Of a DNA stretch of 64,000 nt, positions 1-64,000 are shown in pieces. A program made the translations under genes and the position numbers. The stretch spans positions 13,330,001 to 13,394,000 of the forward strand of contig OZ024740.1 in NCBI GenBank assembly GCA_964016885.1, written 5' to 3'. The notes below the pieces were generated by a model. The model was not told the origin of the DNA. It did no database searches and saw only the letters and a list, made by a program, of their open reading frames with translations. The DNA is from Eledone cirrhosa (Eukaryota). The stretch's first letter is position 1; each line of letters starts with the position of its first letter.

Positions 1-1092
1 AGTCAAACATCCCCCTACCAGCAAAACCAACACCAACACCACCCAAACACAAGCACCCACCATAAAAAGAAAACTCCCAGACGAACAACAAACTAAAACG
101 ACACAACAAAAACACAAACAACAAAACGCATACATCAACACAAACAACAAGAGTTTGATGGCGGTCATCTCCCAAAACCCCAAAGTGGAGACAGAGGGCA
201 AAACTTTCGTCAAAGCAGAATCGTCTCCACACCTAAAACTAATAAGGATTTCGATAGAAACCTATCAGAAATCGAAAAAACCAGTTTTCGCTGGATGTTG
301 GCAACCCCTGTCAAAAACCTATTAACCGCGTCCTGTTAAAATGCCCCGCCCCCACCAGAACTGAAATGAAGATTGAACAACCCGATCTCCAGGAAACGAA
401 AAGGTAAGTGCACCTTTTCGTCCCTTTCGCCAATTCTTCTCCACCAACATGGCTAGTTTACGAGTTGGAAGCGTGAATGTGCGTGGCCTAAATAGGGCCA
501 ACTTTTATACGACCTTAGGTCACACGATATGGATGTGATAACCATCACCGAGTCCAGGATCCACAACAGGCAGCAACTAACCCCCATCTTCAACGACTTT
601 GAGATCTACGCATCTCTCTGTCAGCCAGGAGGTGGAGGAGGAGTGACTGTCATGTTTCGGAAGAACCTGGACGTCGAAGTACAGAAAGTACACTTGGACC
701 CAGACGGTAGACTGGTAGTTCTAGACGTGAACAGTATTGGAGGTGGAGCCTTTAGACTGGTGGCCGTTTATGCCCCGACCGGGCAATCGCAATCACGGCC
801 AGACTTCTTTAAGCGTCTAGAGTCTTTTCTGGGAACATCTCGCTCCTTACTTTTAGTGGGGGACTGGAATGGTATCCTAGATGCACGATAGGACTATGTG
901 GGAGCATGTCCCAGTAGAGGGGGGTGCAACAGCCTCAAAACTTTAATCGGCCAATTCCAACTGGCCGATAAGTATCAAATGGATTTCCCGACAGCACCAC
1001 AGTGGACGTGGGCTAACCGCAGCGGGACATCTAGATCGTATTTAGATAGGTTCTTCATTAGAGAAAGGGACAAGGAGATGTTAAGTTGTCCA
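1..1092 (+). mobile_element. Truncated L1/Tx1-type LINE copy (end of ORF1 + APE endonuclease of ORF2)
   Basis: Matches 9120-10211 at offset 9119, with about 3 substitutions seen by eye. APE motifs MASLRVGSVNVRGL (ATG 449), VYAPT, VGDWN, SYLDRFF. Ends abruptly at 1092, where PLE sequence begins. Confidence 0.92.
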
Positions 1093-1205
1093 GGGGTTGC
1101 ACATACTGATTGCGGATTTGGTACGGGTGATGAGAAATGTGTCCCGCATGTGCAACCCCGAAGAACTAGAGAGACACATACAACACTTCATCCACCGTAT
1201 GCAGT

Positions 1206-2214
1206 AACATCTCGACAACTATCCTTCATAAAGCAGTGTGCCTCGTCCAGAATCTACACCAACACCATCAATACCGACGTTAGAAGATTACAACTCACCA
1301 AAAAACAAGCAGATAGGCTAAAACGAACATTAATTCTAAACATAAAAAAGAAGATCTATAGAGAATTAAGTCATCAAGAAAAACAAAAGCGTAACCTAAT
1401 ACAAGAAATAGCTAGGATCACCACACCAAGAGAGAAACTAATATTTATAAGCCTTATACGCCCTGAAGAACAGTACATTACTCAAGAATGTGATAAGCAC
1501 TTTAACAGGAAACTAAAGTGGCTTAAACAGGCAAAGCTAAATCAGGATACTATAGAGTATACCAATAGATATCCCGACAAAATTGACGGTATCAACATGG
1601 CCGACACCTCATTATCAGAAGAGTTCAACAACAAAAACACCAACATATATGGGAACGCAAAAATAGATAATGATGAAATGTCTGTGTTATGTTTGCCGCC
1701 GAAATTTGCGACATTCAAGAAGGTAAATATGATTAGTTGTCTGTCAGAAATAGAAAAATCATTTACAAAACTACGCTGGAGCATCAAAAACAAAAGCAAC
1801 AATATACGCACACACATATACAGCACACATCCCAACAACAACAGACACACAGACACAAATAACAATAACAACAACACACACATCAACAACAACAACAATA
1901 ACAACATACCCAGAAACAACAACAACAGACACGCAGACACAAACAACAATAACAACACACACAACAACGATAACACACACGGAGACAACAACAACACACA
2001 TCAACAACAGCACACATCAACAACAACAACACACACGCATTCAATACCTCTCACCACCACCACAATCTTAACAAACACACAGACACAGAAAACAAGTAAT
2101 GACAGTAGCACAGAAATCACAGAAATAAGGGAAAGTAATAGGATTAAAGGAGAAGGGAGACTAAGGACAAAGAGAATAACCAAGACGAACACACAGACAC
2201 ACAAAATAGGGTAG
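1206..2214 (+). pseudogene. PLE ORF N-terminal part, separated from the RT ORF by a frameshift in an Asn/Thr-rich linker
   Basis: Motifs LSFIKQC...RKLKWLK and LCLPPKFATF...EIEKSFTKLRW resemble the PLE N-terminal region. The RT frame is open from 2148 and this frame stays open to 2214, so one frameshift in 2148-2211 would join them. Confidence 0.75.
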
Positions 2215-2231
2215 ATAACAACATTGAGCCA

Positions 2232-4739
2232 GTGGAAAGAGACAGGAGTAATTATGAGAGACATAGAAACAACCATGAAGCTGTTGGTGGAAATAGAAAT
2301 AGAAACAACACAACTAACAATAACAATAGCACTAGTACACATAAAGCAGCAGCCTGGAACTCTCCGTTTTATAATCCCTCCGATAAATCATTCGACCTGC
2401 GACGAGTCCACGCCACGACTTTACGATTTAACAAACGCACGCAGCTGCCGTCGCAGGTCGATGAACAAACAGAAGCACAATTTAGTATAGCTAGATCCGA
2501 ACTTAGAAATATTATAGAACAGTATAGCAAGAAGCATAATAGAATAGAGGCCCAGCAACTGGGAGAAAAATCTGCAAATGGCTTGCGTAAGCTCATGCAG
2601 CGCTCACGTAATGGAGAGATAGCATGCTTTCCAACAGACAAGTCTGGCAGAATGTCGGTTGACAGCCTGCCAAACTACATCCAGGCAATGCAACCCCACA
2701 TCACTAACACAAGAGAGGTAACACCACAGGAGCATGAGGATAGAGAAAAAGCCCTCAATGCCCATATGGTGATGTGGACGAATATAATGCAGCCCAACAA
2801 AAGGACTGCCAACAACTTCCAGGCCTGGAACAATGACGTGCCGGCGTTGTATGGGCTTCGAAAAGACCATAAAACGGGCTGTGACCCTGTCGCGGGACCA
2901 CCAACACGGCCAGTCTGTGGAGCTAACATTGCTAGTAACTACAGACTGTCCTACTTCCTCTCCCTGATCATACGCCCCATCATTGAGATGTCCCCAGATG
3001 TATGTGACAGCACGGAGGACCTCCTCAGCAGAATCGGCGTGAGTAACCGATCTGGGGACCTAACAAACTGCATAATAGGCAGTATGGATGTTGTGTCCCT
3101 GTATCCATCTATTGACGTGGATTTTGCTGTGGAGAAATGCGTAGAGATGATCAGCGAGAGCAAGGTTGAGTTCCGTGGGATTGATACCAGTGAGCTGGGA
3201 CTTCTACTTAAGCTTACCCATAGTAATAGTTACCTAGACACATATGACCTTAGCAACCTGTGCCCTACAAGACCAGCAAGAGGCAGACCACCTACCATTA
3301 ACTCAATGGCCAAGAAAACCCACACAGATAGATGGAACGGGTGGACCAGAGCCATACGGACACCCGAAAACCACGATGAACTGAAGAAAATGATTGCACA
3401 TGCGGTAGGGGCCAGCATTAAATTAACCCTTAAGGAACATATGTTCAAATTTAATGGAAAAACATATGCCCAAGAGGAAGGAGCAGCCATTGGTGTTAGC
3501 ATTGCAGGGGACATAGCTAACTTATTCATGGTATGGTGGGACAGTAGACTTAAACTTAAACTTAAAGAACAATTAGAAGACAGCTTAACCCTGATAATGT
3601 ACTCCCGCTACGTAGATGATATAAACATCGTAGTTAAGACACCCCCACTAGAGAACAGTCAGGAACTAGAGAAAAACACAATGGAAAGCATCCAGCAAAT
3701 AGCAAACTGCATCCACCAGAGCATTAGAGTTACTATAGACTACCCAAGTAGACACCCCAACCATCGATTACCTGTACTAGACACAGAGCTCTGGTTAGAT
3801 ACCATTAACAACCAAAAACAAATCCTCCATTCCCATTATGCCAAACCCATGACTTCCAAACATCTGATCCACCGAAACTCGGCCATTTCGGACCATACCA
3901 AAATCAACATACTGATTGCGGATTTGGTACGGGTGATGAGAAATGTGTCCCGCATGTGCAACCCCGAAGAACTAGAGAGACACATACAACACTTCATCCA
4001 CCGTATGCAGTTCTATGGCTACAATCAGAGAGATAGAATCAGAGTGTATAGAGGAGCCAGAACCAAATGGGAAAAAATGGTAAATAATGACATAAATGGG
4101 ACCTGCCCCTTGTATAGGAGCACATTTTGGAATAGAATAGAAAGAACTAGGAACAAGGCCAATAGAATAAACTCATGGTATGATAGCAATAAATACCAGA
4201 GTGTAATGTTCATCGATACAACCCCTAGAGGCGAACTAGCCTACAAATTTAGAAGGGCCCTAAATAAACATAAACTCAATATTAAGATAGTAGAAAGACC
4301 AGGTACCTCCGTAAAAACACTTATTAGCAAGACATACCCGTTCCAAAGACCTTCATGTATAGATAAGAAATGTATAACCTGTAAAATAAGCCCCCATATT
4401 AACTGTAAAACTAGAAATGTAGTGTATAGCATAAGATGTACTGAAGGACAATGTAGAAACAAAAATATAGTGTACATAGGTGAGACAGCTCGTAGTATAG
4501 GGGAACGGATAAATGAACACTGGCGAGACCTTCAAGATAATAAAGAATCATCTGTACTCTACCAACATGCTAAAATAGAACACAAGGGTAAATTAGAGAA
4601 CATAGAAATAAAAATAGAATCTACACACAGAAAAGATGCAATGTTTAGACAAATTACAGAGGCAATAAACATAAAAGAATTACAACCAAAATTAAATAGA
4701 AAATATGAGTGGAACAGCAACATCACAACTTACAATTAA
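2232..4739 (+). CDS. PLE reverse transcriptase + GIY-YIG endonuclease (835 aa open frame)
   Basis: TDKSG, LRKDHK, RPVC, SMDVVSLYPS, QEEGAAIG, SRYVDD (YVDD 3609-3620), LPVLD; Cys linker CIDKKCITC; GIY-YIG VVYSIRC...C...VYIGETARSIGERINEH with LYQH...H and RQITEA. Confidence 0.93.
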   Translation: MERDRSNYERHRNNHEAVGGNRNRNNTTNNNNSTSTHKAAAWNSPFYNPSDKSFDLRRVHATTLRFNKRTQLPSQVDEQTEAQFSIARSELRNIIEQYSKKHNRIEAQQLGEKSANGLRKLMQRSRNGEIACFPTDKSGRMSVDSLPNYIQAMQPHITNTREVTPQEHEDREKALNAHMVMWTNIMQPNKRTANNFQAWNNDVPALYGLRKDHKTGCDPVAGPPTRPVCGANIASNYRLSYFLSLIIRPIIEMSPDVCDSTEDLLSRIGVSNRSGDLTNCIIGSMDVVSLYPSIDVDFAVEKCVEMISESKVEFRGIDTSELGLLLKLTHSNSYLDTYDLSNLCPTRPARGRPPTINSMAKKTHTDRWNGWTRAIRTPENHDELKKMIAHAVGASIKLTLKEHMFKFNGKTYAQEEGAAIGVSIAGDIANLFMVWWDSRLKLKLKEQLEDSLTLIMYSRYVDDINIVVKTPPLENSQELEKNTMESIQQIANCIHQSIRVTIDYPSRHPNHRLPVLDTELWLDTINNQKQILHSHYAKPMTSKHLIHRNSAISDHTKINILIADLVRVMRNVSRMCNPEELERHIQHFIHRMQFYGYNQRDRIRVYRGARTKWEKMVNNDINGTCPLYRSTFWNRIERTRNKANRINSWYDSNKYQSVMFIDTTPRGELAYKFRRALNKHKLNIKIVERPGTSVKTLISKTYPFQRPSCIDKKCITCKISPHINCKTRNVVYSIRCTEGQCRNKNIVYIGETARSIGERINEHWRDLQDNKESSVLYQHAKIEHKGKLENIEIKIESTHRKDAMFRQITEAINIKELQPKLNRKYEWNSNITTYN

Positions 4740-4839
4740 GGACAAAATGAAAACACACACACACATAGAACAAACAACCAACCAATAACATGTAAATAAA
4801 TAAACAAATAGATAAATGAACACAAACACACACAGACAC

Positions 4840-4897
4840 CCGGATGTGGCGCATGCGCAAACTGAGCACACAACACACACACAGAAACAAAATGGCG
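4840..4897 (+). promoter_or_regulatory. Candidate internal promoter motif cluster in the PLE 3' region (ETS-like, NRF1-like, YY1-like)
   Basis: CCGGATGT 4840-4847, GCGCATGCGC 4849-4858 and CAAAATGGCG 4888-4897 lie in otherwise AC-rich sequence just upstream of the HHR. Function is inferred. Confidence 0.4.
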
Positions 4898-4943
4898 TAG
4901 GACAGAAGAAAGGAAAGGCACAGAAACAAAGAAAGGAATCCCC

Positions 4944-4988
4944 AGTCACTGAAGAGGTCACAGAGTGTGTGACGAAAGGACTATGACT
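4944..4988 (+). ncRNA. Minimal type I hammerhead ribozyme of the PLE
   Basis: Stem I AGTCA/TGACT; core CTGAAGA 4949-4955; stem II GTCAC/GTGAC; GAAA 4974-4977; very short stem III; cleavage triplet CTA 4981-4983. Confidence 0.85.
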
Positions 4989-5167
4989 ATATACAAACAA
5001 CTATCTGGTTGTGGAACCAACCAACCAACCAGAAATTTATAAATTTGTAGATTTGTAAATTTATAAATTTATAAATATATAATAAATTGAAGTGAAAGCA
5101 ACTGGTGCGTGTGTTTCTTATTGGCAACATGACCCTCCCAAAGTATAACAATATATATATATATATA

Positions 5168-6491
5168 CTAGCAGTTGAGCCCGGTTGCACCCGGGCCACT
5201 TTTTATTAAGTTAATAATTTGAAAAAAATATTATTGAAAGTTTATTATAAAGAAGTAGTTTCAGGAAAAAAAAATAGAAATATGCACTTGGGGCTGGACG
5301 GCGTACAATGAGAAGTGGAGTGACGTGAAAAGCGTTGTTTATTAACAGCGAAATAGCAAAGTCGATGATATGCAAGTTTGAAAATGCAGATTATGAAGGT
5401 TTGTATGATAGTTTATACTTTGATTGCCCTGGTCAGCAAGAGGGGCCTGTATATATTAGACGTTTATTAGAAGAAGGGGAAATAACTAACCCCAGTATTA
5501 GAACAGGGGGTTCGCACTGTAAGGATTTTATTTCTTTTGTTAGAAAACAGTGACCTTTTTCGGTTTGGCATTTCGTAAAATTCTACAGCAGAATCGATTT
5601 CATAAAACGGTACTGTATGATCGTTATAGAAGTATTTAAATTTAATATAGAACAACTGTAATGAAAAATGAAAATGAAACGTACTGTAGAAGACAACAGT
5701 TTATTAACAGCGAAATAACGTTGTCGTTGATATGTTATTTTAAATAAGACAATGAATATAAAAAAAAACTGAATTAATTAACTCGGCAACCAAAGGCCTT
5801 ATAGATCCCATTCATTAAGTTTACAATGAATATTAAAAAAAAAACTGAATGAATTAACTCGGCAACCCAAAGGCTCATATATCCCATTCATTAATTTTAC
5901 ATGCATGTATTCTTTAAACTTTTCATTTAACTTTGAAAAATACTACTTACTGTTAGTGGTGGTTAACATGTATTAGAATTAAAATAAAAATGATATCGGA
6001 AAAAACGTACCTGAGAACACGCGCCCCTTCTTCGCAATTTAAGGGTTTTATTTCTTTTGATGGAAAACATTGACCGTTTTCGGTTTGGCATTTCGTAAAA
6101 TGGTACTGCAGAATCGATTTCATAAAACGGTACTGTATGTTAACAGCGAAAGAACGTTGTGTTTGATATGTTATGAAAAAATTGATGATGAGTTTAAAAA
6201 AATGTATGAAATTATAAATAAGACAATGAATATTGAAAGCGACTACGGAAAATAACTCATCCAAGTATTAGAACAGGGGGAAATAACTCACCGAAAGCGA
6301 TAGTAAATAGACCGTTTTAGGGCCCTAGGGACCACATTTTTAAGTTAGAGATTTGAAACCTCATCTATTTGCTTCCTTGGCACTTTTTACATAGGTGTAT
6401 AAATTTTCATGTCCGTCCGACCACGTCTACTACAATTTAATTGTGCACAACTGAATTTCAACCACCACCCATTTCACAAATATATATTAGA
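5168..6491 (-). mobile_element. Non-autonomous Helitron
   Basis: On the minus strand it begins TC (6491-6490) and ends CTAG (5171-5168), lies between host A and T with no TSD, and has a subterminal hairpin GCCCGG-TTGCAC-CCGGGC at 5179-5196. The interior is AT-rich with internal duplications and no RepHel ORF. Confidence 0.8.
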
Positions 6492-6499
6492 TATGTATG

Positions 6500-6688
6500 T
6501 CGGGTCACTCTTCAGTGCTACTGGTAACATGTACCCAGTACAACCTGTCGCACGGTCGGGTCGTAGGCGACTAAACCGGCAACCCCACCAAGTTTACTTG
6601 GTGAGGAGGGGGATTTTGGACACCCTGCAGGACAAAAAACAAAACCTGACAAAGGGCGGAAGAACTCAAGAGCCATCCAAAAGTGTGT
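6500..6688. repeat. Unclassified interspersed repeat fragment (possibly derived from a retroposon 5' UTR)
   Basis: GC-richer island between microsatellites, containing GTCGTAGGCGACTAA and the hairpin CACCAAGT-TT-ACTTGGTG. Family not determined. Confidence 0.35.
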
Positions 6689-6764
6689 AAATATGTATAT
6701 ACACATGTTCATATGTATGTATATGTATATGTGTATATACATGGGTGCATGTGTATGTATATGC

Positions 6765-7045
6765 GCTGGGACATAGAAATAGTCGGGCTGGATACCTGAT
6801 CGCGCGGTTAAACCACTGGGAGTGAAGGACCCCTAGCCCTTGTCAGGGCATTCTTCTAGGAGAAGGCAACTCAGGAAACTGGGATAACTCCGATATAAAA
6901 CCTGCGGCTCAGTAGTTACCGATGATGTTGATCTTTTCTTCTTTTCGGGTTATAGCTACTGTCGCTCAGAGAGTGGGATTGGCTCAGTGCACAGTCTTTC
7001 CTCACTTTAAACAATATCTTCACGCACAGGCATTTCACGATGGAA
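6765..7045 (+). repeat. Retroposon fragment resembling an RTE 5' UTR
   Basis: CTAGGAGAAGGCAACTC resembles RTE-clade 5' UTR sequence as recalled, and it is followed by a (TAA)n-like tail. Not verified. Confidence 0.3.
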
Positions 7046-7107
7046 TTAATTAATAATTATTAATAATGTTATATCGTGCAATGGCCATACTCGATAACGA
7101 GGGGGCA

Positions 7108-7161
<54 letters not shown>

Positions 7162-7186
7162 TGGTGTATAAATATGAATATGTGTC

Positions 7187-7260
7187 AGTGTTTGCAGGTG
7201 TGTTTGCAGGTGTGTTTGCAGGTGTGTTTGCAGGTGTGTTTACAGGTGTGTTTACGTGTG
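7187..7260. repeat. 12-bp tandem repeat (GTGTTTGCAGGT), ~6 copies
   Basis: Directly visible. Confidence 0.9.
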
Positions 7261-7387
7261 TGAGAAGGAGAAAGGTGTGAGAGAAGGGAAATGTCTTCAC
7301 ATTTTCTGTTTGAAGGTTAGATTTCTCATTTAATTGGATATTTCATCCAATTAATGCTAAGTGGTAGTGTTATTTTCCTGTCTGTTA

Positions 7388-7388
<1 letters not shown>

Positions 7389-7463
<75 letters not shown>

Positions 7464-7465
7464 CT
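7389..7465. repeat. (TCTG)n/(TCTA)n microsatellite
   Basis: Directly visible. Confidence 0.95.
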
Positions 7466-7677
7466 TTATCTGTCTGATGCGTGGAACATCACCGGTAAGC
7501 TTTTTTGTTAATTTCTATGCAAAAAACCGAACTAATTGTTTGAAAAAAGATATCATTTTGTAGATTAACCCCCAAGCTGAATTGTCAGCTGGGTGGTAAC
7601 CCCATTTTTCGCCCCTTTAGGGGCGAAAATTTAATTTAAAATTGTTTTAAAATATCAAATTTTGCCAACTATAAAAC

Positions 7678-9526
7678 ATGAATAACACGAAGGGAACGCT
7701 GGAGAACGTCGACAGAGAAAAGAGAAGTAAAGAGGCAGATTTTAACGTTATATCTGCTTCTGCTACTATGGACGTCGCCATAGATACGACTGTCAATAAA
7801 GGGAAAAAAATATTGCCACTTGAAGATTGTACAATTTCTACCGTCGAAGCAGAACAAAATGAAAACACAGGAATTAAACCCATTAACATACATACACATG
7901 AAAAAAACAACATCAACAACTCCACAGATACATCTACACATAAAGTTTCACCTCGTCAAGGAACTGAGATTTCCAACACCGAGACTAACAACGATAACAA
8001 CAACAACAACAACAACAACAGCAACACCACACAAAAAAAATGTCTTTCGCTGAAACAGTGAACAAAAAACAAGATTTTATAAATCTTGACATCTCCTATG
8101 CAAGAGATATGCTCCAGCAAGGGAGAACATTTTAACTTTCGAAGAAAAGGGTGGGTTTAGAATTAACTCACCCCTCGAAATAAAAGAAGAGACAGTTCGA
8201 AGGACAATGACCATTAGGACTGTCTCCAACACAACGAGAAAGCCGATATTTGTTAGTCAAGCAGATATAGAAGCCACCTTCAAGGAGACTCTAGCAAATA
8301 TTGACTTTCTCCAACGAGGAAAACAGTACGGAAGTGTTTCCGTACTGTTTAAAAGCGAGGCATTCGCCCCAAAACATTCTGTGACACCAATGGTACATGG
8401 GAAAAAGAAAACAAGAAATAAAAATAAAAAGTATACCACCAAACATTAACATCTGGTGGATCTTAGCTGGCTTCGTAGAGCCAGAGACTGATATGATTCT
8501 TTCGATACCAAAGTCTATTAGACAAAGGTGGGCGGGTACTGATTTGGAGATTCTGATGCAAATGAAATCGGAAAAAATTTCCAAAATACCCGAAAAAGTC
8601 GTCATCGACGGCAACAACAAAATAAACATTACGGTGGAGGGTAGAAAACTTCATTGCTTTCGCTGAGGTAGCACAGCACACCTAAAGTCCTCCTGTCCTT
8701 CACAAACACACCACAACATCATTAAAAAATCCTTTTTACCAACACCAACACCAAAACAACCACCACCACAAGTACAACAACAGATGAAACGAGCAAACAC
8801 ACCAAAACAAACAGACACTAACCAACAACAACAGAAAAACACAGACAACACTCCTGAAGAACACAGCCCCACCCCATCCCACTCCATCAAACACTACCAC
8901 AAACACACACACCGAAACACCACCACCACACAACATACTCCTACCCCACACTCCTGACGATGATTAAACGACAGACGAGGCTGCTTCTCCTTCTTTAAGT
9001 GAAGAAGGAGAGCCTCGGAAATCTAAAAAACAAAAAAGAGACCACAAAACCCCCCAAAAATCCAATCACCAACACCAACACACAACCACAAACACAAACA
9101 ACAACACAAACAACACCACAGTCAAACATCCCCCTACCAGCAAAACCAACACCAACACCACCCAAACACAAGCACCCACCATAAAAAGAAAACTCCCAGA
9201 CGAACAACAAACTAAAACGACACAACAAAAACACAAACAACAATACGCATACATCAACACAAACAACGAGAGTTTGATGGCGGTCATCTCCCAAAACCCC
9301 AAAGTGGAGACAGAGGGCAAAACTTTCGTCAAAGCAGAATCGTCTCCACACCTAAAACTAATAAGGATTTCGATAGAAACCTATCAGAAATCGAAAAAAC
9401 CAGTTTTCGCTGGATGTTGGCAACCCCTGTCAAAAACCTATTAACCGCGTCCTGTTAAAATGCCCCGCCCCCACCAGAACTGAAATGAAGATTGAACAAC
9501 CCGATCTCCAGGAAACGAAAAGGTAA
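7678..9526 (+). pseudogene. LINE ORF1 (gag-like), frameshifted
   Basis: Fragments 7678-8061, 8207-8449 and 8397-8666; zinc knuckle CFR*GSTAHLKSSC at 8655-8696; Pro/Thr/Gln-rich tail; probable stop TAA 9524-9526. Confidence 0.7.
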
Positions 9527-9567
9527 GTGCACCTTTTCGTCCCTTTCGCCAATTCTTCTCCACCAAC

Positions 9568-12500
9568 ATGGCTAGTTTACGAGTTGGAAGCGTGAATGTG
9601 CGTGGCCTAAATAGGGCCAACTTTTATACGACCTTAGGTCACACGATATGGATGTGATAACCATCACCGAGTCCAGGATCCACAACAGGCAGCAACTAAC
9701 CCCCATCTTCAACGACTTTGAGATCTACGCATCTCTCTGTCAGCCAGGAGGTGGAGGAGGAGTGACTGTCATGTTTCGGAAGAACCTGGACGTCGAAGTA
9801 CAGAAAGTACACTTGGACCCAGACGGTAGACTGGTAGTTCTAGACGTGAACAGTATTGGAGGTGGAGCCTTTAGACTGGTGGCCGTTTATGCCCCGACCG
9901 GGCAATCGCAATCACGGCCAGACTTCTTTAAGCGTCTAGAGTCTTTTCTGGGAACATCTCGCTCCTTACTTTTAGTGGGGGACTGGAATGGTATCCTAGA
10001 TGCACGATAGGACTATGTGGGAGCATGTCCCAGTAGAGGGGGGTGCAACAGCCTCAAAACTTTAATCGGCCAATTCCAACTGGCCGATAAGTATCAAATG
10101 GATTTCCCGACAGCACCACAGTGGACGTGGGCAAACCGCAGCGGGACATCTAGATCGTATTTAGATAGGTTCTTCATTAGAGAAAGGGACAAGGAGATGT
10201 TAAGTTGTCCACGAATGCACTGGTTGCCTACTCAGATCACGAATTAGTCGCCTGATTCGTCAACCGTGATAGAATACATAGACAGGGACCCGGATACTGG
10301 AAGCTGAACGTGTCGTTGCCGGCACGTAAAGCTTACAGTGAACGGATAAGTAGACTAGACAAGCAACAGTTAACGGGAGCCATCGTCAACAATAGATGGT
10401 GGTACTCTCTCAAGAAAGCAATTAGAGTACAATCGATAGGGTTTAGCAAAGAGTTAGCCTTGGAGAAAAACAAAATAGAAAGAGAACTAGTAGCCAAGGT
10501 AGAGGAGGCACTTAGAAGTGGCAACGCGGCTAGAGTGTTAGCGTCGAGAACGGCACTAGACCAGTTCTTCGACGTGAAACACGAAGGCTGCATGGTCAGA
10601 AGCAAAACACGTACTCTAGGAAACGAAGGAGCGAAAGCTGTCAGCTGGGCCTGAGTGGCGGAGGCAAAAAGTGGCAACAAGTCTACGATTCGGTCTTTGA
10701 AAGACCAAAACGGACGCGTGCTACTTGACGCCAAGCAAATGTGCGCGGCCTTTCAGCAGCACTTTGCGCGACTGTTTGAGCAGAACGACGGTGAGCCGAA
10801 CGGGGCAATGGACTTTAGTTCATACCTCGACGGCCTGCCGCGTCTCTCGAACACGGACGCCGAGTTCTGCGAAAGACCCATCACGGACACTGAGTTACGG
10901 GACGCTCTGGGCCGCTGCGGGAAACGCAAGTCACCAGCTCTAGATGGTCTAACCTATGAGTTTTACATAGGCATGCTGGACTTGTTCTCTGGCGTCCTCG
11001 TAGCCGTCTACTGCAATTGGCAGCAGAACGGGAGAATTCCCAGTTCTGCAGGAAAGGGCGTAGTAACGCTGATCAGGAAAGACGAGAACAAGGGGGACGA
11101 AATTAACAACTTCAGGCCCATAACTCTGCTTAACACAGAGTTAAAGATTTTGGCCAAGGTGCTAGCGACGAGGTTGGCGCTTGTCGTCGAGAACCTGGTA
11201 GGGAAAGTGCAAACGTGTGCAATCCCGACCAGGTTCATACACGACAACCTCCACCTCATGCGATACATCATAGAGAGGGTGGGTAGTAAACCCGGCTTCG
11301 GTGGGGCTGTGATCAATTTGGATCAGTCTAAGGCATTCGATAGGGTCGACCATCGATACTTGGAAGCGGTTCTCAAGGCGGCCGGTTTCGGTCCCGTGTT
11401 CAGAGGATGGATCGAGGCGATGCACACCAGCATCTGCTCGAGGGTCAAGGTGAACGGCTACCTATCGGAGCCGTTCGCAATCACGCGTTCTATTCGACAA
11501 GGATGCCCTCTCTCCTCCATTCTGTATGTATTGACTCTAGAGCCACTACTGCGGAAATTGGAGCTGTTGCAGGGCATCCCTCTAGAACCTGGACTGCGCA
11601 AAGCGGCGTCGGCTTATGCCGTCGATGTGACGGTAATGGTGTCGAGCACCTCGGAAATCGGGGTGATCGGCAACTTACTGAAAGAATACAAAACGCTGAT
11701 GAGAGCAAAACTGAACCCGGACAAGTCTGTCGGTTTGCAACTCGGTACGTGGAGAGGCAAACCGATGACGTCCGACAGCGTCGTCAGACGCTGGACGGAC
11801 GGACCGGTGAAATTGCTCGGGGTCTGGTTCGGTCCAGATATCCAGGTGGAGAAAAACTGGAACGAGGTCACGGCGAAGGTGTTTGCACTCACCCAGAAGT
11901 GGGTAGAGTGCAAACTGTCCTTGAAAGGTCGAGCGGAGGTGGCGAACACTTTCATAGCGTCCGTCATCTACTACCGCTTGACTGTCGTGCCTTGTCCCAG
12001 TGAACACCTCGTCAAGATGGAACACATGCTCTTCTAGTTTCTGTGGAAGAAGCAGACTCCGCTGGCGAGGAGATCCGTCTGCTGTCAGCACCCTTCCAAC
12101 GGAGGGCTGGGAATGCCGTGGCTGATGATGCGCAAACATGCGCTGAGGCTGAGGCATCTCCAGGTATTCCTCACCGACCCCCAACCGGTGTGGGCACCGT
12201 TTGTGAGACAGGCTTTCCCACAGATCGTCTCGCTGACGGAACTGCAGTCCTGAGTCAAGAAAAGACAGAAAACGATGGGCGCCTGGCACATTGAATGCGA
12301 TCAGGCGCTCACAGTCATCTGGCAAGCGGGCACAGCAATCAGTGGAGACTCCACTTCGACATTCTATAGAGGGATTGCACGTTACAAGGGCGACGATGCT
12401 CGGAGAGACTCTAGGCGTCGACGATGATGAGCTCACCAGTCTGTTTGGTAGGACTTTCCGCCCGGGACCTATGGACAACTTCCAGAGGTCCCTGGCCTGG

Positions 12501-12998
12501 CAGTGCTACCGAGGAGCTCTACCGGTTCGTGACAAGATCCACAGGCACGGACGCCGCGGCAGGGATCCTTCCGAGAGGACGTGTCCAAGACGTGCGCAGG
12601 ACATTGAAACAGTCCTGCGCACAATTGTACACTGCCCGGGCGTAACCGACCTGTGGAACTCTGCAGAACAACTGCTGTCGCGTATGGGACAAATCCAGTT
12701 GACTGCCGAGTCCATAGTAAGGATCAAACCGCCAGCCTCTTTCAAAAAGGAAAGAGAGGCGGTTTTCCTCTGTACAGTGGCTATGGTGAAAGAAGTTATA
12801 TGGTGGACGAGGTTGAGAGGACTAAGGACAGATGCCTTTCTCTCCGGACAACAATTGATTCCCTTCTTTAAGTATCACTTTAGAAGGAGAATCAGAGTGG
12901 AGAGAGTGGCACTGTACCCCAGTAAATTTACTGAAAGGTGGGTGAATGAAGCGAAAATGGCCCGAGCGATTGGGCCTTCTCTGTTTATAAGCCTGTAG
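9568..12998 (+). pseudogene. LINE ORF2 (APE endonuclease, RT, C-terminal Cys/His domain), disrupted
   Basis: SVNVRGL, GDWN, YLDRF, GPGYWKLN, FRPITLLN, LDQSKAFDRV, RQGCPLS; catalytic YADD changed to YAVD (11615-11626); C-terminal TCPR...ETV...VHCP; several stops and frameshifts. Confidence 0.92.
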
Positions 12999-13321
12999 GT
13001 TGAAGAAGAGAGCAGAAGGAAGAAAGGAGCACTTGCACAACACGCTCCTGGAGTTGAGGGTTGTTCTATTGTCGGGGTATTAAACAACCCATTTGTGGCG
13101 CCTCCCCCTATTGGGGATTTCGATTGTTGTAATTGTTTGTTTTTATATTTTTTACACGACTGTATGTAAAAACCCCGACATGTCTTTGTATTGTCCCTTT
13201 TCTTGTGCGCCCTTGTGGCTAATAAAGAAATATATCTATCTATCTATCTATCTCTCTATACATGTAAGCAAAGTGATATTTAATATCCAGGTAAAACTTG
13301 AACCGTCAAAAAAAAGTTCTG

Positions 13322-13382
13322 TATTTTATCTGATGAGAGCGTACCAAAGTTTTGGTACCCTTGAAATATATATAATAGAATA
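13322..13382 (+). ncRNA. Minimal type I hammerhead ribozyme (family B, copy 1)
   Basis: Stem I TATTTTAT/ATAGAATA; CTGATGA 13330-13336; stem II GAG-GTACCAAA/TTTGGTAC-CTT; GAAA 13363-13366; palindromic TATATA stem III; cleavage triplet ATA. Confidence 0.82.
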
Positions 13383-13471
13383 AATATGGTTTTATAAATA
13401 TAGTTTCCATTTATTAATATCATTGATATCTATACATGTATATATATATATATATATATATCTATACATAC

Positions 13472-13508
<37 letters not shown>

Positions 13509-14207
13509 GACCTCTTCCTCGCACTTCCACTCACTCACTCTCTGTTTCTCCCCTTCTCACTTCCCCCCGTCCGCTACGAACCCGATTTTCCTTCTTTCTT
13601 ACATCGGATTCACTAGCGGAAGGTCTGTTTCTTACTCGCACATGTATTCACCCAGCTTATACTGACAGAATAACCATGTTGCTTGTGTTTATTTCTATCT
13701 TCGGTTAGCTTTCCCCTGTGTTGTTTACTTGTCTCACTCGCTTTACGCGTTTCAATTGTCCTAGTAACTTATTTTAGTTATTAACGCACCAACGTGAGGT
13801 ATATGATTTTTAATGCGATGAAATACCAATGATCGTTGGCAAATCACTGATGAGGGACTCATTTTATAACATGTAATCCATGTGCAACCATCCAGTATTC
13901 TTCTCCCCATAATTTTCATATATATATATATATATATATATGACTCTCCTCTGTCTCTCTGTCTGTCTGTCTGCCTGTCTATCTGTCAGCCTGTCAGCCT
14001 GTCAGTCTCCCAGTCAGCCACACCCCCACTCCTCTCCCTCTATGTATACATTATTCATTGGGGGAACAACAAGAATGGCAAAAGTGGGCGAGGTTGTAGG
14101 TGAAACGTGAATTGTTGTCAGTCAGAATGGCGGAGTGTTGTGCTGACTGCACACAGGACATAACTGAATGTCGCCAGATGAAACTGTCCACACACACACA
14201 CACACAC

Positions 14208-14269
<62 letters not shown>

Positions 14270-15044
14270 TCTCCTTCTGTATATATATATATATATATAT
14301 TTATTATTATGTAATAAACAACATAAGGCAATTATTCCATTTACCAGTGGTTTCTTAAAAGCAAAAGGTTTTGCTTTCAATCCTCAGAATGAAAAAATCC
14401 TGGTTTGTTTATTGAATTTGGATCTTAAAAACAAAAAAAGCAAGCTATATGAAAGTGAGGCTGGAGAAGGGAGAAGGAAAGGAAAAATAAAATAAGACTA
14501 CACATACAACCACACATACACGAAAAAACATAAAAGCACACACACACACACACACACGCACACACACACATACACACACACGCATACACACACACGTTAT
14601 TCCGGTTTGAATCGGAGGCAGCCACAGTAAGCAAGGCACTCAGTACACCGCAGAGCATGAAGGTTATAATACAGATGAGAATCTGTGTATGTATACAAAC
14701 ACATACATACACACACACACACACACACACGCATGTGCATGCGCGCACGCACGCACGCGTATACAAATATAAATATATTTCCCCCATACACATGTGTGTG
14801 CGTGCATGCGCGCATACGCGCATGCGTACGCGTGCCCATGGGTGCGCGCGAGTGTATGTGGGTATGTTCTGTTGAAAGTGTCTCGTGAATTTATGGCTAC
14901 AGTTGTATAGATTATACTTAGAAATTGTCTCCAGAATTCCCTAAACCTTCGTCAATTTACTAGAACCTTTAAGAATTTAGCTTTTAAGGAATCTCCCCTT
15001 TCTCCAAATCTATCTACCATGACTGACCCCATACTGATCTTACA

Positions 15045-15410
<366 letters not shown>

Positions 15411-15563
15411 AAGAAATAGCAATAGAAGCCAGGACTATCCAACATCAGTAGTGTACCAGCCATCATAGGTATTTCTTCACATTACAGACCAGATACCTCC
15501 GACTAGGGCAATACAATAACTAAATTATTGGGATAAAAAGAGTTGGGTGGAGAAAGAGAGATA

Positions 15564-15638
<75 letters not shown>

Positions 15639-15704
15639 GATCGAGTATCGAAAAATCGGCGCACGAGTTCACGATAAACGAGACAGCACAACAGAAGAGG
15701 CGGA

Positions 15705-16323
15705 TACAGCAATGAAGAGGCGGATTTTCAGGTCTCTACGAAGGTCCGACTTCCACACCGATCTCAAGCTGTGGCACGCCGCCCAGGCCTTGCTCTTCCT
15801 CTCAACCACATCATCTTCCGTATTCCCAATTTTTGCTCCCAAATACAGGAAGTCCTCAACCAATTCCAGCGGCTTCCCGCCTACATTGCTGTAGTGGAGT
15901 CTGTGCTGCTGTATGGGTCTGAGACTTGGACACTGACCAAGAAACTCACTCAGATGGTGGATGGGTGCTACACAAGAATGCTGAGGATGGCTCTGAACAT
16001 TAATCAGTATACACTGAGGATGAAAAACTCAGAGCTGTATGGGAGCATCCCAAAAGTCAGCTCAAAAGTGACACAGAGGAGACTGAGGTTAGCTGGACAT
16101 GCTCACCGACATCCAGAGTTGACATTGCACTCAGTACTCCTTTGGGAGCCCCTACATGGACACACTAGAAGAGGAAGACAAAGGTTAAGGTATGTTGATG
16201 CCCTAAGGACAAACACTGGTCTGTTGGAGACGCAGGACATGGCAGCGATAATGAGGGACAGAGACCGCTGGAGATAACTCGTCTATGGATCTCGGGAATT
16301 TCACCCGCCTTAGATAGATAGAT
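15705..16323 (+). mobile_element. 5'-truncated RTE/RTE-X-type LINE with 5' inversion
   Basis: The minus-strand segment 15705-15883 (FLYLGAKI...VWKSDLRRDLKIRLFIAV) continues in the plus segment from 15884 (IAVVESVLLYGSETWTLTK...RRLRLAGH...RDRWR). (TAGA)n tail at 16311-16323. Confidence 0.88.
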
Positions 16324-16325
16324 AT

Positions 16326-16377
<52 letters not shown>

Positions 16378-16414
16378 GTATATATATATATATATATACA
16401 TACATATATATATA

Positions 16415-16504
<90 letters not shown>

Positions 16505-16517
16505 CACACACACACAC

Positions 16518-16550
<33 letters not shown>

Positions 16551-16555
16551 CATGC

Positions 16556-16627
<72 letters not shown>

Positions 16628-16629
<2 letters not shown>

Positions 16630-16758
16630 CGAAGAAAATGTGGTAAGGAACCAGGTTGACCATAACGCACCAAAGTACTCAATACTTAGGGTAGTAGAGT
16701 GGGTAATAGGAACGAGTAGGACCTCGACGGCTGAGCCGTCGGGGTCCTACTCGTTCCT
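16628..16758 (-). mobile_element. Short PLE-terminus-like remnant with a 24-bp inverted repeat (family C, copy 2)
   Basis: Shares TGTGGTAAGGAACCAG...GTACTCAATACTTAGGGTA with copy 1. Hairpin arms 16708-16731 and 16735-16758; embedded in (TA)n. Confidence 0.65.
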
Positions 16759-16763
16759 TGTAC

Positions 16764-16794
<31 letters not shown>

Positions 16795-16795
16795 C

Positions 16796-16900
<105 letters not shown>

Positions 16901-17241
16901 CACACACACACACACACATATATACAAAATGAAAAATAGCCGAGGTGTCCTACACGAGTGGAAATATAAAGAAAAAAGATGAAATCGAAAATGCAACTGA
17001 AGTGTTATTTTTTTTTTAAATATATATATTTATTTGGTTCCTTTACCGGTTTCGCAGTTCTTCTGCTTTTCAAAAGGTGAGTTGAGATGGAGGGTCTGTG
17101 GTTTTTATACATATACACATATACATATATATACATATATATGCCTATATATACACACACTGACATATATATATATATGTAGACTGACTCTATTCTATTT
17201 CAACTACCACTAATGAGACCTTCCGACCGATGGCATTGACC

Positions 17242-17697
17242 TGGTGTGTGTTGGTGTGTGTTGGTGTGTGTTGGTGTGTGTGTTGGTGTGTGTGTTGGTG
17301 TGTGTTGGTGTGTCTTGGTGTGTCTTGGTGTGTCTTGGTGTGTCTTGGTGTGTGTTGGTGTGTGTTGGTGTGTGTTGGTGTGTGTGTTGGTGTGTGTTGG
17401 TGTGTTGGTGTGTGTGTTGGTGTGTCTGTGTTGGTGTGTGTGTTGGTGTGTGTCTTGGTGTGTGTTGGTGTGTCTTGGTGTGTCTTGGTGTGTGTTGGTG
17501 TGTGTTGGTGTGTGTTGGTGTGTGTGTTGGTGTGTGTTGGTGTGTTGGTGTGTCTTGGTGTGTGTTGGTGTGTGTTGGTGTATTGGTGTGTGTTGGTGTG
17601 TGTTGGTTTGTGCTGGTGTGTGTTGGTGTGTGTTGGTCTGTTGGTGTGTGTGTTGGTGTGTTGGTGTGTTGGTGTTGGTGTGTGTTGGTGGGCGTGT
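17242..17697. repeat. GT-rich short-period satellite (TTGGTGTGTG-type, 8-12 bp units)
   Basis: Directly visible. Confidence 0.95.
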
Positions 17698-17699
17698 TG

Positions 17700-17886
17700 A
17701 TAAAGTTGTTTGTGAAAGACCAGCAGTCACCCATACCAGTCTCCCCTATCCACGCCACCAGTGTTGTACAAGGGAAAGTCAATGGCTGACACAGCTTGGC
17801 ACCAGTGACGTCACAACATATTTCTACAGCTGAGTAAACTGGAGCAACGTGAAATAAAGTGTCTTGCTCAAGGATACAACGCATCA
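17700..17886 (-). mobile_element. SINE fragment with a CORE-like central motif
   Basis: Minus strand reads GTTGTATCCTTGAGCAAGACACTTTATTTCAC...GCTCCAGTTTACTCAGCTG, resembling the CORE-type SINE consensus as recalled. Confidence 0.6.
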
Positions 17887-18025
17887 CGTATATGCCAATA
17901 TCAGACGCAGACTTTTTGGAATGTTTTACATATTTTTACTCTTCCATTAATGGATTGTCCTTGGAATTTCCTAGCTAGTCATGTTCTTTCTGTTCCTGTG
18001 AAGCCCAACTTCTCAAGATTTCCGA

Positions 18026-18267
18026 GTATGTATGTATGTATGTATGTATGTATGTATGTATGTATGTATGTATGTATGTGTGTGAGTATGTATGTATGTA
18101 TGTATGTATGTATGTATGTATGTATGTATGTATGTATGTGTGTGAGTATGTATGTATGTGTGTGAGTATGTATGTATGTATGTGTGTGTATGTATATATG
18201 TATGTATGTATGTGTGTAAGTATGTGTGTATGTATGTGTCTCTGCATGTATGCGTATGTATGTATGA

Positions 18268-18300
<33 letters not shown>

Positions 18301-18453
18301 CATATACACATATATTGATATATGTATACATATATATATATGTATATATATGTATATATATATGTATATATATGTATGTGTATATATGTATATATATATG
18401 TTTATATATATATGTATATATATGTATTTATGTATATATATATATATATACAT

Positions 18454-18499
<46 letters not shown>

Positions 18500-18568
18500 A
18501 TGTATACATGTACATACACATATAAACATGCATATATAAGTGTGTATATATACATGTATATATGTGTG
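18026..18568. repeat. (TATG)n/(TA)n compound microsatellite
   Basis: Directly visible. Confidence 0.95.
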
Positions 18569-18743
18569 ATAATTAATGAGATCTGTTCATTAGTTACAGG
18601 TGCAGCAGTTATACATCAATCATCTTCAACACAGATTCTCGTTGATTCTGGAACATCCCCACAGGACGACAGACCGCCCCCTCTCGCCTCCATCTCCCTC
18701 CTCCTACTCCCTCTCCTCATCCACTTCACCCTCCACTTCTTCT

Positions 18744-21700
18744 TGTTGGTGTGTGTGTTGGTGTGTGTGTGTGTTGGTGTGTGTGTTAGTGTGTGTGTTG
18801 GTGTGTGTGTTGGTGTGTGTGTGTTGGTGTGTGTGTTAGTGTGTGTGTTGGTGTGTGTGTTGGTGTGTGTGTGTTGGTGTGTGTGTTGGTGTGTGTGTTG
18901 GTGTGTGTGTTGGTGCGTGTGTTGGTGTGTGTGTTGGTCTGTGTGTTGGTGTGTGTGTCGGTCTGTGTGTTGGTGTGTCTGTGTTGGTGTGTGTGTTGGT
19001 GTGTCTGTGCTGGTGTGTGTGTCGGTGTGTGTGTTAGTGTGCGTGTTGGTGTGTGTGTTGGCGTGTGTGTCGGTGTGTGTGTTGGTGTGCGTGTTGGTGT
19101 GTGTGTTGGTGTGTGTGTTGGTGTGTGTGTTGGTGTGTGTGTTGGTGTGTGTGTTGGTGTGTGTGTTGGTGTGTGTGTTGGTGTGTGTGTTGGTGTGTGT
19201 GTTGGTGTGTGTGTTGGTGTGTGTGTGTTGGTGTGTGTGTTGGTGTGTGTGTTGGTGTGTGTGTTAGTGTGTGTTAGTGTGTGTATGTGTTGGTGTGTGT
19301 GTTGGTGTGTGTGTTGGTGTGTGTGTTGGTGTGTGTGTTGGTGTGTGTGTTGGCGTGTGTGTTGGTGTGTCTGTGTTGGTGTGTGTGTTAGTGTGTGTGT
19401 TGGTGTGTGTGTTGGTGTGTGTGTTGGTGTGTGTGTTGGTGTGTGTGTTAGTGTGTGTGTTGGTGTGTGTGTTGGTGTGTGTGTGTTGGTGTGTGTGTTG
19501 GTGTGTGTGTTAGTGTGTGTGTTGGTGTGTGTGTTGGTGTGTGTGTTAGTGTGTGTGTTGGTGTGTCTGTGTTGGTGTGTGTGTTGGTGTGTGTGTTGGC
19601 GTGTGTGTTGGTGTGTCTGTGTTGGTGTGTGTGTCGGTGTGTGTGTTGGTGTGCGTGTTGGTGTGTGTGTTGGTGTGTGTGTTAGTGTGTGTGTTGGTGT
19701 GTGTGTTGGTGTGTGTGTGTTGGTGTGTGTGTTAGTGTGTGTGTTGGTGTGTCTGTGTTGGTGTGTGTGTTGGTGTGTGTGTTGGTGTGCGTGTTGGTGT
19801 GTGTGTTAGTGTGTGTGTTGGTGTGTGTGTTGGTGTGTGTGTTGGTGTGTGTATGTGTTGGTGTGTGTGTTGGTGTGTGTGTGTTGGTGTGTGTGTTGGT
19901 GTGTGTGTTTTTGTGTGTGTTGGTGTGTGTGTGTTGGTGTGTGTGTTGGTGTGTGTGTTGGTGTGTGTGTTGGCGTGTGTGTGTTGGTGTGTGTGTTGGT
20001 GTGTGTGTTTTTGTGTGTGTTGGTATGTGTGTGTTGGTGTGTGCGTTGGTGTGTGTTGGTGTGTGTGTTGGTGTGTGTGTTGGTGTGTGTGTTGGTGTGT
20101 CTGTGTTGGTGTGTCTGTGTTGGTGTGTGTGTTGGTGTGTGTGTTTGTATATGTGTTGGTGTGTCTGTGTTGGTGTATGTGTTGGTGTGTGTGTTGGTGT
20201 GTGTGTTGGTGTGTGTTGTTGTGTGTGCTGGTGTGTGTGTTGGTGTGTCAGGTGTTTGTGCGCGTGTTGGTGTGTATGTTGGTGTGTGTCTGTGTTGGTG
20301 TGTGTGTTGGTGTGTGTGTTGGTGTGCGTGTTGGTTGGTGTGTTGGTGTGTGTGTTGGTGTGTGTGTTGGTGTGTGTGTTGGTGTGTGTGTGTGTTGGTG
20401 TGTGTGTTGGTGTGTGTGTTGGTGTGTGTGCTGGTGTGTGTGTTGGTGTGTCTGTGTTGGTGCGTGTGTTGGTGTGTGTGTTGGTGTGTGTGTGTGTTGG
20501 TGTATGTGTTGGTGTGTGTGTTGGCGTGTGTGTTGGTGTGTCTGTGTTGGTGTGTGTGTCGGTGTGTGTGTTGGAGTGCGTGTTGGTGTGTGTGTTGGTG
20601 TGTGTGTTGGTGTGTGTGTTGGTGTGTGTGTTGGTGTGTGTATGTGTTGGTGTGTGTCTTGGTGTGTGTGTTGGTGTGTGTGTTGTTGTGTATGTTGGTG
20701 TGTGTGCTGGTGTGTGTGTTGGCGCGTCTGTGTTGGTGTGTGTGTCCGTGTCTGTGTTGGTGTGCGTGTTGGTGTGTGTGTTGGTGTGTGTGTTGGTGTG
20801 TGTGTTGGTGTGTGTATGTGTTGGCGTGTGTGTTGGTGTGTGTGTTGGTGTGTGTGTTGGTGTGTGTGTTGGTGTGTGTATGTGTTGGCGTGTGTGTTGG
20901 TGTGTGTGTTGGTGTGTGTGTTGGTGTGTGTATGTGTTGGCGTGTGTGTTGGTGTGTGTGTTGGTGTGTGTGTTGGTGTGTGTCTTGGTGTGTGTGTTGG
21001 TGTGTGTGTTGGTGTGTGTGTTGGTGTGTGTGTTGGTGTGTGTATGTGTTGGCGTGTGTGTTGGTGTGTGTGTTGGTGTGTGTGTTGGTGTGTGTGTTGT
21101 TGTGTATGTTGGTGTGTGTCTGTGTTAGTGTGTGTGTTGGTGTGTGTGTTGGTGTGCGTGTTGGTTGGTGTGTTGGTGTGTGTGTTGGTGTGTGTGTTGG
21201 TGTGTGTGTTGGTGTGTGTGTGTGTTGGTGTGTGTGTTGGTGTGTGTGTTGGTGTGTGTGCTGGTGTGTGTGTTGGTGTATGTGTTGGTATGTGTGTTGG
21301 TGTGTGTGTTGGTGTGTCTATGTGTTCGTGTATGTGTTGGTGTGTGTGTTGGTGTGTCTGTGTTGGTGCATGTGTTGGCGTGTGTTGCTGTGTGTGTTGT
21401 TGTGTGTGTTGGTGTGTGAGTTGGTGTGTGTGTTGGTGTGTGTGTTGGTGTGTGTGTTGGTGTGTGTGTGTGTTGATGTGTGTGTTGGTGTGTGTGTTGG
21501 TGTGTGTGCTGGTGTGTGTGTTGGTGTGTCTGTGTTGGTGCGTGTGTTGGTGTGTGTGTTGGCGTGTGTGTGTGTTGGTGTGTGTGTTGGTGTGTGTGTC
21601 GGTGTGTGTGTTGCTGTGCGTGTTGGTGTGTGTGTTGGTGTGTGTGTTGATGTGTGTGTTGGTGTGTGTGTCGGTGTGTGTGTTGGCGTGTATGTTGGTG

Positions 21701-24268
21701 TGTGTGTTGGTGTGTGTGTGTTGGTGTGTGCGTTGGTGTGTGTTGGTGTGTGTTGGTGTGCGTGTTGGTGTGTGTGTTGGTTTGTGTATGTGTTGGCGTG
21801 TGTCTTGGTGTGTGTGTTGGTGCGTGTGTTGGTGTGTGTGTTGCTGTGTATGTTGGTGTGTGTGTGTGTTGGTGTGTGTGTTGGTGTGCGTGTTGGTGTG
21901 TGTATTGGTGTGTGTGTTGGTGTGTATGTGTTGGTGTGTGTGTTGGTGTATGTGTTGGTGTGTGTGTTGGTGTGTGTGTTTGTATATGTGTTGGTGTGTC
22001 TGTGTTGGTGTGTGTGTTGGTGTGTGTGTTGGTGTGTATGTGTTGGTGTGTGTGTTGGTGTGTGTATTGGTGTGTGTGTTGGTCTGTGTGTCTTGGTGTG
22101 TCTGTGTTGGTGTCTGTGTTGGTGTGTGTGTTGGTGTGTGTGTTGGTGTGTCTGTGTTGGTGTGTGTGTTGGTGTGTCTGTGTTGGTGTGTGTATGTGTT
22201 GGTGTGTGTTTTGGTGTGTGTGTTGGTGTGTGTGTTGGTGTGTGTATGTGCTGGTGTGTGTCTTGGTGTGTGTGTTAGTGTGTGTGCTGGTGTGCGTGTT
22301 GGTGTGTGTGTTGGTGTGTGTGTTGGTGTGTGTGTTGGTGTCTGTGTTGGGGCGTGTGTTGGTGTGTGTGTTGGTGTGTGTGTTGGTGTGTGTGTTGGTG
22401 TGTGTATGTGTTGGTGTGTGTGTTGGTGTGTGTGTTGGTGTGTGTGTTGGTGTGTGTGTGTTGGTGTGTGTGTTGGTGTGTGTGTTGGTGTGTGTGCTTG
22501 TGTGTGTGTTGGTGTGATTGTTGGTGTGTGTGTGTGTTGGTATGTGTGTTGGTTTGTGTGTTGGTGTGTGTGTGTTGGTGTGTGTGTTGGTGTGTGTGTG
22601 TGTTGGTGAGTGTGTTGGTATGTGTTGGTGTGTGTGTTGGTGTGTCTGTGTTGGTGTGTGTATGTGTTGGTGTGTGTCTTGGTGTGTGTTGGCGTATGTG
22701 TTGGTGTGTGTGTTGGTGTGTGTTTTTGGTGTGTGTGTTGGTGTGTGTGTTGGTGTGTGTGGTGGTGTGTGTGTGTGTTGGTGTGTGTGTTGGTGTGTGT
22801 TGTTGTGTGTGCTGGTGTGTGTGTTGGTGTGTCAGCTGTTGGTGCGCGTGTTGGTGTGTATGTTGGTGTGTGTGTGTGTTGGTGTGTGTGTTGGCGTGTG
22901 TGTTGGTGTGTCTGTGTTGGTGTGTGTGTTGGTGTGTGTGTTGGTGTGCGTGTTGGTTGGTGTGTTGGTGTGTGTGTTGGTGTGTGTGTTGGTGTGTGTG
23001 TTGTTGTGTATGTTGGTGTGTGTGTGTTGGTGTGTGTGTTGGTGTGTGTGTTGGTGTGTGTGCTGGTGTGTGTGTTGGTGTGTCTGTGTTGGTGCGTGTG
23101 TTGGTGTGTGTGTGTGTGTTGTTGTGTGTGTTGGTGTGTGTGTTGGTGTGTGTGTTGGTGTGTGTGTTGGTGTGTGTGTTGGTGTGTGTGTTGGTGTGTA
23201 TGTGTTGGTGTGTGTGTTGGTGTGTGTGTTGGTGTGTGTTTGTTGGTGTGTGTGTTGGTGTGTGTGTTTGTGTGTGTGTTGGTGTGTGTGTTGGTGTGTG
23301 TGCTGGTGTGTGTGTTGGTGTGTGTGTTGGTGTGTGTGTTGTTGTGTATGTTGGTGTGTGTGTGTTGGTGTGTGTGTTGGTGTGTGTGCTGGTGTGTGTG
23401 TTGGTGTGTCTGTGTTGGTGCGTGTGTTGGTGTGTGTGTGTGTGTTGTTGTGTGTGTTGGTGTGTGTGTTGGTGTGTGTGTTGGTGTGTGTGTTGGTGTG
23501 TGTGTTGGTGTGTATGTGTTGGTGTGTGTGTTGGTGTGTGTGTTGGTGTGCGTTTGTTGGTGTGTGTGTTGGTGTGTGTGTTTGTGTGTGTGTTTGTGTG
23601 TGCTGGTGTGTGTGTTGGTGTGAGTGTTGGTGTGTGTGTGTGTGTTGGTATGTGTGTTGGTGTGTGTGTTGGTGTGTGTGTTGGTGTGTCTGTGTTGGTG
23701 TGTGTATGTGTTGGTGTGTGTCTTGGTGTGTGCGTTGGTGTGTGTGTGTGTTGGTGTGTGTCTTGGTGTGTGTGTTAGTGTGTGTGCTGGTGTGCGTGTT
23801 GGTGTGTCTGTGTTGGTGCGTGTGTTGGTGTGTGTTGGCGTGTGTGTGTGTTGGTGTTTGTGTTGGTGTGTGTGTTGGTGTGTGTGTTGGTGTGTCTGTG
23901 TTGGTGTGTGTGTTGGTGTGTGTGTTGGTGTGTGTGTGTGTTGGTATGTGTGTTGATGTGTGTGTGTTGGTGTGTGTGTTTGTGTGTGTGTTGGTGTGTG
24001 TGTTAGTGTGTGTTTTGGTGTCTGTGTTGGTGCGTGTGTTGGTGTGTGTTGGTGTGCACATTGGTGTGTGTGTTGGTGTGTGCATTGGTGTGTGTGTTGG
24101 TGTGTGTGTTGGTGTGTGTGTTGGTGTGTGTGTTGGTGTGTGTGTGTTGGTGCCTGTGTTGGTGTGTGTGGGTGTGTGTTAATGTGTGTGTGTGTTGGTG
24201 TGTGTGTTGGTGTGTATGTTGGTGTGTATGTGTGTTGGTGCGTGTGTTGGTGTGTGTGTTGGTGTGTG
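18744..24268. repeat. 5.5-kb GT-rich satellite, main unit GTTGGTGTGTGT (12 bp, varying by GT steps)
   Basis: Directly visible. The V/C/W/L ORFs over it follow from the repeat unit. Confidence 0.97.
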
Positions 24269-24317
24269 GCTGTATGGGTTTGCCTGCAGCAGCAGCAGCT
24301 CCCACACCATCACACAT

Positions 24318-24432
24318 TCATCACCACCACCACCACCACCACGACCATCACCACCACCACCACCACCACTATCACGACCACCACGACGACCACCACCACC
24401 ACCACCACAACCACCACTATAACCCGCACCAC
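24318..24432. repeat. (CAC)n trinucleotide repeat
   Basis: Directly visible. Confidence 0.9.
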
Positions 24433-24789
24433 TATACAACAGTCATCCAACTCTAACACAAGTTAGTGAACATTAACAAAAAACAAACAAAAAATTAAGA
24501 TGGCGACCCTCTTCTTCTTCTTCTTCTTCTTCTTCTTCTTCTTCTTCTTTTCCCCATTCCAACTCCACTTACCCCTCCACCTCCTCCTCATTATCATCAT
24601 CACCACCATCTCCCTACTCCCACCCCACCTCTTTTTAACTTCACCGACTCATACTCTTCTACCACTTCCACTCCACCTCTACTATTCCTCGCTCTACACC
24701 TCCCATAACGCCCCCAGACCCCCCTCCCATTTAATGTCACTGGCTTTGTAGAGGTGTGGGATGGGGGAAATTATCAATGGTAGCCACGT

Positions 24790-25003
24790 TGGTGGTGACG
24801 GTGATGATGATGCTGATGGTGGTGGCGGTGATGATGATGGTGGCGGTGATGGTGATGATGGTGATGATGATGATGATGATGATGGTGGTGATGATGGTGA
24901 TGATGGTGGTGGCGGTGATGATGGTGATGATTGTGGTGGTGGTTGTGATGGTGATGGTGATGGTGGTGGTTGTGATTGTGATGGTGGTGATGATGGTGGT
25001 GAT
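24790..25003. repeat. (GGT/GAT)n trinucleotide repeat
   Basis: Directly visible. Confidence 0.95.
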
Positions 25004-25096
25004 AACTGAAGTTTGTGTCACGATGACATTCTGGCTGCTGTTATTGTTTAGCCCAAGGTCAATCCTGATGAAGTATATCTATGATCAGAGTATATG

Positions 25097-28000
25097 TTAC
25101 GCCCTGGAGAGGTCATTTCGGTGCTGCTGTTTCAGGGAGGCAGTGGCTACGAATTATATGCCCAGAACATATTGGTGTGAGCTACGGGTTGTCTCGGGCG
25201 GTGGGAAGGATCATGGCGTCCCACTGGTCAGCTACCGCCTGCCTTAAGTTGGACAGCCCGCAGCCATAAGGCACTGACCTGTCACAGTCTGCCTGGTCAG
25301 CTACCACCTGCCTTAAGCTGGGCAGCCCGCAGCCATAAGGCACTGACCTGTCACAGTCTGCCTGGTCAGCTACCACCTGCCTTAAGCTGGGCAGCCCGCA
25401 GCCAGTCAGGTGCTGACCTGTCATATTCTGCCTGCTTCAATTGGGTGCTTGGAGCTCAGGGAAAACACCGAAGAGCAGAATGTAAACCCTGCACGAGGCA
25501 CAGGAAGAAGAAAGAAAAGAAAGTTGCTAGTGCTGAGACTGGCAACCCGGAATGTCAGGACCATGTGCCCCGGCCTCTCTGACGATCTTCAACAGGTCGA
25601 CAACACTAGAAAGACAGCAGTCATCAGTCGTGAACTCAAGAGGCTCAATACTGATGTTGTTCCACTAAAGAAACCAGACTTCCACCAAGCAGCAGCCTAA
25701 AATAAAGGACTATACATTGTTGTCGGAGGGGAAGGCCCTTGGGGAGCACCGAGTGTACGGCGTGGGTTTTGCAGTGAGAAACTCTCTGCTGTCTTCAGTC
25801 AAACCGTCTTCAGAAGGCACAGCTCACATTCTTTCTCTTCACCTCAGGCTCTGCGAACATCATGAACATCTACGCCCCCACACCTTGCTCCTCAGCAGAG
25901 GCGAAGGACGAGTTCTATGAGCAGCTTGCGAGATTTTAATGCTCGGATTGGTGCGGACCAGATCTCCTGGCCCCGATGCATCAGTCACTCTGGCGTCGGC
26001 AGGCTCAACGAGAATGGGAAATGACTTCTTTGCCCATGGGCTATGCTCCTTTCATGACCTCTGCATCACGAACACATTCTTCCCCACAAAACCCAACCAC
26101 AGAGTGCCTTGGTACCATTCCAGATCTCATCACTGGCACCAGTTGGATCTCGCCATCCTCGAAGTCTCTCGCTAAACTGTGTCCTCACTACTGCGACACT
26201 GATCACTCTATGGTCGCCAGCAAAGTGCACCTTCAACCCAAATGTAGCCATCGATCAAAGCAGAAGGGACATCCTCGAACCAACACAGCCATGACATCAG
26301 TCCCTGAACTACGCGAACGCTTTGCAGACACCATCCAAGAGGGCCTTAGCAACTTCCCAACCATCAGTGCGGAACAGAGATGGAACCACATCCGTGACGC
26401 CATTTACAAGTCTGTTGTCGACAATTTTGGAAGGAGAGAGCAGAAAACCCCCGACTGGTTTGAGGCTGGAATTTTGGTCCTCGAGCTAGCCATCTCATCC
26501 AAGGGATCTGTCTTACTCAACCACAAATAAGACCCCTGTGAAAAGACACTTGCCGCTCTTAGGAGGGCAAGATGTGATGCCAAATGGATTGCTAGACAGT
26601 GCGCCAACAACTACTGGCGGAACCTATGTCAGCCAACTGTCCGCCGACTGTCCGCCGACTGCGGCAACATTCGAGCCATGTACGAGGGCATGAAAAAGGT
26701 ATTTGGTCCATGCGCCATCAAGATCGCCCCGCTGAGGTCTACCATAGGCGAAATCATCACCGATTGTGCAAAGCTAATGGAGAGATGAGTAGAACACTAC
26801 CAAGAGCTATGTTCGAGGGAGACTATTGTTGCAGACACGGCGGTGGAAAACACGAGCCCCCCTCCCCCTGTCAGTCATGGGAGAGCTTGACGACCCGCCC
26901 ATCACCGAGGAGCTCAGCAAGGCCATAGATTCTCTTGCCAACGGGAAAGCCCCAGGAAATGATGGCATCTCCCTGTGATCATCAAAGCAAGCAAACAGAC
27001 CAGCCTCCTCGATCACCTCCATCAACTTTTGCTACAGTGCTCGGAGGAAGGAACTGCGCCTCAGGGCATGAGAGATGCCAACATCTACAAGAACAAAGGC
27101 GATCGCAGTGATTGTAACAACTATCATGGAATATCCCTCCTTAGCATTGTCGGGAAGATCTTCGCCCATGTCGTACTCAGCAGACTGCAGTCGTTTATAG
27201 AACGCGTCTACCCAGAGGCGCAGTGCGGGTTTAGAGCTGAGAGATCAACGATCGACATGATATTCTCTCTGGGGCAGCTGAAAGAGAAGTGCCACGAGCA
27301 GAGACGCCTCCTGTACATCATCTTCATAAACTTGACCAAGACGTTCGACTTGGTCAGCAGGGCAGGCCTGTTTACACTCCTGCAAAGTATTGGATGCCCC
27401 CCCCCCAGCTCCTGAGGATGATCACATCCTTTCATGAGGACATGAAAGGCACGATGGCTTCTTCTCAGACCCCCTTCCCTATCAAAAGCGGAGTCAAACA
27501 GGGATGTATCCTTACCCTTACACCTTTTAGCACCCTGTTCTCCCTGCTGCTGTACTATACCTTTGGTCAATCCGAAGAGGCCGTCTATCTTCACACCAGA
27601 AGCGACGGCAACCTGTCCAACTTCGCACGCATCCGTGCAAAGACGAAGGTACAAAAAGTCCTTATTCGTGAGATGCTGTTTGCTGACGATGTCGCCCTGA
27701 CGACACACACCGAGGCTGCCCTCAAAGAGCTCATCAGCCGTTTTGCTCTTGCAAAGAGTTCGGCCTCACGATCAGCACCAAAAAGACCAACATCCTGGGC
27801 CAAGATGTCAACTCGGCTCCCCGCATCTCCATCATCAACGGTACCCTCGACATGGTGGAAGAAATCACATACCCTGGCTCCACCATCTCCAGCAACCTCA
27901 GCATGGACATCGAGCTGAACTCAAGGATCGGCAAAGCATCAGCAGCAATGGTTCGCCTGTCAAAGAGAGTGTGTGAAAACTCCATGCTAACCATCAAGAC

Positions 28001-28617
28001 AAAGATCAAAGTGTACCAAGCCTGTGTGCTGAGTACACTGCTGTATGGAAGCGAGGTCTGGTCTGCATACTCCTGCCAAGAACGCAGGCTCAGCACCTTT
28101 CACCTACGCTGCCACAGGAGGATCCTCGGCATTTCATGGCAGGACCACGTCCCTAACAAGGATGTCTTAGCACGGGCAGGAACCCCAGCATGTTTGATCT
28201 GCTCTTAAAGAGACGCTTGCGTTGGCTTGGCCATGTTAGCCGCATGCAGGATGGCACAATACCCAAACACATTTTTGTATGGTGAGCTTACCACTGGCTC
28301 TAGACTCACAAGAAGGACCATACTCCGCTATAAAGACGTGTGCAAGCGGGACCTCAAGGCGAGAGGTATTGCCATCAAGTTGGCCATTAAGGCCTCAGAG
28401 CAGATGAGAGAGGAGCAGAGGGTAGAAAGAAGAACACACAGACGTCAGAGAGCGGAGTTAGCGCCCTTGGGTGACATCGTCTTCACATGCAGCGACAGGA
28501 CCTGCCGTTCGAGGATCGGGCTCTACAGCCACAGCCGGCATTGCAGTTCCACCACAGAGTTCCGTGGCGCAATCACCATTGTCTCCTGACACAGACGGAT
28601 GCCAGAAAGAAGAAAGA
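25097..28617 (+). mobile_element. Near full-length decayed RTE (BovB-like) LINE
   Basis: APE LATRNVRTM...GVGFAV, ITNTFF, DTDHSMV; RT NYHGISLLS, PEAQCGFR, GVKQGC, MLFADD (FADD 27679-27690), LLYGSEVW; terminal C...CRSRIGLYSHSRHC; short (AAG)-type tail; many stops and frameshifts. Confidence 0.92.
25224..25423 (+). repeat. 69-bp tandem repeat (~3 copies) in the RTE 5' UTR
   Basis: Units start CTGGTCAGCTACC at 25224, 25293 and 25362. Confidence 0.9.
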
Positions 28618-28648
28618 TGTATATATATTTATATTATATATATATAAA

Positions 28649-28721
<73 letters not shown>

Positions 28722-29108
28722 TAGACAGATAGATAGATCTGTTGCCTCAGATGTACGTATTTTTCGGTTTTTCTCCGCTTTTTATTCTTTTACCAAATTT
28801 CATTTTCGATGGAATCTGGAAAATAATGAAAACAAAATCTGAAGATTTAACACATTTGTGATTATTTATGGGTCAAGAGATTTGACCCCCAAATTGTAGG
28901 TCAGTTCCAGGAATGTAGGCCTCTTTTCTAGGCATTCGTCCAAGTCTTTTAGTTTTTTGGTAGATGGGATTCACTAAGGAATTAGTAGACAGAATATAAT
29001 CTATAGTCTGGCACAACTAGTAAGTGGATTACAGTAATTGTCTCTCTCTTTCAATGGATTTAACCAGACTCAGCCACACACACATCTCCAACAGATACAC
29101 ACGTAAAT

Positions 29109-29152
<44 letters not shown>

Positions 29153-29499
29153 GCATACTTACATATATATACACTACATACATATATATACATATATGTT
29201 ACATATATGTGTATATATGTATATATGTATATATTATATACATATAAACATGTACATGTACATATATATAAACGTGTATATATGTATTTATATATATACG
29301 TGTATATATATTTATCTAAATTCGTATGATTTATAAACGTGTATATATACATATATACATATATATATTTATTTAAATTCGTATGATTCCAGTTCGTCAG
29401 TGAAATAACAACCCAACCAGGAACTGGGCATATCAGAGTATTGACAAAGATAAACACCTCAACAACATATGTACTCGTCTCTACCACACTAATTCGGAC

Positions 29500-29549
29500 T
29501 GCCTGAAGAGGTCACAGACAAAATGGCTGTCACCGAAATATATATAGCA
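29500..29549 (+). ncRNA. Minimal type I hammerhead ribozyme (family D)
   Basis: Stem I TGC/GCA; CTGAAGA 29503-29509; stem II GGTCACAG/CTGTCACC with one mismatch; GAAA; palindromic TATATA stem III; cleavage triplet ATA. Confidence 0.75.
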
Positions 29550-29694
29550 ATAATAAACGAGGCCAAATTTTAAATATTTGACTTATTTATTTTAGTTTAC
29601 TTTACATTACTCCGGAGTAACCAAACAAACCTGCGCACTTCGTCGAGTGCTCCAATCTGCATACTGAGGTGTAGGTATAATACCAACATATACT

Positions 29695-29897
<203 letters not shown>

Positions 29898-30336
29898 AGG
29901 AATGTAAAGACTAAAATCCAAAGAGAGCTCTATAAGGATAAATATATATCAAATATATAAGAACCTCGAGCAAATATATATACATATATATAAACATGTA
30001 TATATGTGTGTATATATATATGGTGGCTGCCAACTCGTTTTCGAGTACGGCCACTACTTTATATCCATGTAGGAGAACCCCTACCGATGCGCTGAACGAG
30101 TGTGACTTTTTAGTCCAGCCTGCGACATGAAAACTCTGGTACAAACACTACACTTGTAACAATTATTGACACATAGTGCTGGGCCCATGGTACCATGTGA
30201 TGACAAGTGCAGAGAGATCTCCAGATATAAAGCAATGCCTGTGACGTGAAGCTTTTATAGTGAGCAAAGGCACTGCACAAAGCCAGTCCCACTCTCTTAA
30301 CCAAGATGATATTTACCAAAAAGAAGAACAAGTCAA

Positions 30337-30371
<35 letters not shown>

Positions 30372-30507
30372 CATATATATATAATTATGTATATATATAT
30401 ATATTGGTAAACGGAATAGAAAATGCTGAAAAATTGTTCACAGTGAAAAATAGTTTAATTAGGAATAAATGAGAATTAGTAATTGTATTGGTTAGTAATC
30501 AGTTTTG

Positions 30508-30552
<45 letters not shown>

Positions 30553-30658
30553 GGTATATATTTTATCTGGTGATTCTATAGACATGTTTTATGATATATA
30601 GCTCTGATTATTTAATTTATTAACTCTTCATTGAGCCACAAAGTGACCCGTTGCAAAA

Positions 30659-30750
<92 letters not shown>

Positions 30751-30791
30751 CGATATTAAATAAATGGAAACTATATTTATAAAACCATATT

Positions 30792-30856
30792 TATTTCACT
30801 ATACATATTTCAGGGATACCAAATTAAAATATGGTATGCCTTCATCAGATAAAATA
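30792..30856 (-). ncRNA. Minimal type I hammerhead ribozyme (family B, copy 2)
   Basis: Reverse complement reads TATTTTAT-CTGATGA-AGGCATACCA...TGGTATCCCT-GAAA-TATGTA-TA-GTGAAATA, followed by the same tail AATATGGTTTTATAAATATAGTTTCCATTTATT as the copy at 13322. Confidence 0.8.
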
Positions 30857-32099
30857 CAATATCTAAACAGTTTTATAAATAATTTTGACGTACCCTATTA
30901 GATGCAACCATTATTTTTGGAAGCTGTCTGGATAGTGAGATGTTTATAATTATTTTATTAGTTATAGTGTTAAGCACAGTTAGAAAAAACGGAGAGAAAG
31001 AAAAAACGGAGAGAGAGAAGGAGAGAGAAAAAGAAGGAGAGAGAGAAAAGGAATGTATGCAGAAAAGAAAGATATAAATAGATAGGAGGAAATGAAAAAG
31101 AAAGAAAAAAGGAAGAAATAAGAAAAACAAAAGAAAGCAACAGAGAGATAATAATTCATCATACAGATAGAGAAACTCAAGAGAGAGGAAGTACTATATA
31201 TAGAGAGGAGGATATAGTGACTACTTTACGTCATGTCATATTAAGTTGAGTTAACAATTCATATGAAATTAATAATAAAATGGAAATATCAATATTCATG
31301 AATGGGACATAGATATATAATATGAGAAAATAACATTGTTCACTAATGACCATATGTTTAGTTTAAAACCTTGAGGTCAATATACCAAAATCTGAGTTAA
31401 AACCTTCAAAAAATACCCTATTTATAAAAATACGGATACACATATGTATATATATATACACGCATATGTACGTCCTGAAAAAAGAGAAATTATGTCTACT
31501 CCAGTCAATAATATAGACACACAAATGATTTCACTTGATCACTTCTATACATTTCTTGTGTTATAAAAATTTCACAGTATATATACATAAAAATACGATT
31601 AATATTCATGTCCTCATATATATGATTACCGTTCATGTATTTAATATTATGCATATCTGCAACACATCAACATATACACACACAATCATACATACACATA
31701 CATATGTATAAATAAATATCCGCGTGAGTTTTCCAGCATCGTTATGCATATATACAGACATATATACGAACACATAAATAAACCCTATAAACCTTTTATA
31801 TGCATGTTAATACACATATATGGCCTTTGTATAGAGATAATCAAATATCAATATATTAATATAGAAATATCAAAGCATTAAATATCTCTAAAACACTATA
31901 GAGTATCTCAAGTTAAAATAATATGTTTTATATATTTATTATAGAAATCTATCCTACCTATATCTCAAACAAGATATTGCAAGGGTAGACACATGAAAGT
32001 TATTAGAAGCTATCAGAGTCAAAAACAAATAAAAAACAAAAATAATTTATTACTATTATAATTTATTAATATTATAATATTACTATTATAATTATTACG

Positions 32100-32218
32100 A
32101 TCTGAGTTCAAATCCCGCCGAGGTTGACTTTGCCTTTCATCCTTACGGGGTCGATAAAATAAAGTACCAGTAATGCACTGGGTAATTGCTGGCCTTGTGC
32201 CTAAAGTAGAAACAATTA
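32100..32218 (+). mobile_element. tRNA-derived SINE fragment (B box + Nin/Deu-like motif)
   Basis: GAGTTCAAATCCCG B box, then GACTTTGCCTTTCATCCTTACGGGGTCGATAAAATAAAGTACCAG; (TAA/TAT)n flanks. Confidence 0.7.
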
Positions 32219-32570
32219 TAATATTACTATTATAATTTATTAATATTATTACATTTATTTAATATCGTATATCTACTCCAAAAACTTGTCGAGTGCTTTA
32301 TATCAGTTATAAAATATTTACTTGTTGTATCCCAACAATTTTAAATAGAACTTTTGCATATATATATATATATATATATGTAATAATCTCCCGTTAGGTT
32401 GAGATACAATTTTGGCTGTATTGTGCTGCGCTTTCTAGCAAAAGGCCACCAACCGTAAGCCACTAATCACATTCTTTCTAACTTGACCGCTGCTACGTCA
32501 CGATTCGTAGCCATTTTTGAATGTATTCTTGGCGCGATCACTTTGGAAATTTAATTGTCTAAATTTGAGC

Positions 32571-32655
32571 TAACTCCTGAAGAGTCCGGTGCTCCAGATG
32601 TCCAGATGTCCAATGTTATCGGATATCTTAAAATGCGGACGAAACCATGGTAACT
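32571..32655 (+). ncRNA. Degenerate hammerhead ribozyme with a long stem II insert (family E)
   Basis: CTGAAGA 32577-32583; GTCCG/CGGAC closing a 47-nt insert; GAAA 32641-32644; palindromic ACCATGGT stem III; GTA triplet. Stem I pairing is not evident. Confidence 0.6.
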
Positions 32656-32927
32656 AAATATGTTCACTTTTCTCCTAGTTTATTTTACACCTAATTCTGT
32701 TTAGTTGACTGTATATCTGGGCGATTTATACATGCTGTCGAAATACTCGATAAATACCCCGTCGCAACCACCGCGAAGGGCTGCTTTCGGTTATTCGTCG
32801 GAGATTTCTTCATAGAAGCCTTTATTCTTATAGCTTTGTCTAATCGATTTTCTATATGGTTAATTATGCTAATTGGGAGAGGAAACGGTATATATTTTAT
32901 CTGGTGATTCTATAGACATGTTTTATG

Positions 32928-32966
<39 letters not shown>

Positions 32967-33001
32967 CATATACTATGAAAAATAAAACCACATACACACA
33001 A

Positions 33002-33032
<31 letters not shown>

Positions 33033-33117
33033 CACATACATTTTGAAAAATAAAACTACACACACACCACACATACGCATATATATATACATATATTTTT
33101 GTATTAATGCATATATA

Positions 33118-33215
<98 letters not shown>

Positions 33216-33433
33216 GGTGCAGTTTTCCTTTTAAACATGTATTGTTGAAAACAACTGTTTTCTTAGTTTTTCCACAATTTTTTTCGAAAATCTAATCATA
33301 TTTTCGAAAGAGTTCTTCCATCTGCGAATTTTTCTATTCCAAACAAACAGCAAGGAACTCATCGAAAAATATCACAAAGCTTTGATAAAAACATAAAATA
33401 TTTTATATTTATGTAAAAGCATCTCTCTCTCTC

Positions 33434-33504
<71 letters not shown>

Positions 33505-33542
33505 ATATTAATATATATATATATAGTAATATTAATAAATTT

Positions 33543-33704
33543 GAAGACTAAAATCCAAAGAGGGGTCGATAAGGATAAATATATATCAAATAATTAAGAA
33601 CCGTAGAGCAAATATTTATTAAAATAACAGATTAAAGTTTAAGCAAAGAATCGCTGCTTTCACCTAAGGATTCTTTGCTTAAACTTTAATCTGTTATTTT
33701 AATA
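33543..33704. repeat. Short interspersed element capped by a perfect 36-bp inverted repeat
   Basis: Arms 33617-33652 and 33669-33704; body homologous to ~29907-29977; (TA)n on both sides. Confidence 0.75.
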
Positions 33705-33735
33705 TATATATATATATATATTAATATATATATAT

Positions 33736-34139
33736 AATAGCTTTCCCCGCATTTTTGACTAAAGAAATTTTAGTCTGATAATGGGGTTTAGAACCCTCAG
33801 ATAAATGGAAAAAAGATGCGTATTGACGCACATGGGAGTCGAACCCACATCTTTGGTTATTCAGACCACTGTGCTACCATTACACCAACACATCACCCAT
33901 CTACTCCCATTCAAATTAGAAGTTACATTCTTAGCGAGTATAAATGACAAGTAAGTATGTTTTGAAACAGTGAGCAGGTTTGAATAGCTTTCACCGTATT
34001 TTTGACTAAAGAAATTTTAGTCTGATAATGGGCTTTAGAACCCTCAGATAAATGGAAAAAGATGAGGATTGACGTACATGGGAGTCGAACCCACATCTTT
34101 TGTTATCCAAAGATGTGGGTTCGACTCCCATGTACGTCA
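33736..34139 (-). mobile_element. Tandem (247-bp period, ~1.5 units) tRNA-like element with terminal fold-back
   Basis: Units start at 33736 and 33983; inverted arms 34070-34100 and 34109-34139; (TA)n at the other end. Confidence 0.65.
33824..33894 (-). pseudogene. tRNA-like sequence (degenerate; closest to tRNA-Gln by eye)
   Basis: A box TGGTGTAATGG, D arm GTG/CAC, T arm GTGGG-TTCGACT-CCCAT, G:U-rich acceptor stem GATGTGT/GTGCGTC, downstream T-run. The anticodon arm is ambiguous. Confidence 0.6.
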
Positions 34140-34150
34140 GAGACACACAC

Positions 34151-34255
34151 ATGACTATTTCTTATGATAGGAAGCGCCGTGCTCATGATCATTTCTTATA
34201 ATAGGAAGGGCCGTGCTTATGACCATTTCTTATAATACGAAGGGCCGTGCTCATG
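34151..34255. repeat. 34-bp tandem repeat, 3 copies
   Basis: ATGAYYATTTCTTATRATASGAAGSGCCGTGCTY at 34151, 34185 and 34219. Confidence 0.9.
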
Positions 34256-34817
34256 TTCTTTTCGGGGCCATGACGAGAAGGGATGAGGAAGATATTTTCA
34301 AATAAGTGACCCGACCTAAATACTTGTAACAGAGGGAACTCTGCTTGTAACATGTAGGGTTCAGGTGGTGGTGTTAAAAAGCAGACGACGGATACAGTCT
34401 GCCACCCAAGTAGACCACAGACAATGTTGAACTCAGAAAACAAAGAACCAGAACAGATACCAATTACAAGGCAACTCGTTCTGGAATTGACCTTGTCTGT
34501 GTCAACGATGAGTGTTCCGGTTGTTCGACTAACGGAACAGCCTACTCAAGAAATTAGCAGGTAAGTGGCTGAGCATTCAGCGTGTTACAGTAAGACGAGG
34601 CTGCCTTTTGAATTACAAGAACAATCCAGCCGACAGACTTCCAAACAGTTTCTGCCTACCCTCTTTCACTCACAAGACATGGTTCAACCCAAGGCTATAG
34701 TAAATACTACGAAAGAGAATTGAAGCGGGAGCTAAATGATTATGAAACGAAGTTTCCCACCGTTCGGCTAAGCTGTGCCCACAACAGACGCTCTAATAAT
34801 ATCGCCAATCCTTCTAA

Positions 34818-34885
34818 ACTGGTATTCTATTTTATCGACCCTAAAAGGATAAAAAACCAAGGTAGCCCGGTAGGATTTGTATTCT
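34818..34885 (-). mobile_element. Decayed minus-strand copy of the SINE at 32100
   Basis: CTGGTATTCTATTTTATCGACCCTAAAAGGATAAAA approximates the reverse complement of the motif at 32133-32170. Confidence 0.55.
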
Positions 34886-34952
34886 GTGTGCAGAGAGATA
34901 AAATAAATTTAATTCCGCAAAATGCCGCACATAAGACTGCTTTTTTGAATTT

Positions 34953-37900
34953 ATGGTGGTGGTGGTGGTGGTGTTGCTAGTGATGTTGGTGGTGGTGTTG
35001 CTAGTGATAGTGGTGGTGGTGTTGCTAGTGATAGTGGTGGTGGTGTTGCTAGTGATGGTGGTGGTGGTGTTGCTAGTGATGTTGGTGGTGGTGTTGCTAG
35101 TGATAGTGGTGGTGGTGTTGCTAGTGATAGTGGTGGTGGTGTTGCTAGTGATGGTGGTGGTGGTGTTGCTAGTGATGTTGGTGGTGGTGTTGCTAGTGAT
35201 AGTGGTGGTGGTGTTGCTAGTGATAGTGGTGGTGGTGTTGCTAGTGATGGTGGTGGTGGTGTTGCTAGTGATAGTGGTGGTGGTGTTGCTAGTGATAGTG
35301 GTGGTGGTGTTGCTAGTGATGGTGGTGGTGGTGTTGCTAGTGATGTTGGTGGTGGTGTTGCTAGTGATGGTGGTGGTGGTGTTGCTAGTGATAGTGGTGG
35401 TGGTGTTGCTAGTGATGGTGGTGGTGGTGTTGCTAGTGATAGTGGTGGTGGTGTTGCTAGTGATGGTGGTGGTGGTGTTGCTAGTGATGGTGGTGGTGGT
35501 GTTGCTAGTGATGGTGGTGGTGGTGTTGCTAGTGATAGTGGTGGTGGTGTTGCTAGTGATGGTGGTGGTGGTGTTGCTAGTGATGGTGGTGGTGGTGTTG
35601 CTAGTGATGGTGGTGGTGGTGTTGCTAGTGATAGTGGTGGTGGTGTTGCTAGTGATGGTGGTGGTGGTGTTGCTAGTGATAGTGGTGGTGGTGTTGCTAG
35701 TGATGGTGGTGGTGGTGTTGCTAGTGATGGTGATGGTGGTGTTGCTAGTGATAGTGGTGGTGGTGTTGCTAGTGATGGTGATGGTGGTGTTGCTAGTGAT
35801 AGTGGTGGTGGTGTGGCTAGTGATAGTGGTGGTGGTGTTGGTGTTGCTAGTGATAGTTGTGGGGGTGTTGCTAGTGATAGTGGTGGAGTTGCTAGTGATA
35901 GTGGTGGTGGTGTTGCTAGTGATGGTGATGGTGGTGTTGCTAGTGATAGTGGTGGTGGTGTTGCTAGTGATGGTGGTGTTGCTAGTGATAGTGGTGGTGG
36001 TGTTGGTGTTGCTAGTGATAGTTGTGGGGGTGTTGCTAGTGATAGTGGTGGAGTTGCTAGTGATGGTGGTGGTGGTGGTGTTGCTAGTGATGGTGATGGT
36101 GGTGTTGCTAGTGATAGTGGTGGTGGTGTTGCTAGTGATGGTGGTGGTGGTGTTGCTAGTGATGGTGATGGTGGTGTTGCTAGTGATGGTGGTGGTGGTG
36201 TTGCTAGTGATGGTGATGGTGGTGTTGCTAGTGATGGTGGTGGTGGTGTTGCTAGTGATGGTGGTGGTGGTGTTGCTAGTGATGGTGGTGGTGGTGTTGC
36301 TAGTGATGGTGGTGGTGGTGTTGCTAGTGATAGTGGTGGTGGTGTTGCTGGTGATGGTGGTGGTGGTGTTGCTAGTGATAGTTGTGGGGGTGTTGCTAGT
36401 GATAGTGGTGGAGTTGCTAGTGATGGTGGTGGTGGTGTTGCTAGTGATGGTGATGGTGGTGTTGCTAGTGATAGTGGTGGTGGTGTTGCTAGTGATGGTG
36501 GTGGTGGTGTTGCTAGTGATGGTGATGGTGGTGTTGCTAGTGATGGTGGTGGTGGTGTTGCTAGTGATGGTGATGGTGGTGTTGCTAGTGATGGTGGTGG
36601 TGGTGTTGCTAGTGATGGTGGTGGTGGTGTTGCTAGTGATGGTGGTGGTGGTGTTGCTAGTGATGGTGGTGGTGGTGTTGCTAGTGATAGTGGTGGTGGT
36701 GTTGCTAGTGATGGTGGTGGTGGTGTTGCTAGTGATGGTGGTGGTGGTGTTGCTAGTGATAGTGGTGGTGGTGTTGCTGGTGATAGTGGTGGTGGTGTTG
36801 CTAGTGATAGTTGTGGGGTGTTGCTAGTGATAGTGGTGGAGTTGCTAGTGATGGTGGTGGTGGTGTTGCTAGTGATGGTGATGGTGGTGTTGCTAGTGAT
36901 AGTTGTGGTGGTGTTGCTAGTGATGGTGGTGGTGGTGTTGCTAGTGATAGTGGTGGTGGTGTTGCTAGTGATGGTGGTGGTGGTGTTGCTAGTGATGGTG
37001 GTGGTGGTGTTGCTAGTGATAGTGGTGGTGGTGTTGCTAGTGATGGTGGTGGTGGTGTTGCTAGTGATGGTGGTGGTGGTGTTGCTAGTGATAGTGGTGG
37101 TGGTGTTGCTAGTGATGGTGGTGGTGGTGTTGCTAGTGATGGTGGTGGTGGTGTTGCTAGTGATAGTGGTGGTGGTGTTGCTAGTGATAGTGGTGGTGGT
37201 GTTGCTAGTGATAGTGGTGGTGGTGTTGGTGTTGCTAGTGATAGTTGTGGTGGTGTTGCTAGTGATAGTGGTGGTGTTGCTAGTGATAGTGGTGGTGGTG
37301 TTGCTAGTGATGGTGGTGGTGGTGTTGCTAGTGATAGTGGTGGTGGTGTTGGTGTTGCTAGTGATAGTTGTGGTGGTGTTGCTAGTGATGGTGGTGGTGT
37401 TGCTAGTGATAGTGGTGGTGGTGTTGCTAGTGATGGTGGTGGTGGTGTTGCTAGTGATAGTGGTGGTGGTGTTGCTAGTGATAGTGGTGGTGGTGTTGCT
37501 AGTGATGGTGGTGGTAGTGTTGCTAGTGATGGTGATGGTGGTGTTGCTAGTGATAGTGGTGGTGGTGTTGCTAGTGATGGTGGTGGTGGTGTTGCTAGTG
37601 ATGGTGAGGGTGGTGTTGCTAGTGATAGTGGTGGTGGTGTTGCTAGTGATGGTGATGGTGGTGTTGCTAGTGATGGTGATGGTGGTGTTGCTAGTGATAG
37701 TGGTGGTGATGTTGCTAGTGATGGTGGTGGTGGTGTTGCTAGTGATGGTGATGGTGGTGTTGCTAGTGATGGTTGTGGTGGTGTTGCTAGTGATAGTGGT
37801 GGTGGTGTTGCTAGTGATGGTGATGGTGGTGTTGCTAGTGATAGTGATGGTGGTGGTGGTGTTGCTAGTGATAGTGCTGGTGGTGTTGCTAGTGATAGTG

Positions 37901-40900
37901 GTGGTGGTGTTGCTAGTGATAGTGGTGGTGGTGTTGCTAGTGATGGTGATGGTGGTGTTGCTAGTGATAGTGGTGGTGGTGTTGCTAGTGATGGTGGTGG
38001 TAGTATTGCTAGTGATGGTGATGGTGGTGTTGCTAGTGATAGTGGTGGTGGTGTTGCTAGTGATGGTGGTGGCGGTGTTGCTAGTGATGGTGAGGGTGGT
38101 GTTGCTAGTGATAGTGGTGGTGGTGTTGCTAGTGATGGTGATGGTGGTGTTGCTAGTGATGGTGATGGTGGTGTTGCTAGTGATAGTGGTGGTGGTGTTG
38201 CTAGTGATGGTGGTGGTGGTGTTGCTAGTGATGGTGATGGTGGTGTTGCTAGTGATGGTTGTGGTGGTGTTGCTAGTGATGGTGATGGTGGTGTTGCTAG
38301 TGATAGTGGTGGTGGTGTTGCTAGTGATAGTGGTGGTGGTGTTGCTAGTGATGGTGGTGGTGGTGTTGCTAGTGATAGTGATGGTGGTGGTGGTGTTGCT
38401 AGTGATAGTGATGGTGGTGGTGGTGTTGCTAGTGATGGTGATGGTGGTGTTGCTAGTGATGGTGATGGTGGTGTTGCTAGTGATGGTGATGGTGGTGTTG
38501 CTAGTGATGGTGGTGGTGGTGTTGCTAGTGATGGTGGTGGTGGTGTTGCTAGTGATGGTGGTGGTGGTGTTGCTAGTGATGGTGATGGTGGTGTTGCTAG
38601 TGATAGTGGTGGTGGTGTTGCTAGTGATAGTGGTGGCGGTGTTGCTAGTGATGGTGGTGGTGGTGTTGCTAGTGATGGTGGTGGTGGTGTTGCTAGTGAT
38701 GGTGATGGTGGTGTTGCTAGTGATAGTGGTGGTGGTGTTGCTAGTGATGGTGGTGGTGGTGGTGTTGCTAGTGATGGTGATGGTGGTGTTGCTAGTGATA
38801 GTGATGCTGGTGTTGCTAGTGATAGTGGTGGTGGTGTTGCTAGTGATGGTGGTGGTGGTGTTGCTAGTGATGGTGATGGTGGTGTTGCTAGTGATAGTGG
38901 TGGAGTTGCTAGTGATGGTGGTGGTGGTGTTGCTAGTGATGGTGATGGTGGTGTTGCTAGTGATAGTGGTGGTGGTGTTGCTAGTGATGGTGGTGGTGGT
39001 GTTGCTAGTGATGGTGATGGTGGTGTTGCTAGTGATGGTGGTGGTGGTGTTGCTAGTGATGGTGATGGTGGTGTTGCTAGTGATGGTGGTGGTGGTGTTG
39101 CTAGTGATGGTGGTGGTGGTGTTGCTAGTGATGGTGGTGGTGGTGTTGCTAGTGATGGTGGTGGTGGTGTTGCTAGTGATAGTGGTGGTGGTGTTGCTAG
39201 TGATGGTGGTGGTGGTGTTGCTAGTGATGGTGGTGGTGGTGTTGCTAGTGATAGTGGTGGTGGTGTTGCTGGTGATAGTGGTGGTGGTGTTGCTAGTGAT
39301 AGTTGTGGGGTGTTGCTAGTGATAGTGGTGGAGTTGCTAGTGATGGTGGTGGTGGTGTTGCTAGTGATGGTGATGGTGGTGTTGCTAGTGATAGTTGTGG
39401 TGGTGTTGCTAGTGATGGTGGTGGTGGTGTTGCTAGTGATAGTGGTGGTGGTGTTGCTAGTGATGGTGGTGGTGGTGTTGCTAGTGATGGTGGTGGTGGT
39501 GTTGCTAGTGATAGTGGTGGTGGTGTTGCTAGTGATGGTGGTGGTGGTGTTGCTAGTGATGGTGGTGGTGGTGTTGCTAGTGATAGTAGTGGTGGTGTTG
39601 CTAGTGATGGTGGTGGTGGTGTTGCTAGTGATGGTGGTGGTGGTGTTGCTAGTGATAGTGGTGGTGGTGTTGCTAGTGATAGTGGTGGTGGTGTTGCTAG
39701 TGATAGTGGTGGTGGTGTTGGTGTTGCTAGTGATAGTTGTGGTGGTGTTGCTAGTGATAGTGGTGGTGTTGCTAGTGATAGTGGTGGTGGTGTTGCTAGT
39801 GATGGTGGTGGTGGTGTTGCTAGTGATAGTGGTGGTGGTGTTGGTGTTGCTAGTGATAGTTGTGGTGGTGTTGCTAGTGATGGTGGTGGTGTTGCTAGTG
39901 ATAGTGGTGGTGGTGTTGCTAGTGATGGTGGTGGTAGTGTTGCTAGTGATGGTGATGGTGGTGTTGCTAGTGATAGTGGTGGTGGTGTTGCTAGTGATGG
40001 TGGTGGTGGTGTTGCTAGTGATGGTGAGGGTGGTGTTGCTAGTGATAGTGGTGGTGGTGTTGCTAGTGATGGTGATGGTGGTGTTGCTAGTGATGGTGAT
40101 GGTGGTGTTGCTAGTGATAGTGGTGGTGATGTTGCTAGTGATGGTGGTGGTGGTGTTGCTAGTGATGGTGATGGTGGTGTTGCTAGTGATGGTTGTGGTG
40201 GTGTTGCTAGTGATAGTGGTGGTGGTGTTGCTAGTGATGGTGATGGTGGTGTTGCTAGTGATAGTGATGGTGGTGGTGGTGTTGCTAGTGATAGTGCTGG
40301 TGGTGTTGCTAGTGATAGTGGTGGTGGTGTTGCTAGTGATAGTGGTGGTGGTGTTGCTAGTGATGGTGATGGTGGTGTTGCGAGTGATAGTGGTGGTGGT
40401 GTTGCTAGTGATGGTGGTGGTAGTATTGCTAGTGATGGTGATGGTGGTGTTGCTAGTGATAGTGGTGGTGGTGTTGTTAGTGATGGTGGTGGCGGTGTTG
40501 CTAGTGATGGTGAGGGTGGTGTTGCTAGTGATAGTGGTGGTGGTGTTGCTAGTGATGGTGATGGTGGTGTTGCTAGTGATGGTGATGGTGGTGTTGCTAG
40601 TGATAGTGGTGGTGGTGTTGCTAGTGATGGTGGTGGTGTTGCTAGTGATGGTGATGGTGGTGTTGCTAGTGATGGTTGTGGTGGTGTTGCTAGTGATGGT
40701 GATGGTGGTGTTGCTAGTGATAGTGGTGGTGGTGTTGCTAGTGATAGTGGTGGTGGTGTTGCTAGTGATGGTGGTGGTGGTGTTGCTAGTGATAGTGATG
40801 GTGGTGGTGGTGTTGCTAGTGATAGTGATGGTGGTGGTGGTGTTGCTAGTGATGGTGATGGTGGTGTTGCTAGTGATGGTGATGGTGGTGTTGCTAGTGA

Positions 40901-43900
40901 TGGTGATGGTGGTGTTGCTAGTGATGGTGGTGGTGGTGTTGCTAGTGATGGTGGTGGTGGTGTTGCTAGTGATGGTGGTGGTGGTGTTGCTAGTGATGGT
41001 GATGGTGGTGTTGCTAGTGATAGTGGTGGTGGTGTTGCTAGTGATAGTGGTGGCGGTGTTGCTAGTGATGGTGGTGGTGGTGTTGCTAGTGATGGTGGTG
41101 GTGGTGTTGCTAGTGATGGTGATGGTGGTGTTGCTAGTGATAGTGGTGGTGGTGTTGCTAGTGATGGTGGTGGTGGTGGTGTTGCTAGTGATGGTGATGG
41201 TGGTGTTGCTAGTGATAGTGATGCTGGTGTTGCTAGTGATAGTGGTGGTGGTGTTGCTAGTGATGGTGGTGGTGGTGTTGCTAGTGATGGTGATGGTGGT
41301 GTTGCTAGTGATAGTGGTGGTGGTGTTGCTAGTGATGTTGGTGGTAGTGTTGCTAGTGATGGTGATGGTGGTGTTGCTAGTGATAGTGGTGGTGGTGTTG
41401 CTAGTGATGGTGGTAGTGGTGTTGCTAGTGATGGTGAGGGTGGTGTTGCTAGTGATGGTGGTGGTGGTGTTGCTAGTGATAGTGGTGGTGGTGTTGCTAG
41501 TGATGGTGATGGTGGTGTTGCTAGTGATAGTGGTGGTGGTGTTGCTAGTGATGGTGGTGGTGGTGTTGCTAGTGATGGTAATGGTGGTGTTGCTAGTGAT
41601 GGTTGTGGTGGTGTTGCTAGTGATGGTGGTGGTGGTGTTGCTAGTGATGGTGATGGTGGTGTTGCTAGTGATAGTGGTGGTGGTGTTGCTAGTGATGGTG
41701 GTGGTTGTGTTGCTAGTGATGGTGATGGTGGTGTTGCTAGTGATGGTGGTGGTGGTGTTGCTAGTGATAGTGGTGGTGGTGTTGCTAGTGATGGTGATGG
41801 TGGTGTTGCTAGTGATAGTGGTGGTGGTGTTGCTAGTGATGGTGGTGGTGGTGTTGCTAGTGATGGTGATGGTGGTGTTGCTAGTGATGATGGTGGTGGT
41901 GTTGCTAGTGATGGAGGTGGTGGTGTTGCTAGTGATGGTGGTGGTGGTGTTGCTAGTGATGGTGGTGGTGGTGTTGCTAGTGATGGTGGTGGTGGTGTTG
42001 TTAGTGATAGTGGTGGTGGTGTTGCTAGTGATGGTGATGGTGGTGTTGCTAGTAATAGTGGTGGTGGTGTTGCTAGTGATAGTGGTGGTGGTGTTGCTAG
42101 TGATAGTGGTGGTGGTGTTGCTAGTGATAGTGGTGGTGGTGGTGGTGTTGCTAGTGATAGTGGTGGTGGTGTTGCTAGTGATAGTGGTGGTGGTGTTGCT
42201 AGTGATAGTGGTGGTGGTGGTGGTGTTGCTAGTGATGGTGGTGGTGGTGTTGCTAGTGATGGTGTTGGTGGTGTTGCTAGTGATGGTGGTGGTGTTGTTG
42301 CTAGTGATAGTGATGGCGGTGTTGCTAGTGATGGTGGTGGTGGTGTTGCTAGCGATAGTGGTGGTGGTGTTGCTAGTGATAGTGGTGGTGGCGTTGCTAG
42401 TGATGGTGGTGGTGGTGTTGCTAGTGATGGTGGTGGTGGTGTTGCTAGTGATGGTGGTGGTGGTGTTGCTAGTGATGGTGGTGGTGGTGTTGCTAGTGAT
42501 GGTGGTGGTGGTGTTGCTAGTGATGGTGGTGGTGGTGTTGCTAGTGATGGTGATGGTGGTGTTGCTAGTGATGGTGGTGGTGGTGTTGCTAGTGATGGTG
42601 GTGGTGGTGTTGCTAGTGATGGTGGTGGTGGTGTTGCTAGTGATGGTGGTGGTGGTGTAGCTAGTGATAGTGATGGTTGTGTTGCTAGTGATGGTGGTGG
42701 TGGTGTTGCTAGTGATGGTGGTGGTAATGTTGCTAGTGATACTGGTGGTGGTGTTGCTAGTGATAGTGGTGGTGGTGTTGCTAGTGATAGTGGTGGTGGT
42801 GTTGCTAGTCATTGTGGTGGTGGTGTTGCTAGTGATAGTGGTGGTGGTGTTGCTAGTGATAGTGGTGGTGGTGTTGCTAGTGATGGTGGTGGTGGTGTTG
42901 CTAGTGATGGTGATGGTGGTGTTGCTAGTGATGGTGGTGGTGGTGTTGCTAGTGATAGTGGTGGTGGTGTTGCTAGTGATGGTGGTGTTGCTAGTGATAG
43001 TGGTGGTGGTGTTGCTAGTGATAGTGGTGGTGGTGTTGCTAGTGATGGTGGTGTTGGTGGTGGTGTTGCTAGTGATGGTGATGGTGGTGTTGGTGTTGTT
43101 AGTGATGGTGGTGGTGGTGTTGCTAGTGATGGTGGTGGTGGTGGTGGTGGTGTTGCTAGTGATGGTGGTGGTGATGTCGCTAGTGATAGTGGTGGTGGTG
43201 TGGCTAGTGATAGTGGTGGTGATGTTGCTAGTGATAGTGGTGGTGGTGTTGCTAGTGATGGTGGTGGTGGTGTTGCTAGTGATAGTGGTGGTGGTGGTGG
43301 TGTTGCTAGTGATAGTGGTGGTGGTGTTGCTAGTGATAGTGATGGTGGTGTTGCTAGTGATGGTGGTGGTGGTGTTGCTAGTGATGGTGGTGGTGATGTT
43401 GCTAGTGATAGTGGTGGTGGTGTTGCTAGTGATGGTGGTGGTGATGTTGCTAGTGATGGTGGTGGTGGTGTTGCTAGTGATAGTGGTGGTGGTGTTGTTA
43501 GTGATGGTGGTGGTGGTGTTGCTAGTGATAGTGGTGGTGGTGTTGCTAGTGATGATGGTGGTGGTGTTGCTAGTGATAGTGGTGGTGGTGTTGCTAGTGA
43601 TGGTGGTGGTGGTGTTGCTAGTGATGGTGGTGGTGGTGTTGCTAGTGATGGTGGTGGTGTTGTTGCTAGTGATAGTGATGGCGGTGTTGCTAGTGATGGT
43701 GGTGGTGGTGTTGCTCGTGATAGTGGTGGTGGTGTTGCTAGTGATAGTGGTGGTGGTGTTGCTAGTGATGGTGGTGGTGGTGTTGCTAGTGATGGTGATG
43801 GTGGTGTTGCTAGTGATGGTGGTGGTGGTGTTGCTAGTGATGGTGGTGGTGGTGTTGCTAGTGATAGTGGTGGTGGTGTTGCTAGTGATGGTGGTGGTGG

Positions 43901-46900
43901 TGTTGCTAGTGATGGTGGTGGTGGTGTTGCTAGTGATGGTGATGGTGGTGTTGCTAGTGATGGTGGTGGTGGTGTTGCTAGTGATGGTGGTGGTGGTGTT
44001 GCTAGTGATGGTGGTGGTGGTGTTGCTAGTGATGGTGGTGGTGGTGTTGCTAGTGATAGTGATGGTGGTGTTGCTAGTGATGGTGGTGGTGGTGTTGCTA
44101 GTGATGGTGGTGGTAATGTTGCTAGTGATACTGGTGGTGGTATTGCTAGTGATAGTGGTGGTGGTGTTGCTAGTGATAGTGGTGGTGGTGTTGCTAGTGA
44201 TAGTGGTGGTGGTGGTGTTGCTAGTGATGGTGGTGGTGATGTTGCTAGTGATACTGGTGGTGGTGTTGCTAGTGATAGTGGTGGTGGTGTTGCTAGTGAT
44301 GGTGGTGGTGGTGTTGCTGGTGATAGTGATGGTGGTGGTGGTGTTGCTAGTGATAGTGATGGTGGTGGTGGTGTTGCTAGTGATAGTGGTGTGGTGTTGC
44401 TAGTGATGGTGATGGTGGTGTTGCTAGTGATGGTGATGGTGGTGTTGCTAGTGATGGTGGTCGTGGTGTTGCTAGTGATGGTGGTGGTGGTGTTGCTAGT
44501 GATGGTGGTGGTGGTGTTGATAGTGATAGTGGTGGTGGTGTTGCTAGTGATGGTGGTGGTGGTGTTGCTAGTGATAGTGGTGGTGGTGTTGCTAGTGATA
44601 GTGGTGGTGGTGTTGCTAGTGATGGTGGTGGTGGTGTTGCTAGTGATGGTGGTGGTGATGTTGCTAGTGATAGTGGTGGTGGTGTTGCTAGTGATAGTGG
44701 TGGTGGTGGTGGTGTTGCTAGTGATGGTGGTGGTGATGTTGCTAGTGATACTGGTGGTGGTGTTGCTGCTGATAGTGGTGGTGGTGTTGCTAGTGATAGT
44801 GGTGGTGGTGTTGCTAGTGATAGTGGTGGTGGTGTTGCTAGTGATAGTGGTGGTGGTGTTGCTAGTGATGGTGGTGGTGGTGTTGCTAGTGATGGTGATG
44901 GTGGTGTTGCTAGTGATGGTGGTGGTGGTGTTGCTAGTGATGGTGGTGGTGGTGTTGCTAGTGATGTTGGTGGTGGTGTTGCTAGTGATAGTGGTGGTGG
45001 TGTTGCTAGTGATAGTGGTGGTGGTGTTGCTAGTGATGTTGGTGGTGGTGTTGCTAGTGATGGTGGTGGTGGTGTTGCTAGTGATAGTGGTGGTGGTGTT
45101 GCTAGTGATGGTGGTGGTGGTGTTGCTAGTGATGTTGGTGGTGGTGTTGCTAGTGATGGTGGTGGTGGTGTTGCTAGTGATAGTGGTGGTGGTGTTGCTA
45201 GTGATGGTGGTGGTGGTGTTGCTAGTGATAGTGGTGGTGGTGTTGCTAGTGATGGTGGTGGTGGTGTTGCTAGTGATGGTGGTGGTGGTGTTGCTAGTGA
45301 TGGTGGTGGTGGTGTTGCTAGTGATAGTGGTGGTGGTGTTGCTAGTGATAGTGGTGGTGGTGTTGCTAGTGATGGTGGTGGTGGTGTTGCTAGTGATGGT
45401 GGTGGTGGTGTTGCTAGTGATAGTGGTGGTGGTGTTGCTAGTGATGGTGGTGGTGGTGTTGCTAGTGATAGTGGTGGTGGTGTTGCTAGTGATGGTGGTG
45501 GTGGTGTTGCTAGTGATGGTGATGGTGGTGTTGCTAGTGATAGTGGTGGTGGTGTTGCTAGTGATGGTGATGGTGGTGTTGCTAGTGATAGTGGTGGTGG
45601 TGTGGCTAGTGATAGTGGTGGTGGTGTTGGTGTTGCTAGTGATAGTTGTGGGGGTGTTGCTAGTGATAGTGGTGGAGTTGCTAGTGATAGTGGTGGTGGT
45701 GTTGCTAGTGATGGTGATGGTGGTGTTGCTAGTGATAGTGGTGGTGGTGTTGCTAGTGATGGTGGTGTTGCTAGTGATAGTGGTGGTGGTGTTGGTGTTG
45801 CTAGTGATAGTTGTGGGGGTGTTGCTAGTGATAGTGGTGGAGTTGCTAGTGATGGTGGTGGTGGTGGTGTTGCTAGTGATGGTGATGGTGGTGTTGCTAG
45901 TGATAGTGGTGGTGGTGTTGCTAGTGATGGTGGTGGTGGTGTTGCTAGTGATGGTGATGGTGGTGTTGCTAGTGATGGTGGTGGTGGTGTTGCTAGTGAT
46001 GGTGATGGTGGTGTTGCTAGTGATGGTGGTGGTGGTGTTGCTAGTGATGGTGGTGGTGGTGTTGCTAGTGATGGTGGTGGTGGTGTTGCTAGTGATGGTG
46101 GTGGTGGTGTTGCTAGTGATAGTGGTGGTGGTGTTGCTGGTGATGGTGGTGGTGGTGTTGCTAGTGATAGTTGTGGGGGTGTTGCTAGTGATAGTGGTGG
46201 AGTTGCTAGTGATGGTGGTGGTGGTGTTGCTAGTGATGGTGATGGTGGTGTTGCTAGTGATAGTGGTGGTGGTGTTGCTAGTGATGGTGGTGGTGGTGTT
46301 GCTAGTGATGGTGATGGTGGTGTTGCTAGTGATGGTGGTGGTGGTGTTGCTAGTGATGGTGATGGTGGTGTTGCTAGTGATGGTGGTGGTGGTGTTGTAA
46401 GTGATGGTGGTGGTGGTGTTGCTAGTGATGGTGGTGGTGGTGTTGCTAGTGATGGTGGTGGTGGTGTTGCTAGTGATAGTGGTGGTGGTGTTGCTAGTGA
46501 TGGTGGTGGTGGTGTTGCTAGTGATGGTGGTGGTGGTGTTGCTAGTGATAGTGGTGGTGGTGTTGCTGGTGATAGTGGTGGTGGTGTTGCTAGTGATAGT
46601 TGTGGGGTGTTGCTAGTGATAGTGGTGGAGTTGCTAGTGATGGTGGTGGTGGTGTTGCTAGTGATGGTGATGGTGGTGTTGCTAGTGATAGTTGTGGTGG
46701 TGTTGCTAGTGATGGTGGTGGTGGTGTTGCTAGTGATAGTGGTGGTGGTGTTGCTAGTGATGGTGGTGGTGGTGTTGCTAGTGATGGTGGTGGTGGTGTT
46801 GCTAGTGATAGTGGTGGTGGTGTTGCTAGTGATGGTGGTGGTGGTGTTGCTAGTGATGGTGGTGGTGGTGTTGCTAGTGATAGTGGTGGTGGTGTTGCTA

Positions 46901-49900
46901 GTGATGGTGGTGGTGGTGTTGCTAGTGATGGTGGTGGTGGTGTTGCTAGTGATAGTGGTGGTGGTGTTGCTAGTGATAGTGGTGGTGGTGTTGCTAGTGA
47001 TAGTGGTGGTGGTGTTGGTGTTGCTAGTGATAGTTGTGGTGGTGTTGCTAGTGATAGTGGTGGTGTTGCTAGTGATAGTGGTGGTGGTGTTGCTAGTGAT
47101 GGTGGTGGTGGTGTTGCTAGTGATAGTGGTGGTGGTGTTGGTGTTGCTAGTGATAGTTGTGGTGGTGTTGCTAGTGATGGTGGTGGTGTTGCTAGTGATA
47201 GTGGTGGTGGTGTTGCTAGTGATGGTGGTGGTGGTGTTGCTAGTGATGGTGATGGTGGTGTTGCTAGTGATGGTGATGGTGGTGTTGCTAGTGATGGTGA
47301 TGGTGGTGTTGCTAGTGATGGTGGTGGTGGTGTTGCTAGTGATGGTGGTGGTGGTGTTGCTAGTGATGGTGGTGGTGGTGTTGCTAGTGATGGTGATGGT
47401 GGTGTTGCTAGTGATAGTGGTGGTGGTGTTGCTAGTGATAGTGGTGGCGGTGTTGCTAGTGATGGTGGTGGTGGTGTTGCTAGTGATGGTGGTGGTGGTG
47501 TTGCTAGTGATGGTGATGGTGGTGTTGCTAGTGATAGTGGTGGTGGTGTTGCTAGTGATGGTGGTGGTGGTGGTGTTGCTAGTGATGGTGATGGTGGTGT
47601 TGCTAGTGATAGTGATGCTGGTGTTGCTAGTGATAGTGGTGGTGGTGTTGCTAGTGATGGTGGTGGTGGTGTTGCTAGTGATGTTGATGGTGGTGTTGCT
47701 AGTGATAGTTGTGGTGGTGTTGCTAGTGATGTTGGTGGTAGTGTTGCTAGTGATGGTGATGGTGGTGTTGCTAGTGATAGTGGTGGTGGTGTTGCTAGTG
47801 ATGGTGGTAGTGGTGTTGCTAGTGATGGTGAGGGTGGTGTTGCTAGTGATGGTGGTGGTGGTGTTGCTAGTGATAGTGGTGGTGGTGTTGCTAGTGATGG
47901 TGATGGTGGTGTTGCTAGTGATAGTGGTGGTGGTGTTGCTAGTGATGGTGGTGGTGGTGTTGCTAGTGATGGTAATGGTGGTGTTGCTAGTGATGGTTGT
48001 GGTGGTGTTGCTAGTGATGGTGGTGGTGGTGTTGCTAGTGATGGTGATGGTGGTGTTGCTAGTGATAGTGGTGGTGGTGTTGCTAGTGATGGTGGTGGTT
48101 GTGTTGCTAGTGATGGTGATGGTGGTGTTGCTAGTGATGGTGGTGGTGGTGTTGCTAGTGATAGTGGTGGTGGTGTTGCTAGTGATGGTGATGGTGGTGT
48201 TGCTAGTGATAGTGGTGGTGGTGTTGCTAGTGATGGTGGTGGTGGTGTTGCTAGTGATGGTGATGGTGGTGTTGCTAGTGATGATGGTGGTGGTGTTGCT
48301 AGTGATGGAGGTGGTGGTGTTGCTAGTGATGGTGGTGGTGGTGGTGCTAGTGATGGTGGTGGTGGTGTTGCTAGTGATGGTGGTGGTGGTGTTGTTAGTG
48401 ATAGTGGTGGTGGTGTTGCTAGTGATGGTGATGGTGGTGTTGCTAGTAATAGTGGTGGTGGTGTTGCTAGTGATAGTGGTGGTGGTGTTGCTAGTGATAG
48501 TGGTGGTGGTGTTGCTAGTGATAGTGGTGGTGGTGGTGGTGTTGCTAGTGATAGTGGTGGTGGTGTTGCTAGTGATAGTGGTGGTGGTGTTGCTAGTGAT
48601 AGTGGTGGTGGTGGTGGTGTTGCTAGTGATGGTGGTGGTGGTGTTGCTAGTGATGGTGTTGGTGGTGTTGCTAGTGATGGTGGTGGTGTTGTTGCTAGTG
48701 ATAGTGATGGCGGTGTTGCTAGTGATGGTGGTGGTGGTGTTGCTAGCGATAGTGGTGGTGGTGTTGCTAGTGATAGTGGTGGTGGCGTTGCTAGTGATGG
48801 TGGTGGTGGTGTTGCTAGTGATGGTGGTGGTGGTGTTGCTAGTGATGGTGGTGGTGGTGTTGCTAGTGATGGTGGTGGTGGTGTTGCTAGTGATGGTGGT
48901 GGTGGTGTTGCTAGTGATGGTGGTGGTGGTGTTGCTAGTGATGGTGATGGTGGTGTTGCTAGTGATGGTGGTGGTGGTGTTGCTAGTGATGGTGGTGGTG
49001 GTGTTGCTAGTGATGGTGGTGGTGGTGTTGCTAGTGATGGTGGTGGTGGTGTAGCTAGTGATAGTGATGGTGGTGTTGCTAGTGATGGTGGTGGTGGTGT
49101 TGCTAGTGATGGTGGTGGTAATGTTGCTAGTGATACTGGTGGTGGTGTTGCTAGTGATAGTGGTGGTGGTGTTGCTAGTGATAGTGGTGGTGGTGTTGCT
49201 AGTCATTGTGGTGGTGGTGTTGCTAGTGATAGTGGTGGTGGTGTTGCTAGTGATAGTGGTGGTGGTGTTGCTAGTGATGGTGGTGGTGGTGTTGCTAGTG
49301 ATGGTGATGGTGGTGTTGCTAGTGATGGTGGTGGTGGTGTTGCTAGTGATAGTGGTGGTGGTGTTGCTAGTGATGGTGGTGTTGCTAGTGATAGTGGTGG
49401 TGGTGTTGCTAGTGATAGTGGTGGTGGTGTTGCTAGTGATGGTGGTGTTGGTGGTGGTGTTGCTAGTGATGGTGATGGTGGTGTTGGTGTTGTTAGTGAT
49501 GGTGGTGGTGGTGTTGCTAGTGATGGTGGTGGTGGTGGTGGTGGTGTTGCTAGTGATGGTGGTGGTGATGTCGCTAGTGATAGTGGTGGTGGTGTGGCTA
49601 GTGATAGTGGTGGTGATGTTGCTAGTGATAGTGGTGGTGGTGTTGCTAGTGATGGTGGTGGTGGTGTTGCTAGTGATAGTGGTGGTGGTGGTGGTGTTGC
49701 TAGTGATAGTGGTGGTGGTGTTGCTAGTGATAGTGATGGTGGTGTTGCTAGTGATGGTGGTGGTGGTGTTGCTAGTGATGGTGGTGGTGATGTTGCTAGT
49801 GATAGTGGTGGTGGTGTTGCTAGTGATGGTGGTGGTGATGTTGCTAGTGATGGTGGTGGTGGTGTTGCTAGTGATAGTGGTGGTGGTGTTGTTAGTGATG

Positions 49901-52900
49901 GTGGTGGTGGTGTTGCTAGTGATAGTGGTGGTGGTGTTGCTAGTGATGATGGTGGTGGTGTTGCTAGTGATAGTGGTGGTGGTGTTGCTAGTGATGGTGG
50001 TGGTGGTGTTGCTAGTGATGGTGGTGGTGGTGTTGCTAGTGATGGTGGTGGTGTTGTTGCTAGTGATAGTGATGGCGGTGTTGCTAGTGATGGTGGTGGT
50101 GGTGTTGCTCGTGATAGTGGTGGTGGTGTTGCTAGTGATAGTGGTGGTGGTGTTGCTAGTGATGGTGGTGGTGGTGTTGCTAGTGATGGTGATGGTGGTG
50201 TTGCTAGTGATGGTGGTGGTGGTGTTGCTAGTGATGGTGGTGGTGGTGTTGCTAGTGATAGTGGTGGTGGTGTTGCTAGTGATGGTGGTGGTGGTGTTGC
50301 TAGTGATGGTGGTGGTGGTGTTGCTAGTGATGGTGATGGTGGTGTTGCTAGTGATGGTGGTGGTGGTGTTGCTAGTGATGGTGGTGGTGGTGTTGCTAGT
50401 GATGGTGGTGGTGGTGTTGCTAGTGATGGTGGTGGTGGTGTTGCTAGTGATAGTGATGGTGGTGTTGCTAGTGATGGTGGTGGTGGTGTTGCTAGTGATG
50501 GTGGTGGTAATGTTGCTAGTGATACTGGTGGTGGTATTGCTAGTGATAGTGGTGGTGGTGTTGCTAGTGATAGTGGTGGTGGTGTTGCTAGTGATAGTGG
50601 TGGTGGTGGTGTTGCTAGTGATGGTGGTGGTGATGTTGCTAGTGATACTGGTGGTGGTGTTGCTAGTGATAGTGGTGGTGGTGTTGCTAGTGATGGTGGT
50701 GGTGGTGTTGCTGGTGATAGTGATGGTGGTGGTGGTGTTGCTAGTGATAGTGATGGTGGTGGTGGTGTTGCTAGTGATAGTGGTGTGGTGTTGCTAGTGA
50801 TGGTGATGGTGGTGTTGCTAGTGATGGTGATGGTGGTGTTGCTAGTGATGGTGGTCGTGGTGTTGCTAGTGATGGTGGTGGTGGTGTTGCTAGTGATGGT
50901 GGTGGTGGTGTTGATAGTGATAGTGGTGGTGGTGTTGCTAGTGATGGTGGTGGTGGTGTTGCTAGTGATAGTGGTGGTGGTGTTGCTAGTGATAGTGGTG
51001 GTGGTGTTGCTAGTGATGGTGGTGGTGGTGTTGCTAGTGATGGTGGTGGTGATGTTGCTAGTGATAGTGGTGGTGGTGTTGCTAGTGATAGTGGTGGTGG
51101 TGGTGGTGTTGCTAGTGATGGTGGTGGTGATGTTGCTAGTGATACTGGTGGTGGTGTTGCTGCTGATAGTGGTGGTGGTGTTGCTAGTGATAGTGGTGGT
51201 GGTGTTGCTAGTGATAGTGGTGGTGGTGTTGCTAGTGATAGTGGTGGTGGTGTTGCTAGTGATGGTGGTGGTGGTGTTGCTAGTGATGGTGATGGTGGTG
51301 TTGCTAGTGATGGTGGTGGTGGTGTTGCTAGTGATGGTGGTGGTGGTGTTGCTAGTGATAGTGGTGGTGGTGTTGCTAGTGATGGTGGTGTTGCTAGTGA
51401 TGGTGGTGGTGGTGTTGCTAGTGATAGTGGTGGTGGTGTTGCTAGTGATGGTGGTGTTGGTGGTGGTGTTGCTAGTGATGGTGATGGTGGTGGTGGTGTT
51501 GTTAGTGATGGTGGTGGTGGTGTTGCTAGTGATGGTGGTGGTGGTGTTGCTAGTGATAGTGGTGGTGGTGTTGCTAGTGATGGTGGTGGTGGTGTTGCTA
51601 GTGATAGTGGTGGTGGTGTTGCTAGTGATGGTGGTGGTGGTGTTGCTAGTGATGGTGATGCTGGTGTTGCTAGTGATAGTGGTTGTGGTGTTGCTAGTGA
51701 TGGTGGTGGTGGTGGTGCTATTGATGGTGATGGTGGTGTTGCTAGTGATAGTGGAGGTGGTGTTGCTAGTGATGGTGGTGGTGGTGTTGCTAGTGATGGT
51801 GATGGTGGTGTTGCTAGAGATGGTGGTGGTGGTGTTGCTAGTGATGGTGGTGGTGGTGTTGCTAGTGATGGTGGGGTGGTGTTGCTAGTGATGGTGATGG
51901 TGGTGTTGCTAGTGATGGTGGTGGTGGTGTTGCTTGTGATAGTGGTGGTGGTGTTGCTAGTGATGGTGATGGTTGTGTTGCTAGTGATGGTGGTGGTGGT
52001 GTTGCTAGTGATGGTGATGGTGGTGTTGCTAGTGATGGTGGTGGTGGTGTTGCTAGTGATGGTGGTGGTGGTGTTGCTAGTGATGGTGATGGTGGTGTTG
52101 CTAGTGATAGTGGTGGTGGTGTTGCTAGTGATGGTGGTGGTGGTGTTGCTAGTGATGGTGATGGTGGTGTTGCTAGTGATGGTGGTGGTGGTGTTGCTAG
52201 TGATAGTGGTGGTGGTGTTGCTAGTGATGGTGAAGGTGGTGTTGCTAGTGATGGTGATGGTGGTGTTGCTAGTGAGGGTGGTGGTGGTGTTGCTAGTGAT
52301 GGTAGTGGTGGTGTTGCTAGTGATGGTGGTGGTGGTGTTGCTAGTGATGGTGGTGGTGGTGTTGCTAGTGATGGTGGTGGTGGTGTTGCTAGTGATGGTG
52401 GTGGTGGTGTTGCTAGTGCTAGTGGTGGTGGTGTTGCTAGTGATGGTGGTGTTGCTAGTGATGGTGGTGGTGGTGTTGCTAGTGATAGTGGTGGTGGTGT
52501 TGCTAGTGATGGTGGTGTTGGTGGTGGTGTTGCTAGTGATGGTGATGGTGGTGGTGGTGTTGTTAGTGATGGTGGTGGTGGTGTTGCTAGTGATGGTGGT
52601 GGTGGTGTTGCTAGTGATAGTGGTGGTGGTGTTGCTAGTGATGGTGGTGGTGGTGTTGCTAGTGATAGTGGTGGTGGTGTTGCTAGTGATGGTGGTGGTG
52701 GTGGTGGTGTTGCTAGTGATGGTGGTGGTGATGTTGCTAGTGATAGTGGTGGTGGTGTTGCTAGTGATAGTGGTGGTGATGTTGCTAGTGATAGTGGTGG
52801 TGGTGTTGCTAGTGATGGTGGTGGTGGTGTTGCTAGTGATAGTGGTGATGGTGGTGGTGTTGCTCGTGATGGTAGTGGTGATGTTGCTAGTGATACTGGT

Positions 52901-55900
52901 GGTGGTGTTGCTAGTGATAGTGGTGATGGTGGTGGTGTTGCTCGTGATGGTGGTGGTGATGTTGCTAGTGATAGTGGTGGTGGTGTTGCTAGTGATGGTG
53001 GTGATGTTGCTAGTGATGGTGGTGGTGATGTTGCTAGTGATAGTGGTGGTGTTGTTGCTAGTGATGGTGGTGGTGATGTTGCTAGTGATAGTGGTGGTGG
53101 TGTTGCTAGTGATGGTGGTGGTGATGTTGCTAGTGATAGTGGTGGTGGTGTTGCTAGTGATGGTGGTGGTGTTGTTGCTAGTGATGGTGGTGGTGGTGTT
53201 GCTAGTGATAGTGGTGGTGGTGTTGCTAGTGATAGTGGTGGTGGTGTTGCTAGTGAAAGTGGTGGTGGTGTTGCTAGTGATGGTGGTGGTGGTGTTGCTA
53301 GTGATAGTGGTGGTGGTGTTGCTAGTGATAGTGGTGGTGGTGTTGCTAGTGATGGTGGTGGTGGTGTTGCTAGTGATAGTGATGGTGGTGGTGGTGTTGC
53401 TAGTGATAGTGATGGTGGTGGTGGTGTTGCTAGTGATAGTGGTGTGGTGTTGCTAGTGATGGTGATGGTGGTGTTGCTAGTGATGGTGATGGTGGTGTTG
53501 CTAGTGATGGTGGTGGTGGTGTTGCTAGTGATGGTGGTGGTGGTGTTGCTAGTGATGGTGGTGGTGGTGTTGCTATTGATGGTGATGGTGGTGTTGCTAG
53601 TGATAGTGGTGGTGGTGTTGCTAATGATAGTGGTGGTGGTGTTGCTAGTGATGGTGGTGGTGGTGTTGCTAGTGATGGTGGTGGTGGTGTTGCTATTGAT
53701 GGTGATGGTGGTGTTGCTAGTGATAGTGGTGGTGGTGTTGCTAGTGATGGTGGTGGTGGTGTTGCTAGTGATGGTGATGGTGGTGTTGCTAGTGATGGTG
53801 ATGGTGGTGTTGCTAGTGATAGTGGTGGTGGTGTTGCTAGTGATGGTGGTGGTGGTGTTGCTAGTGATGGTGATGGTGGTGTTGCTAGTGATAGTGGTGG
53901 TGGTGTTGCTAGTTATGGTGGTGGTGGTGTTGCTAGTGATGGTGATGGTGGTGTTGCTAGGGATGGTGGTGGTGGTGTTGCTAGTGAAAGTGGTGGTGGT
54001 GTTGCTAGTGATCGTGATGGTGGTGTTGCTAGTGATAGTGGTGGTGGTGTTGCTAGTGATGGTGGTGGTGGTGTTGCTAGTGATGGTGATGGTGGTGTTG
54101 CTAGTGATGGTGGTGGTGGTGTTGCTAGTGATGGTGGTGGTGGTGTTGCTATTGATGGTGATGGTGGTGTTGCTAGTGATGGTGGTGGTGTTGTTGCTAG
54201 TGATAGTGATGGCGGTGTTGCTAGCGATGGTGGTGGTGGTGTTGCTAGTGATAGTGGTGGTGGTGTTGCTAGTGATAGTGGTGGTGGTGTTGCTAGTGAT
54301 GGTGGTGGTGGTGTTGCTAGTGATGGTGGTGGTAATGTTGCTAGTGATACTGGTGGTGGTATTGCTAGTGATAGTGGTGGTGGTGTTGCTAGTGATAGTG
54401 GTGGTGGTGGTGGTGTTGCTAGTGATGGTGGTGGTGATGTTGCTAGTGATAGTGGTGGTGGTGTTGCTAGTGATGGTGGTGGTGGTGTTGCTAGTGATAG
54501 TGATGGTGGTGGTGGTGTTGCTAGTGATAGTGATGGTGGTGGTGGTGTTGCTAGTGATAGTGGTGTGGTGTTGCTAGTGATGGTGATGGTGGTGTTGCTA
54601 GTGATGTTGATGGTGGTGTTGCTAGTGATGGTGGTGGTGGTGTTGCTAGTGATGGTGATGGTGGTGTTGCTAGTGATGGTGATGGTGGTGTTGCTAGTGA
54701 TGGTGGTGGTGGTGTTGCTAATGATGGTGGTGGTGATGTTGCTAGTGATGGTGGTGGTGGTGTTGCTAGTGATGGTGATGGTGGTGTTGCTAGTGATAGT
54801 GGTGGTGGTGTTGCTAGTGATGGTAGTGGTGGTGTTGCTAGTGATGGTGGTGGTGGTGTTGCTATTGATGGTGATGGTGGTGTTGCTAGTGATAGTGGTG
54901 GTGGTGTTGCTAGTGATGGTGGTGGTGGTGTTGCTAGTGATGGTGATGGTGGTGTTGCTAGTGATGGTGATGGTGGTGTTGCTAGTGATAGTGGTGGTGG
55001 TGTTGCTAGTGATGGTGGTGGTGGTGTTGCTAGTGATGGTGATGGTGGTGTTGCTAGTGATAGTGGTGGTGGTGTTGCTAGTGATGGTGGTGGTGGTGTT
55101 GCTAGCGATGGTGATGGTGGTGTTGCTAGTGATGGTGGTGGTGGTGTTGCTAGTGATAGTGGTGGTGGTGTTGCTATTGATGGTGATGGTGGTGTTGCTA
55201 GTGATAGTGGTGGTGGTGTTGCTAATGATGGTGGTGTTGGTGTTGCTAGTGATGGTGATGGTGGTGTTGCTAGTGATGGTGGTGGTGGTGTTGCTAGTGA
55301 TGGTGGTGGTGGTGTTGCTAGTGATGGTGATGGTGGTGTTGCTAGTGATAGTGGTGGTGGTGTTGCTAGTGATGGTGGTGGTGGTGTTGCTAGTGATGGT
55401 GGTGGTGGTGTTGCTAGTGATAGTGATGGTGGTGGTGGTGTTGCTAGTGATAGTGGTGGTGGTGTTGCTAGTGATGGTGATGGTGGTGTTGCTAGTGATA
55501 GTGGTGTTGGTGTTGCTAGTGATGGTGGTGGTGGTGTTGCTAGTGATGGTGATGGTGGTGTTGCTAGTGATGGTGGTGGTGGTGTTGCTAGTGATGGTGG
55601 TGGTGGTGTTGCTAGTGATGGTGATGGTGGTGTTGCTAGTGATGGTGGTGGTGGTGTTGCTAGTGATGGTGGTGGTGGTGTTGCTAGTGATGGTGGTGGT
55701 GGTGTTGCTAGTGATGGTGGTGGTGGTGTTGCTAGTGATAGTGGTGGTGGTGTTGCTAGTGATGGTGGTGTTGCTAGTGATAGTGGTGGTGGTGTTGCTA
55801 GTGATAGTGGTGGTGGTGTTGCTAGTGATGGTGGTGGCGGTGTTGCTAGTGATGGTGGTGGTGGTGCTGCTAGTGGTGGTGGTGGTGGTGTTGCTAGTGA

Positions 55901-58900
55901 TGGTGCTGGTGTTGTTGCTAGTGATAGTGATGGCGGTGGTGGTGTTGCTAGTGATAGTGGTGGTGGTGTTGCTAGTGATAGTGGTGGTGGTGTTGCTAGT
56001 GATGGTGGTGGTGGTGTTGCTAGTGATGGTGATGGTGTTGTTGCTAGTGATGGTGGTGGTGGTGTTGCTAGTGATGGTGGTGGTGGTGTTGCTAGTGATA
56101 GTGGTGGTGGTGTTGCTAGTGATGGTGGTGGTGGTGTTGCTAGTGATGGTGGTGGTGGTGTTGCTAGTGATGGTGATGGTGGTGTTGCTAGTGATGGTGG
56201 TGGTGGTGTTGCTAGCGATGGTGGTGGTGGTGTTGCTAGTGATGGTGGTGGTGGTGTTGCTAGTGATAGTGATGGTGGTGTTGCTAGTGATGGTGGTGGT
56301 GGTGTTGCTAGTGATGGTGGTGGTAATGTTGCTAGTGATACTGGTAGTGGTATTGCTAGTGATAGTGGTGGTGGTGTTGCTAGTGATAGTGGTGGTGGTG
56401 TTGCTAGTGATAGTGGTGGTGGTGGTGGTGTTGCTAGTGATGGTGGTTGTGATGTTGCTAGTGATACTGGTGGTGGTGTTGCTAGTGATGGTGATGGTGG
56501 TGTTGCTAGTGATAGTGGTGGTGGTGTTGCTAGTGATAGTGGTGGTGGTGTTGCTAGTGATAGTGGTGGTGGTGTTGCTAGTGATAGTGGTGGTGGTGTT
56601 GCTAGTGATAGTGGTGGTGGTGTTGCTAGTGATAGTGGTGGTGGTGTTGCTAGTGATGGTGGTGGTGGTGTTGCTAGTGATGGTGATGGTGGTGTTGCTA
56701 GTGATGGTAGTGGTAGTGTTGCTAGTGATGGTGGTGGTGGTGTTGCTAGTGATAGTGGTGGTGGTGTTGCTAGTGATGGTGTTGTTGCTAGTGATAGTGG
56801 TGGTGGTGTTGCTAGTGATAGTGGTGGTGGTGTTGCTAGTGATGGTGGTGTTGCTAGTGATAGTGGTGGTGGTGTTGCTAGTGATAGTGGTGGTGGTGTT
56901 GCTAGTGATGGTGGTGGCGGTGTTGCTAGTGATGGTGGTGGTGGTGTTGCTAGTGATAGTGGTGGTGGTGTTGCTAGTGATAGTGATGGCGGTGGTGGTG
57001 TTGCTAGTGATAGTGGTGGTGGTGTTGCTAGTGATAGTGGTGGTGGTGTTGCTAGTGATGGTGGTGGTGGTGTTGCTAGTGATGGTGATGGTAGTGTTGC
57101 TAGTGATGGTGGTGGTGGTGTTGCTAGTGATGGTGGTGGTGGTGTTGCTAGTGATAGTGGTGGTGGTGTTGCTAGTGATGGTGGTGGTGGTGTTGCTAGT
57201 GATGGTGGTGGTGGTGTTGCTAGTGATGGTGATGGTGGTGTTGCTAGTGATGGTGGTGGTGGTGTTGCTAGCGATGGTGGTGGTGGTGTTGCTAGTGATG
57301 GTGGTGGTGGTGTTGCTAGTGATAGTGATGGTGGTGTTGCTAGTGATGGTGGTGGTGGTGTTGCTAGTGATGGTGGTGGTAATGTTGCTAGTGATACTGG
57401 TAGTGGTATTGCTAGTGATAGTGGTGGTGGTGTTGCTAGTGATAGTGGTGGTGGTGTTGCTAGTGATAGTGGTGGTGGTGGTGGTGTTGCTAGTGATGGT
57501 GGTTGTGATGTTGCTAGTGATACTGGTGGTGGTGTTGCTAGTGATGGTGATGGTGGTGTTGCTAGTGATAGTGGTGGTGGTGTTGCTAGTGAAAGTGGTG
57601 GTGGTGTTGCTAGTGATAGTGGTGGTGGTGTTGCTAGTGATAGTGGTGGTGGTGTTGCTAGTGATAGTGGTGGTGGTGTTGCTAGTGATAGTGGTGGTGG
57701 TGTTGCTAGTGATGGTGGTGGTGGTGTTGCTAGTGATGGTGATGGTGGTGTTGCTAGTGATGGTAGTGGTAGTGTTGCTAGTGATGGTGGTGGTGGTGTT
57801 GCTAGTGATAGTGGTGGTGGTGTTGCTAGTGATGGTGTTGTTGCTAGTGATAGTGGTGGTGCTGTTGCTAGTGATAGTGGTGGTGGTGTTGCTAGTGATG
57901 GTGGTGTTGGTGATGGTGTTGCTAGTGATGGTGATGGTGGTGGTGGTGTTGTTAGTGATGGTGGTAGTGGTGTTGCTAGTGATGGTGGTGGTGGTGTTGC
58001 TAGTGATGGTGGTGGTGGTGTTGCTAGTGATAGTGGTGGTGGTGTTGCTAGTGATGGTGGTGGTGGTATTGCTAGTGATGGTGGTGGTGGTGTTGCTAGT
58101 GATAGTGGTGGTGGTGTTGCTAGTGATGGTGGTGTTGCTAGTGATAGTGGTGGTGGTGCTGCTAGTGATAGTGATAGTGGTGGTGGTGTTGCTAGTGATG
58201 GTGGTGTTGGTGATGGTGTTGCTAGTGATGGTGATGGTGGTGGTGGTGTTGTTAGTGATGGTGGTAGTGGTGTTGCTAGTGATGGTGGTGGTGGTGTTGC
58301 TAGTGATGGTGGTGGTGGTGTTGCTAGTGATAGTGGTGGTGGTGTTGCTAGTGATGGTGGTGGTGGTATTGCTAGTGATGGTGGTGGTGGTGTTGCTAGT
58401 GATAGTGGTGGTGGTGTTGCTAGTGATGGTGGTGTTGCTAGTGATAGTGGTGGTGGTGCTGCTAGTGATAGTGATAGTGGTGGTGGTGTTGCTAGTGATG
58501 GTGGTGTTGCTAGTGATAGTGGTGGTGGTGCTGCTAGTGATAGTGATAGTGGTGGTGGTGTTGCTAGTGATGGTGGTGGTGGTGTTGCTAGTGATGGTGG
58601 TGGTGGTGGTGGTGTTGCTAGTGATGGTGGTGGTGATGTTGCTAGTGATAGTGGTGGTGGTGTTGCTAGTGATAGTGGTGGTGATGTTGCTAGTGATATT
58701 GGTGGTGGTGTTGCTAGTGATGGTGGTGGTGGTGTTGCTAGTGATAGTGGTGATGGTGGTGGTGTTGCTCGTGATGGTAGTGGTGATGTTGCTAGTGATA
58801 CTGGTGGTGGTGTTGCTAGTGATAGTGGTGGTGATGTTGCTAGTGATAGTGGTGGTGGTGTTGCTAGTGATGATGTTGGTGGTGTTGCTAGTGATAGTGG

Positions 58901-61900
58901 TGGTGGTGTTGCTAGTGATAGTGATGATGGTGTTGCTAGTGATGGTGGTGGTGGTGTTGCTAGTGATGGTGGTGGTGATGTTGCTAGTGATAGTGGTGGT
59001 GGTGTTGCTAGTGATGGTGGTGATGTTGCTAGTGATGGTGGTGGTGATGTTGCTAGTGATAGTGGTGGTGTTGTTGCTAGTGATGGTGGTGGTGATGTTG
59101 CTAGTGATAGTGGTGGTGGTGTTGCTAGTGATGGTGGTGGTGATGTTGCTAGTGATAGTGGTGGTGGTGTTGCTAGTGATGGTGGTGGTGTTGTTGCTAG
59201 TGATGGTGGTGGTGGTGTTGCTAGTGATAGTAGTGGTGGTGTTGCTAGTGATAGTGGTGGTGGTGTTGCTAGTGAAAGTGGTGGTGGTGTTGCTAGTGAT
59301 GGTGGTGGTGGTGTTGCTAGTGATAGTGGTGGTGGTGTTGCTAGTGATAGTGGTGGTGGTGTTGCTAGTGATGGTGGTGGTGGTGTTGCTAGTGATAGTG
59401 ATGGTGGTGGTGGTGTTGCTAGTGATAGTGATGGTGGTGGTGGTGTTGCTAGTGATAGTGGTGTGGTGTTGCTAGTGATGGTGTTGGTGGTGGTGGTGTT
59501 GCTAGTGATGGTGGTGGTGGTGTTGCTAGTGATGGTGGTGGTGGTGTTGCTATTGATGGTGATGGTGGTGTTGCTAGTGATAGTGGTGGTGGTGTTGCTA
59601 ATGATAGTGGTGGTGGTGTTGCTAGTGATGGTGGTGGTGGTGTTGCTAGTGATGGTGGTGGTGGTGTTGCTATTGATGGTGATGGTGGTGTTGCTAGTGA
59701 TAGTGGTGGTGGTGTTGCTAGTGATGGTGGTGGTGGTGTTGCTAGTGATGGTGATGGTGGTGTTGCTAGTGATGGTGATGGTGGTGTTGCTAGTGATAGT
59801 GGTGGTGGTGTTGCTAGTGATGGTGGTGGTGGTGTTGCTAGTGATGGTGATGGTGGTGTTGCTAGTGATAGTGGTGGTGGTGTTGCTAGTGATGGTGGTG
59901 GTGGTGTTGCTAGTGATGGTGATGGTGGTCTTGCTAGGGATGGTGGTGGTGGTGTTGCTAGTGAAAGTGGTGGTGGTGTTGCTAGTGATCGTGATGGTGG
60001 TGTTGCTAGTGATAGTGGTGGTGGTGTTGCTAGTGATGGTGGTGGTGGTGTTGCTAGTGATGGTGATGGTGGTGTTGCTAGTGATGGTGGTGGTGGTGTT
60101 GCTAGTGATGGTGGTGGTGGTGTTGCTATTGATGGTGATGGTGGTGTTGCTAGTGATGGTGGTGGTGTTGTTGCTAGTGATAGTGATGGCGGTGTTGCTA
60201 GTGATGGTGGTGGTGGTGTTGCTAGTGATAGTGGTGGTGGTGTTGCTAGTGATAGTGGTGGTGGTGTTGCTAGTGATGGTGGTGGTGGTGTTGCTAGTGA
60301 TGGTGGTGGTAATGTTGCTAGTGATACTGGTGGTGGTATTGCTAGTGATAGTGGTGGTGGTGTTGCTAGTGATAGTGGTGGTGGTGGTGGTGTTGCTAGT
60401 GATGGTGGTGGTGATGTTGCTAGTGATAGTGGTGGTGGTGTTGCTAGTGATGGTGGTGGTGGTGTTGCTAGTGATAGTGATGGTGGTGGTGGTGTTGCTA
60501 GTGATAGTGATGGTGGTGGTGGTGTTGCTAGTGATAGTGGTGTGGTGTTGCTAGTGATGGTGATGGTGGTGTTGCTAGTGATGGTGATGGTGGTGTTGCT
60601 AGTGATGGTGGTAGTGGTGTTGCTAGTGATGGTGATGGTGGTGTTGCTAGTGATGGTGATGGTGGTGTTGCTAGTGATGGTGGTGGTGGTGTTGCTAATG
60701 ATGGTGGTGGTGATGTTGCTAGTGATGGTGGTGGTGGTGTTGCTAGTGATGGTGATGGTGGTGTTGCTAGTGATAGTGGTGGTGGTGTTGCTAGTGATGG
60801 TAGTGGTGGTGTTGCTAGTGATGGTGGTGGTGGTGTTGCTATTGATGGTGATGGTGGTGTTGCAAGTGATAGTGGTGGTGGTGTTGCTAGTGATGGTGGT
60901 GGTGGTGTTGCTAGTGATGGTGATGGTGGTGTTGCTAGTGATGGTGATGGTGGTGTTGCTAGTGATAGTGGTGGTGGTGTTGCTAGTGATGGTGGTGGTG
61001 GTGTTGCTAGTGATGGTGATGGTGGTGTTGCTAGTGATAGTGGTGGTGGTGTTGCTAGTGATGGTGGTGGTGGTGTTGCTAGCGATGGTGATGGTGGTGT
61101 TGCTAGTGATGGTGGTGGTGGTGTTGCTAGTGATAGTGGTGGTGGTGTTGCTATTGATGGTGATAGTGGTGTTGCTAGTGATAGTGGTGGTGGTGTTGCT
61201 AATGATGGTGGTGGTGGTGTTGCTAGTGATGGTGGTGGTGGTGTTGCTAGTGATGGTGATGGTGGTGTTGCTAGTGATGGTGGTGGTGGTGTTGCTAGTG
61301 ATGGTGATGGTGGTGTTGCTAGTGATAGTGGTGGTGGTGTTGCTAGTGATGGTGGTGGTGGTGTTGCTAGTGATGGTGGTGGTGGTGTTGCTAGTGATAG
61401 TGATGGTGGTGGTGGTGTTGCTAGTGATAGTGGTGGTGGTGTTGCTAGTGATGGTGATGGTGGTGTTGCTAGTGATAGTGGTGGTGGTGTTGCTAGTGAT
61501 AGTGGTGGTGGTGTTGCTAGTGATAGTGGTGGTGGTGTTGCTAGTGATAGTGGTGTTGGTGTTGCTAGTGATGGTGGTGGTGGTGTTGCTAGTGATGGTG
61601 ATGGTGGTGTTGCTAGTGATGGTGGTGGTGGTGTTGCTAGTGATGGTGGTGGTGGTGTTGCTAGTGATGGTGATGGTGGTGTTGCTAGTGATGGTGGTGG
61701 TGGTGTTGCTAGTGATGGTGGTGGTGGTGTTGCTAGTGATGGTGGTGGTGGTGTTGCTAGTGATGGTGGTGGTGGTGTTGCTAGTGATAGTGGTGGTGGT
61801 GTTGCTAGTGATGGTGGTGTTGCTAGTGATAGTGGTGGTGGTGTTGCTAGTGATAGTGGTGGTGGTGTTGCTAGTGATGGTGGTGGCGGTGTTGCTAGTG

Positions 61901-64000
61901 ATGGTGGTGGTGGTGTTGCTAGTGATGGTGGTGGTGGTGTTGCTAGTGATGGTGCTGGTGTTGTTGCTAGTGATAGTGATGGCGGTGGTGGTGTTGCTAG
62001 TGATAGTGGTGGTGGTGTTGCTAGTGATAGTGGTGGTGGTGTTGCTAGTGATGGTGGTGGTGGTGTTGCTAGTGATGGTGATGGTGTTGTTGCTAGTGAT
62101 GGTGGTGGTGGTGTTGCTAGTGATGGTGGTGGTGGTGTTGCTAGTGATAGTTGTGGTGGTGTTGCTAGTGATGGTGGTGGTGGTGTTGCTAGTGATGGTG
62201 GTGGTGGTGTTGCTAGTGATGGTGATGGTGGTGTTGCTAGTGATGGTGGTGGTGGTGTTGCTAGCGATGGTGGTGGTGGTGTTGCTAGTGATGGTGGTGG
62301 TGGTGTTGCTAGTGATAGTGATGGTGGTGTTGCTAGTGATGGTGGTGGTGGTGTTGCTAGTGATGGTGGTGGTAATGTTGCTAGTGATACTGGTAGTGGT
62401 ATTGCTAGTGATAGTGGTGGTGGTGTTGCTAGTGATAGTGGTGGTGGTGTTGCTAGTGATAGTGGTGGTGGTGGTGGTGTTGCTAGTGATGGTGGTTGTG
62501 ATGTTGCTAGTGATACTGGTGGTGGTGTTGCTAGTGATGGTGATGGTGGTGTTGCTAGTGATAGTGGTGGTGGTGTTGCTAGTGATAGTGGTGGTGGTGT
62601 TGCTAGTGATAGTGGTGGTGGTGTTGCTAGTGATAGTGGTGGTGGTGTTGCTAGTGATAGTGGTGGTGGTGTTGCTAGTGATAGTGGTGGTGGTGTTGCT
62701 AGTGATGGTGGTGGTGGTGTTGCTAGTGATGGTGATGGTGGTGTTGCTAGTGATGGTAGTGGTAGTGTTGCTAGTGATGGTGGTGGTGGTGTTGCTAGTG
62801 ATAGTGGTGGTGGTGTTGCTAGTGATGGTGTTGTTGCTAGTGATAGTGGTGGTGGTGTTGCTAGTGATAGTGGTGGTGGTGTTGCTAGTGATGGTGGTGT
62901 TGGTGATGGTGTTGCTAGTGATGGTGATGGTGGTGGTGGTGTTGTTAGTGATGGTGGTAGTGGTGTTGCTAGTGATGGTGGTGGTGGTGTTGCTAGTGAT
63001 GATGGTGGTGGTGTTGCTAGTGATAGTGGTGGTGGTGTTGCTAGTGATGGTGGTGGTGGTGTTGCTAGTGATAGTGGTGGTGGTGTTGCTAGTGATAGTG
63101 GTGGTGGTGTTGCTAGTGATAGTGGTGGTGGTGTTGCTAGTGATAGTGGTGGTGGTGTTGCTAGTGATGGTGGTGGTGGTGTTGCTAGTGATGGTGGTGG
63201 TGGTGTTGCTAGTGATGGTGGTGGTGGTGTTGCTAGTGATAGTGGTGGTGGTGTTGCTAGTGATGGTGGTGGTGTTGCTAGTGATAGTGATGGTGGTGGT
63301 GGTGTTGCTAGTGATGGTGGTGTTGCTAGTGATAGTGGTGGTGGTGTTGCTAGTGATGGTGGTGGTGGTGTTGCTAGTGATGGTGATGGTAGTGTTGCTA
63401 GTGATGGTGGTGGTGGTGTTGCTAGTGATAGTGGTGGTGGTGTTACTAGTGATGGTGATGGTGGTGTTGCTAGTGATAGTGCTGGTGGTGTTGTTAGTGA
63501 TGGTGGTGGTGGTGTTGCTAGTGATGGTGATGGTGGTGTTGCTAGTGATGGTGGTGGTGGTGTTGCTTGTGATGGTGGTGGTGGTGGTGTTGCTAGTGAT
63601 GGTGGTGGTGGTGTTGCTAGTGATGGTGGTGGTGGTGTTGCTAGGGATAGTGGTGGTGGTGTTGCTAGTGATGGTGGCGGTGGTGTTGCTAGTGATGGTG
63701 ATGGTGGTGTTGCTAGTGATGGTGGTGGTGGTGTTGCTAGTGATGGTGGTGGTGGTGTTGCTAGTGATGGTGGTGGTGGTGTTGCTAGTGATAGTGATGG
63801 TGGTGTTGCTAGTGATGGTGGTGGTGGTGTTGCTAGTGATGGTGGTGGTAATGCTGCTAGTGATACTGGTGGTGGTGTTGCTAGTGATGGTGGTGGTGGT
63901 GTTGCTATTGATGGTGGTGGTGGTGTTGCTAGTGATAGTGGTGGTGGTGTTGCTAGTGATAGTGGTGGTGGTGTTGCTAGTGATAGTGGTGTTGCTAGTG
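34953..64000. repeat. >29-kb 24-bp minisatellite array, consensus GTTGCTAGTGAT(G/A)GTGGTGGTGGT, running off the window end
   Basis: Directly visible. Units vary mainly in GGT count and single substitutions; no inserted elements seen. Confidence 0.99.

Follow-up and report, generated by a model that had tools for sequence, protein, structure and literature searches.

We think it probable that a short repeat in the genome of Eledone cirrhosa is a protein-less element copied by the machinery of Penelope-like elements (PLEs), in which a tRNA mimic serves as a Pol III promoter, carries an m1A58 mark and, through its anticodon loop, pairs two RNAs. One copy lies in the window, the whole stretch of 64,000 nucleotides analyzed here (contig OZ024740.1, positions 13,330,001 to 13,394,000). 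The original prediction described this copy as a 247-bp minus-strand unit bearing a tRNA-like cloverleaf, and its layout is given in Table 1. Throughout, positions in the family unit are given as u1 to u260 along the tRNA strand; the tRNA occupies u89-u159.

Table 1. Features of the repeat copy in the window (coordinates are positions in the window)
Feature	Position	Strand	Remarks
(TA)n target microsatellite	33702-33736	none	At the 3' end of the element
3'-most unit	33736-33982	-	u1-u246 of the 260-bp family unit; 3' end of the 'short' class
Trailer, including T run	33801-33823	-	T6 at 33809-33814
Cloverleaf, ARAGORN call	33823-33895	-	
tRNA-like cloverleaf	33824-33894	-	u89-u159; Rfam tRNA 48.4 bits, E 2e-8
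B box / T loop	33835-33845	-	Read from the sequence; A58 at 33839
Anticodon-loop hexamer, positions 31-36	33860-33865	-	TCTGAA here; family state TCTGGA
A box, internal Pol III promoter motif	33877-33887	-	Read from the sequence
Leader	33895-33917	-	Pairs with the trailer, prolonging the acceptor stem by about 20 bp
'Tail' segment	33943-33982	-	u1-u40; internal in the window copy
Upstream partial unit	33983-34109	-	u120-u246; 5'-truncated within the anticodon loop; junction lacks 14 bp
Short inverted arm	34109-34139	+	Ends at tRNA position 73; atypical for the family

The layout bears out most of what had been read from the letters. Rfam and ARAGORN both recover the cloverleaf, and the A and B boxes and the downstream T run were located in the sequence. 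The 1.5 or so tandem copies are spaced 247 bp start to start; the family unit is 260 bp, and the window copy has lost 14 bp at the tandem junction and gained one T. The 3' end adjoins the (TA)n tract as claimed, and the perfect 31-bp fold-back with its apex in the anticodon arm is present (34070-34100 against 34109-34139, with an 8-nt loop). Some features are peculiar to this copy. The 31-bp inverted arm is atypically short and lacks a normal 3' end, placing it among the 4 'other' ends found in 129 arms, and the segment u1-u40, internal here, is where the second arm has its outer end in most insertions of the family. The apparent Phe GAA anticodon is a private change, with TCTGAA present in 4 of 209 dispersed copies.

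The surroundings of the copy are rich in other repeats. The same TA tract holds another multi-copy inverted-repeat element (33521-33700), which matches locus L244 and others. Next to the short inverted arm, the region 34140-34500 consists of a 34-bp minisatellite (34150-34255) followed by an old repeat that is 70-84% identical to its relatives, of which one (L384) codes for a LINE-like C-terminal peptide, presumably of RTE type. Further away are a 29-kb satellite of about 1,200 copies of a 24-bp unit (34956-63991) and a 5.5-kb satellite with a 12-bp unit (18744-24268). The (TA)n tracts of many loci elsewhere (for example L057, L040, L088 and L132) also hold several small hammerhead-bearing elements.

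The repeat belongs to a large family. A first look at the 3.0-Gb host genome gave 2,114 candidate matches for the unit, and exact motif counts were 1,638 for subfamily A, 1,289 for B, 422 for D, 80 for E and F together, and 2,223 for the tail motif; as a rough estimate that allows for divergence, we place the family at a few thousand insertions. Tandem units are 260 bp long in A and 290 bp in B, and tandems range from dimers to 25-mers. The 25-unit array (L129:512-7430, on C1 near 131.46 Mb) is built of A units 83-91% identical to the reference and retains an inverted left arm and a tail end; it is a step between tandem insertion and satellite. A one-stranded satellite of the 290-bp B unit, located through a strand excess, occupies about 276 kb (C28:19,440,624-19,716,542). 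All stretches sampled inside it are array, which implies about 950 units; its 5' end falls at about tRNA position 8 within (TA)n, and its 3' end is interrupted by unrelated sequence.

All subfamilies retain the cloverleaf (Rfam 38-51 bits). Its D arm resembles host tRNA-Gln, and the extra D-loop base of subfamily E is also found there, while overall identity is 49 of 71 positions, barely above that to other tRNAs. Decoding tRNAs have a stable anticodon, U33 and a purine at position 37. We rejected a functional tRNA gene, since the cloverleaf is present but the anticodon is unstable, position 33 is T, G, C or A depending on the subfamily, and position 37 is T. Among the A/B consensus sequences the tRNA was not clearly more or less constrained than other parts of the unit: 13 of its 71 columns vary, and 9 of 47 do so in the hairpins. 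A short direct repeat (u59-70 and u241-260) flanks the block formed by the tRNA and the hairpin, and is possibly a relic of the insertion of this block into an older unit. Host clusters of tRNA-Gln and tRNA-Thr genes lie at C1:168.21-168.28 Mb (L389-L407) and C1:243.65-243.68 Mb (L182 and L184), and one locus (L391) carries a Gln-like tRNA copy with a CTA anticodon. A second, dispersed tRNA-bearing family (L183 and L185-L193) was considered as a PLE-type element and set aside, as it has no PLE geometry. Its members exceed 1 kb by a wide margin; one end is fixed in TA, the inverted repeats are subterminal, and the tRNA, which is internal and varies in its anticodon, has flanks able to pair with each other. 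This element looks like a DNA-transposon derivative.

The geometry of the insertions is the main evidence that PLE machinery does the copying. A 3' 25-mer was followed along C1 in genome order; nearly all of its first 100 places were fetched, and they yielded 76 insertions. Head-to-head pairs of arms make up 53 of them and single arms the other 23. The 129 arms comprise 60 with 'short' ends (u220-u4, mostly u240-258), 65 with 'tail' ends (u30-45) and 4 that end elsewhere; 47 of the 53 two-armed insertions combine one tail end with one short end, about 40 nt apart. All 3' ends lie on the tRNA-sense strand and 122 of the 129 are in TA, with TA on both sides in 57 of the 76 insertions. At least one arm of 260 nt or more, that is, a partial tandem, is present in 17 insertions. 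The collection thus reproduces the partial tandems, inverted arms and (TA)n targets anticipated from the single copy, and confirms that the tRNA is internal, where ordinary SINEs have it at the 5' end. Neither of the findings named beforehand as contrary was obtained: the unit is not single-copy, and its copies are not predominantly monomers that start at the tRNA and carry LINE-like tails with target-site duplications, the last being unreadable inside the (TA)n where insertions sit.

Partial tandems, an inverted 5' copy, a one-sided tail and a bias to (TA)n are what Craig et al. describe for PLEs (PMC8557442), and two internal start sites for reverse transcription were observed in vitro by Frangieh et al. 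(PMC11167929); as far as the available text of these papers goes, the geometry of the family matches both. The reading of the window copy as a non-autonomous, PLE-mobilized element therefore stands in its structural part: with head-to-head arms, partial tandems, one-sided tails, (TA)n targets and no conserved hammerhead, the family is a non-autonomous PLE derivative in structure. That PLE machinery drives the copying we hold with high confidence.

We compared the unit with the PLEs of the host itself. Among 10,597 GIY-YIG candidates are families with a CxxC linker of the Neptune kind and intact EN+ elements whose RT + GIY-YIG frames span 900-905 aa. One young autonomous family (L302-L321), with many intact frames of this length, is a candidate driver and a suitable source of enzyme for work in vitro; it forms tandem and inverted pairs, has a hammerhead core, ends in (TA)n and bears a tail of about 45 nt. 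Sequence comparison gave no link: against 50 PLE loci, representing a handful of families among the 10,597 candidates, the 3' region of the unit reached a local score of 46 (shuffles 42-60), and the best nhmmer match had an E value of 1.3. The 30 loci fetched by the tail motif were all family members, with no autonomous partner among them.

The original prediction also reported no hammerhead core. For the family this holds, as no type I hammerhead is conserved in the unit; the window copy itself has one borderline match, on the sense strand, with one core mismatch, a 3-bp stem and a 55-nt spacer. A relaxed core scan that recovered two of three positive controls found no hammerhead on the sense strand of four other subfamily stretches; its two weak antisense matches were both in L011, and the A2, B and C stretches were free of matches. 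The Rfam hammerhead search returned none, but is uninformative since it missed the positive controls as well. We considered the motif CTGA...GAAAGCT as the remnant of an active hammerhead and rejected it: CTGA has become CCGA in B and C, and GAAA has become GATA in C.

Where the arms end at their 5' side is informative about the template. In the A set, 64 of 129 arms end at u143-156. Pooling A, B and D, 90 of 189 ends fall at +1 to +12, that is, 3' of A58, against 4 at -11 to 0. Counted as a first-pass stop, 84 of 136 arms in these subfamilies end just 3' of A58, a count that includes two near-identical D loci. Roughly 60% of the arms that reach the T arm stop within these 12 nt and are joined head-to-head via short homologies. 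Because arms stop here, few whole tRNAs exist (21 of the 76 insertions). The stop is seen in several haplotypes and single arms, with varied junctions and with stutters where synthesis restarted.

The older subfamilies E and F behave differently. They have T58 in 38 of 42 copies, and only 3 of 37 arms stop 3' of the position (Fisher p 1.7e-9 against A, B and D). We located E and F through a D-loop variant and sampled 53 arms at 50 loci, the first 50 of 80 places of a 3' motif. Automatic placement, which was offset by one base and extended leniently, put 0 of 35 arms in the zone; three arms (L437, L456 and L465) were moved into it by eye, giving the 3 of 37. The comparison bears on two simpler causes for the pile-up. 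Re-amplification of a single palindromic master was rejected on the several haplotypes, single arms and varied junctions. Homology at the motif CATG was rejected as the sole cause, because E and F keep CATG and have no pile-up; therefore the stop needs the T loop of an RNA.

Reverse transcriptases are documented to stop at m1A58 (10.1101/2023.12.09.569604, in its available part), and m1A58 is likely the simplest cause of the stop seen here. With good confidence we conclude that the template is an RNA folded as a tRNA, with an A58-dependent stop; judged from the DNA junctions, this RNA is probably methylated. The modal stop is at +5/+6 rather than +1, so trimming to the nearest homology must be assumed. 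Copies that read through A58 have no excess of misincorporation at it (3.9%, like other positions). E and F are older and also differ at position 59, and loss of T-loop structure would explain their absent stop as well as loss of methylation.

The anticodon loop points to a further role for the RNA. Positions 31-36 read TCTGGA in 132 of 209 dispersed A-C copies, TCGCGA in 29, TCCGGA in 7 and TCTAGA in 4. Subfamily E has TCATGA in 23 of 30 copies; subfamily F, which is decayed, has the per-position consensus CCATGG, intact in only 3 of 12 copies. All six hexamers, among them the four subfamily versions TCTGGA, TCGCGA, TCATGA and CCATGG, are self-complementary, with paired changes on both sides twice at 33/34 and once at 31/36, and none of four host tRNA loops tested, Gln loops among them, is so. 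There have been about three independent changes, each with about a one-in-three chance of keeping the pair, which is good evidence but not decisive. Free folding of tandem pairs formed a loop-loop helix in only 1 of 5 cases. We lean toward the view that the loop pairs two RNA copies, because in PLEs and retrozymes it is a palindromic loop that holds the hammerhead dimers together (PMC4209133, PMC7229834) and the PAc protein is a predicted dimer (PMC11167929), according to the portions of these papers at hand.

The same loop could instead serve tRNA splicing. Neighboring copies would swap halves so that their loops form a BHB, TSEN would cut both at 37/38, RtcB would close a unit-length circle, and a PLE enzyme would copy this circle repeatedly. 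As described in the accessible text of PMC10485636 and PMC4090602, eukaryotic TSEN cuts BHBs and permuted tRNAs mature via circles; the 4-bp helix of positions 32-35 and the 3-nt bulges at 36-38 have the BHB geometry given there, and RtcB circularizes retrozyme RNA (PMC7229834, same proviso). Under constrained folding, swapping gains 0.6-5.3 kcal/mol over a pair of separate cloverleaves, and the anticodon loop (-25 to -17) holds a cluster of 11 of the 189 arm ends. However, free folds do not favor the BHB, several loop ends lie 3-6 nt beyond position 38 with no clean stop there, and the joint change of 31 and 36 in subfamily F speaks for a 6-bp pairing over the 4-bp BHB helix. The pile-up of ends at tRNA +1 also needs linear templates. 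We regard the splicing circle as unlikely. Rare variants are common to neighboring units or opposite arms about 12 times more often than to random pairs (0.12 against 0.010), and this excess fits copying from one source without separating a circle from re-use of a template; only 14 of 62 tandem pairs have a rare variant in common, and most neighboring units have none.

The pile-up at tRNA +1 was seen in the 80 arms with an intact D arm, a set that includes several arms from one insertion. Of these, 19 have their ends 0-18 nt upstream of position 9, and the peak, five arms, is at -1. The end hazard near the tRNA 5' end is 0.24, against 0.03-0.14 in the next seven 21-nt windows, and rises again in later windows (0.21 and 0.27). 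The pile-up fits either a Pol III start or an RNase P cut. Both had been proposed for the tRNA module at the outset, together with RNase Z; the 19 of 80 ends lend the Pol III role indirect support, and RNase Z fares poorly, with ends at 73-74 in only 2 of 129 arms of the main set (and 3 of 30 at u158-160 in D). On balance we favor a Pol III start at or near tRNA +1, somewhat more than an even prospect.

If RNase P and RNase Z excised the tRNA from multimeric transcripts, they would replace the hammerhead, and both the retention of the cloverleaf in all subfamilies and the concentration of ends at -1/+1, the RNase P site, speak for this. We nonetheless consider it improbable. Besides the scarcity of ends at the RNase Z side, the leader-trailer duplex prolongs the acceptor stem and would be expected to hinder both enzymes, and excision of the tRNA would take the promoter out of the copy. 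The trailer, which includes the T run, is complementary to the leader at -25.2 kcal/mol, a value that 0 of 2000 shuffles equaled. When tandem pairs are folded freely, the trailer of a unit pairs with the leader of the unit that follows; if the folds are right, a transcript with its start at one tRNA and its end in the next would thereby have the two brought together.

In 319 of 340 copies a T5 run (T6 in the window copy), a would-be Pol III terminator, is kept 9 nt beyond the tRNA; this counts against a simple Pol III model, and templates must read through the run. Its position directly after the tRNA favors a reading in which the tRNA is passive: PLE enzymes would copy Pol II read-through transcripts of tandems or satellite, and the tRNA would only block reverse transcription. 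Arms longer than one unit need multimeric templates, the 276-kb and 25-unit arrays are possible sources, and because of the tRNA the element loses most of its full-length copies. Against a passive tRNA, the 3' ends are all of the tRNA-sense strand, ends pile up at tRNA +1, the large array comes from one subfamily only, and the A and B boxes, the cloverleaf and the loop self-complementarity persist across diverged subfamilies. This reading, too, has a small probability. An ordinary tRNA-derived SINE, a SINE-derived satellite or a MITE-like DNA transposon would account for a tRNA with A and B boxes, a large satellite and many short inverted repeats in TA, but is highly improbable, as the end statistics refute it unless our sample is unrepresentative: the tRNA is internal and seldom whole, a LINE-like tail is lacking, the outer ends fall at two distinct 3' sites instead of forming identical terminal repeats, and the junctions vary.

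Under the preferred reading, a PLE-copied repeat with an active tRNA mimic, the cycle would run as follows. Pol III would start at or near tRNA +1 and read through T5 into the next tandem unit. The RNA would fold as a tRNA, the trailer of one unit pairing with the next leader, as the DNA ends suggest. The RT/GIY-YIG endonuclease of a PLE would do the copying. As the DNA shows, synthesis begins in (TA)n at a pair of internal sites (u240-258 and u30-40) separated by about 40 nt, one per arm. Arms stopped at A58 and joined yield palindromic dead-end copies of about 250 bp without the tRNA; those passing A58 give whole units, partial tandems and arrays, and presumably only multi-unit copies could act as sources. 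The palindromic loop may play the pairing role that palindromic loop 3 has in the dimeric hammerheads of PLEs and retrozymes.

More tentatively, and at somewhat less than even confidence, we propose a PLE-dependent class of animal retroelements whose tRNA mimic takes the place of the hammerhead, supplies a Pol III promoter and is matured by host tRNA enzymes (m1A58 being recorded in thousands of DNA junctions), and whose anticodon loop has been rebuilt as a dimerization signal that feeds either the two sites of a dimeric PLE enzyme or a tRNA-splicing circle. A literature search outside Repbase, Dfam and supplements returned no paper on a tRNA-bearing PLE passenger, and the available text of a repeat-rich invertebrate annotation (PMC13282606) has no mention of one; the family may already have a database entry under a different name.

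The unit bears on how PLEs come by their tandems, inverted arms and tails, and on the function of their hammerheads. The hammerhead is dispensable in vitro (PMC11167929, in its available part), and a ribozyme-less passenger of 260 nt with all PLE footprints and a conserved self-pairing loop suggests that RNA pairing, not cleavage, may be the needed function. The unit is a minimal substrate for testing one against the other. A58 versus T58 is a natural experiment, in which the genome records an RNA modification or fold as a map of reverse transcription stops. Such copies also swell the number of tRNA genes called, and the short ones risk being classified as MITEs by mistake.

Several known systems resemble the unit in part; the comparisons below draw on the available text of the papers cited. 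The animal non-LTR retrozymes (PMC7229834; bioRxiv 10.64898/2026.07.22.740005) are also short non-coding tandems, from dimers to arrays, and have been proposed as non-autonomous PLE derivatives; 260 and 290 bp both lie within their 150-450-bp tandem unit, and the palindromic loop through which their hammerheads act as dimers (PMC4209133) recalls that of the unit. Retrozymes, however, carry a type I hammerhead in each unit, whereas our unit conserves none and has a tRNA mimic with A and B boxes, and the word tRNA is absent from the text of the bioRxiv paper that was available. The MRC1-type derivatives and the hammerhead-less Naiad/Chlamys elements (PMC8557442) come close in their partial tandems, inverted 5' copy, one-sided tail of 30-40 bp, (TA)n bias and independence of a hammerhead. 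MRC1-type elements have a 3' end in common with an autonomous family, which for our unit was not found among the 50 PLE loci, and the accessible text names no tRNA module for such derivatives, its single mention of tRNA concerning selenocysteine.

The TRIMp3 elements Cassandra, Helenus and Ajax (PMC10886601) are likewise non-autonomous retroelements that form tandem arrays and hold a small-RNA gene as a probable Pol III promoter. They are of LTR type, with PBS, PPT and 4-5-bp target duplications, whereas the unit has head-to-head arms and variable 5' ends; and whereas a function at the RNA level is argued against in that paper, our unit bears traces of one in the tRNA fold, A58 and loop pairing. 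tRNA-derived SINEs and the satellites derived from them (PMC10702118) have in common with the unit a tRNA-derived promoter region and tandem arrays that arise from a retroelement. The unit differs in its internal tRNA and two-armed insertions, in having two fixed internal 3' sites that run into (TA)n in place of a LINE-like tail, and in arrays that begin as PLE-type insertions. In the permuted tRNA genes of algae (PMC4090602), as in the unit, a 3' half and the next 5' half pair into a tRNA with a BHB-like junction, but those genes give working tRNAs, whereas the BHB-like pairing of the unit is only drawn and is energetically level. By its defining features, the unit is not a retrozyme, a SINE, a TRIMp3 or a working tRNA gene. 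As SINEs are to LINEs and TRIMp3 elements to LTR elements, it would be a passenger of Pol III type for PLEs.
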